A stretch of DNA of 42,011 nt from an uncultured Candidatus Saccharibacteria bacterium (GCA_964550955.1 CAZKAF010000001.1:459920-501930), one strand, 5' to 3'. Shown: positions 1 through 42,011, counted from the stretch's first letter. Notes: generated by a model not told the origin, from the sequence alone. Translations and numbers: made by a program.

Positions 1-1238
1 CAAAGTTGTAGAGAATATCCGCCGGAAGGCCTGTTTATATGCAGCAAATCCCCCGTTATGTAGAGATTTTTGAATAATTTGGACCTCATCGTCTTCATGT
101 CAATTTCATCTAATACTATCCCCCCGTCCGATATGACCGCGCGGTCATATCCCATAAGCCCTTCGATAGTTACAGGCATGGCTTTGATAAGATGCATGAT
201 TTTCTTCCGATCCTCCTTCGTGACGCTGTGCACTTTCGTATCGCAAAGCTCTTTCCCGAGGATAAGGGCAAGACCGGGCGAGACTCCTTCAGGCACGATA
301 AACTCAAGCGCGTTCTTAAGCAGCTTGTTCTTATACGTATCAAAAACTTTTAAGATATTTTTCTCCAGCGCCGGGAAATCCGTATCAGGGTACATGTCAA
401 TATGCGCCTTGACGTCCCCTGCCTGCAGCAAGTCCTTTATATGATGCGCCGAGTTCAATATGAGGGGACCCGACAATCCGAAATGAGTGAAGAGGACTTT
501 TCCGACTTTTGAAAATTCTTTCTTGTCATTAACAAAGAATGAGATTTTCATAAAAGAAAGCGAAACGCCCGAGAGGGCCTTGACCCAGGCTTCCTTGACC
601 CGGACCGGCACGACGTTCGGCGTGGAAACCTCCACGCTGTGGCCCATTCTTTTAAGCCAGCTGAAGCCGTCGCCGGTTGAGCCCGTCTGAGGAGCAGAAA
701 GTCCGCCTGTCGCGAAGACGAACTGATCTCCCGCATAAGAATCCGACTTGCACTTGACGCTCGTTACCTTGCCATCCGAGAACTTGATATCTGTCACGGC
801 GGAATCCGTCTTTACCGTCACCTTTCCGGTCTTTGCATACTTCTCCATAATGCGACAGACATCGAGCGCTTTCTGTGTTTTTGGAAATGCTCTCTTATGA
901 GCTTCGACAACCAACGGAAGGCCGCGAACCTCAAAAAAATTAAAGGTGTCCTGAACGCCGAACCGGGCAAACGGCGAATACAGGAAGTCCTTGGCTTTTC
1001 CGTACTTCGAAAGCAAAACATGGATATCGGGCTCGGCATTTGTCACGTTGCATCGACCTCCGCCGGTAATCTTCAGCTTTTCGCCCAAATGCTTATTTTT
1101 CTCAATGATGAGTACAGCCTTGCCAAGTTCGGCAGCTCTGCCCGCAGCCATCATGCCCGACGCTCCGCCGCCGACAATGACCACGTCAAAATGATTCGGG
1201 GCCTTCTGGGCCGTTTTTGCGTACTTGGCATGCGACAT
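1..1238 (-). CDS. HI0933/BaiN-like NAD(P)/FAD-dependent flavoprotein (C-terminus runs off window start)
   Basis: Own minus-strand translation from ATG at 1238: MSHAKYAKTAQKAPNHFDVVIVGGGASGMMAAGRAAELGKAVLIIEKNKHLGEKLKITGGGRCNVTN... This gives a GxGxxG FAD fold plus the ITGGGRCNVTN hallmark, and ...GGYSLQ lies at the window edge. It is absent from the ORF track because there is no stop in the window. The + strand ORFs 70-1259 are antisense shadows. Confidence 0.85.
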   Translation of the reverse strand, partial: MSHAKYAKTAQKAPNHFDVVIVGGGASGMMAAGRAAELGKAVLIIEKNKHLGEKLKITGGGRCNVTNAEPDIHVLLSKYGKAKDFLYSPFARFGVQDTFNFFEVRGLPLVVEAHKRAFPKTQKALDVCRIMEKYAKTGKVTVKTDSAVTDIKFSDGKVTSVKCKSDSYAGDQFVFATGGLSAPQTGSTGDGFSWLKRMGHSVEVSTPNVVPVRVKEAWVKALSGVSLSFMKISFFVNDKKEFSKVGKVLFTHFGLSGPLILNSAHHIKDLLQAGDVKAHIDMYPDTDFPALEKNILKVFDTYKNKLLKNALEFIVPEGVSPGLALILGKELCDTKVHSVTKEDRKKIMHLIKAMPVTIEGLMGYDRAVISDGGIVLDEIDMKTMRSKLFKNLYITGDLLHINRPSGGYSLQL

Positions 1239-1391
1239 ATCTTTGCAGTGTATAGGTAATGTGTTGTAATTACAAGTTCATCTTTCTTTTCATCTTTTTT
1301 TCATCCGACCTCTCTACTATTGGACAGTACGGCATCGAGACGTACGATTTATTACAAGAGAGACCATAATCATAAAGTTCTTATACAAAAT

Positions 1392-1811
1392 ATGAGCAAA
1401 AAGTTGAAGAAAAAAACTACGGCGTTGGCAGTACTCGGAGTTTTGGGATTGCTGCTGGCCGGACCCACGTCAGCCGCGGCATTCGGTTTCGGTCCAGGAA
1501 AAGGGGTGTCGAGAGGCACGCCCGAAGCGGTAGCCAAGCGGCAGACCGAAATATTCGCCAAGCAAGCCGTGCTGACCGGAGCGACCCTGGACGAAGTCAG
1601 GAAAGCTTGGACCGACGGCATCTCATTCAAAGATTTTGCCCTGTCCAAGGGGCTGAGCGAAGACCAGCTCAAGGAGAAGCTGCAGGCCGAAAAGCAGGCG
1701 CGGCTTAAGGCGCGCCTGCAAACTCTGGTGGATAAGAATGCCATAACCCAAGCTCAGGCGGACAAAAGGTATGAGAAAATGAAAGATCACAGGAAGCCGA
1801 AAGCAAGATAA
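1392..1811 (+). CDS. small secreted/anchored helical hypothetical protein
   Basis: ORF 1320-1811. The likely start is ATG 1392, giving MSKKLKKKTTALAVLGVLGLLLAGPTSAAA (signal-peptide-like). The rest is Lys/Gln/Ala-rich and helical. No family recognised. Confidence 0.55.
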   Translation: MSKKLKKKTTALAVLGVLGLLLAGPTSAAAFGFGPGKGVSRGTPEAVAKRQTEIFAKQAVLTGATLDEVRKAWTDGISFKDFALSKGLSEDQLKEKLQAEKQARLKARLQTLVDKNAITQAQADKRYEKMKDHRKPKAR

Positions 1812-1878
1812 TCCCGCTTAGGCAGTCTGGCTCTTGAGATGAGACGCGAGAATTGAATATTTGTAAATTGAGACAAGG

Positions 1879-1903
1879 GGCGTATGTAAAAACTACGCCT
1901 TTT
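1879..1903 (+). terminator. hairpin plus T-tract between convergent genes
   Basis: GGCGTA(1879-1884)/TACGCC(1894-1899) stem followed by TTTT. It overlaps the stop codon of the minus-strand kinase gene. Confidence 0.4.
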
Positions 1904-3005
1904 GCCTTGCCCGGGGAATCTGAATGACAACCTCGGTCCCCTCATTGACCTTGCTTGAAATGGTGACGGTCCCCTTATGCTGCTCGATAATCTGCTTCGC
2001 GATCGGCAGGCCCAGGCCGGAACCGCTGCCGCTCGTTCTTGAATGCGAAGCCTTGTAAAATCGGTCGAATACGTGAGGCAGATCTGCTTTTGAAATGCCG
2101 ACGCCCGTATCCTTTATGACCAGCCGCATGGAAGAGGGCGTGTCGGACAAGGACACTTTTATCGAGCCCTTCTCCGGCGTGTAGTTGATGGCATTCTGTA
2201 TGACGTTCTGTATCGCCCTTTCAAGATGGTTTACGTGCGCCTGCGCGAAGAGCGCCTTGCCCGCATCCTTTTTCAGCTCAAGGGCGATGCCCTTCATGGA
2301 CGCCTGCTTGGACATCTTGTCGCAGATTTTCTCGACGAAAGCTCCGAAATCCAGATTCTCGCTGTGGCCCGCCTGATTCTGATCGACGTATTGATACACG
2401 CCTTCGGTCCGGGCAAGCAGCAGCAAGTCCGAAACGAGCAGGGACATCTTGTCTATTTCTTCAAGATTGCTCGTAAGCGCGCCCCGATAGACCGCCGTCT
2501 GGGAAGAGCTGTCCTGCAGGGCGACCTCGGTCTCCGTTTTCATGATAGCAAGCGGAGTGCGGAGATCATGCGACACGTCGGCGACGAATCTTTTCTGATC
2601 GTCCAGCGCCCGCTTGATCGGCTTCAATGTCCTTCCCGCCAGGACATAGCTCGCGCCTCCGATAAGGACAAGCAGCATCGCGTCGACGGTCAGGACCAGC
2701 GTCTTGATGGCGCGGCTGGCATCATTGAAATCCTGCTCGTATATCTTGTTGATGCGCTCCATTCCGGCCAGGAAAATGGGAGTTCTCGGCAGCTCGCTGA
2801 CGAAGAGCTCGTTCCTGACCATGTGCCGCCGATACGCGGCCCGCATGTTCTTGTCTATTTCGCTCAGCAGGATGGTGCTGAAGAGCCCGATGATGATTAC
2901 CATGAAAAGCACGTAATACATCGTCAGGCGCAGGCGCGCTTTCAGGAACACGTTATGACTTAATGCGGTAGCCCATGCCATGAACTGTTTCGAGTATTGT
3001 TTCAT
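1893..3005 (-). CDS. sensor histidine kinase (HisKA + HATPase_c)
   Basis: H-box VSHDLRTPL. ATP-binding G-boxes DTGVGI and GSGLGLPIAKQIIEQHKG. N-terminal TM segment. The start is uncertain (3005, 2981 or 2921). It overlaps the upstream response regulator stop. Confidence 0.9.
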   Translation of the reverse strand: MKQYSKQFMAWATALSHNVFLKARLRLTMYYVLFMVIIIGLFSTILLSEIDKNMRAAYRRHMVRNELFVSELPRTPIFLAGMERINKIYEQDFNDASRAIKTLVLTVDAMLLVLIGGASYVLAGRTLKPIKRALDDQKRFVADVSHDLRTPLAIMKTETEVALQDSSSQTAVYRGALTSNLEEIDKMSLLVSDLLLLARTEGVYQYVDQNQAGHSENLDFGAFVEKICDKMSKQASMKGIALELKKDAGKALFAQAHVNHLERAIQNVIQNAINYTPEKGSIKVSLSDTPSSMRLVIKDTGVGISKADLPHVFDRFYKASHSRTSGSGSGLGLPIAKQIIEQHKGTVTISSKVNEGTEVVIQIPRARQKA

Positions 3006-3624
3006 TTTTCTTCTGTATCTTCTTTCGGAGATTTTTTATATGAGCGTCCACGACATTGCTGGCCGAATCCGAGGCGAAGTCCCAGACATGCTGGACGATC
3101 TGCTCTCGCGTCAGGACCTGGTCCAGATTTCTCATGCAGAACTCAAGAATAGCAAATTCTTTCGAGGTAAGCGAAACTTCCTTCCCGCCTTTCAGCACCT
3201 GATGCTTGGTAGTGTCGAGCACGAGGTCGGCGACGCGCAGCTCGGTAGTGACGGAATCCACAGGCCTTCGCAAAAGCGCATGAACGCGAGCGAGGAGCTC
3301 CTCGAACGCGAAAGGCTTCACCAGATAATCGTCGGCGCCGGCATCGAGCCCTTGCACGCGGTCTTCGATCGCGTCTTTCGCGGTCAGCATCAGGATCGGA
3401 ACCGTTATGTTCATTTTTCTCAAAGTCTGGCAGATAATCATGCCGTCAAGATTCGGCAGCATTCGGTCCAGCAGGACGAGATCATACTGATGATGGTCGT
3501 GCTCGAGGCGGCGCATGGCCTGCCCGCCGTCGTATATCGTATCGACGGCGTATCCCTTCTGCTCCAATCCCCTTTTTATGGAATCGGCTAGCTTTTGCTG
3601 GTCTTCTACGATTAAAATTCTCAT
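2953..3624 (-). CDS. OmpR-family response regulator
   Basis: Receiver domain MRILIVEDQ...DLVLLDRMLPNLDG...LTAKD. Winged-helix C-terminus ...LTSKEFAILEF...VHGMGYRI. Confidence 0.92.
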   Translation of the reverse strand: MRILIVEDQQKLADSIKRGLEQKGYAVDTIYDGGQAMRRLEHDHHQYDLVLLDRMLPNLDGMIICQTLRKMNITVPILMLTAKDAIEDRVQGLDAGADDYLVKPFAFEELLARVHALLRRPVDSVTTELRVADLVLDTTKHQVLKGGKEVSLTSKEFAILEFCMRNLDQVLTREQIVQHVWDFASDSASNVVDAHIKNLRKKIQKKNETILETVHGMGYRIKS

Positions 3625-3669
3625 GCTGCAATTATCCTACCAGAACATGAAGAATTCATGAACACTCCC

Positions 3670-4362
<693 letters not shown>

Positions 4363-4404
4363 GTTTGTATGTCGTTAATCTAATTTATGCTTATGTCCGG
4401 CAGC

Positions 4405-5016
4405 CTATCTCTTTCTTGCAAAAACCATAGTACCGAAGTCTCGATTCAAGTTCAAGTGCAGCTCGTTGCCCCTGATGGAGAAAGAATTCGTAAGCTGGAG
4501 CTGGCTTGAATATTGCTGCTCGAGCGACCCTTCGCAATACATGAGCGTCGAGAAGAACGAACCGAAGCTCAGGACTTCGCCGTTGCGCGCATACTTGCCG
4601 CCGAGATGATTGCAATCGGTAGTGCTTGTCATTTCCCCCTCTCCGCCGAACTTCAGGACGAATTTGCCTCCCGCAGGAGCGTTTACCATGGCGCCCGTGC
4701 CAAGCCTCGTATAAAGCCATGTCCACTCGGTGTTATCAATCGAAGATGAATTTGCAGCGTTCGCCGCACCAGAACCGCTGCCAGCAGCGGAAGGCGCAGA
4801 TTGGCCGGGCCCGACGATGCCCTGAGCCGAGGAAGAAGCGCTTGCGACCGGTTCCGAAGTCGAAGCGGCGCTGTCAGAGGCCGTCGAGCTCGCGACTGCC
4901 GCGACCGGCTCGTCATCATAGGCGGGAGCCTCGGTTCTTTTCGTGAAAATGAACAGGCTGATCAAGATTCCGATGATGACGACAATCCAAATGATGTGTG
5001 ATGTCTTTGTTTGCAT
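4405..5016 (-). CDS. membrane-anchored META-domain (HslJ-like) protein
   Basis: ORF 4405-5076. The likely start is ATG 5016 (MQTKTSHIIWIVVIIGILISLFIF). After an Ala/Ser-rich linker the C-terminus ...TTDCNHLGGKYARNGEVLSFGSFFSTLMYCEG...FSIRGNELHLNL resembles the META/HslJ pattern. Confidence 0.7.
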   Translation of the reverse strand: MQTKTSHIIWIVVIIGILISLFIFTKRTEAPAYDDEPVAAVASSTASDSAASTSEPVASASSSAQGIVGPGQSAPSAAGSGSGAANAANSSSIDNTEWTWLYTRLGTGAMVNAPAGGKFVLKFGGEGEMTSTTDCNHLGGKYARNGEVLSFGSFFSTLMYCEGSLEQQYSSQLQLTNSFSIRGNELHLNLNRDFGTMVFARKR

Positions 5017-5198
5017 AATGTAACCATTATACCAGTAATAAATTCTGTCGCCAGCCGGAGGAAAATGCCCATGCAAGCTGCCGTTTTTGAATTATGAAGT
5101 TTTGGTAAACTTTGACTTAGCATCAAGCCTCCGTGCTATAATTTTCACACTTTTGCTCAAGCTTTACTAACCCCTTTTGCGATTCATAACCGAGAATC

Positions 5199-5861
5199 AT
5201 GCGCGTATTAGTCATTGAAGACAACAAAACCATGAGGGAATCCTTGAAATCAATCCTGGAAAATGAAGGCTTCGTTGTAGACTCGGCCTCCGACGGCGAC
5301 AAGGGATCGTATCTTGCCAGGACGAACAACTACGATATCGTGCTTCTCGACAACAACCTGCCGCTGAAGATGGGAGACGAGGTCTGCAGGGACATTCGCA
5401 GCGCGTCCAAGCATGTTCCGATACTCCTGCTGTCGGTGCAGTCAGAGCTGCACGAGAAAGTGCTCCTGCTCGATTCCGGTGCCGATGACTATCTCACGAA
5501 ACCGTATTCATACAGGGAATTGCTTGCCAGAATGAAGGCCCTGACGCGCAGGCCTCCCGTCATAAAGCCGGACATATTCAGCGTCGGGAACCTGGTCGTC
5601 AACTGCTTGAATTCGCAAGTATTCCTGGGCGACAGGAGCGTGTACCTGACGCGGAAAGAATTCGCCTTGCTTGAGCTGCTCCTGCGCAACAGGGGCAATG
5701 CGGTATCGAAAGGCATCATACTCGAGCATGTCTGGGACATGAACGTGAATCCCTTTTCCAAGACGGTCGAGACGCACATACTCAACCTCAGGAAGAAGAT
5801 AGAAAGGGACGGAGAGAAGCTGATTCAGAGCATTCACGGCCGAGGATACAGAATACCTTGA
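5199..5861 (+). CDS. OmpR-family response regulator
   Basis: MRVLVIEDNKTMRESL...DIVLLDNNLP receiver domain. C-terminal winged helix ...LTRKEFALLELL...IHGRGYRI. Confidence 0.92.
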   Translation: MRVLVIEDNKTMRESLKSILENEGFVVDSASDGDKGSYLARTNNYDIVLLDNNLPLKMGDEVCRDIRSASKHVPILLLSVQSELHEKVLLLDSGADDYLTKPYSYRELLARMKALTRRPPVIKPDIFSVGNLVVNCLNSQVFLGDRSVYLTRKEFALLELLLRNRGNAVSKGIILEHVWDMNVNPFSKTVETHILNLRKKIERDGEKLIQSIHGRGYRIP

Positions 5862-5967
5862 GAGCGCGGGCGGGAGAGGTGAACAGGCCCGGGGCGAAAG
5901 GTCCGGCGAACTTGAACAAAACTTTATTCTTTCTTGAACATTGACCCTATAAGCTTAGAAGCACGAT

Positions 5968-6984
5968 ATGAACATCTTCGAATCAGAAAGCAAGAAGTTC
6001 TTGCGAATAGCGCTGGGCGCAATCTTGATTTGCACCATAGTCCTGATCTTGATATTGAACGTGTCCGCGCTTCGAACGGGACATACGGTCTCGCACAGCT
6101 TGAAGACGAATGCCTACAGCTCCGTCCTCCTGATGCTAAGCGGCTTTTTATGCTTGATTTACAGAAACAGCCTCAAAAAATCATTGGCTCGGGCGGAGCA
6201 GTCGGAAAGGGAGCTGCAGGAAAAGAACGATTCGCTGGAACAGATAATTGAAGAAAGGACGCGCGAGCTGAGGAAGAATCAGACCGAGCAGATAACCCAG
6301 CTGTACAGATTCGCCGAATTCGGCAGGATGTCTTCCGGCATCTTTCACGACATGATAAACCCTTTCTCCGCCGTGACCATGAACATTTACTCGCTGCAGA
6401 AATCAAGCGCGGAAAACCATGAGCACGTGAAAGCTTCCATCGACCGGGCAGTGCAGGCAAGCAGGAGGCTCGAGCGCTTCATAACTTCTGTAAAGAGGCA
6501 GATCAGCGCGACGGATACCAAGGAAAACTTTTCCATGAACGATCTCGTCGAGGAGACGATGGAGATATTCAACCACAAGGCGCTCAAGTCGGGCGTCGCC
6601 CTCGAATTCCAGTCTGACGAAGAAATCCGCCTTTACGGAAACACCATAAAATTTCAGCAGATTGTCTCGAATCTGATTTCAAACGCGATAGATTCGTATG
6701 AAGGTGCCGACAAATCTGCAAGCGAAAGATGCGTCAAGATAAAGATTCACGACAACGCTTCGCATGTCTGCATCAGGGTGAGCGACAGCGGATGCGGCAT
6801 TCCGCAGGACAACATAGGCAAGATATTCGATCCGTTCTTCACGACCAAATCATACGAGAAAGGCATAGGAATCGGACTTTCAACGATCAAAGAAATTATA
6901 GAAAGCGAATTCAAGGGACGGATATCCGTTACCAGCAAAGAAAGCGTCGGATCGACGTTCAGGGTGAAGATACCTTCAAAATGA
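5968..6984 (+). CDS. sensor histidine kinase
   Basis: Two N-terminal TM segments and a coiled region. H-box-like SGIFHDMINPF. HATPase_c motifs NLISNAIDS, DSGCGI and GIGIGLSTIKEIIE. Confidence 0.85.
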   Translation: MNIFESESKKFLRIALGAILICTIVLILILNVSALRTGHTVSHSLKTNAYSSVLLMLSGFLCLIYRNSLKKSLARAEQSERELQEKNDSLEQIIEERTRELRKNQTEQITQLYRFAEFGRMSSGIFHDMINPFSAVTMNIYSLQKSSAENHEHVKASIDRAVQASRRLERFITSVKRQISATDTKENFSMNDLVEETMEIFNHKALKSGVALEFQSDEEIRLYGNTIKFQQIVSNLISNAIDSYEGADKSASERCVKIKIHDNASHVCIRVSDSGCGIPQDNIGKIFDPFFTTKSYEKGIGIGLSTIKEIIESEFKGRISVTSKESVGSTFRVKIPSK

Positions 6985-7551
6985 ATCCAAATTGACGCCT
7001 TCTTCCGACAGCATCTTTTTCTTGCGCTCGATTCCCCACCGATACCCGCCGATTTTCTTGTCCGAAGTGAGCACCCTGTGGCAAGGGATGAGATAGCCGA
7101 TAGGATTATTGCCGACAGCGGTTCCGACGGGACGGCTCTTGTTCTTGTCGCCCAGCTTTCGGGCAATGTCGGCATACGTGGATGTCTCGCCGGCAGGGAT
7201 TTCCAAAAGAGCCTTCCAGACGCGCACTTGAAATTCCGTGCCATGCAGATGCAGGCGAAAGAAATATTCGCCGGCATCATTGGCAGCATTATTCAAAAAG
7301 CTGCTCGCCTCGACATGAGTCTCATGGATGCGATGGAGCAATCTTGCATTGGGCCATCTCGAAGAAAGATCCGCGACAAGATCTTCCTTGGCATCGGCGA
7401 ACAGCGCGGCGCAGATGCCCTTGTTCGTCGTGGCGACCAGGCAGAATCCGAACGGCGAAGGGAAGATCGAATACTGAATCTGGAGGCCGAAGCCCTTGTC
7501 CCGGATCTCGTCCGGAGTCATCAAGTCGATCTCTATCTTAAGGTCTTGCAT
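6976..7551 (-). CDS. ogt: methylated-DNA--protein-cysteine methyltransferase
   Basis: Active-site IPCHRVL (PCHR motif). Also GTEFQVRVWKALLEIPAGETSTYADIA and NPIGYLIPCHRV. The N-terminal MGMT ribonuclease-like domain is present. Confidence 0.9.
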   Translation of the reverse strand: MQDLKIEIDLMTPDEIRDKGFGLQIQYSIFPSPFGFCLVATTNKGICAALFADAKEDLVADLSSRWPNARLLHRIHETHVEASSFLNNAANDAGEYFFRLHLHGTEFQVRVWKALLEIPAGETSTYADIARKLGDKNKSRPVGTAVGNNPIGYLIPCHRVLTSDKKIGGYRWGIERKKKMLSEEGVNLDSF

Positions 7552-7584
7552 GACAATTAATATATACCACGGTTCAAGAAAATA

Positions 7585-8694
7585 CTACTTGAATCCCCGC
7601 TCCTCGTATTTGCGGCCCTGAATCTTGCGATATTCCTTATGCAGCTTTCTTGTCCTGTTCCTGCGATCAGCCTGAGCGGAGGCCGCTTCTCCGCCAGCCC
7701 CGGCGTCCTTCGAGGCGCGGAATTCTTTTTCTTTCTGAATCTTCTTATAGCCCTGGAACTGCCTGTCGCTCAGGGCTCCGCCGCTGATCGCTTCCTGCAC
7801 CGCGCAGCCCTCGCTCTTCTCGTGATCGCATTTCGGATATTTGCATTGCCGCATCAGGCTCTCGATGTCCGCGAAAGCCTGATTGTCGGCATCGGAACCC
7901 CCAAGCATTCCGAGGCTGCGCATTCCCGGCGTGTCAATGAGATATCCGCCCGAAGGAAGGGAGAACAGCTCACGGCTCGTCGTCGTATGCCTGCCCCGGC
8001 CGTCGTCTTCCCTGATTTCCCCGGTTGCCTGATGCTCGGCGCCGAGCAGCCGGTTGGTCAGGGTTGATTTGCCCGCGCCGGATGACCCAAGAAGCACGAC
8101 CGTGCGCTCCGCCTTGCCGTGGGAGAAGTATTCCAGAAGCTGACCGATGCCGTCATTCTCTTTTGCGCTCAGGAAATGCACGGCAACTCCCGGGGCAACC
8201 GCCGACACTTCCGCTTCGCGGGCAAGGCGCTCGGGACCGCTTATCAGGTCGGACTTGTTCAGCACGATTGCCGGCAGAACATCGCATTGCTTCGCCAAGG
8301 CCACGTACCTCTCCAGGCGCCTGAGGTTGAAATCGTCGTCAAGTCCCATGACGATGAGCAGGACGTCGACATTCGTCACGATGATCTGCGGCTTCTGAGC
8401 GGCCGCGTGCCGGGACCGATCGGCGGCGTCTCGCGCAATCACGGTCCTTCTCGGAAGAATTTTCTCGATGACCGCCAGGTTTTCTCCTCCGGCGTCTTCA
8501 TTTTCCACTTCTGCAAATTCGACATAGTCGCCGACCTTCGGAAAATCCTCGTCCAGATGAAACTTGCCCCGCAAGGTTGCCTTATAGTCCTTCCCCGCCG
8601 ATCGGACGACATAAGCCGTCTTGTGCTCGGCAACCACTCGCGCCGCGTCTCCAGCAGCTTTTCCTTGAATATCCTCGCGTTCTTCTTGATGCAT
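7585..8694 (-). CDS. rsgA: ribosome small-subunit-dependent GTPase A
   Basis: Circularly permuted GTPase order: NKSDL (G4), then GSSGAGKSTLTNRLLG (G1), then DTPGMRS (G3). C-terminal zinc knuckle CKYPKCDHEKSEGCAV. The ORF extends to 8784, but ATG 8694 (MHQEERED...) is the more likely start. Confidence 0.9.
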   Translation of the reverse strand: MHQEEREDIQGKAAGDAARVVAEHKTAYVVRSAGKDYKATLRGKFHLDEDFPKVGDYVEFAEVENEDAGGENLAVIEKILPRRTVIARDAADRSRHAAAQKPQIIVTNVDVLLIVMGLDDDFNLRRLERYVALAKQCDVLPAIVLNKSDLISGPERLAREAEVSAVAPGVAVHFLSAKENDGIGQLLEYFSHGKAERTVVLLGSSGAGKSTLTNRLLGAEHQATGEIREDDGRGRHTTTSRELFSLPSGGYLIDTPGMRSLGMLGGSDADNQAFADIESLMRQCKYPKCDHEKSEGCAVQEAISGGALSDRQFQGYKKIQKEKEFRASKDAGAGGEAASAQADRRNRTRKLHKEYRKIQGRKYEERGFK

Positions 8695-8798
8695 GTCATG
8701 TAAATGGTACCACCCGCGGGCGAAAAGCGAAAACAGAAAATCCCCGCGCGACTCGCCCTGCGGGGATTTCATTCTTGAATTCAATTTTGGTGCCGGGC

Positions 8799-8945
8799 CT
8801 AGATGTTTATTTCCAATCCGGGCGCGTTATCCTCTGCCGGCGCATCAACCGCCCTGTTGTTGTACCAGTATGCGCCGAATCCGACCACGATGAGGATTAA
8901 TAGGACGATGAGAATTGTGTTTACGCCTGATGATGAGTTGTTCAT
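8799..8945 (-). CDS. possible 48-aa single-TM peptide
   Basis: Own translation: MNNSSSGVNTILIVLLILIVVGFGAYWYNNRAVDAPAEDNAPGLEINI*. It is below the ORF-track length cutoff. Only composition and position support it. Confidence 0.35.
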   Translation of the reverse strand: MNNSSSGVNTILIVLLILIVVGFGAYWYNNRAVDAPAEDNAPGLEINI

Positions 8946-8980
8946 GTTTTTAAGTTAATGCTTGATAATCGGTCTGATCA

Positions 8981-9133
8981 TTATCTCAGCGAATTTTCGC
9001 CCCTGATGATCCTGACAAGGAACATCACGAGGGCAATCACGAGAAGGACGTGGATAAAGTATCCGAGGCTGTACGTGCCAAGGACGCCGAGCAGCCAAAG
9101 TATGAGCAGTATCGTAGCAATTGTTGTAAGCAT
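8981..9133 (-). CDS. small membrane protein, lmo0937-like family
   Basis: Own translation: MLTTIATILLILWLLGVLGTYSLGYFIHVLLVIALVMFLVRIIRGENSLR*. The LWLLG...IH.LLVIA...RG pattern is recalled from the lmo0937 small membrane protein family. Confidence 0.55.
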   Translation of the reverse strand: MLTTIATILLILWLLGVLGTYSLGYFIHVLLVIALVMFLVRIIRGENSLR

Positions 9134-9270
9134 GTTTTTTATTTTTGCCGAAAATTCGCATTTAAGGCGGTTAGCGTATAAAGAAACGGCTTGTTGCCAG
9201 GCCTCGCATATTAAGACGATGCTCCCGGAATTTCATGACGAAGCCCTGCTTGCAACTGGACCCCCGAAGC

Positions 9271-9597
9271 CTAAAGGACGGAGCCGGCGTTTCCGGGGCC
9301 CGGAGCCTGGTGAGCATCCGAAATACCGGATGTCCCGCTCCTGAGCGCGGCGTTCTCCTCTTCGAGCTTCTTGGCCCTTTTCTGAAGCGCGGAAAATTCC
9401 AGATGCATCTTTATAAGTTCCGGAAAGCTGAACAGTATGAATATGATGATGCCCGTGAAAACCGCGAGCAGCAGCATGAGGGCGAGCGATCCTTCAATTT
9501 GCCAAAACAAAAAAGTTACGGCAATGGTTGCAGTATTCTGCAGGGCGAATATGACGGTGACGGCGCCGAGGACCAAGCCGAGGATAAGAAACAGCAT
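9271..9597 (-). CDS. LapA-domain (DUF1049-like) membrane protein
   Basis: Two TM helices (MLFLILGLVLGAVTVIFALQN...LALMLLLAVFTGIIIFILF) followed by a coiled ...LQKRAKKLEEENAALR segment. Confidence 0.7.
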   Translation of the reverse strand: MLFLILGLVLGAVTVIFALQNTATIAVTFLFWQIEGSLALMLLLAVFTGIIIFILFSFPELIKMHLEFSALQKRAKKLEEENAALRSGTSGISDAHQAPGPGNAGSVL

Positions 9598-9743
9598 GAT
9601 GTAAGATGGTTAAATTTATAAGCTTGCTGCGCCGGGCGGACAAGCTCGGACAGCTCTGCGAATGACGCTTCCTTAAGTATACAGGTTGCGGCGAAATACC
9701 TTAAGGCGCCGCCGGCAATGTCCCCTTTTATCGGACTGCTGTA

Positions 9744-10205
9744 TTAGACGCCCTTCTCGCACAGCTCTTTCAATGCCTGCAATGATTTCGGCCACGAATC
9801 TTCGAACATGTCCTTGAATTCATCGGCCACGTCCAAATCGACAGAAAGTTCAGTTCCCCCATCCTTGTCTACAAATGAATAGTTTTCAAAGGCCGGCGCC
9901 CACTTTTTTGCCTCATCGCTCGTAGTGTCCTCGATCCCGTTGCTGATCATTCCCACATGCTCGATGGAAATGAATTCATGCTTTCGGTTAACTTTTATGC
10001 GACTGACCATGCCCATGTCAGCCTCATTCCCATTTTCATCGGATCCAAGAAAAAGTATCTTGCTTCCCTCGCTCCAATCGCCGACATATCGGGAATTCTC
10101 ACCAAAAGCCTTTGTCCATTGCCTGTACGTTGCATCCTGAAGCATCGTATCCCAAACTTTTTCTCTTGGCGCATCAATATGAATCGTAAAATGTATTTTT
10201 TGCAT
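9744..10205 (-). CDS. SRPBCC (AHSA1/Aha1-like) domain protein
   Basis: MQKIHFTIHIDAPREKVWDTMLQDATYRQWTKAF... is a typical N-terminus of PF08327-type SRPBCC proteins. Confidence 0.8.
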   Translation of the reverse strand: MQKIHFTIHIDAPREKVWDTMLQDATYRQWTKAFGENSRYVGDWSEGSKILFLGSDENGNEADMGMVSRIKVNRKHEFISIEHVGMISNGIEDTTSDEAKKWAPAFENYSFVDKDGGTELSVDLDVADEFKDMFEDSWPKSLQALKELCEKGV

Positions 10206-10259
10206 ATTTTTATTTTTATAAATATTTAATTTAAAATTCAGCCGGCCGTCGGCACCGGC

Positions 10260-11000
10260 TTATCTTCCCAGGCAGCTTCTCAGCGCCGCGGTTTCCGTCC
10301 AGCCGCAAAGGCCGGTAGCTTGGCGCTCGCATTTTGCAGCCTGATAGCATGCGTATTCTTCCCGATATTCGCACGTGGACATCGCGTCCGGCTGGCCGGA
10401 ACAGATTTGGCTCGAGCAGCCTCCGACATAGCAAGGGCCTGTCGGCGACTCCTTTGAAACAGGAGAGGGCGGCATTGCGGGCGCCGTCGAAGGCGCGGAA
10501 GGCGCGGAAGGCGCGGCCGGTTCTGCCTGAGGCGGAGGCACCGGCAAAGCCGGCACGGGCTGGCCGTTAACAGTCACGCTATCGGTAACTGAAAAGATGC
10601 CTTCGATGTCATATCCCCTCCATCGATTCGAACTGAGCCTCTCGACTGGCGTGACAACGCCCGAAGCGGTGAAAGTCGTCCCGTTCGGCATGGGCTCGAT
10701 CATCTGAGACATCAGATTGAAATCGAGCGCATAGTGCTCGCCCGAAAGCGTCCTGATGCCGAATGCGCATTCGTCCGTATTCGGGCTGAAAAGATCCGCA
10801 TGCGGCAAGCAAACCTGTTCCCCGGTAAGAGTCGCGCGATACGGCTCAAAAGTATCCTGTCTCCAATTGAAAACGGACCCGTCCTGCTTCTGATCATATA
10901 TGTAAGAATTGAGCGCGAAGAAGCAGCAGACCGCGGCAACCAGCGCGACCAGGACGGCAATGGCAAGCGTCTTCCGCGTGAAATATTTTTTAAGATTCAT
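10260..11000 (-). CDS. membrane-anchored protein with Pro-rich linker and C-terminal eight-cysteine domain
   Basis: N-terminal TM (LAIAVLVALVAAVCCFFAL). Linker PVPPPQAEPAAPSAPSAPSTAPAMPPSP. The last ~55 aa contain exactly 8 Cys: CYVGGCSSQICSG...STCEY...YACYQAAKCE...GLCGW...RSC. Confidence 0.7.
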   Translation of the reverse strand: MNLKKYFTRKTLAIAVLVALVAAVCCFFALNSYIYDQKQDGSVFNWRQDTFEPYRATLTGEQVCLPHADLFSPNTDECAFGIRTLSGEHYALDFNLMSQMIEPMPNGTTFTASGVVTPVERLSSNRWRGYDIEGIFSVTDSVTVNGQPVPALPVPPPQAEPAAPSAPSAPSTAPAMPPSPVSKESPTGPCYVGGCSSQICSGQPDAMSTCEYREEYACYQAAKCERQATGLCGWTETAALRSCLGR

Positions 11001-11026
11001 GCTCGTAAGTATATCAAAGTTTCGCC

Positions 11027-11956
11027 CTATTCCCCCTTTTGCGGTTCCCCCAGATCCCCCCTATACGCTCTCTCGATTGCCGCGATATCGAACTTTTTCA
11101 TCTGAAGAAATGCCTGCGTGACGCGCGCGACTTTTTCCGCGTCGCCGCTTCGCATCATTTCATCCAGGACAGTCGGATTGATCTGCCATGAAACGCCGTA
11201 CTTATCCTTCAGCCAGCCGCATTGCTCCGCTTCAGGCACGGCAGACAGCGCATTCCAGAAGTAATCGATTTCTTCCTGCGTATCGCAATTGACCAAAAGA
11301 GAAACGGCTTCGTTGAATTGGAAGTCATGCTCGTCGGCACCGTCCATGGCCACGAACCACTGGCCGTTCAGCTTGAAGTCCGTAAACATGACAGCCTCGG
11401 GACCGTTCGGTTCCTGACCTTCGCCGTATCGCGCGATGACGCCGCGCTTCGCATCCTTGAAAAGCGACATGTAAAAGTCCGTCGCCTCTTCGGCCTTGCC
11501 GTAATTTTTCCCTACGAACATCAGGGACGGCATCATCAGCGGCCGCTCCTCGCCTTCCGGCTTCGTATATATCAGCTGCCATGACACTCCGTACTTGTCC
11601 TCTGCCCAGCCGTACCGCTCGCTGAACGGATACGAGCCGATCGGCATGAGGGCTTTTCCTCCCTCGACGAGCTTCGCCCAGATTTCATCGATTCTCGTTC
11701 GCGCGTCAGGGTCCTGCGACGGATCGAAATTGACCATGAAGGAGATGGACGGATTAAGCTTGAAATACGGGCCGGCGCTGATCGACATGAGCGAGTACCC
11801 CATGACATCGAAAGAGACGACGTCGCAGTCGCCCGACGGAGTATCGCGCAAGACCGTCGCGCTCGTAATCTTGGAATCGGGAAAAACTGACGCGTAAAAC
11901 TCTGCAACCTCTTTTGCCTCCTTGTCGAACCACAGATGCGGTATTATTTTTTGCAT
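11027..11956 (-). CDS. two-domain VOC / PhnB-like (3-demethylubiquinone-9 3-methyltransferase domain) protein
   Basis: IPHLWFDKEAKEVAEFYASVFPDS..., ...YGWAEDKYGVSWQL and a second repeat ending ...CGWLKDKYGVSWQI. These are hallmarks of PF06983-type proteins. Confidence 0.85.
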   Translation of the reverse strand: MQKIIPHLWFDKEAKEVAEFYASVFPDSKITSATVLRDTPSGDCDVVSFDVMGYSLMSISAGPYFKLNPSISFMVNFDPSQDPDARTRIDEIWAKLVEGGKALMPIGSYPFSERYGWAEDKYGVSWQLIYTKPEGEERPLMMPSLMFVGKNYGKAEEATDFYMSLFKDAKRGVIARYGEGQEPNGPEAVMFTDFKLNGQWFVAMDGADEHDFQFNEAVSLLVNCDTQEEIDYFWNALSAVPEAEQCGWLKDKYGVSWQINPTVLDEMMRSGDAEKVARVTQAFLQMKKFDIAAIERAYRGDLGEPQKGE

Positions 11957-11982
11957 ATTTTTTCTTATCGTTATTGCCTGTT

Positions 11983-12456
11983 TTATTTTAAAATCTCGGC
12001 AAGCTTGTCCAATGACTCGTTCCAGCCGGCCTTGGCAGGCTCAGCCATCTCGGCCGGATGCCCTTCGTGAAGCAGCGTGACTTTCGTCTTGCCGCCAACG
12101 TCTTCGAATGTCGTCGTCACCTGCATCTCTTCCGGCCACTCTCCCGGCATGCCGATATCGCTCGCGGAAATCTTCCGACCCTCCTCGTCCGTGAAATAAT
12201 CCGTCGTGACGATTTTCTGCATCGGGACGATTTCCTTGTATGCGCCTCCGGACCAGGTGTCCATGAGAGGCTCGCCCGGAGCCATGGAACCCCTCATGCA
12301 ATACAGCGAGGTTCCGCCGACCCTGAAGTCGGATTTTACGACCGGAGTAGTCCAATCCTTCGGACCGAACCATTTCATGATCTGTTCCGGCGCCGTCCAA
12401 GCCTGCCAGACTTTCTCCACAGGCGCATCAAAAATCCGTTCTATTTTTATGTCCAT
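11983..12456 (-). CDS. SRPBCC (AHSA1-like) domain protein
   Basis: MDIKIERIFDAPVEKVWQAWTAPEQIMKWFGPKDW... It is a paralogue-type of ORF 9744-10205. Confidence 0.85.
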   Translation of the reverse strand: MDIKIERIFDAPVEKVWQAWTAPEQIMKWFGPKDWTTPVVKSDFRVGGTSLYCMRGSMAPGEPLMDTWSGGAYKEIVPMQKIVTTDYFTDEEGRKISASDIGMPGEWPEEMQVTTTFEDVGGKTKVTLLHEGHPAEMAEPAKAGWNESLDKLAEILK

Positions 12457-12739
12457 TTTATTTTTTATTTAAACGGCGCGCGTGTCGCGGAGCGCTCATG
12501 GCGCCTGACGCATGCCCTAATGCCTAGATTATACTCTCATATTGGCGACAAGAGAATCCTTTTGCAGGCGCATGCATCCGCTCAAAACGCGGAGGTTTCG
12601 CATGTCCGCCGCGTTTCCCCGCATGTCTTGATTTTTGCTTCTTTTTAGGGCAATATGGAGGCATCTGTGGTTATTCCACGGATTCATGTTCCGTCATGCA
12701 TGGCGTTATCTGCCCACATCGCGCGAACATACATACCAT

Positions 12740-12810
12740 TGCCAGTTCGTCTAATGGTAGGACACATCCCTCTGGAGGATGTTATTGGGGTTCGAGTCCC
12801 TGACTGGCAG
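12740..12810 (+). tRNA. tRNA-Gln: tRNA-Gln (anticodon CUG)
   Basis: Hand-folded cloverleaf. Acceptor TGCCAGT/ACTGGCA with U1:A72 and discriminator G. D-arm GTCT/GGAC. Anticodon stem CATCC/GGATG with loop CT-CTG-GA. T-arm TGGGG-TTCGAGT-CCCTG. No encoded CCA. Confidence 0.9.
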
Positions 12811-12812
12811 CA
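12793..12812. repeat. attL-type direct repeat (3' end of tRNA-Gln)
   Basis: CGAGTCCCTGACTGGCAGCA is repeated perfectly (20/20) at 19700-19719. The flanking bases differ on both sides. Confidence 0.8.
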
Positions 12813-12823
12813 CTCATAAAAAT

Positions 12824-12849
12824 CGTACCCGTAGACCTAGACGGGTCAG
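12824..12849. repeat. imperfect-palindrome repeat, copy 1
   Basis: CGTACCCGTAGACCTAGACGGGTCAG. The 16-bp core GACCTAGACGGGTCAG (12834-12849) recurs exactly at 19412-19427. The arms ACCCGT/ACGGGT are self-complementary. Confidence 0.6.
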
Positions 12850-12886
12850 ATTACGAGAAAGATTTAAGTAGAGTTATAATTACATT

Positions 12887-13702
12887 ATGAAAACGCTAGT
12901 CATAATAAATGGAGTTACCGGAGCCATCGGGACAGCGTGTCTCGCTCGTTTTAGCCGTGAACATAACGTCACCATTTACGGTCTCTCAAGAAAGGCCGAT
13001 CCAGTGTCTACGTTTAGTAAGGATGGACATCTTCCAGACAATAGTCTTATTTGTTCAATTGGAGATATTACAGACAAAAATAATTGCCAGGCTTTTGTAG
13101 ATGCTATCGATCTATCTTTGTATGAAGAAATTGTCTATATACACGCGGTAGGTGTCTATCCATTTGAGATTGATGCTTCTGGAAATATCAAAGTTTCTCA
13201 CGATGATGACGGTGATGGAGTTGATGATAGGGTTGTCGAGCTTTCTTACAACGCTTTCTTTGCGATGACTGATGCACTGAAAGGTACAGACAAATCAACT
13301 AATGCTCTCATATTCGGCGGTATCGCCGACAAACATCATCCGGCAGTTCACAAATCTTGGTGGACTGTGATGGAGAAGGTTAAGGCCAATATGACTAAGA
13401 TTGCTTCAGAAGACAAAAATATTAATTTCTTCCTTCTCAATATCAGCTCTGTTATCTGCCCACATGAAATATTGACTCGACCTTTTGTTTTTCAAAATAC
13501 GAACGCAAATCCTCGTTTTTGGCTCATGCCACATGAAGTTGCTGAGGAAGTCGCAATGCTGACTCTTTCGGATTCACATAAAGGATTTGTTGAGCACGAT
13601 TTGTTCCACAAGGCTGATTACTATCAAGATGACTATTTTACTGAGAAGAAATTTACTGATCGTAAGAAAGCTGAACTTGGTATTGAAGACGCGGCAAAGT
13701 AA
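12887..13702 (+). CDS. atypical SDR-like Rossmann-fold NAD(P)-binding protein
   Basis: N-terminal VIINGVTGAIGTACLARF (TGxxGxxG). There is no canonical YxxxK. Acidic insert SHDDDGDGVDDRV. AT-rich island codon usage. Confidence 0.65.
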   Translation: MKTLVIINGVTGAIGTACLARFSREHNVTIYGLSRKADPVSTFSKDGHLPDNSLICSIGDITDKNNCQAFVDAIDLSLYEEIVYIHAVGVYPFEIDASGNIKVSHDDDGDGVDDRVVELSYNAFFAMTDALKGTDKSTNALIFGGIADKHHPAVHKSWWTVMEKVKANMTKIASEDKNINFFLLNISSVICPHEILTRPFVFQNTNANPRFWLMPHEVAEEVAMLTLSDSHKGFVEHDLFHKADYYQDDYFTEKKFTDRKKAELGIEDAAK

Positions 13703-13703
13703 T

Positions 13704-15029
13704 TCATTCAAGAACTACTCTCTTGTTGATGAGTATTAGCCGACTCGTAAACGATTGCATCAATTCTCGTTTCTCCTGAATCGCGCCTTTCTCAAGGATG
13801 TATTTCATGTAGCCTCTGATATCGAGTTTGTTCTGTCGAATCTTATCGTCCTCGGTCATTCCTAAAACCTTGCTTCTGAAATCTCCATAGCGTTCAATCT
13901 CTTTCTCTAGCTTGCCTTTGATGCCAACTTGGTTGATATCTATTCGGTCAATAATTTCAATAAGCTGAGAGACTAAGTCAGTTTCAGGGAGATAAGTGTT
14001 TTTACAGTTTTTATCGTGGAATTTGGTGCAACCGTAATAGATATATTTTCTGATCGAACCATCCGCCAAGTTTTTATACTTTTCTTCAGCTGTAATCCCT
14101 GATTTACACATTCCGCATTTCATGAGCTTGGTAAATGCGAATTCTTTGTCGCCTTTGCTTTCATGCGTATTCGTATCCAGTTTCTCCTGAACCTTTCTGA
14201 AAAGTTCCTGGCTTATGATCGGCTCGTGCTTTCCCGCATACCATTTGCCTGATTTGCGAGGGTACTCAATGAGTCCCATGTAGAAGTTGTTTCTAAGGAT
14301 TATGTAGATGTTGCTGATGGTCAGTGGCTTATTATTCTTTGTCGTAAATTTAACTTCATCTTTGAGCCATCGGAACATTTGTCGTCCACTGAATTTTTCA
14401 TATGCCGCTTTCTCGAACATCATTTTAATAATGTGTGATCGCAAGGGATCTACGACGACATGGCATTTCATCGTCCTATCTGGATGATTGAGGTATCCGG
14501 TAGGGGCCACTGAGGGCCATAGTCCCATCTCTACTCGGGACCTCAATCCTCGGGTGACGTTGATGCTCTTGTTGTCATTCTCGAGCTTTGCTTGCGAGCC
14601 GAGAATCATCAGGAGAAACTTCTCATTCGGGTTGTTGGTGAATCTTTGGCTATAAGTTTTTATTTCAATCAGTTTCTTTTGATCAAGAAGATCAACGAGT
14701 GCGCCGAGATCTCCGGCGTTACGACTGAGACGATCGGGATGCCATACGAGTAATCCGTTGAATTTTCCAATCCTGATATCGGCTATCAGTTGGTTAAAGA
14801 CTGGGCGTACGCCGCAATCTTTTGCTGAGTGTGCCTCGCGGTAAATTTCCTCGACATTGATAGCATTCTTGGTTGCCAGGTCCAACATTTCCTTAACTTG
14901 GGAATCAATTGACAGTGCTTGCTTTTCCTCTGCCTCGCTCGATTTTCGGGCATACAGGCAATACTTCATCACTGGTGGCGCTTCTGGGATTGCGGCGTTA
15001 TTTAGGTCTATTACGGCTTGGTTTTGCAT
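13704..15029 (-). CDS. large serine recombinase (resolvase N-domain + recombinase domain + zinc ribbon)
   Basis: YCLYARKSSEAEEKQALSIDSQ carries the catalytic Ser motif. The central recombinase domain is present. C-terminal Cys cluster CGMCKSG...YYGCTKFHDKNC. A coiled-coil tail follows. An alternative start is MKYCLY. Confidence 0.92.
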   Translation of the reverse strand: MQNQAVIDLNNAAIPEAPPVMKYCLYARKSSEAEEKQALSIDSQVKEMLDLATKNAINVEEIYREAHSAKDCGVRPVFNQLIADIRIGKFNGLLVWHPDRLSRNAGDLGALVDLLDQKKLIEIKTYSQRFTNNPNEKFLLMILGSQAKLENDNKSINVTRGLRSRVEMGLWPSVAPTGYLNHPDRTMKCHVVVDPLRSHIIKMMFEKAAYEKFSGRQMFRWLKDEVKFTTKNNKPLTISNIYIILRNNFYMGLIEYPRKSGKWYAGKHEPIISQELFRKVQEKLDTNTHESKGDKEFAFTKLMKCGMCKSGITAEEKYKNLADGSIRKYIYYGCTKFHDKNCKNTYLPETDLVSQLIEIIDRIDINQVGIKGKLEKEIERYGDFRSKVLGMTEDDKIRQNKLDIRGYMKYILEKGAIQEKRELMQSFTSRLILINKRVVLE

Positions 15030-15058
15030 ACAGACACGAACATACCGGACACGCTCAC

Positions 15059-15174
15059 GAAGTCTAGTGAATTCCGAGATACAGAGCAGAAAGATGGAGA
15101 AGTCTAGTTGGTAGGTCTAGAATCTTTGGTACAAATTAGTTATTTTGTCCCAAAGATATGTACTTCTGTCCCAA
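15059..15174. promoter_or_regulatory. divergent control region with phased direct repeats
   Basis: GAAGTCTAGT occurs at 15059-15068 and 15099-15108 (40-bp spacing), with AGGTCTAGA at 15113-15121. TGTCCCAA occurs at 15146-15153 and 15167-15174 (21-bp spacing), just upstream of ATG 15196. Confidence 0.35.
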
Positions 15175-16248
15175 GACTATGGTATCATTAGGTATATGAG
15201 GGAACAAATACGCAAAAAAAATATTCTAAATTTAATCAAATATCATGCAGATAAAAACGAAGGAGGCTTCAGAGCTGAAGCTTATGACATAGCTAGATAT
15301 TTTGATTCCATCGGTGACTCAGAATTGGCCCAGTATATTATGGCTCTTTTGTCGGGCACTAATACTTTTGTACCACAAGATAATGAATATGATCTACCTT
15401 TTTTCTCGAAAATTGACGTAATTAATGAGAGTCCTCTTCCTCTTCCTACATCGATTAAGAACGACATCATGGGTGTTATAAATTCCATCGGCCATAGGGT
15501 TGGGGTCAATAAATTTTTATTCGAAGGTGATCCAGGAACAGGCAAGACGGAGACAGTTAAACAGATCGCACGAATTCTTGAGCGGGAACTTTATGTAATT
15601 GATTTTGACGCTCTAATTGACAGTAAGCTTGGACAGACATCTAAAAATCTAGCCTCGGTTTTTGAAGAGTTAAGAAATTTGCCACAGCCTGATAAGGTCA
15701 TAATTTTATTTGATGAAATAGATGCCATTGCGCTGGATAGAATAAATTCTAACGATTTGCGTGAGATGGGTCGTGTCACATCCTCCATGCTTAAGGGTCT
15801 CGATGGTTTGAGTAGTAATGTTGTCCTAGTCGCTACAACTAATCTCTTCAAACAATTCGATAAAGCGTTACTTAGACGTTTTGATTCGGTTGTTAATTTC
15901 AACCGATACAGCAAAGATGAACTAATAGAAGTGGCCGAGTCTATATTGAATCGCTTTTTAAGTAAGTTCAAGTTTGCGGGACGCGACATGCGGCTCTTCA
16001 GGAAAATATTTATGACCACGGATCATATTCCATACCCAGGTGATTTGAAGAATCTTATTAAGACATCTCTCGCATTTAGTGATCCAGATAATGAATACGA
16101 TTATCTCAAAAAACTCTATGAGTCGCTTGATCCAAAGAACAACACAATTGGTTTAAAGACGCTACAGGATCGCGGCTTTACTGTTAGAGAAATAGAAATA
16201 CTAACAGGTATTTCAAAAAGTCAGGTTTCAAGGGAATTGAGTGAGTAA
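15145..16248 (+). CDS. AAA+ ATPase with C-terminal HTH-like tail (IetA-like by architecture)
   Basis: Walker A GDPGTGKT. Walker B IILFDEIDAI. VATTNLFKQFDKALLRRFD is a classic AAA core. The tail is GFTVREIEILTGISKSQVSRELSE. The track start 15145 is TTG. The in-frame ATG at 15196 (MREQIRKK...) is the more likely start. Confidence 0.9.
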   Translation: MSQRYVLLSQDYGIIRYMREQIRKKNILNLIKYHADKNEGGFRAEAYDIARYFDSIGDSELAQYIMALLSGTNTFVPQDNEYDLPFFSKIDVINESPLPLPTSIKNDIMGVINSIGHRVGVNKFLFEGDPGTGKTETVKQIARILERELYVIDFDALIDSKLGQTSKNLASVFEELRNLPQPDKVIILFDEIDAIALDRINSNDLREMGRVTSSMLKGLDGLSSNVVLVATTNLFKQFDKALLRRFDSVVNFNRYSKDELIEVAESILNRFLSKFKFAGRDMRLFRKIFMTTDHIPYPGDLKNLIKTSLAFSDPDNEYDYLKKLYESLDPKNNTIGLKTLQDRGFTVREIEILTGISKSQVSRELSE

Positions 16249-18493
16249 AACCATGAATGATATTCTTCTATTAAAAGGAACACTTCAAAGAAGGCCGCAC
16301 GAGAAAGCGGTCGTGATTCGTAATATGCCGAAGAATGCTCCGGCAGTGACCTCAGAAAAATTACTCTTTTTAATAAAACAACTTCAGGATTTAAAAAGTT
16401 ATTGGACGAGACAAAGTCTTATTAAAGGATGTTTGATTGATGTCTGTTATAAAGATGTTATTGCTAAAAGCAATAGAATTAGCGGTTTATTGTCTGGCGC
16501 AGGTTCTGTTAGTGATTCAGTAGTCGGTGCACGATTCGCCAAGGAAATGCATAAGCATATAATTACTCATTATATTGGGGAGAGTGTTGTCCAATCTACT
16601 ATTGAAAATTTGTACCACTGCATAAAGATTTTAGATTCTGAGTTTAGCGGTTCGATAACCCAAGTCGATCTTGAAAGTACAAAGATAAAAGAAATTAAGT
16701 ATGAGCAATGTGGAATTGGAAAGACTCGATTTCGAAACATGATTGTTGATGCTAACTACGTTGAGGGTTTTAAAATTCCAGATAACTCCGCAAACATTAG
16801 CAATAGGTCTATTATTACAATCTACAGAACAGATACAAAATTAGATGTTCTAATGAAGAGTATTGGTATAAACGTTCAGCCAGATTATGTTTTAAGTAAC
16901 ACAACACTACTCTTATATCCAGAGGAAATTAAACTTTTGGAACAAAAGGCTCCATATTTAATTGCTATGGCCACTGAAGATATATCGCAACTCAGTAGTG
17001 AAAATTTCACAAACAGTAAAAGTGATGGAGACACGATCACTATACCCGCACCAGCAAATGAACCCATTATAGGTGTAATCGATACTCTATTTGATGGAAA
17101 GAATGTTTATTTTTCTGAATGGGTAGACTTTAGAATGGCAATCGATTCTGAGATACCTGTTGGTCCTGAAGATTATGATCATGGTACAGCGGTGACTTCA
17201 CTTATTGTGGATGGACCCTCTTTTAATCCACATCTAGACGATGGGTGTGGGCGATTTAGAGTGCGCCATTTTGGTGTCACTACGCAGGGTAAGTATAGTG
17301 CATTCTCAATTATGAAAAAGGTGAACGAAATTGTTATTGCAAACCCTGATATCAAAGTTTGGAATCTGTCCTTGGGTTCTGACAGAGAAATTAATCTAAA
17401 TTTTATATCACCTGAGGCAGATATTTTAGATAGGATTCAATACGAGAATGATGTTATTTTTGTGGTGGCTGGTACCAATAAGCGTGACAATGACACAGCT
17501 ACTGAAAAACGAATCGGTTCGCCAGCAGACTCAATTAATTCCATAGTTGTTAATTCGGTAAATAGTTCAGGTGAGCCAGCATCGTATGCTAGAAAAGGGT
17601 TGGTTTTATCTTTCTTTAATAAACCCGATGTAAGTAGTTATGGGGGCGATACCAATGATTATATCAGGGTTTGTACGCCAACCGGTGAAGGGTGGCGTAC
17701 GGGAACGTCGTTTGCTGCACCATGGGTGACTCGAAAGGTTGCGTATTTGATTGAAATCTTAGGACTTAGTCGAGAAGTTGCAAAAGCAATGATTGTTGAT
17801 TCGGCTACTGGTTGGAGCAGTACCGCTAATGATAGTAAGTTGGCGCCCTTTGTGGGACATGGTGTGGTGCCAAAAAGAATTGAAGATGTGGTGCAAACAA
17901 ATGACGATGAAATTAAATTTATTTTTAGTGACGTGTCTGAAAACTGGGATACGTATACATATCACCTACCTGTCCCGATCCATAAAGGAGCACACCCTTT
18001 TATTGCAAAAGCAACTTTGTGCTATTTTCCGAGTTGCTCCATAAACCAAGGTGTGGACTACACTGATACCGAATTAGATGTCTATTTTGGAAGAATGAAA
18101 AATGGAAAGATTATAACAATAAATGAAAATAAACAGAGTAGTGACGATGGTGAGAAACATTATATGTACGAAGGAGAAGCGAGAAAACTTCACCGAAAAT
18201 GGGATAATGTTAAACATATCCGTAAGCCTCTTAAGGCAAAAGTAGGAGCTTTAAAAGTTTACGGTAATGATGGTTTGTGGGGGTTGAGCATTAAGTCAAA
18301 AGAGAGGTTAGGTAAACGTGGTGAGGGTATAAAATTTGGAATCGTTGTAACTCTAAAGGAAATCAAGGGGGTTAATAGAATAAATGATTTTATTCATCGA
18401 TGTGAGCTACGTGGTTGGCTAGTAAATCGTGTAAACGTAGGTAACAGGATTGATATTTTCAACAAGGCTCAGGAAAGCATAACCTTCGGCTAA
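16241..18493 (+). CDS. cytoplasmic subtilisin-like S8 serine protease with large unassigned N- and C-terminal regions (IetS-like by architecture)
   Basis: Catalytic triad motifs GVIDTLFD (Asp, 17081-17083), DHGTAVTS (His, 17180-17182) and GTSFAAPW (Ser, 17708-17710). No signal peptide. GTG 16241 overlaps the upstream stop. The alternative ATG 16253 lies 5 nt after it. Confidence 0.9.
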   Translation: MSKTMNDILLLKGTLQRRPHEKAVVIRNMPKNAPAVTSEKLLFLIKQLQDLKSYWTRQSLIKGCLIDVCYKDVIAKSNRISGLLSGAGSVSDSVVGARFAKEMHKHIITHYIGESVVQSTIENLYHCIKILDSEFSGSITQVDLESTKIKEIKYEQCGIGKTRFRNMIVDANYVEGFKIPDNSANISNRSIITIYRTDTKLDVLMKSIGINVQPDYVLSNTTLLLYPEEIKLLEQKAPYLIAMATEDISQLSSENFTNSKSDGDTITIPAPANEPIIGVIDTLFDGKNVYFSEWVDFRMAIDSEIPVGPEDYDHGTAVTSLIVDGPSFNPHLDDGCGRFRVRHFGVTTQGKYSAFSIMKKVNEIVIANPDIKVWNLSLGSDREINLNFISPEADILDRIQYENDVIFVVAGTNKRDNDTATEKRIGSPADSINSIVVNSVNSSGEPASYARKGLVLSFFNKPDVSSYGGDTNDYIRVCTPTGEGWRTGTSFAAPWVTRKVAYLIEILGLSREVAKAMIVDSATGWSSTANDSKLAPFVGHGVVPKRIEDVVQTNDDEIKFIFSDVSENWDTYTYHLPVPIHKGAHPFIAKATLCYFPSCSINQGVDYTDTELDVYFGRMKNGKIITINENKQSSDDGEKHYMYEGEARKLHRKWDNVKHIRKPLKAKVGALKVYGNDGLWGLSIKSKERLGKRGEGIKFGIVVTLKEIKGVNRINDFIHRCELRGWLVNRVNVGNRIDIFNKAQESITFG

Positions 18494-18544
18494 AAATATT
18501 AGAGGGGATAACCCGACTACACAAATCTAAAGAAGGAAGCTAAG

Positions 18545-18907
18545 TTACTTACGTTCGTCCTCCGGCCAAGGCTTGGGGCCGAACATCTCGTCGATCTTCT
18601 TGATCTCCTCTTCTGTGAGCTCGCGCTTCGGAGGTCGCTCCGGTTCCGGATCTCCCCGGTACTTCGGCGGTTTTCCGTCCATGTGCTCCCAGATGAGCTT
18701 GATCATCCGATGATCGCCGTCCAATGCCATCTTTATGATTTTCTCAACCAACGCATCCGCAATAGTCTTGTCTTTTTCACTCGCAATCCTTTTGCTGAGT
18801 ATCTCTTGGAATTGGCTGGTTAAGCTCTTGCCCGGCGGCCTTCCGTTCAAGTTTCTTCTCGGGTCGAATCCACTCTGGAACGGCTTTAGATTATTGATGT
18901 TGCCCAT
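18545..18907 (-). CDS. small phage-like protein with KPFQSGxDPRRNxxGRP motif (paralogue 2)
   Basis: ORF 18545-18934. The likely start is ATG 18907: MGNINNLKPFQSGFDPRRNLNGRPPGKS... The motif is recalled from DUF5681-type phage/ICE proteins. Confidence 0.7.
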   Translation of the reverse strand: MGNINNLKPFQSGFDPRRNLNGRPPGKSLTSQFQEILSKRIASEKDKTIADALVEKIIKMALDGDHRMIKLIWEHMDGKPPKYRGDPEPERPPKRELTEEEIKKIDEMFGPKPWPEDERK

Positions 18908-19256
18908 GGTCGTTTCGCTTAAAATACTTCTCAAAATCCGCCTGTTCTTCGGGCGTGTATTCGACCTTTTCTTGCGGCATAAACGGGGTAGCTACCTCGA
19001 ACGTCTCCGGCACCTTGCCGTCCACTCGGTCGATGACCATGCTCATAGCTTTAAGGTTGCCCTTGGCCGCCATCCGGACAACTCTCTCCACGATCGCCTG
19101 GTCCACCCGGATCTTTCTCCCATTCACCTCTACTTCCTTACCCAGAACCTTCATGAAAAGGGTCCTCCAATTCTTCGATCCCTTCGGCCTACCCTTGGTA
19201 TTCCTTCGCGGATCGTACCCTGATTGAAAGGGCTTCAATGTTTTAATATTTCCCAT
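18891..19256 (-). CDS. small phage-like protein with KPFQSGxDPRRNxxGRP motif (paralogue 1)
   Basis: ORF 18891-19298. The likely start is ATG 19256: MGNIKTLKPFQSGYDPRRNTKGRPKGSKN... It has the same architecture as the downstream paralogue. Confidence 0.7.
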   Translation of the reverse strand: MGNIKTLKPFQSGYDPRRNTKGRPKGSKNWRTLFMKVLGKEVEVNGRKIRVDQAIVERVVRMAAKGNLKAMSMVIDRVDGKVPETFEVATPFMPQEKVEYTPEEQADFEKYFKRNDHGQHQ

Positions 19257-19404
19257 ATCCGGTATTTTACCGGCTTTTTTGTTTGTAAAGGGGTGCATTA
19301 CTTTCTCGCAGTTATTTTCACAGATAAAAGGGTGAAAACGGTGCTATTTGATCCTTTGGGATTCCCGTAATTTCACAGTATTTACGGGTATTTTTGCAAA
19401 AACA

Positions 19405-19427
19405 CGAACCCGACCTAGACGGGTCAG
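19405..19427. repeat. imperfect-palindrome repeat, copy 2
   Basis: CGAACCCGACCTAGACGGGTCAG. The 16-bp core is identical to 12834-12849. Relative to copy 1 it has a 3-bp deletion in the left arm. Confidence 0.6.
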
Positions 19428-19615
19428 TTGGCGAGGAGGCTATGTGATAGAATATGGCTTAACAGCTTGGTCAGTTCCGTACCTGACCACGACACGCAGC
19501 TCGAGAAAATTAAGGCGCCCGAAGCCAAAGCTGAGGGTGTTTTAATTTTGTCGCCGAGGTGTACGATATCGGGGACGAGAAAGGCGGAAGAAAAGTGCCG
19601 GGGCGCACTTTTCTG
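19428..19615 (+). ncRNA. candidate structured RNA / conserved non-coding element (copy A)
   Basis: A GC-richer non-coding stretch inside the AT-rich island. Hairpins: 19468-19489 (TGGTCAG/CTGACCA), 19554-19572 (CCGA/TCGG around GGTGTACGATA) and 19590-19613 (GAAAAGTGC/GCACTTTTC). Blocks CCCGAAGCC, TGTTTTAATTT, GAGGTGTAC and GGGACGAGAA are shared, with the same order and similar spacing, with 25606-25674. Strand and ends are not established. Confidence 0.35.
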
Positions 19616-19699
19616 AGCCGGGGTCGCGAGCCCAAAAATCAAGGAGCGAAGACTGGGTAGGAGGTGCCTGAGCGACTTTAATTTTTGAGGACTTGTGAC

Positions 19700-19719
19700 C
19701 GAGTCCCTGACTGGCAGCA
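19700..19719. repeat. attR-type direct repeat (copy of tRNA-Gln 3' end)
   Basis: Identical 20-mer to 12793-12812. The upstream sequence does not complete a T-arm, so this is a partial tRNA duplication and not a gene. Confidence 0.8.
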
Positions 19720-19745
19720 AATAGATTTCGTGTAATAATTAAAAG

Positions 19746-20399
19746 ATGAATACGCTATATCTCATCGGAGGTTCTCCACGATCGGGCAAGACCATCATCT
19801 TTAATAAATTGCTGGTTCAAAGGCCGATGATTGCCATTTCATCTGACGCATTAAGGGAAGGAGGAAGATATGCGCTGACAAGCGAGCGCTTTATAAATAT
19901 CCATAAGCTGAACTTCAAAAGTGACGCGGTCTTTCACAGGGCAGGAGAAGACAAGGGAATTTCTCATACAAAATCTTTTTCAGAAGAAATCAGCCAGGAT
20001 GAGCTCACATGGAAAATAATCAGAGGAATAATTTCTTTTTACGATAAAAAGGACACCTCTTTGATGATCGAAGGCATGGTCATTACCCCTGAACGAGTCA
20101 AGGAATTAAAACTGGAAAAGCTTAATCTAAAAGCCGTCTTCGTAGGATTTACTGAAGAATCGTATTGGGAAAGCATGATTGAGTACTCTAATGCTAAAAA
20201 AGACTGGATTTACAAAAAGATCAATCTTGAAGATAAGGGAGATGATTCAGCGGTTAAAAAGTGGTTTGATGAAGAGAGGCAGAAGAATATAATTACTGCC
20301 GAAAATGCTAAAAGTAACGGTTACAACTTCTTTTCTCCGACGAGCGAATCGTTTGATGAGTATACAGAGAATGTCATTAAGCACTTATTGGGCAATTAA
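19746..20399 (+). CDS. P-loop NTPase / small-molecule-kinase-like protein
   Basis: MNTLYLIGGSPRSGKTIIFNKL (Walker A). LMIEGMVITPE is Walker B-like. AT-rich. No finer family recognised. Confidence 0.8.
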   Translation: MNTLYLIGGSPRSGKTIIFNKLLVQRPMIAISSDALREGGRYALTSERFINIHKLNFKSDAVFHRAGEDKGISHTKSFSEEISQDELTWKIIRGIISFYDKKDTSLMIEGMVITPERVKELKLEKLNLKAVFVGFTEESYWESMIEYSNAKKDWIYKKINLEDKGDDSAVKKWFDEERQKNIITAENAKSNGYNFFSPTSESFDEYTENVIKHLLGN

Positions 20400-20534
20400 G
20401 TGGCTGGGCTTCAACTTCGTCCCTGACAACCAGCCAGGAAAAGAACAGGCGTGCCTGCTGAGAGCAAATAGCCAGACAGAAAATTACTTAAGCCCAATGA
20501 GCGGCTTTCTGTTCTTATGTTGGCGCTATAAACG

Positions 20535-21233
20535 TTAGTTTGCAATACGGACTGTTGGCAACTTGTCGCTGCTGTGGGTGGCAATGAATCTGAGTAACCC
20601 ATAGATGGTAATGATAAAAGCGGTGTTTTCCAGCCCTTCTTCCAGCACATTAAGGAAAGGATAGGTGAGGTTTTCGTAGAAACCACTAGCCTCCCAGTAT
20701 ATTCCAGAAATCATTTCCACGCAGATCGCGCCAAAGAGCGCGAGCGCGGCACTGGCAAAAGTGATCTTTGCCCTGTAAGGAAGATGCATGAAGAATCGCA
20801 ATAAACTGGCGCAAATGACCATGAGAATAATGATGCCAGGAATCACCCAGGCGAAGAAGAACGCTCCTTCGGTGATGCCGAACATGTCTTGAAATGGTTC
20901 GGTGGCGAGCTCATGCAACGATGAACCTTCATCAATACCGGCGAAGAGAAACAACCCAGCCAAGAACCACCAGGTTTTTACAAACCCCGCCTTCGCTTGT
21001 TTGGCAACAAGGGCAGTATATCCAAAGAGCAAAGAGGCAACAAAAAGAAGTGATTGTGCAAACCACGTCGGGATACTGATCTCACTATCCATATTAAATC
21101 GACTTGCTATCTGGTACATGAGCGGCGAAAGGTCGGTGTTGATGATGAAAAACTGCGACACGAGATGCAGGATAATCAAAAGGAGGTTGGCAGCAATGAG
21201 TATCAAAAATAGTTTACGGGCGGAAATTATCAT
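20535..21233 (-). CDS. polytopic membrane protein, unknown function
   Basis: About 6-7 hydrophobic helices across 232 aa (LFLILIAANLLLIILHLVSQFFII, TWFAQSLLFVASLLFGY, WWFLAGLFLFAGI, FFFAWVIPGIIILMVICA, and others). Confidence 0.75.
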   Translation of the reverse strand: MIISARKLFLILIAANLLLIILHLVSQFFIINTDLSPLMYQIASRFNMDSEISIPTWFAQSLLFVASLLFGYTALVAKQAKAGFVKTWWFLAGLFLFAGIDEGSSLHELATEPFQDMFGITEGAFFFAWVIPGIIILMVICASLLRFFMHLPYRAKITFASAALALFGAICVEMISGIYWEASGFYENLTYPFLNVLEEGLENTAFIITIYGLLRFIATHSSDKLPTVRIAN

Positions 21234-21283
21234 AAAAGGCAGTATACCAAAAAACGTCCGTCAGCAAAGACCATGCTTTGTCC

Positions 21284-21304
21284 TGGGTATCCAGGTTCGA
21301 GTCC
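21284..21304. other. degenerate tRNA 3'-end-like remnant
   Basis: GGTTCGAGTCCCATATCGGCA versus tRNA-Gln GGTTCGAGTCCCTGACTGGCA (12789-12809). By my count 16 of 21 positions match, including a 12-nt exact run. There is no matching 5' acceptor strand upstream. It sits where AT-rich sequence returns to GC-rich. Confidence 0.4.
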
Positions 21305-21360
21305 CATATCGGCATTTTTAGGCGCATTTGATATTACATCACAAGAAAGCGCAGAAGTGA

Positions 21361-21402
21361 AAATAAAAAGAAGACCCCTCGCGTATCGCTACGCGAGGGG
21401 TC
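21361..21402 (-). terminator. rho-independent terminator of purL
   Basis: 13-bp perfect stem GACCCCTCGCGTA/TACGCGAGGGGTC (21373-21402, loop TCGC). On the minus strand it is followed by TTCTTTTTATTT. Confidence 0.8.
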
Positions 21403-21425
21403 GGAGTCGGCTTTGAGGCATCTCC

Positions 21426-24400
21426 TTAAGCCCGGTGTTCCATGCACCAATTTCTGGCGTTCTGAAACATTCGGAGCCACGGGGAAGCCTCGAGGCTCTC
21501 CCATGAGTTTGGCTTCCAAGGCCATTGCCACAAACGGAAGCAACGCTCTGGATGAGGCATCATCGCAAGATGGCGTCCGTCCGGAGAGCACAGAGCCGTA
21601 ATCCCGAGCGGCGAGCCATTCGGATTGTACGGATACGCTTCCGTTCGGTCGCCGTACGGATTGATGAATGCGAGAGGCGCGAGCTTGCGCTCCGAAACCT
21701 CCCTCGCGACCGACTGATCAGGGTAGACCAGCAAGCCTTCACCGTGAGCGACCCATACGCCGAGCCTCGTTCCTTCCATGCCGGCAAGAAGCACCGACGG
21801 GCTGGGCAGAACTTCCACCTGCACCCATCGGGATTCGAACCGGCGCGAAGCGTTGTGAACGAATCTCGGCTGCTTTTCTCCGGCAATTCCCTTCCACGGA
21901 ACCCATCCGAGAAGCGCCATCAGCTGACAGCCGTTGCACACGCCGAGCGAGAACGTATCCTCGCGGGCGTAGAAGCGGTCGAACATCTCTCTCAACTTCT
22001 CATTGAAAAGAATCGTTCCTGCCCAGCCTTTGGCACTATCGAACACGTCCATGTAGGAGAAGCCGCCGGCAAAGATGATGCCCTGGAACTGATCCAGACC
22101 GATTCTGCCTTCAAGAAGGTCACTCATCGTGACATCCCATGGAGCAAAACCGGCAGCCGCGCAGGCAGCCTGCATTTCCCTGTCCCCATTCGTGCCCTCC
22201 TCGCGCAATATTGCAACGCGAGGCTTGTCGTCCGCTTCCAGGACTTCCGGAAGCGTTGCGACTGGAGTGAACGAAAGCTGATACGACGGAGCCGTACCGA
22301 TGCTTGGAAGCTGATCCTCGTGACCAGAATATTCTTCTTCGGCACACGCAGAGTTCATCTGCAGCCCTTCGATCTTGGCGCTTGTCGCCTCCCACCACAT
22401 GCGCAAATTGACAATGTCCGTATTAAGGACGAGGTCATCCGCAACGCACTTCTTATCGTACACCAGGCATTCTCCATCAGCCTTGGTCTGACCGATTGCC
22501 GCGCATGGTATTCCGTAATCCATGCAAAGCGATTCGACTGCGGGCATCAGCTCGCGATCGACTTCAAGGACAAATCCCAGCTCTTCGCCGAACAGTTCCG
22601 GAAGCGGGTTCGCCGCGTCTTCAACTGTCATGCAGAATCCGCACCGGCTCGCCATGCACATCTCGGCAACTGCGGTTATGAGGCCGCCATCGCTTCGATC
22701 GTGCAAAGACAGAATCAGCCCTTCGTCAATCATCCGCTGCACCGCAAGAAACGCGTTCCTGAGGAGCTTAGGATTTTCAACGTCAGGCGACTCATCGCCG
22801 AGCTGGCCGAACGCTTGAGCCAGAGCTGAACCGCCGAGGCGGTTTTTGCCCTGTCCAAGCCCAATGAGTGCCAAGACGCTCTCCCCCGGACGCTTGATGT
22901 CCGGCGTGACCTTCTTCGTGATGTCGGGCACGGGTGCGTATCCGAGCATCACCAAGCTTCCGGGAGCCTTTACCAGCTCTCCCGAAATCGTCGCTGCCAT
23001 TGAGAGGCTATCCTTTCCGCCATCGACCGCGATGCCGAGCCCGACCATCAGGTCAGACATGGCAACCGCAGCGTCATAGAGGAGGACTCCTTCGTGAGGC
23101 AGCTTCGCTGGCCACATCCAGTTAGCACGGCACCGAATTTCTCCGATACCGCTGATGCGTGCCGAGGCCATGTTGGTAAACATTTCTGCCACCGCCATTC
23201 GAGCTCCGGCTTTCGCGTCGATAAGCATCTTGATCGGCTGTTCACCGACCGCCGTAGCACTTCCTGTAAGAGCGAAGTGACTTTGCGCGTTGACACTAAC
23301 GTTTGCAATCGGAATCTGAGCGATCCCGCAGCATTGCTGCTGCGCTACGAGCCCAGTGACGCTTCGGTCCACCTTGTGAACGAGGAACCCTTTCGAGCCC
23401 ACGCCAGGAAGTTTGAACACTGCCTGGATTGCTTCGCCGACAGTGACATCGGGCAGGTCCAGAGGCTTGAGGCCTTCGGTCCGCCGTTTTGACTCGAACG
23501 TCTTCTGAGGCATGTTCGTGAGAATCTGCTCCAGGTTCAGTTCGACGGGCGTTGTCCCGTTTTGAGAGTCTTCGACGACAACGTTTCCGCTGCCATCAAT
23601 TTCTCCGAGGACTTCGCAGTTGACGCGCTCGCGTTTGCAGACCGACTTGAAAAGCTCGATCTGTTCCGGCCTGATCAGGAGTCCGTATCCTTCTTGGAAT
23701 TCGGCGCTCCAGATTTTGAGGACGGACATCGTCTTGTCGCCAAGAACGATACCGCGAATGCTGATCTTGCCGCCAAGTGGCTCAAGCAACTCCGTGAGGA
23801 CATTGCTCGGACCGCCGGCACCTTGATCGTGAATGCTCGAGATAGGATTGCTGTCTCCCATTTCGACGCAGGCTCGAATGACCCGGTTCGCGCGATTCTC
23901 CATCTCCGCGTTGCCGCGTTGAACGGAGTTGAAATCGAGCGACTCGGTGTTCTGGCCTTGCATCATGCTTGAGGCTGAGCCTCCGCCGACCCCGATGGGA
24001 TAGGCAGGACCGCCGATGCGCACGATGAGCATTCCAACTTCAGGTGACTCTTTGGCGATGTGCCCGTCAAACAAATGACCGACACCACCGCTGTAGAGAA
24101 TCGGCTTGCGGGGCTCGCGCCACTCGCTTCCGATCACCTGACCGAATGTTCGGGTAAAGCCCAATGTGAGGGGTTCGCCGAACTGATTGCCGTAACTTGA
24201 TACGCCGTTGCTGCCCTCGATGAGAATCGAAAGCGGCGAAGCGTACTTCGACGGCTTGTCTCTGCCGACAACCTCGCCCGGGATTTGATACCCAGGAATG
24301 AAAAGGTTTCCGACAAAGTAACCGGCGACACCGATGCCGACAATGCCTCCACGTCCGACTGCCGTGTTGTCGCGTATCCGTCCACCTGCGCCTGTCTGGG

Positions 24401-25265
24401 CACCGGGGAAGGGCGCAACGAATGTCGGATGGTTATGCGTCTCTGCGGTGCAGGTGATGTGAACCACCTTTTCCAAGATACGCATTTCCGAAGGTTTGCC
24501 CGGAGTGACTGGCAGGATCAGGCGCGTGCCGAATCCCTTGATTACGCCGGCGTTGTCCCTGAAGGCAACGAGGCTGCAGTTTTCACTGCCGAGATTTTTC
24601 AGCGGTCGCTGAACGATCTCAAACAGAGTTTCCTGCATTGGCGTTCCGTCGATGACGATCTGGCCTTTGAAGTACCAGTGCCGGCTGTGCTCGCTGTTCG
24701 CGTTGCCCAGCTGGAACAATTCGACATCGGTCGGATTCCTCCGAAGGACTTCCGCAAAGAGATGCTGATAGTACTCGAGGTCCCGGGCATCCATGCCAAG
24801 GCCAAGTGCGCTGTTCATCTCTTCGAGCGCTTCTTTTCCGCGACCCATGAGGTCGATCACTCGGACATCTTCCGGCAAGGTGCCGGTGTCAAAGCTTTCG
24901 ATTCCGTTCGGGTAATGCTGCTCGGTCATCCGATCAAGATGATCCTTGAGGATGTCGGCCGATTGGCCGTTTCCGGCAGCATAGCGGCGAGTGCGTTCGA
25001 TGCGCGTGATCTGCCGAAGCCCCATGGCCTGGCAAATCGATACGGCGTTCGACGAGAACGGAGTCTCGATCGAAAGCCGGGGTCCGATTTCCACAGCTTC
25101 TGAGGCCGCAATGTAAGGCTCGATTCCGGTGTTGCCGGGATCGAACGTTTCCGCGACGAGCCATTGGAGCTGCTTGAGTTCCGACTCGGACAGCGGGCCC
25201 GTGGTTTCAACGTAGAAACCAAGGTCCGGGCCACTGTTAATCTGACGATGCATTGAATAGATCAT
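21426..25265 (-). CDS. purL: phosphoribosylformylglycinamidine synthase, single-chain large form
   Basis: 1279 aa with an N-terminal PurS-like domain, AIR-synthase-related repeats (AETHNHPT...) and a C-terminal glutaminase (GVCNGCQ...HGEG...PHPER). Confidence 0.97.
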   Translation of the reverse strand: MIYSMHRQINSGPDLGFYVETTGPLSESELKQLQWLVAETFDPGNTGIEPYIAASEAVEIGPRLSIETPFSSNAVSICQAMGLRQITRIERTRRYAAGNGQSADILKDHLDRMTEQHYPNGIESFDTGTLPEDVRVIDLMGRGKEALEEMNSALGLGMDARDLEYYQHLFAEVLRRNPTDVELFQLGNANSEHSRHWYFKGQIVIDGTPMQETLFEIVQRPLKNLGSENCSLVAFRDNAGVIKGFGTRLILPVTPGKPSEMRILEKVVHITCTAETHNHPTFVAPFPGAQTGAGGRIRDNTAVGRGGIVGIGVAGYFVGNLFIPGYQIPGEVVGRDKPSKYASPLSILIEGSNGVSSYGNQFGEPLTLGFTRTFGQVIGSEWREPRKPILYSGGVGHLFDGHIAKESPEVGMLIVRIGGPAYPIGVGGGSASSMMQGQNTESLDFNSVQRGNAEMENRANRVIRACVEMGDSNPISSIHDQGAGGPSNVLTELLEPLGGKISIRGIVLGDKTMSVLKIWSAEFQEGYGLLIRPEQIELFKSVCKRERVNCEVLGEIDGSGNVVVEDSQNGTTPVELNLEQILTNMPQKTFESKRRTEGLKPLDLPDVTVGEAIQAVFKLPGVGSKGFLVHKVDRSVTGLVAQQQCCGIAQIPIANVSVNAQSHFALTGSATAVGEQPIKMLIDAKAGARMAVAEMFTNMASARISGIGEIRCRANWMWPAKLPHEGVLLYDAAVAMSDLMVGLGIAVDGGKDSLSMAATISGELVKAPGSLVMLGYAPVPDITKKVTPDIKRPGESVLALIGLGQGKNRLGGSALAQAFGQLGDESPDVENPKLLRNAFLAVQRMIDEGLILSLHDRSDGGLITAVAEMCMASRCGFCMTVEDAANPLPELFGEELGFVLEVDRELMPAVESLCMDYGIPCAAIGQTKADGECLVYDKKCVADDLVLNTDIVNLRMWWEATSAKIEGLQMNSACAEEEYSGHEDQLPSIGTAPSYQLSFTPVATLPEVLEADDKPRVAILREEGTNGDREMQAACAAAGFAPWDVTMSDLLEGRIGLDQFQGIIFAGGFSYMDVFDSAKGWAGTILFNEKLREMFDRFYAREDTFSLGVCNGCQLMALLGWVPWKGIAGEKQPRFVHNASRRFESRWVQVEVLPSPSVLLAGMEGTRLGVWVAHGEGLLVYPDQSVAREVSERKLAPLAFINPYGDRTEAYPYNPNGSPLGITALCSPDGRHLAMMPHPERCFRLWQWPWKPNSWESLEASPWLRMFQNARNWCMEHRA

Positions 25266-25305
25266 GGCTTCTTCTTTTGTTGCTGAACGTTTGTGATGAC
25301 AAAAA

Positions 25306-25330
25306 ACGGTGCACCTCGAAGAGGTGACGT
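25306..25330 (-). promoter_or_regulatory. terminator-like hairpin in the purL leader
   Basis: Minus-strand RNA ACGUCACCUCUUCGAGGUGCACCGU followed by UUUUU. It lies between the predicted -10 box and the purL ATG (25265). Confidence 0.3.
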
Positions 25331-25338
25331 CTGATCGT

Positions 25339-25367
25339 GATACTAATGAAAAAATGCCTTATTTGCA
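25339..25367 (-). promoter_or_regulatory. sigma70-like promoter for purL
   Basis: On the minus strand: TTGCAA (25362-25367), a 17-nt spacer, then TAGTAT (25339-25344). Confidence 0.45.
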
Positions 25368-25392
25368 AGAAAATGACTTTTATTGCCTTTTG

Positions 25393-25545
25393 TCAAATTA
25401 TCCAAAAAAACCAGACCCGGACTCCGGGCATCTCGCAACAAAAAAAATTATGACGGCCTGCAAATAATGAATTCAGCGGCTTGCTCGTAGTCGTCTTGCC
25501 GGAACCCACGGGTCCGTCCATCAGGACAAGGAAAGGCGTTGTCAT
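25393..25545 (-). pseudogene. truncated P-loop NTPase remnant
   Basis: Own translation: MTTPFLVLMDGPVGSGKTTTSKPLNSLFAGRH. This is followed by 18 unrelated residues and a stop just after a homopolymer run. A CCCGG/CCGGG hairpin plus T7 (25404-25428, minus strand) follows. The ORF is far too short for a functional kinase fold. Confidence 0.5.
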
Positions 25546-25562
25546 GATTTATAATTATAGCA

Positions 25563-25716
25563 GACGCGGCGGCTTCTCATTCGAAAGGGCGGGTTTCGGA
25601 GGAGGCCCGAAGCCGGAGACGAAGATGTTTTAATTTGCCTCAGAGGTGTACAATATGAGGATAAGGGACGAGAAGCGGCGAATGCCTGTCCCGCCCGCGA
25701 AGCGGCAGGAACATTC
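25563..25716 (+). ncRNA. candidate structured RNA / conserved non-coding element (copy B)
   Basis: Shares ordered blocks with 19514-19590. Hairpin CCTCA/TGAGG (25638-25660) encloses the conserved loop GAGGTGTACAATA. A long hairpin at 25680-25716 occupies the position of the copy A hairpin 19590-19613. Confidence 0.35.
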
Positions 25717-25743
25717 TGATTATTAGAAAAAAAATACTGATTC

Positions 25744-25917
25744 ATGACATCACGATCTAAGAAATTAGAGATAGCAATTTTTATCGCGGCGCTGATGGCG
25801 CTCGCTGCTGTCTGGGCAATAAATGGCTACGACGACACATGGCTCTATGCGACGGCAATCATCATCGCCATCCCGACTTCATGGTTCTATTGGGGCAAGA
25901 AGAACAAGGACCGATAA
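25744..25917 (+). CDS. possible 57-aa two-TM membrane peptide
   Basis: Own translation: MTSRSKKLEIAIFIAALMALAAVWAINGYDDTWLYATAIIIAIPTSWFYWGKKNKDR*. It is below the ORF-track cutoff. Confidence 0.45.
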   Translation: MTSRSKKLEIAIFIAALMALAAVWAINGYDDTWLYATAIIIAIPTSWFYWGKKNKDR

Positions 25918-26058
25918 GCGCGCGGGACACACAAACTCGATAAAACCGGGAGACAACCAAGGTTCGGCCGTCTCCCGTTTTTTTCAGTTCTAAAATTTTA
26001 GACACATGAAAAAAGCCGCCACACGGTTGTCATGTGACGGCTTCAAGGCTTGGGCAAG

Positions 26059-26595
26059 CTACGCCCAAACGTAATAGTTGGTCTTGTCCTCTTGTTCCTC
26101 GACGTAGCCCTCGGGCTTGTAGAGATGCTTCGGCAAGAAGACTTCGAAGACGTGTATCACGTGACGAGTCATGAGACCCGGAAATGACTGCGATGGAACT
26201 GGTCCTTTGACAACGGAAGGCTTCGTTACCAGTTCAAGCCGGTCTGTGATTTTGAGTTCCTCGCGAAGCGCGCGATACGCCGCTTCCATTGGCGTCTCGC
26301 CAGGCTTTACCTTCTCGCCGATGCTTGTCTCAAGGCTGCGCCGCTTTTCACGACCATCCTTAAAGACTTGCCTGTCCTCTCTTAAGACCGAGACATGGTT
26401 CCCATCGGCGCAGTAGACCAACAAAGCCGCGACCTGAGTCGAGCGGATGAGTCCGCCGTCCTCTTCAAAAACCGCCGCCTCCCCGCTTTGCGTCTCCGAA
26501 AGCAGATGGCTGAGGGTTTTAGCCTCGCCAACGCCCCATTCGCCGAGCGGAATGCCATGCGCTTGCAAAAGTGTCAGAAGTTTATGTTCTTGCAT
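26059..26595 (-). CDS. NUDIX-like hydrolase (degenerate Nudix box)
   Basis: GEKVKPGETPMEAAYRALREELKI approximates GX5EX7REUXEEXGU, with substitutions. Confidence 0.6.
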   Translation of the reverse strand: MQEHKLLTLLQAHGIPLGEWGVGEAKTLSHLLSETQSGEAAVFEEDGGLIRSTQVAALLVYCADGNHVSVLREDRQVFKDGREKRRSLETSIGEKVKPGETPMEAAYRALREELKITDRLELVTKPSVVKGPVPSQSFPGLMTRHVIHVFEVFLPKHLYKPEGYVEEQEDKTNYYVWA

Positions 26596-26725
26596 TTGTG
26601 TGCTCCTTTTGTTCTAATTGTTCTAAAGTTGTACTAAAATCCATAGTACTCAAAAATCAGGGAAAAGCAATTTTTCTTGAAACAGAACCAGGCTACAGCC
26701 CGATGAGCGCATCCGAACAAATGAC

Positions 26726-27148
26726 ATGAATTGCCCATTTTGCAGCATCATTCAGAACAGCACGGAGGAAGTCTTGCGAGAGACCGAACACGCATTTATC
26801 GTGCTCAGCAATCCCCGTCTCGTGCCGGGGCATCTGCTTGTCATACCCAAAAGGCATGTGGAAAAATTCAGCGAATTGCCGGAGGCGGAAAGAGCCGAAT
26901 TGCTTGACGAGGTGATTCGATTGGAAGAGAGCATCCTCGATAAATTCGCTTCCGGCTGCGACATCAGCCAGCATTTCAGGCCATTCATTCAGCAAAGCAA
27001 ATTGAAGGTGAATCATCTTCATGTGCACGTGCGCCCGCGCGAGTTCGAAGACGAGCTTTACAAGGAAGTGCAGGGACGCGAAAAGGAAGTCTTCAAGGAC
27101 TTGGATCGGGCAGACATTGCGAAGTTCAAGAAACTGCTCTTCGGCTGA
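26726..27148 (+). CDS. HIT-family nucleotide hydrolase/transferase
   Basis: MNCPFCSII..., PGHLLVIPKRHV and the histidine triad NHLHVHVRP. Confidence 0.9.
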   Translation: MNCPFCSIIQNSTEEVLRETEHAFIVLSNPRLVPGHLLVIPKRHVEKFSELPEAERAELLDEVIRLEESILDKFASGCDISQHFRPFIQQSKLKVNHLHVHVRPREFEDELYKEVQGREKEVFKDLDRADIAKFKKLLFG

Positions 27149-27222
27149 TTGTCCAAGGGGCAATATTTACTTAAATAACGAGCGTGATATTATTTATGCG
27201 GAACTAAACAAAAGGAGAAATT

Positions 27223-27576
27223 ATGCCATTACCAATGCCCAAAAAAGTGCCCGAAAAAGGCTTCTACTATCATTACAAGCATGATCCCGACGGACCTGTT
27301 GAGGGTTACGCATATGAAGTGCTCGGCGTAGGCTTTCATACCGAGGATGACACCAGGCCAGGCGAAGAACATTTTGTAATCTACCGTCCCCTGTACGGGG
27401 CTTCGGTTTACAAGGCTTCCCTCGAACTCGGCATCCCCTGCTTTGACAATCGCCCGCTCGAAATGTGGATGGAAGACGTGACGAAAGATGGCAAGACTTT
27501 CCCCCGTTTTTCAAAAATCACTGACCCTGCAGTCATTGCCCGACTCGAAGAAATCCGAGACGGGATGTACGAATAA
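27223..27576 (+). CDS. DUF1653-domain protein
   Basis: GFYYHYKHDP...YEVLGVGFHTEDD...FVIYRPLY...NRPLEMW matches my recollection of the DUF1653 pattern. Confidence 0.75.
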   Translation: MPLPMPKKVPEKGFYYHYKHDPDGPVEGYAYEVLGVGFHTEDDTRPGEEHFVIYRPLYGASVYKASLELGIPCFDNRPLEMWMEDVTKDGKTFPRFSKITDPAVIARLEEIRDGMYE

Positions 27577-27626
27577 GCCACTCGGGCGGCACCACATCAC
27601 CAAGATTGCGCACCTCAGATGCGCCC

Positions 27627-27661
27627 AAGCCCGTTAACTGCGCAAGTTCTCGGGCTTTTTG
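27627..27661 (+). terminator. hairpin plus T-tract after the DUF1653 gene
   Basis: AAGCCCG (27627-27633) pairs with CGGGCTT (27651-27657), followed by a T run. The loop is long (17 nt). Confidence 0.5.
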
Positions 27662-27798
27662 CATTTCAAGCCCGCCAACCAGGAACTGACTGCCTGTCAT
27701 TTAAAAATCTTCATAATTCGTTCACAATTATGACGTATACATTGATATACTATACAAATTAATGGCGCAAAGCCTACATATAATCATTCGCGAACCAC

Positions 27799-29733
27799 AT
27801 GAAATACATCAAACAGGCGTACGGAAAAGCTAAATCCGTCACTTCAGGCTCCGTTATCCCCTACGCCAAGAAGCATAAGGTAATCAGTGGCATCGCAATC
27901 ATGGCGCTCCTCTTCGGCAGCTATCAGCTTGCGCAAGCCATGTTCGGCGCTGGCGCCGAGACCCGATACGTGCTGGCGCGGGCGACAACGGGCGAGCTGA
28001 AAAATACGATCATCGGCACGGGGCAAGTTTCAGCTTCCAACCAGATAGACCTGAGCGCGAAAGCGTCCGGAAGCATCGTCAGGATCAACGCAGTCGTCGG
28101 GCAAGAAATGAGGCAAGGAGAAATCATCGCCCAGATAGACACAAGGGACATCGCGATGTCCCTTGAAAGCGCGCGGCTGTCATTGCAGAAAGTGACGAAG
28201 CCGGCAGATGCCCTCACCGTCAGCCAGGCGCGGTATGCCATCGACGATGCGAGGCTTGCCAAGTCGAAAGCGGAAATAGAGCTTGCGAAAGCATATGAGG
28301 ACGGGCTCACGGCTGTCTCCAACAGCTTCATCGACCTCCCTGCCATCATCACCGGGATGAATGACCTTTTCTATACGAGAGAAGGGTTTTTGAGCGATTC
28401 CAATCCTTCGACGGTCATCGCGAGCGCGGCGACATACAAGAATTCGGCAGGCGTGCAATTCGACGTAGCGTCAAACGACTACAAGGCAGTTCAGAACACG
28501 TACAGGCAGACGGCCCGAAGCGGCGCGACGTCGACGACGGAAAAGCTCATCGAGGAAACGCACGCCGCGATCTCAAAGCTGAGCGAATCCCTGAAGAATT
28601 CGGCCCTTGCGGTCGATTACGTCCGAACCCGCTCGAACGGTCAGGCAGTCGCGGATGCCACGACCGCCCTGAACAATATCAACGGCTGGATTTCAAAAAA
28701 TAACTCGCATCTCAACGGCCTCATGTCCGCAAGAACCGCGATCGAGAATGCGAAGAATACCATCGTGACTTCGGAACGAAATATCAGGGAGAAGACTGAC
28801 AGCCTGAATGACATATTGGCCGGCGCCGATCCTCTCGACGTCCGGTCGCAGCAGCTCAGCGTGAGACAACGGGAACTCGAATACGAAAACTATATCGTGC
28901 GCGCGCCGTTTGACGGCGTCTTGGCCCAGCTGACCGCAAAAGTCGGCAACTCGTCTTCGGGAGGCATCGGCACGTTCATCACCAAGCAGAAGATTGCCGA
29001 GATAACGCTGAACGAAATTGACGCATCGAAGGTTCAGGCGGGACAGGCGGTGGAACTGACATTTGACGCAGTCGATGACGTGACGGCAACCGGAACCATC
29101 GCGAGCATCGACCTCGTGGGAACCGTGAGCCAAGGGGTCGTGAGCTACAAGACGCAGATCGCCTTTGACGCGCCGGATGACCGGATAAAGCCCGGCATGA
29201 GCGTCACGGCGACGATCACCACCCAAAGCAAGCAGAACGTTCTTCTCGTGCCCGCGGGCGCGGTCAAGACCCGGGGAAATTCCAGCTACGTGGAGGTGGC
29301 TGCCGTGGACATGCCGTCCATTCCGGCAAACGCCGGTTCCCCATCTCAAAGAGGCGCCCGAATGGTGCCGGCAGCCGGCCAGTCGACAAGCTCAACGAGC
29401 ACGGTCGAAGACGCGCGAATGAACAGGACGAGCTCGTCAGCAAGGCCTCAGGGCAATTTCATGACAATGGGAACGGGGGGAATAACGCTTCCGGCTCAGC
29501 CGGAAGAGCGGACGGTGACTGTCGGCGATTCGAATGACGCATACGTGGAAATAACAAGCGGCCTGGATGAGGGCGAATTCGTCGTGACAAGAACGACGGG
29601 CGGCGCGGCAGGCGCGACGGGCCAGACTGCGAACTCGGCGACAAGCCTCTTCGGCGGAGCGAGAACGGGAGCCGGAGGAGCGGCAAGGGCGACGGGCGGC
29701 GCGGGAGCCGGAGCAACATTTATCAGAAGATAA
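27799..29733 (+). CDS. HlyD/MacA-type periplasmic adaptor (membrane fusion) protein with Gly/Ala-rich tail
   Basis: N-terminal TM. Lipoyl/barrel-sandwich motifs (GTGQVSASNQIDLSAKASGSIVRINAVVGQEMRQGEIIAQID). Long coiled-coil hairpin. IVRAPFDGVLAQL. The C-terminal ~120 aa are low complexity. Confidence 0.85.
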   Translation: MKYIKQAYGKAKSVTSGSVIPYAKKHKVISGIAIMALLFGSYQLAQAMFGAGAETRYVLARATTGELKNTIIGTGQVSASNQIDLSAKASGSIVRINAVVGQEMRQGEIIAQIDTRDIAMSLESARLSLQKVTKPADALTVSQARYAIDDARLAKSKAEIELAKAYEDGLTAVSNSFIDLPAIITGMNDLFYTREGFLSDSNPSTVIASAATYKNSAGVQFDVASNDYKAVQNTYRQTARSGATSTTEKLIEETHAAISKLSESLKNSALAVDYVRTRSNGQAVADATTALNNINGWISKNNSHLNGLMSARTAIENAKNTIVTSERNIREKTDSLNDILAGADPLDVRSQQLSVRQRELEYENYIVRAPFDGVLAQLTAKVGNSSSGGIGTFITKQKIAEITLNEIDASKVQAGQAVELTFDAVDDVTATGTIASIDLVGTVSQGVVSYKTQIAFDAPDDRIKPGMSVTATITTQSKQNVLLVPAGAVKTRGNSSYVEVAAVDMPSIPANAGSPSQRGARMVPAAGQSTSSTSTVEDARMNRTSSSARPQGNFMTMGTGGITLPAQPEERTVTVGDSNDAYVEITSGLDEGEFVVTRTTGGAAGATGQTANSATSLFGGARTGAGGAARATGGAGAGATFIRR

Positions 29734-29760
29734 GCCGCATGCCGCTAAATCACACCGACA

Positions 29761-30477
29761 ATGATAGAAGTTAAAAATATCACCAAAACATATACCTCGG
29801 GAGCCGAGCCGTTCACCGCTCTCAAGGGCATCAGCTTCCGCATCGAGGACGGCGAGTTCGTGGCGATCATGGGACCGTCGGGATCCGGCAAATCGACGCT
29901 GATGCATATCCTCGGCGCGCTCGACACTCCCACTTCGGGAGAATACCTGCTCGACGGCAAGGATGTTTCCGCCTACGGCCAGGACGAGCTCGCGCATATC
30001 AGAAGGGACAAGATAGGCTTCGTATTCCAGGCATTCAATCTCCTGCCCCGGACGTCGGCGCTCAGGAACGTGATGCTGCCGCTCATATACGCGGAAGTCG
30101 CCGAGAGCGAGCGCGAGGAGCGCGCAAAGTCAGCGCTTCTCGCGGCCGGATTTGACGAGAGGCATTTCAAGCATTTGTCGAACCAGCTTTCCGGCGGGCA
30201 GATACAGCGCGTGGCCATCGCGCGCGCCCTGGTAAACAATCCGAGCCTGATCCTGGCCGACGAGCCGACCGGAAATCTCGATTCGAAGACGGGAGAAATC
30301 GTTCTCGGGACGTTCGAGACATTGAACAAGAAGTTCGGAAGGACGATCATCCTCATCACTCATGAGCGGGACGTCGCCGAGCACGCGGACAGGATTATCG
30401 TGATCAAGGACGGCGTCATTTTGGAGGATTCGCGAACGCATATTAAAAGAAAGAGCTCTCACCCGCTCGCTCAATAG
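29761..30477 (+). CDS. MacB/LolD-type ABC transporter ATP-binding protein
   Basis: Walker [10 protein letters not shown]. Signature [15 protein letters not shown]. Walker [13 protein letters not shown]. Confidence 0.95.
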
Positions 30478-30485
30478 AATTACGC

Positions 30486-31709
30486 ATGAAAACTAAAGAC
30501 ATACTCGGCGAAACATATACGGCGCTCTCGGCCAACAAGGTAAGATCCGGCCTGACCATGCTCGGCATCGTCATCGGCATCAGCTCGGTCATCGCCATGG
30601 TATCCATCGGCCAAGGAGCGCAGAACAGCATCCAGTCAAGCATCGAGTCTATCGGATCGAACCTCATCATCGTGTATCCAGGCGCGCAGCGAACTCCCGG
30701 AGCGCAGGTAAATACGAGCCGAGGGTCCGCCCGTTCCCTGACTCAGGCTGATGCCGAGGCCATAGCGGCCGAAATCGCGCTGGCCAAAGCCGTAGCCCCG
30801 GAACTTTCGGGAAGATACCAGGTCACGGCGAAAGGCACGAACACCAACACGAGCGTGAACGGGGTCGACCAGAATTACCCTTCAGTAAAGAATATTGAGA
30901 TAGAAGAGGGATTGTTCATATCGGAGCAAAACCTCAAGAGCCTTTCGCGGGTGGCGGTTCTCGGGCCGACGACGAAAATTGACCTGTTCGGCGAGGACTC
31001 CAACGCCATCGGCCAGACGATCCGGATAAACAATTCCATATTCACGGTCATCGGCATCACCAAGGCCAAGGGAGGCTCCGGCTTCGGAAGCCAGGACGAC
31101 ATGATTTACATTCCCCTGACCTCGGCCCAGCGCTTTCTTGCCGGAGAAAATTACGTCTCGACGATAAGCATTCAGGCGTTCGATTCGGAATCAATGACGG
31201 AGCTGCAGGCCGAAGTCAGCGCCCTCCTGCTCGACAGGCACCGCATCAGCGATCCGGCGATGGCAGACTTCAGCATATTGAATCAGGCGGACATCGTGGC
31301 TACCGCATCGAGCATCACCCAGACCTTCACGCTCCTTCTCGGCGCGGTCGCGGGAATATCGCTTGTCGTCGGAGGCATCGGAATCATGAACATGATGCTC
31401 ACGACCGTCACGGAACGAACCAGGGAAATAGGCCTCAGGAAAGCCATCGGCGCGAACAGGACGGACATCAGCAAGCAATTCCTGATCGAGGCGATCGTGC
31501 TTACGTGCACGGGCGGAGTGGTCGGGGTCCTGCTTGGAGCAGGAATTTCCTGGGTTGTCCAATCTACGGGGCTCCTGCAAACCTCCGTCTCGCTCGGGTC
31601 AGTGCTTCTGGCATTCGGAGTATCGGCTGGCATAGGAATCGTCTTCGGGTACTATCCTGCCCGCCGCGCGGCGAACCTGAATCCCATCGAGGCATTGAGA
31701 TACGAATAG
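30486..31709 (+). CDS. MacB-type ABC transporter permease (MacB_PCD + FtsX domains)
   Basis: One N-terminal TM, a ~230-aa extracytoplasmic domain, then three C-terminal TMs with ...ERTREIGLRKAIGA... and ...YYPARRAANLNPIEALRYE. Confidence 0.92.
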   Translation: MKTKDILGETYTALSANKVRSGLTMLGIVIGISSVIAMVSIGQGAQNSIQSSIESIGSNLIIVYPGAQRTPGAQVNTSRGSARSLTQADAEAIAAEIALAKAVAPELSGRYQVTAKGTNTNTSVNGVDQNYPSVKNIEIEEGLFISEQNLKSLSRVAVLGPTTKIDLFGEDSNAIGQTIRINNSIFTVIGITKAKGGSGFGSQDDMIYIPLTSAQRFLAGENYVSTISIQAFDSESMTELQAEVSALLLDRHRISDPAMADFSILNQADIVATASSITQTFTLLLGAVAGISLVVGGIGIMNMMLTTVTERTREIGLRKAIGANRTDISKQFLIEAIVLTCTGGVVGVLLGAGISWVVQSTGLLQTSVSLGSVLLAFGVSAGIGIVFGYYPARRAANLNPIEALRYE

Positions 31710-31729
31710 GCCGGCCGGAAAAGGTCAAA

Positions 31730-31764
31730 ATGCCGCGCCCCAATGAACAGGATGCGGCATTTTT
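31730..31764 (+). terminator. hairpin plus T-tract after the ABC operon
   Basis: ATGCCGC (31730-31736) pairs with GCGGCAT (31754-31760), followed by TTTTT. Confidence 0.55.
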
Positions 31765-31904
31765 CGCTGAAGCGAGCCGAGTCGGAGGAAGAAGGATTAC
31801 TTCTTAGTTGCATTCTTCTTCGGCTTCTTTTTCTCTTTTCCTTTTTGTATACCTTTTGGCATATGTTTAGTATTAACTTTTTTTAATATCCATATTCTAT
31901 CACG

Positions 31905-31940
31905 CAAAATAAAAGCTGCGGTCATTTCGCGAACAGCTTC
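31905..31940 (-). terminator. weak terminator after pyrG
   Basis: On the minus strand: AAGCTG...CAGCTT stem followed by TTATTTTG. Confidence 0.4.
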
Positions 31941-31949
31941 TGTGCATAA

Positions 31950-33881
31950 TTATTTGGCAGCGTCGGCGCTCGCCCTCACGAACTCCGTAAACACGGGATG
32001 CGGATCAAGCGGTCGCGCCAAGAATTCCGGATGAAACTGGACGCCGAGGAAGAACGGATGCTCGCCTTTTCCCGTCCCCTTCTTGTCCTTGCCCCTCGGA
32101 AGCTCTGCAATTTCCATGAGGGTCCCGTCAGGAGACGTGCCGGAAAATACCAGGCCGGCATTCTCTATCTGCTCAACATAGTTCGGATTCACTTCGTATC
32201 GGTGCCGGTGCCTCTCGATAACCACATGAGAATCGGCGGCTTTTTGCACAGCAGGCATGCCCTGCGAGCCCTTTGACGATCCGAGCTTTTTCAGGGCATG
32301 AACCGCGCTCTCGTACGCCTGCGAATTCTTGTTCAGCCGGTTCGACCATCCCGCTTTCGCGTAAACCTCGTTTGCGATAGTTTGAGGCCTGAGGACGCAG
32401 GCATATCCGCCAAGCCTCATGGACGCGCCGTACCGTCCGGCATCAAGGAGCTCTTTCTGATGCGACATGATGTCGATGACGCAATGCTTCGCCTTGGAAT
32501 CAATCTCGCTTGTCTGCGCCCCCGCAAGGCCGGCCGCATGCCGGGCGTATTCGATGACCATAAGCTGCATGCCGTAGCAAATTCCAAAGTACGGAATCTT
32601 GTTTTCCCGCACGTGCTTGATGACGGATATCTTCCCTTCGATGCCCGTCTCGCCGAAGCCTCCGGGAACGAGCACGCCGGCAATCCTGACTTTCCGGCCC
32701 TCTTCATCGACATGCGCTCCTCCAAAAAACTTCTTGAGCTTTTCCTGAACCTGCGTATCGGACATCTTTTTGCCGGTCGCCTGATCAATTTCAAATTCTT
32801 TCGAGCTTACCCAATGCAAGACAGGCTTTACCCCGAGAGAATATGAAGAAAACTTCAAGGCCTCGATGACGGAAACATATGCGTCGGAAAGGACGAAATC
32901 TCCCGTATCAAAATATTTTCCGACGACCGCGATGTGAACTTCCCTGCCTTCGCTTCGAGATTTCCGAGTCTTCTGCACGAAGCCCCTCCACTCCGAAAGG
33001 TCAGCGGGCTTTTTCTTGAGCTTGAGCGACTGTTCCACCGCGTCGCCGAATCGGTCGCGCTCGAAGTTCAGCGGAACGTCGTATACGCTGTCGATGTCCG
33101 GAGCGGAGATGACATTTTCAACCGGAACGTTGCAAGACACGGCTATCTTTTCCTTTCGCCGCATGTCGATCGCCACCTCGCTCCTGCCGATGATGAAGTC
33201 GGGCTGGATGCCGTACGACTGGAGCTGATGCACGGCATTTTGCGTCGGCTTCGATTTCATTTCGCCGATCTTGCTCGGAACCGGCATGTACGTCACCATC
33301 ACGTACAGGACGTTTCCGGGGTTCTTTATCTTTATGTATCGCGCCGCCTCATAGAACATGGCGCTTTGGTAGTCGCCCACCGTCCCTCCGATTTCCACGA
33401 TGGTGATGTCGGACTTGGCAATCTCGCCCGAGCGAACGATTCGGTGCGCGATCTCGTCCCGGATATGAGGAATGGCGTCTACGCATTTTCCCCGGTATTT
33501 CAGGGCGCGTTCCTTCTGAATCACGTCAAGGTATACCATTCCGCCTGTCATGTAGTCGGCATTGGAAAGATCGGTGTTCAGGAATCTTTCATAGTTGCCC
33601 ATGTCTTGGTCCGTCTCAAGTCCGCTGTCCAAAACAAAAACCTCACCGTGCTCGGTGGGGTTCATGGTACCTGCATCTACGTTCAGGTACGGGTCGACTT
33701 TGGCGATGTTCACCGAGTAGCCTTTCGACTGGAGAATCGTGCCGATGGACGACGTGGTGATTCCCTTTCCCACTCCCGACATGACTCCTCCGATGACAAA
33801 GATGTATTTATGGTTTTTTGAAGATTTTGATGATCTGGGCGCTTTCTGAGTAACTTTGGATTCCTTTGATGTAGATTTCAT
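31950..33881 (-). CDS. pyrG: CTP synthase
   Basis: KYIFVIGGVMSGVGKGITTSSIG, ...DPYLNVDAGTMNP..., and glutaminase GICYGMQ...HRHRYEVN...FHPEF. The ORF extends to 33911. ATG 33881 is the likely start. The protein is longer than typical PyrG because of a basic N-terminal extension and internal insertions. Confidence 0.95.
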   Translation of the reverse strand: MKSTSKESKVTQKAPRSSKSSKNHKYIFVIGGVMSGVGKGITTSSIGTILQSKGYSVNIAKVDPYLNVDAGTMNPTEHGEVFVLDSGLETDQDMGNYERFLNTDLSNADYMTGGMVYLDVIQKERALKYRGKCVDAIPHIRDEIAHRIVRSGEIAKSDITIVEIGGTVGDYQSAMFYEAARYIKIKNPGNVLYVMVTYMPVPSKIGEMKSKPTQNAVHQLQSYGIQPDFIIGRSEVAIDMRRKEKIAVSCNVPVENVISAPDIDSVYDVPLNFERDRFGDAVEQSLKLKKKPADLSEWRGFVQKTRKSRSEGREVHIAVVGKYFDTGDFVLSDAYVSVIEALKFSSYSLGVKPVLHWVSSKEFEIDQATGKKMSDTQVQEKLKKFFGGAHVDEEGRKVRIAGVLVPGGFGETGIEGKISVIKHVRENKIPYFGICYGMQLMVIEYARHAAGLAGAQTSEIDSKAKHCVIDIMSHQKELLDAGRYGASMRLGGYACVLRPQTIANEVYAKAGWSNRLNKNSQAYESAVHALKKLGSSKGSQGMPAVQKAADSHVVIERHRHRYEVNPNYVEQIENAGLVFSGTSPDGTLMEIAELPRGKDKKGTGKGEHPFFLGVQFHPEFLARPLDPHPVFTEFVRASADAAK

Positions 33882-33977
33882 GTAAATACATTTTAAAGGA
33901 AAAGGCCGCATTTAGTAATACTTGATATTTTTACAATATTGTGACATTATGTTGCCGGACTCAGTTTTTTGAGTTTC

Positions 33978-34007
33978 TCGGCAAAAGTCGGCAAAAGTCG
34001 GCAAAAG
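33978..34007. repeat. three perfect tandem copies of a 10-bp unit
   Basis: TCGGCAAAAG x3, in the divergent intergenic region between pyrG and ORF 34100. Confidence 0.9.
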
Positions 34008-34099
34008 ACAGGATAAAGACGACGAAAAGAAACGGCCGGGCCCGCTACGGGCTTGACGGTCAAAACCGCAACCAACTAAAGATAGAAGGATACACTCCC

Positions 34100-34633
34100 A
34101 TGAGCGCCATCGCTCCATCACAAGAAATCGCATCGAAATTGAAGCTGGAACTGATTCACAGATCGTGGGTCGCCCTGACCATCACGAACTGCAAGGGCGT
34201 CCCCACCCCGGGCATCATCGGGCAAATCTGCATCGAGCACCGAAGGACGCTGGACGATCCGAATGAAATCCGGACCAGCCAGTGGAAAATTGGCGACAGG
34301 GCGGAATGCCTGCCGGCCACGGTCAACAGGTCAACCTGCTCATGGCGGGGAGAAATGGAGGGCTCGGAACATTGTTTCCTGTGCGGCGATGTCAGCAGCG
34401 TAGTCCTCACCGAGGGCTCCGGAGACACTCTCGAAGAAAGGCTGCGGATCAATTCGGCGACTGTCAGGAATGCCATCACGGACCACCTGCGGCCGACATT
34501 CGTGGCATTCAGCCGCAGCAAGTGGGCTTATGCAGGGCTGTTCGGCGCGGAACCTGGAATCAGCTCTTTCCAGCTTCGGCCCTTGGACGGGTTCTACGTT
34601 CCGAATGACTGGCCCGGAAATCGCCGTTGGTAG
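34100..34633 (+). CDS. hypothetical protein
   Basis: ORF 33941-34633. The likely start is ATG 34100 (MSAIAPSQEI...). A strong terminator follows. No motif recognised. A competing antisense ORF at 34156-34521 is less well supported. Confidence 0.5.
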   Translation: MSAIAPSQEIASKLKLELIHRSWVALTITNCKGVPTPGIIGQICIEHRRTLDDPNEIRTSQWKIGDRAECLPATVNRSTCSWRGEMEGSEHCFLCGDVSSVVLTEGSGDTLEERLRINSATVRNAITDHLRPTFVAFSRSKWAYAGLFGAEPGISSFQLRPLDGFYVPNDWPGNRRW

Positions 34634-34666
34634 GACTCAAGGCCGGCAAGGTCTTCCAGTCCAAAA

Positions 34667-34704
34667 ATCCCACCTCGCTTCGCGGCTTGGTGGGATATTT
34701 TTTT
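34667..34704. terminator. bidirectional rho-independent terminator
   Basis: ATCCCACC (34667-34674) pairs with GGTGGGAT (34689-34696). It is flanked by an A-run upstream and T7 downstream, and sits between convergent genes. Confidence 0.75.
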
Positions 34705-34723
34705 GCGATTTTTTGAATCGAGA

Positions 34724-35383
34724 TTAATTCTTGCTTGCGAGATCGAATGAGAACTGGATTCGCACGTCCTTGTTTATGCCGACATACTTGAACTTGAACG
34801 GAGTCGTGTCAAGAAGGAAATCTGAGCTGAACGAAAGCGGAGCGGTTCGCCTCACCGGAAATGAGATGTCCTTGCTGTTCCCGTTGAACGCAAGAGTGCC
34901 GGTTACGGCGTAGACGCCGGCAGCTTCGACCGCATTCTTGTATGTGAAAGTGATTTCGGGATACCTCGCGCAATTGAAGAAATTGTCGGAACAAAGGTCC
35001 TTGTCGAGTCCGGCGATGCCGGTTGAAACCGTATCGACCTTAAGCGCGACCCTTCCCGAAGCAGGAAGGCCGTCTGAGCCGGTCACGACGTCGCTTGCAG
35101 CAATGCTGGCAAACGTTCCCTCATGCTCCTTGCCGCCCGGTCCGTATCCCGTGAACGAAAATTTTATGTTTTCAGCGACGAAGCTTGAATCAGCGGTTGT
35201 CTGCGATGAGCCCGCAGAATCGCCGGATGCCAAGGAAGAAGACGCCGTGCCGTTCGCGCCCGATGAATCATCCGCGACTACCGCCCTGTCAACGCCCTCG
35301 GGCACGACCGAGGTCTGCGTTAGGAAATAATATCCGCCGCCGATGACAGCGACCAATGCAACAATTCCGATTAAGTATTTCAT
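34724..35383 (-). CDS. YceI-family (polyisoprenoid-binding) protein, membrane anchored
   Basis: ATG 35383 gives MKYLIGIVALVAVIGGGYYFL. YceI-like motifs: ...SDNFFNCARYPEITFTYKN...YAVTGTLAFNGNSKDISFPV. Confidence 0.85.
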   Translation of the reverse strand: MKYLIGIVALVAVIGGGYYFLTQTSVVPEGVDRAVVADDSSGANGTASSSLASGDSAGSSQTTADSSFVAENIKFSFTGYGPGGKEHEGTFASIAASDVVTGSDGLPASGRVALKVDTVSTGIAGLDKDLCSDNFFNCARYPEITFTYKNAVEAAGVYAVTGTLAFNGNSKDISFPVRRTAPLSFSSDFLLDTTPFKFKYVGINKDVRIQFSFDLASKN

Positions 35384-35455
35384 ATATTTTAGTATTCTAA
35401 TTTTATAATCTGATAGCCTGATAAAAAGCACCGGGCGGGCATCGGGGCGGGCCCC

Positions 35456-36382
35456 TTAAACTCTGAGGTACTTTCTGACCGCGAGATAGCTCGAAATGGC
35501 GCCGAGCACCATGCCGAGGCCGACGATGACCCCGAAGATGGCTGGGAAATTGGCGACATAATGAGAGAAGAGGTTCAAGCCGGTTCCGACATTTGCCGTG
35601 ATGGGCCCGACCCAGTACGTGACCGGATACAGGATGAGAAGCGTGAGGATGCCCGATACGAATCCGTACATGATGCCGACCGTGACGAACGGACCGCGGA
35701 TGTACATTTCGCTCGCGCCCACGAGCCTCATGACTGATATTTCCTCTCGGAAGATGTAGATGGCAAGCCGCACCGTGTTAAACGTGATGAGAATCGACAC
35801 GAGCACGAAGAATACGATAGTGACCGTTCCCAGGCTGTTCGTAGCCGTGATGATCCTGTTCAAGGCCTCGATGGCCTCCTTGTTCTTCGCGTAGTTGATT
35901 CTTTCTATGATGGTCTCGCCGGCCGGATTGTTATCCCGGGAATCTTCCAGGAATTTTACGATGGCTTCGTACTGGGAAGGATCTTTGGCCTTCACGTTCA
36001 GGCTCGCGCCGAGCGGGTTATAGTCGAGCTCGTTGAGCGCCTGAAGGGTGAGCTCGTCGTCCTTGTGCCGTTCCCTGAAGTCCGCGAGGGCCTGGTCGCT
36101 GGTGACGGACTCTATCCTGTCAACCTGCGGAAGGTCGCCAAGCGACTTTGACAAGGATTCGATGTCGGCGGAAGTGGCATTTCTCGCGAAGTAAATGTTG
36201 ATGTCGACTTTGTCCTCGATATTGCTGAGCGTCGAGTTCAGAAGCGCCCCGACGAACATGATGGAAGCGACGACCATCAGCGTCACCGTCATGATGAGCA
36301 CGGATGCGAGAGAGACGTATCCGTTTCTCCAGAAACTTACAAAACCGGCCCTGAGCGTTCTTCGTATTTTTGTCCAGATCAT
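35456..36382 (-). CDS. ftsX: cell division permease-like protein FtsX
   Basis: MIWTKIRRTLRAGFVSFWRNGYVSLASVLIMTVTLMV. Large extracytoplasmic loop and three C-terminal TMs. It lies immediately downstream of ftsE. Confidence 0.9.
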   Translation of the reverse strand: MIWTKIRRTLRAGFVSFWRNGYVSLASVLIMTVTLMVVASIMFVGALLNSTLSNIEDKVDINIYFARNATSADIESLSKSLGDLPQVDRIESVTSDQALADFRERHKDDELTLQALNELDYNPLGASLNVKAKDPSQYEAIVKFLEDSRDNNPAGETIIERINYAKNKEAIEALNRIITATNSLGTVTIVFFVLVSILITFNTVRLAIYIFREEISVMRLVGASEMYIRGPFVTVGIMYGFVSGILTLLILYPVTYWVGPITANVGTGLNLFSHYVANFPAIFGVIVGLGMVLGAISSYLAVRKYLRV

Positions 36383-36383
36383 A

Positions 36384-37112
36384 TTATTTTTTCTTTGATG
36401 TTACTGACTGATAGCTTGAGTCGTGACCGGACCCCATGTGATGCTCCGGCGAGCCGCTGTCATGGACGATCTTCCCTCCCTGCATGGTAATGACCCGCTT
36501 GTCGAGATGCTCCACGATGCCGGTGTTATGAGTCGTGAGGAGAATGGTCGTTCCGAGATCGTTGATCTTTTTCAGGATCTGGATGATGTCGTACGTGTTG
36601 ACGGGGTCGAGATTTCCGGTCGGCTCGTCGGCGATGATGATGTCTGGCTGATTCACGATGGCTCGCGCGATGGCCACGCGCTGCTTCTCTCCGCCCGAGA
36701 GCTCATGCGGGAAGCTGTGAAGCTTTCGGCCGAGGTCCACGAGCTCAAGCACGTGGGGCACGTCGGACGCTATCTCCTCGTCAGTCCGGCCGGCAGCTTC
36801 CATGGCGAACGCGACGTTTTCATACGCCGTCTTTCCGGGAAGCAGGCGGAAGTCCTGGAAGATGGTGCCGATTCTCCTTCGATAGTCGTTGATGTCGGCC
36901 TTGCCCAGCGAATGGATGTCTATCTTTTCAAAGCTTACCACGCCGTGCGACGGCTTCTCTTCCGCCAAAACCATTTTCAGAAGCGTTGTTTTTCCCGCGC
37001 CCGAATGACCTACGATAGACACGAACTCTTTTGGTTTGATAAGGATTGATACATTGTCGAGAGCCACCGACTCGTCTTTGTATTTTTTAGAAACTTTGTC
37101 TAAATGAAGCAT
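36384..37112 (-). CDS. ftsE: cell division ATP-binding protein FtsE
   Basis: ATG 37112 gives MLHLDKVSKKY... Motifs: [54 protein letters not shown]. Confidence 0.92.
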   Translation of the reverse strand: MLHLDKVSKKYKDESVALDNVSILIKPKEFVSIVGHSGAGKTTLLKMVLAEEKPSHGVVSFEKIDIHSLGKADINDYRRRIGTIFQDFRLLPGKTAYENVAFAMEAAGRTDEEIASDVPHVLELVDLGRKLHSFPHELSGGEKQRVAIARAIVNQPDIIIADEPTGNLDPVNTYDIIQILKKINDLGTTILLTTHNTGIVEHLDKRVITMQGGKIVHDSGSPEHHMGSGHDSSYQSVTSKKK

Positions 37113-37229
37113 GGATTGATTATAGCAAAAAGCGGAGAATAAGAACAATGCATATTCATGAAGAAACGAGAGCCGGAAGCGGCGGCGGAAGCGAGGATGC
37201 GCGGCGAATGAAGGCGCAATCCTTCCGAA

Positions 37230-38204
37230 TTAGAGATTCTTTTCAGCTTCGATGAAATCGTCCATGTGCCCGTCGAATACTTTTTCCACCTGGCTGGTCT
37301 CATGCCCGGTCCGGTGATCCTTGACCATCTTGTACGGATGCATGACATACGAGCGAATCTGATTTCCCCATTCGATGTCCGTCGTCTTGCTTATGTACAT
37401 CCCTTTTTCCCTCGCGACTCTCTCTTCCTCCATTCGCGTGAAGAGCTTTCCTTTCAGGATGGCAAGCGCCTTCTCCTTGTTCTGCGCCTGCGCTCGCTCG
37501 CTCGTGACATGCACCGAGAGCTTCGTCGGCTTATGAACGATTCTGACCGCGGTCTCCCTCTTGTTCACGTTCTGTCCGCCGGGACCGCCCGACTTGGCGA
37601 AGCTGATGTCCAGGTCGTCATCGGGAATGTCGAGCTCTATATTCTTGTCGAACTTCGGAATGACTTCCACCATCGAAAACGACGTATGGCGCAGCTGCTT
37701 TGAGTTGAACGGAGAAAGGCGGACAAGCCGGTGAACGCCGGACTCGTGCTTCAGGATTCCGAAAACGCCCCTTCCGATGATTTCAAAAGTGATGTTCCTG
37801 AATCCGCCCCTGTCGTTTGCATGATCGTGCAGGATTGATGCGACCCAGCCCTTGCGCGCGATGTACTTCGAATACATCTCAAAAAGGATGCGCGAGAAAT
37901 CTTCGGCATCATCGCCTCCAGCTCCGGAGAAAATAGTGACAACGGCACCGAGCGCGTCATAAGGACCAGCGCCCGCAGGCGCTCCGTTTTTCAAGTCATT
38001 GTATTCCTTGAGCAGTGCCTGCGCCTTGTCCTTGTCATTCCAGAAATCGGCCTCTGACATCATGGATTCGATTTCCAAGATGCGCTCGGCATGAGGATTT
38101 GCCGCATTGGCGGACAAGTCCGCATCGGAAGGGACGGCGGGCGGCGGAAGCGGCTTAGGACTTTTGCCTGCCGCGTCTGTCGGATTTTGATCGGCTGAAC
38201 TCAT
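37230..38204 (-). CDS. prfB: peptide chain release factor 2 (single ORF, shortened domain 1)
   Basis: SPF motif (RLSPFNSK), which is RF2-specific. GGQ motif (SGGPGGQNVNK). GVHRLVR. No in-frame UGA or frameshift site. Confidence 0.92.
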   Translation of the reverse strand: MSSADQNPTDAAGKSPKPLPPPAVPSDADLSANAANPHAERILEIESMMSEADFWNDKDKAQALLKEYNDLKNGAPAGAGPYDALGAVVTIFSGAGGDDAEDFSRILFEMYSKYIARKGWVASILHDHANDRGGFRNITFEIIGRGVFGILKHESGVHRLVRLSPFNSKQLRHTSFSMVEVIPKFDKNIELDIPDDDLDISFAKSGGPGGQNVNKRETAVRIVHKPTKLSVHVTSERAQAQNKEKALAILKGKLFTRMEEERVAREKGMYISKTTDIEWGNQIRSYVMHPYKMVKDHRTGHETSQVEKVFDGHMDDFIEAEKNL

Positions 38205-38256
38205 GATTAATGCCTAGTATATGTTCTATCTGCCAAAAATGCACGCCCGGGACAGC

Positions 38257-38293
38257 AAAAGCGCATGCCTGATTCAATGCGAGCATGCGCTTT
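38257..38293 (-). terminator. terminator after the acidic coiled-coil ORF
   Basis: AAAAGCGCATGC (38257-38268) pairs with GCATGCGCTTT (38283-38293). On the minus strand the stem is followed by TTTTGC. Confidence 0.6.
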
Positions 38294-38298
38294 CAGCC

Positions 38299-38532
38299 TT
38301 ATGAGTCCAGCTTGTCCCGTTCCTCATCTATCTTGCTTTTTCTCTCTTCATCTTCTTCTTCCTGTTCCGCCTCCTCGGCTTCCCTTTCCTCTTTCTCGGC
38401 CGCTATCCGAGCCTCTTCGGCCTCAAGCTCCTTTTGTCGTTCTTCTTTCAGCCTTTCGATTTCCGCCTGCGCGGCAGCGTCGCGATCGGCCTTTTCTTTT
38501 TCCATCTTCTCTATTTCATCTGATGTAGTCAT
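38299..38532 (-). CDS. highly charged Glu/Lys/Ala coiled-coil hypothetical protein
   Basis: The ORF extends to 38562 (TTG). ATG 38532 gives MTTSDEIEKMEKEKADRDAAAQAEIERLKEERQKELEAEE... The sequence is low complexity, so coding status is moderate. Confidence 0.5.
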   Translation of the reverse strand: MTTSDEIEKMEKEKADRDAAAQAEIERLKEERQKELEAEEARIAAEKEEREAEEAEQEEEDEERKSKIDEERDKLDS

Positions 38533-38651
38533 GTGATTTTGGTTATATTTATAAAATGCCAAGAAATCTTCTCATGCTACTTGTGTAGCATACTTAAAGA
38601 CGCTTGATGCCGGGAAAGCTTACTCGCCCTCACGCGTGGCAATATCAGCAT

Positions 38652-38659
38652 GGTATAAT
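38652..38659 (+). promoter_or_regulatory. extended -10 box (TGGTATAAT), possible leaderless transcript
   Basis: TATAAT at 38654-38659 is preceded by TGG. It ends 6 nt before ATG 38666. Confidence 0.35.
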
Positions 38660-38665
38660 GACGGC

Positions 38666-39799
38666 ATGAAACCAATCCTTGCATTGATAGGAATGGCAGT
38701 CGCGGTCTGCCTTGCTATATTTTTTATTGAGAAATCGTATCAGAAGCCGGCGGTGCAGGCCACCAGAGCCAATGAGAATTTCAAGAATGCATCAACTTCG
38801 ACAGGAGCCTTTGCCGTCGCGACGGGCCTGAACATTCCATGGGATATCGCATTCCTGGAAAATGGCAGCATGCTCGTGACGGAACGAACGGGACAGCTCA
38901 TCCTCATCGCGTCCGACGGAACCAAGAGAGAAATCCGGGTTCCGAATATCCGAGTGCGAGGCGAAGGAGGGCTTCTGGGCATCGCCCTTCACCCTGACTT
39001 TGCGACCAATCGTCTCTTGTATTTGTACATGGGCGCGGAAACTGCCGGCGGCGGGAGCGAAAATCGAGTGGTGCGATACAAATTTGAAGAGAACGCCGAC
39101 GCGCCAAAACTCATTGAAGACAAGGCAATCATCAGCGGCATTCCGGGGGCCATCTACCATGACGGCGGACGAATGGAATTCGGACCGGACAAGCTGCTTT
39201 ACATCGCGACAGGCGATGCTACCGACGAAAAAATCGCTCAAGACCTCGGATCCCTCGGCGGAAAAATATTGCGCCTGAATGAAGACGGGTCAATTCCCTC
39301 AGGCAATCCTTTCGGCACCGCCGTTTATTCATACGGACATAGAAATCCGCAGGGACTGGCATGGGATTCTGCCGGCAGGCTCTGGTCAACCGAGCACGGG
39401 CGCTCCGGACTGCGGTCCGGCTTGGACGAAATCAACCTCATAGAGGCCGGCAGCAACTACGGCTGGCCGGTCATGCAGGGCAATGAGACACGGGCCGGCA
39501 TGCTCGCGCCGGCGCTTCATTCCGGAGCATCGGACACATGGGCGCCGGCCAGCGCGGCCATAGTCGGAAACAGCCTGTTCTTCGGCGGACTCCTCGGAGA
39601 AGCCTTATACGAAGCGGCGCTCGATGGCGAGAGAGTCAGCGAACTCAAGGCCCACTTCAAGGGAACGTACGGGCGAATACGCACGGTCCGCGTCGGGCCT
39701 GACGGCATGCTCTACCTGACAACAAGCAACAAGGACGGTCGCGGCAGTCCCGCAAGCGACGATGATAAAATCCTCAGGGTAGATCCGAGAGGCCTTTAA
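38666..39799 (+). CDS. PQQ-dependent sugar (glucose/sorbosone) dehydrogenase family protein
   Basis: ATG 38666 gives MKPILALIGMAVAVCLAIFF (anchor/signal). Motifs: GLNIPWDIAFL, GLLGIALHPDF, YSYGHRNPQGLAWD. Confidence 0.88.
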   Translation: MKPILALIGMAVAVCLAIFFIEKSYQKPAVQATRANENFKNASTSTGAFAVATGLNIPWDIAFLENGSMLVTERTGQLILIASDGTKREIRVPNIRVRGEGGLLGIALHPDFATNRLLYLYMGAETAGGGSENRVVRYKFEENADAPKLIEDKAIISGIPGAIYHDGGRMEFGPDKLLYIATGDATDEKIAQDLGSLGGKILRLNEDGSIPSGNPFGTAVYSYGHRNPQGLAWDSAGRLWSTEHGRSGLRSGLDEINLIEAGSNYGWPVMQGNETRAGMLAPALHSGASDTWAPASAAIVGNSLFFGGLLGEALYEAALDGERVSELKAHFKGTYGRIRTVRVGPDGMLYLTTSNKDGRGSPASDDDKILRVDPRGL

Positions 39800-39830
39800 G
39801 GAGAGGCGCTTCCTGCCCACCGGTTCCCTT

Positions 39831-40289
39831 TCAAGCCCTCGGAACGTCGGCGTCCTTGATCATCTCAAGCAATTTGACCGGAGATTCGGATACGTAATTG
39901 CCATCGAAACGAGCTTTGACGGCCCGCTTCATCTCATTGTCCCAGTCCGCATCAATCAGGCTTTTCATTTCGAGCGGAGCATACAGATACACCGATGCGA
40001 TGCCGCCTTGCGCCAAAGCCTCCTTCACCTTGCCCGCTATCAATTTCGAAAAATCTTTCTGAGCCTCTCCCTTTTTCAATTCCAGCACGGACCCATAGCC
40101 GGCACCTCCGGGAGCTCCGCCCCTGAACATTCCCTCATTGTCGGAATATACGGGAGTATCGACTCTGATATCGTCCGCCTGATTAATCTCGTCGCCTTTC
40201 AATTCATGGAGAATTCCGCGATGGCTTCCCATGACGACAAGCAATGCGTTCCCGATGCCGAGTCTTGATATTTCGTCTCGAATTTTCAT
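39831..40289 (-). CDS. hypothetical protein (weak resemblance to host-attachment/baeRF-like proteins)
   Basis: 152-aa ORF with good coding look. ...VYLYAPLEMKSLI... is reminiscent of that family, but I cannot verify it. Confidence 0.55.
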   Translation of the reverse strand: MKIRDEISRLGIGNALLVVMGSHRGILHELKGDEINQADDIRVDTPVYSDNEGMFRGGAPGGAGYGSVLELKKGEAQKDFSKLIAGKVKEALAQGGIASVYLYAPLEMKSLIDADWDNEMKRAVKARFDGNYVSESPVKLLEMIKDADVPRA

Positions 40290-40360
40290 GATTTGCGATT
40301 GTTATAAGCTGATAAGCCTATTTTAAGACGACCGCAAGTCATTTTCATGACCGATTGAGA

Positions 40361-41149
40361 TTATTCCATGTCGCCGAACACTTCTTCATGAGGCACTATT
40401 TCGGACGAAGTGGTGGACATTTTCGCGCCGTCCCATTTCATGCATACATATATGTAATCGCTCTCGGGATTTCCAAAATCAAGGACGTCTTGCGAGCAAG
40501 AATCAGTCAGGAGATACGTGCCGTCAGGCTGGAGCGCATGCGTCGTTATCGTGAAAATGTCGCCAAGACCTCGGCCTTTCGCGCTCGAGACTATCGTGTG
40601 GGAAGCGGGGTCAAAATAAGGGCTGACCAAGTCAGAGAGCGTGTCTGACTTTTCATACGCGCCGATGTCGGAATTAAATATATAATATGTATAGCCGCAT
40701 TGATACGCTCCGCACATGGTCTTGAGTTCCATGTCCCTGTATCCGTCCCTTGTAATGTCCTGAAAGGACACCCGCTGGTCCTTGACCATGCAATCAAATG
40801 AGCCCGTCGCATCGTCTTCGAACATGTCTCCGCAAGCCAAGGAAGCGACTTCTTTCCCATCCTTGGTCACTACGATTTTCTCAGGATGCAGCGTCAGAAC
40901 GGCATCCTTTGCATTTCCTTCAATGGAGAAGGAGCAGCTTGTTGTGGATACGCCGCTCCAGTCAATGTTCGGGATGCCCGATTCATCCAGCTGGCAGTCT
41001 CGAACTGCCGCCGTGGCGTCTCCGACCGTCGAAGGCGACTCCGCCGTCTTGAAGGACATGATAGTGACCGCAAGCAAAACGACCAGGCAGGCGATGAACA
41101 ATATTTTCATCGTTCCGGTCAACCGAGAAGGCTTAGCTGATTCTTCCAT
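40361..41149 (-). CDS. membrane-anchored/secreted hypothetical protein
   Basis: N-terminal TM MKILFIACLVVLLAVTIMS (alternative start 41110). Cys-containing extracytoplasmic domain. No family recognised. Confidence 0.65.
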   Translation of the reverse strand: MEESAKPSRLTGTMKILFIACLVVLLAVTIMSFKTAESPSTVGDATAAVRDCQLDESGIPNIDWSGVSTTSCSFSIEGNAKDAVLTLHPEKIVVTKDGKEVASLACGDMFEDDATGSFDCMVKDQRVSFQDITRDGYRDMELKTMCGAYQCGYTYYIFNSDIGAYEKSDTLSDLVSPYFDPASHTIVSSAKGRGLGDIFTITTHALQPDGTYLLTDSCSQDVLDFGNPESDYIYVCMKWDGAKMSTTSSEIVPHEEVFGDME

Positions 41150-41416
41150 GGCTTAAGTATAGCAGCCCAGGCTCTTCTTTCACAGCTCTCTCAGCTCCAG
41201 CTTACCACCAACCGCCCAATACGGCAGCCTGCGGGTGTTCGCATCAGACGAAATCGGCCGCATGCAGCGGCGGCATGCCTCCTATTTCCCCACCCAATGA
41301 ATGACTCTGCGCTCAAGCAAAGCAAACAGCTTGTTTAGCGCACGGCCCGGCGCTTTCTTGAAAACTGTTTAGGCGACGCGAGAAGGCTCGCGGAAATCAA
41401 AAAACCTGACCAAGAC

Positions 41417-41450
41417 AAAAGCAGCGCCTCTTTTCAGAAGCGCTGCTTTT
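41417..41450. terminator. bidirectional rho-independent terminator downstream of the RRM gene
   Basis: AAAAGCAGCGC pairs with GCGCTGCTTTT around a 12-nt loop. There are T-tracts on both strands. Confidence 0.7.
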
Positions 41451-41492
41451 GTTTGACGTTTCCCCTTGCGGGGAGCGCAGAGCTACTAAGGA

Positions 41493-41828
41493 TTAGTAGC
41501 TATTTCGTCGGAAACCTCGGTCTCCACCTCGGTCACCTCCTCTATCGCCGCCTCGGTCGAAATCTCGTCGAGGGGGCCTGTCTGTCATAGGTCGAGCCTC
41601 GTTTACAACGAGAACTCTTCCGTCGAGCTCTTTCTCATTCCACATGTCGATAGCAGCCTGTGCAGCTTCATCGGCAATTTCCACGAAACCGAAGCCTCGT
41701 GATCGGCCGGTAGTCTTTTCAGTCATTACTGTAGCTGAAATAACTTCGCCTGCCTGAGAAAAAGCGTCCTTAAGGCTGTCAGAAGTCGTCGCCCATGCGA
41801 GATTTCCAACATACAATTTGATTGCCAT
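41493..41828 (-). CDS. RRM-type RNA-binding protein with RGG/GDR repeat tail
   Basis: RNP2 LYVGNL. RNP1 RGFGFVEI. C-terminal DRGGDRGGDRGGDRGFRR. Confidence 0.92.
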   Translation of the reverse strand: MAIKLYVGNLAWATTSDSLKDAFSQAGEVISATVMTEKTTGRSRGFGFVEIADEAAQAAIDMWNEKELDGRVLVVNEARPMTDRPPRRDFDRGGDRGGDRGGDRGFRRNSY

Positions 41829-42011
41829 TTAGGTACTTTTTTTGCGTTTGATATAAATTATCCATAGCCGACCCTCTTATGCCCAGCGACCGCAAACGCG
41901 TACCTTTGGCTCCGAGAACTACGAATAGGACCATAGTACCATGAAACCAAAATAGCGCAATCAAGCGGCGCGGAAGCGGCGATGCGGTTCGCAGCCCCGG
42001 AAACCCCGTCC

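What the first reader, a model, noticed from the sequence alone, without database searches (positions are those of the whole stretch)
15145..18493. AAA+ ATPase plus cytoplasmic subtilisin-like (S8) protease operon: IetAS-like candidate anti-phage module on an AT-rich island
Seen in the first ORF: a classic AAA core with Walker A GDPGTGKT (Lys codon 15544-15546), Walker B IILFDEID and an LLRRFD arginine region.

Seen at the junction: the first ORF is translationally coupled to a 750-aa ORF. GTG 16241 overlaps the TAA at 16246-16248, and the next ATG at 16253 is only 5 nt after it.

Seen in the second ORF: a complete S8 triad. This is Asp281 in GVIDT (17081-17083), His314 in DHGTAV (17180-17182) and Ser490 in GTSFAAPW (17708-17710). 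The protease has no signal peptide or TM segment. Its catalytic core lies between ~275 N-terminal and ~220 C-terminal residues in which I recognise nothing.

Established, as I recall it: an AAA ATPase paired with an S8 peptidase is the architecture of the IetAS defence system (Gao et al. 2020). Its trigger, substrate and mechanism remain unknown.

Inference: this is a defence or abortive-infection module carried as island cargo. The unassigned protease domains are candidate sensor or substrate-recognition parts. Finding it in a reduced, CPR-like genome on a serine-recombinase element would be an unusual context.
Basis: partly seen in the sequence, partly recalled or inferred. Interest (0 to 1): 0.8.

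Follow-up and report, generated by a model that had tools for sequence, protein, structure and literature searches.

The report
IetAS toxin–antitoxin defence pair on island
The two genes are a genuine but ordinary member of the known IetAS family (an ATPase that restrains a toxic cytoplasmic protease, used for phage defence and element stabilisation), carried on a small mobile island in a Saccharibacteria-like genome.

Summary
Every motif and coordinate checks out, except that the real starts are most likely ATG 15196 (IetA, 350 aa) and ATG 16253 (IetS, 746 aa).

Both proteins hit the PADLOC Iet models strongly: IetA at 2.3e-42 over its full length and IetS at 2.4e-66. ietA lies directly upstream of ietS in 79 of 79 testable related loci.

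The host is Saccharibacteria/Patescibacteria-like. The pair sits on a 6.9-kb AT-rich islet with a large serine recombinase, bounded by an exact 20-nt repeat of the tRNA-Gln 3' end.

The "unusual context" claim fails. The closest relatives are mostly in CPR genomes, and the same architecture is an experimentally proven toxin–antitoxin pair in mycoplasmas and the JCVI minimal cell.

- IetA ends in a conserved helix-turn-helix.
- 66 of 76 ietA promoters carry two TGTCCC boxes, always 20 or 21 nt apart, bracketing the -35 element. This looks like an operator.
- IetS residues ~198-250 resemble a subtilisin propeptide, and the C-terminus is a beta-domain.
- The first 170 residues occur only in this subfamily.

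Verdict: new member of a known kind, with modest interest.

The parts
12740..12811 (+). tRNA-Gln(CTG), the integration target of the islet
   Evidence: ARAGORN; Rfam tRNA at 54.6 bits
12793..12812 (+). attL-like copy of the 20-nt direct repeat CGAGTCCCTGACTGGCAGCA (3' end of the tRNA)
   Evidence: the repeat finder family D5, 100% identical to 19700-19719
12887..13702 (+). 271-aa island ORF, weakly Rossmann/SDR-like, function unknown
   Evidence: Pfam Epimerase/adh_short sub-threshold only; no PADLOC or PHROG hit; GC about 39%
13704..15029 (-). Large serine recombinase (441 aa), the likely integrase of the islet
   Evidence: Pfam Resolvase 8.9e-23 + Recombinase 4.1e-15 + Zn_ribbon_recom 1.3e-6; phrog_95 integrase 2.1e-67; 55-56% identical recombinases lie next to ietAS in L002 and L161
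15146..15188 (+). ietA promoter with a candidate operator. Two direct TGTCCC boxes (15146-15151 and 15167-15172, 21 nt start to start) are followed by an extended -10, TGGTATCAT (15180-15188), which ends 7 nt before the ATG
   Evidence: 66 of 76 related loci have at least 2 GTCCC boxes within 150 nt upstream of ietA, always 20 or 21 nt apart. Background is 0.2 per kb, with 2 such pairs in 1.12 Mb
15196..16248 (+). ietA, a classical-clade AAA+ ATPase (antitoxin). Domains: N-terminal 3-helix bundle (aa 2-52, nt 15199-15351); AAA core and lid (aa 85-317); C-terminal helix-turn-helix (aa 320-349, nt 16153-16242)
   Evidence: PADLOC IetA PDLC02196 2.3e-42, full length; Pfam AAA; AF2 model pLDDT 78; Foldseek hits to Rix7, katanin, Rpt, p97, Vps4; weak HTH Pfam hits at E 0.05-0.14; HTH motif present in all 79 loci
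16253..16762 (+). ietS N-terminal alpha/beta domain (aa 1-170), specific to this subfamily, function unknown
   Evidence: pLDDT mostly 75-96; no Pfam hit; exhaustive search finds it only at the N-terminus of proteins of about 733-769 aa or fragments; not matched by proteobacterial IteS
16763..17002 (+). ietS propeptide-like (I9-like) module (aa about 171-250), ending in the near-invariant KAPYLIAMATED
   Evidence: hhalign extends from the catalytic core into the BPN' propeptide, IetS 198-250 against pro 27-77. Foldseek top hits are pro-forms: 3afg at 578 columns and 3whi at 406, against about 295 for mature subtilisins. NCBIfam IteS alignment starts at residue 196 in the 750-aa GTG-start numbering, i.e. 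residue 192 in the 746-aa numbering used here. Moderate evidence only
17030..17857 (+). ietS subtilisin (S8) catalytic core, aa about 260-535.
   Evidence: Pfam PF00082 3e-31; triad and oxyanion Asn invariant in 37 homologues; PADLOC IetS PDLC02197 2.4e-66
17900..18493 (+). ietS C-terminal beta-rich domain (aa about 550-746), with the invariant RKWDNxK motif. It is shared with the distant IteS type
   Evidence: DSSP of the model; Foldseek prefers subtilases with C-terminal beta domains such as Tk-SP, KP-43, SubHal, Kex2 and PCSK9; tblastn to proteobacterial IteS reaches residue about 718
18545..19298 (-). Two overlapping paralogous DUF5681 ORFs (129 and 135 aa), island cargo of unknown function
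   Evidence: Pfam DUF5681 at 7.2e-6 and 2.8e-11; phrog_26239 9e-8
19700..19719 (+). attR-like copy of the 20-nt repeat, right end of the 6.9-kb islet
   Evidence: the repeat finder D5, 100%; no tRNA called here
19720..21314 (.). Second, decayed AT-rich islet. It holds a P-loop ORF (19746-20399) and a membrane ORF (20535-21233), and ends at a third tRNA-3'-like fragment (21294-21314)
   Evidence: the repeat finder D1, 81%. DNA homology to related Saccharibacteria genomes ends at about 21360, just downstream of the purL stop; nothing to the left of that point in the window is conserved in them. phrog_2071 ATPase 3.7e-6

Best explanation
This is a two-gene IetAS module of the "long" subfamily that also includes the mycoplasma TA132/133 pair. 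It rides on a 6.9-kb islet mobilised by a serine recombinase and integrated at the 3' end of tRNA-Gln in a Saccharibacteria-like (CPR) genome.

Shown here:
- Family membership of both proteins.
- Intact ATPase and protease catalytic residues.
- Cytoplasmic location.
- Strict gene-pair conservation.
- The islet boundaries.

From the literature on homologues:
- IetS is a toxic cytoplasmic subtilase.
- IetA is the antitoxin that must be present and active.
- The pair stabilises its replicon and defends by abortive infection when a phage protein triggers it.

Inferred mechanism:
- IetA forms a classical AAA+ hexamer that uses ATP to hold or remodel IetS, so the protease stays latent. IetS still carries a propeptide-like inhibitory module in front of its catalytic core.
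- Through its conserved C-terminal helix-turn-helix, IetA also binds the two TGTCCC boxes that bracket the -35 element and lie in the promoter spacer. This represses the operon, as type II antitoxins do.
- A phage-encoded trigger, or loss of the islet, disables or titrates IetA. IetS is then freed, possibly after self-processing, and cleaves essential cell proteins, killing or arresting the cell before phage release.
For: Family membership:
- PADLOC IetA 2.3e-42 (query 25-366 against model 5-369 of 374) and IetS 2.4e-66.
- NCBIfam best hits are IteA and IteS anti-phage models.
- Pfam AAA and S8.
- Catalytic residues are invariant.

Gene pair:
- ietA lies immediately upstream of ietS in 79 of 79 testable loci across many phyla.
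- Identities of the two proteins co-vary (Pearson 0.94).
- More than 7,800 IetS and more than 6,100 IetA relatives were found.

Structure:
- IetA falls in the classical AAA unfoldase clade.
- The HTH is seen in the model, in weak Pfam HTH hits, and as a motif in all 79 loci.
- The TGTCCC-N15/16-TGTCCC element is present in 66 of 76 promoters, against 2 such pairs in 1.12 Mb of background, and overlaps the -35/-10 elements.
- Propeptide-like module.
- No TM segment or signal peptide.

Islet:
- Exact 20-nt tRNA-3' repeat, GC drop, large serine recombinase, and loss of synteny with relatives.

Literature:
- Toxin-antitoxin behaviour in JCVI-syn and mycoplasmas.
- Abortive infection with a YosG trigger.
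- Protease activity required and an ietA mutant unobtainable.
Against: - Nothing was tested experimentally in this host, and no phage of this organism is known.
- Scores are far below the NCBIfam equivalog cut-offs (120.9 against 510 bits; 167 against 900 bits). This is not the E. coli-type IteAS but a distant subfamily (about 25% identity to proteobacterial IteS, over the catalytic and C-terminal regions only).
- No anti-phage assay known to me used this exact subfamily. The mycoplasma work showed toxin-antitoxin behaviour only.
- The IetA pore loop 1 (DSKLGQTSKN, invariant) lacks the aromatic residue typical of processive unfoldases.
- Pfam I9 does not hit the proposed propeptide-like module. 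The propeptide part of the hhalign alignment has low per-column confidence.
- HTH-to-box binding is inferred only from co-conservation. Both are nearly invariant, so there is no covariation test.
- No IetA-IetS complex model could be made.
Confidence: 0.8

Rival explanations
1. The pair is purely an addiction (post-segregational killing) module. It keeps the small serine-recombinase islet in the genome and has no role in phage defence in this host.
For: - IetAS was first found as a plasmid-stability toxin-antitoxin system (cited).
- The mycoplasma and JCVI-syn homologues of this same subfamily were shown only to be toxin-antitoxin pairs.
- The module sits beside the recombinase on a minimal 6.9-kb islet.
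- Related recombinases accompany ietAS in L002 and L161.
- No other PADLOC defence gene is on the islet.
Against: - Other IetAS members defend against phages by abortive infection.
- Addiction and defence are not mutually exclusive.
- The closest relative (L161) lies among methyltransferase and DndB-type genes, typical of defence neighbourhoods.
Confidence: 0.14
2. The two genes form a housekeeping two-component ATP-dependent protease for proteostasis, with an AAA+ unfoldase feeding a subtilisin-type peptidase.
For: - The IetA AAA domain is closest to the Cdc48/p97, Rpt, FtsH and Vps4 unfoldases.
- The genes are tightly linked and cytoplasmic.
Against: - The best profiles are Iet, not proteostasis families.
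- The pair sits on an AT-rich mobile islet that is absent from related genomes.
- Its distribution across phyla is patchy and mobile, including plasmids and phage contigs.
- In homologues the ATPase is essential only when the protease is present.
- A C-terminal HTH and a conserved operator are not features of housekeeping unfoldases.
Confidence: 0.04
3. IetS is a secreted or maturation subtilase (for example for a peptide or lantibiotic), and the ATPase is an unrelated neighbour.
For: Foldseek hits include leader-peptide proteases (EpiP, PatA) among many subtilases.
Against: - No signal peptide or TM segment.
- No precursor-peptide or transporter genes on the islet.
- The ATPase is linked in 79 of 79 loci.
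- The Iet profiles are by far the best matches.
Confidence: 0.02

Closest known systems
Mycoplasma / JCVI-syn TA132/133 (AAA-ATPase antitoxin + subtilisin-like toxin; PMC6755753, PMC8562856)
   Same: - Same two-gene order.
- Nearly the same sizes (353 + 757 aa there, 350 + 746 aa here).
- Full-length homology of both proteins to Mycoplasmatales copies at 43-52% for IetS and 57-64% for IetA (L021, L053, H12).
- The Mycoplasmatales promoter checked, Metamycoplasma equirhinis L021, also has the two TGTCCC boxes.
- Also found in a reduced genome, on islands with flanking repeats.
   Different: - The host phylum differs (Patescibacteria against Mycoplasmatota).
- The exact M. mycoides proteins were not compared here.
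- Only toxin-antitoxin behaviour, not phage defence, was shown for that pair.
IetAS / IteAS anti-phage system (Gao et al. 2020; PADLOC ietAS; NCBIfam NF042959/NF042956), originally the pTiC58 IetA/IetS toxin-antitoxin system
   Same: - AAA+ ATPase followed by a cytoplasmic S8 peptidase.
- PADLOC Iet models are the best hits for both proteins.
- The propeptide-like module, catalytic core and C-terminal domain align with IteS.
   Different: - Only about 25% identity to proteobacterial and Agrobacterium IetS, with no match to the first ~190-270 residues.
- Scores are far below the NCBIfam equivalog cut-offs.
- The NCBIfam IteA match covers only the AAA core (121-283), so the N-terminal bundle and the C-terminal HTH may be specific to this subfamily.
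ietHAS (IetAS plus SNF2 helicase; PMC13069673)
   Same: Shares the IetA and IetS components and toxin-antitoxin-like behaviour.
   Different: No helicase gene is adjacent here. The neighbours are a recombinase and DUF5681 genes.
Pro-subtilisins with C-terminal beta domains (Tk-SP 3afg, KP-43 1wmd, kexin/PCSK9)
   Same: Same order of modules by fold: prodomain-like, S8 core, then a beta-domain.
   Different: - Those enzymes are secreted and are activated by cleavage of the prodomain.
- IetS is cytoplasmic, has an extra 170-residue N-terminal domain, and is controlled by an AAA+ partner.
Meiotic/classical-clade AAA ATPases (Vps4, katanin, spastin, p97 D1)
   Same: - Single AAA cassette with Walker A/B.
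- An RRF arginine-finger motif and a GDL lid motif.
- A small N-terminal helical bundle.
- Foldseek and phmmer best hits.
   Different: - IetA has a C-terminal HTH.
- Its pore loop 1 has no aromatic residue.
- It is bacterial and borne on a mobile element.

Membership tests
IetAS (PADLOC/DefenseFinder Gao_Iet) | An AAA+ ATPase matching an IetA profile | tested here: met
   PDLC02196 at E 2.3e-42, covering 25-366 of the protein and 5-369 of 374 model positions. Three further IetA models score 1e-21 to 1e-31.
IetAS (PADLOC/DefenseFinder Gao_Iet) | An S8 peptidase matching an IetS profile | tested here: met
   PDLC02197 at E 2.4e-66 (242-738 against 225-748 of 749). Four further IetS models score 1e-28 to 1e-43.
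IetAS (PADLOC/DefenseFinder Gao_Iet) | The two genes are adjacent and co-oriented, with ietA first | tested here: met
   A 4-nt gap in the window. The same order holds in 79 of 79 testable loci.
IetAS (PADLOC/DefenseFinder Gao_Iet) | Intact ATPase residues (Walker A/B, sensor 1, Arg fingers) and protease residues (Asp-His-Ser triad plus oxyanion Asn) | tested here: met
   Present in the window. K117, D173, E174, N216, R227 and R228 of IetA, and D277, H310, N371 and S486 of IetS, are invariant.
IetAS (PADLOC/DefenseFinder Gao_Iet) | Anti-phage (abortive infection) phenotype | not testable with these tools
   Known only for other members.
NCBIfam IteA/IteS equivalogs (E. coli-type) | Score at or above the curated equivalog cut-off | tested here: not met
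   IteA 120.9 bits against 510; IteS 167 bits against 900. It is related to the equivalogs but is not one of them.
Mycoplasma-type TA132/133 subfamily | Full-length homology of both proteins, including the IetS N-terminal 250 residues | tested here: met
   Alignments over residues 1-745 at 49-52% identity to Metamycoplasma equirhinis and Mycoplasmatales loci, with IetA at 57-64%. M. hyorhinis gives 43%. The M. mycoides proteins themselves were not compared.
Mycoplasma-type TA132/133 subfamily | The toxin is lethal without the antitoxin | not testable with these tools
   Shown for homologues only.
Subtilases with an I9-type propeptide | A recognisable inhibitor_I9 prodomain N-terminal to the S8 core | tested here: inconclusive
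   - No Pfam I9 hit even at E 10.
- hhalign runs into the BPN' propeptide with low per-column confidence.
- Foldseek ranks pro-forms first, with longer alignments.
- Model coordinates could not be inspected.
Classical-clade AAA+ ATPases | AAA fold with a second region of homology, and best similarity to Cdc48, Rpt, Vps4 and katanin | tested here: met
   phmmer against the PDB gives Afg2 and Cdc48 at about 1e-24. Foldseek gives Rix7, katanin, Rpt, p97, Vps4, FtsH and spastin.
Integrated element mobilised by a large serine recombinase | A Resolvase + Recombinase + zinc-ribbon integrase inside a segment bounded by direct repeats at a conserved target | tested here: met
   Pfam domains; phrog_95; exact 20-nt repeat of the tRNA-Gln 3' end 6.9 kb apart; GC drop. 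Excision was not tested. It is not shown that this recombinase made these repeats.
Type II toxin-antitoxin autoregulation | The antitoxin carries a DNA-binding domain and the promoter carries a cognate operator | tested here: inconclusive
   An HTH is predicted, and the conserved TGTCCC pair overlaps the promoter. Binding was not tested.

The most novel reading that the evidence does not exclude
This widespread "long" IetAS subfamily may be a distinct type in which the AAA+ antitoxin does two jobs.

- It would act as the operon's DNA-bound repressor. Its invariant C-terminal HTH would read a TGTCCC-N15/16-TGTCCC operator conserved from CPR bacteria to Firmicutes, Mycoplasmatales and Fusobacteria.
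- The toxin would be a cytoplasmic zymogen that keeps a subtilisin-like prodomain.

A phage trigger acting on IetA would then both de-repress transcription and release or mature the protease in a single step. Neither the HTH, the operator nor the prodomain-like module is mentioned in the papers I could read.
Probability: 0.35. Interest if true: 0.5.

Novelty: new member of a known kind. Interest (0 to 1): 0.3.

Why it matters
As a catalogue entry it is ordinary: one more IetAS locus. DefenseFinder or PADLOC would call it automatically.

Its value lies elsewhere.
- a conserved promoter operator made of two TGTCCC boxes 20 or 21 nt apart;
- a conserved C-terminal helix-turn-helix on the antitoxin ATPase;
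- a prodomain-like module in front of the protease core.

It also documents that this subfamily is common in CPR/Patescibacteria genomes and travels there on very small serine-recombinase islets at tRNA genes. That is relevant to how ultra-small episymbionts defend themselves or retain mobile DNA.

Tried and rejected
- **Solved structure of IetS.** Sequence and profile searches of the PDB found none. The single-sequence search gave 0 hits, and the profile search gave only generic subtilisins at 1e-6.
- **Literature on the mechanism.** No paper in the held library has an IetAS structure. The original 2009 paper is not held. One search failed because of a term-length limit.
- **Shared island backbone.** No DNA similarity outside ietAS was found in any of the 80 IetS loci. 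Only the recombinase recurs, in L002 and L161.
- **Clean empty site.** Relatives share purL but not the neighbouring genes. L084 has tRNA-Gln 1.3 kb from purL with different small genes and its own tRNA-fragment scar. The site is therefore variable, but no exact empty site was found.
- **Other defence genes on the islet.** PADLOC gave no hits.
- **Reuse of the IetS N-terminal domain in other proteins.** None was found.
- **Covariation between the HTH and the boxes.** Not possible, because both are nearly invariant. Loci with no box or one box still have the HTH.
- **Terminators.** None were predicted in 14900-18700.
- **Window-specific palindrome.** CTTTGGTACAAA (15124) / TTTGTCCCAAAG (15144) overlaps box 1. 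The left arm is not seen in the other loci listed, so I give it no weight.
- **prfB frameshift in the flank.** Looked for at 37230-38204; no sign of one.
- **Domain-level fold searches and a complex prediction.** Not possible.

Full report
**1. Observation**

The two ORFs are present as described. All the motifs sit at the stated coordinates:
- Walker A GDPGTGKT, with Lys AAG at 15544-15546.
- Walker B IILFDEID at 15700-15723.
- LLRRFD at 15868-15885.
- Catalytic Asp at 17081-17083, His at 17180-17182 and Ser at 17708-17710.

Pfam gives AAA at 6.5e-26 and Peptidase_S8 at 3e-31. Neither protein has a hydrophobic segment or a signal peptide.

Two small corrections apply. The database copies of these proteins are 350 and 746 aa (P0121, P0001), and homologues align from those residues. 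The starts are therefore ATG 15196 and ATG 16253. The genes are separated by 4 nt rather than overlapping through GTG 16241.

**2. Identity**

- PADLOC: IetA PDLC02196 at 2.3e-42 over essentially the whole protein, and IetS PDLC02197 at 2.4e-66.
- NCBIfam: the best hits are the anti-phage IteA and IteS models, but at 121 and 167 bits against cut-offs of 510 and 900. This is a distant subfamily, not the E. coli-type equivalog.
- A tblastn search of plasmids shows two tiers. Full-length relatives at 43-54% identity occur on Clostridium perfringens plasmids and in Macrococcus and Mesomycoplasma. Proteobacterial and Agrobacterium IetS match at about 25%, over residues ~270-718 only.
- The family is very large: more than 7,800 IetS and more than 6,100 IetA relatives at E below 1e-5.

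**3. Gene-pair conservation**

The genome collection returned 80 loci encoding IetS relatives at 47-69% identity. They come from Patescibacteria, Bacillota, Mycoplasmatota, Bacteroidota, Fusobacteriota and Pseudomonadota.
- 79 of them have an IetA homologue directly upstream. The tblastn alignment ends are 7-20 nt apart in most loci, and about 105 nt apart in the eight loci where the IetS alignment starts at residue 31-32.
- The remaining locus has no upstream sequence to test.
- The identities of the two proteins co-vary (Pearson 0.94). They move as a unit.

**4. Host and island**

The neighbouring purL is 77-91% identical to genes in Saccharibacteria and other Patescibacteria MAGs. The protein's own contig is 696 kb. 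The flanks carry ordinary housekeeping genes. The CPR-like host is confirmed.

The GC content falls from about 52-57% to 35-44% across the gene pair. The last 20 nt of tRNA-Gln(CTG), at 12793-12812, recur exactly at 19700-19719. This bounds a 6.9-kb islet containing:
- an SDR-like ORF;
- a 441-aa large serine recombinase (Pfam Resolvase, Recombinase and Zn ribbon; phrog_95 integrase);
- ietA and ietS;
- two DUF5681 ORFs.

A further AT-rich 1.6 kb ends at a third, degenerate tRNA-3'-like fragment (21294-21314). DNA homology to related genomes covers purL and ends just downstream of its stop, at about 21360; nothing to the left of that point in the window is conserved in them. This stretch looks like an older, decayed insertion.

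In L084, tRNA-Gln lies only 1.3 kb from purL, with different genes and its own tRNA-fragment scar. The site appears to be a hotspot.

Recombinases 55-56% identical to this one accompany ietAS in L002 and in L161. L161 holds the closest relative (88% IetS identity) and lies among methyltransferase and DndB genes.

**5. Is the context unusual?**

No.
- The closest IetS and IetA relatives are mostly from CPR lineages: Saccharibacteria, Shapirobacteria, Magasanikbacteria, Nomurabacteria and Azambacteria.
- The same architecture (353-aa AAA + 757-aa S8) was identified as a toxin-antitoxin pair in JCVI-syn2/3 by transposon bias and by knockouts (PMC6755753).
- It was shown to be functional in several mycoplasmas (PMC8562856).

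**6. What is known about the family**

- IetAS was first described as a plasmid-stability toxin-antitoxin system on pTiC58. The protease is the toxin and the ATPase the antitoxin (as cited).
- Gao et al. 2020 showed anti-phage activity.
- The B. cereus system acts by abortive infection and is triggered by SPbeta YosG.
- Protease activity is required, and an ietA mutant could not be constructed.
- In April 2026 the mechanism was still described as unknown.
- I found no solved structure.

**7. Anatomy found here: IetA**

The AlphaFold model has mean pLDDT 78. It shows:
- an N-terminal three-helix bundle, at low confidence;
- a classical AAA cassette;
- three C-terminal helices (residues 320-349) arranged as a helix-turn-helix.

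Foldseek and phmmer place IetA with Rix7, p97/Cdc48, Rpt subunits, katanin, Vps4, spastin and FtsH. Walker A/B, sensor 1 and the RR of ALLRRFD are invariant. Pore loop 1 is an invariant DSKLGQTSKN with no aromatic residue. From memory, this resembles p97 D1.

The C-terminal motif GFTVREIExLTGxSKSxVSR is present in all 79 loci. It gives several weak HTH Pfam hits at the same position.

**8. Anatomy found here: the promoter**

66 of 76 loci have two GTCCC boxes within 150 nt upstream of ietA. The spacing is always 20 nt (34 cases) or 21 nt (32 cases). The remaining 1.12 Mb of locus sequence has 0.2 boxes per kb and only two such pairs.

The consensus layout is TTTGTCCCAA, a -35-like TTGAC, TTTGTCCCaa, then TG-n-TATAAT. 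One box abuts the -35 element and the other fills the spacer, which is the geometry of a repressor operator.

In the window the boxes are at 15146 and 15167, and the extended -10 TGGTATCAT is at 15180-15188. The -10 ends 7 nt before the ATG, which suggests a leaderless mRNA in the CPR copies.

I infer, but have not shown, that the IetA HTH binds these boxes and autoregulates the operon. The papers I read do not mention this.

**9. Anatomy found here: IetS**

The model has mean pLDDT 81 and pTM 0.86. It has four parts:
- a well-folded alpha/beta domain (residues 1 to ~165);
- a second small alpha/beta module (~170-250);
- the S8 core (~260-535);
- a beta-rich C-terminal domain (~550-746).

The best Foldseek matches are subtilases solved with their propeptide and/or a C-terminal beta domain. 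ProN-Tk-SP aligns over 578 columns, KP-43 and SubHal over 490, and pro-subtilisin E over 406. Mature subtilisins align over about 295 columns.

A profile alignment to pro-subtilisin BPN' runs from the core back through propeptide residues 27-77. It pairs EEIKLLEQKAPYLIAMATED with KAVKELKKDPSVAYVEED. Pfam I9 itself does not hit. I rate the prodomain-like assignment as moderate.

The first 170 residues occur only at the N-terminus of IetS-length proteins or of fragments (294 cluster representatives). They are absent from the proteobacterial type, and their function is unknown.

**10. Mechanism**

Shown here: family membership, intact catalytic sites, cytoplasmic location, obligate pairing and mobile context.

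From homologues: the roles of toxin and antitoxin, abortive infection, and triggering by a phage protein.

Inferred:
- The IetA hexamer keeps IetS latent in an ATP-dependent way.
- IetA represses the operon through its HTH and the TGTCCC boxes.
- A phage trigger, or loss of the islet, disables IetA.
- IetS, possibly after removal of its prodomain-like module, then degrades essential proteins.

A model in which IetA activates IetS by extracting the prodomain is disfavoured. In homologues the protease is toxic without the ATPase.

**11. Verdict**

The thing is an ordinary, automatically detectable member of a known family, in a context that turns out to be common for that family.

The modest residual interest comes from the unsolved IetAS mechanism and from the three testable features described above.

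Noticed in passing
window 15146-15188, and upstream of ietA in L001-L080 and L161: Two direct TGTCCC boxes, always 20 or 21 nt apart, bracket the -35 element and fill the spacer of ietA promoters in 66 of 76 loci from many phyla. This is a candidate operator for the IetA C-terminal HTH.
   Followed up: partly
window 15180-15198; L001-L003 and L161 upstream of ietA: In the CPR copies the -10 element ends only about 7 nt before the ietA ATG, which suggests a leaderless mRNA. Firmicutes copies have a leader of about 20 nt with a GGAGG Shine-Dalgarno sequence.
   Followed up: no
window 14681-14699 and 18587-18605: A 19-nt inverted repeat (95% complementary) flanks ietAS. One arm lies inside the recombinase gene (encoding LVDLLD) and the other inside a DUF5681 gene (encoding IKKIDE). 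The sequence is internally repetitive, so it may be chance.
   Followed up: no
window 12834-12857 and 19412-19435: A 24-nt hairpin-like direct repeat (88%) occurs near both islet ends. Its order relative to the tRNA-3' repeat is reversed at the two ends. Unexplained.
   Followed up: no
window 19720-21314: A second AT-rich stretch holds a P-loop ORF (19746-20399, phrog_2071 ATPase) and a membrane ORF (20535-21233). It ends at a degenerate tRNA-3'-like fragment (21294-21314). It is probably a decayed earlier insertion at the same hotspot.
   Followed up: partly
window 18545-19298 (-): Two overlapping paralogous DUF5681 ORFs (129 and 135 aa) are at the right end of the islet. In L161 the gene beside the related recombinase carries a faint Sf6_terminase Pfam mark, but tblastn found no match between the window's DUF5681 proteins and L161. 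Their role, for example in excision or mobilisation, is unknown.
   Followed up: no
L084 (reverse-complement coordinates 2810-3100): A related genome has tRNA-Gln followed by a partial duplicate of the same tRNA, then RidA-like and Nudix genes before purL. This tRNA appears to be a recurrent integration site in the lineage.
   Followed up: partly
L102 1780-3069: A Uhrbacteria genome carries a serine recombinase 56% identical to the window's, within about 7 kb of its purL. This hints that related elements target the same neighbourhood in other CPR lineages.
   Followed up: no
L161 1-17000: The closest ietAS relative (88% IetS identity) sits beside a related serine recombinase, two N6/N4 methyltransferases, and a DndB-like gene with a D12 methyltransferase. 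This is a defence and mobile-element neighbourhood.
   Followed up: partly
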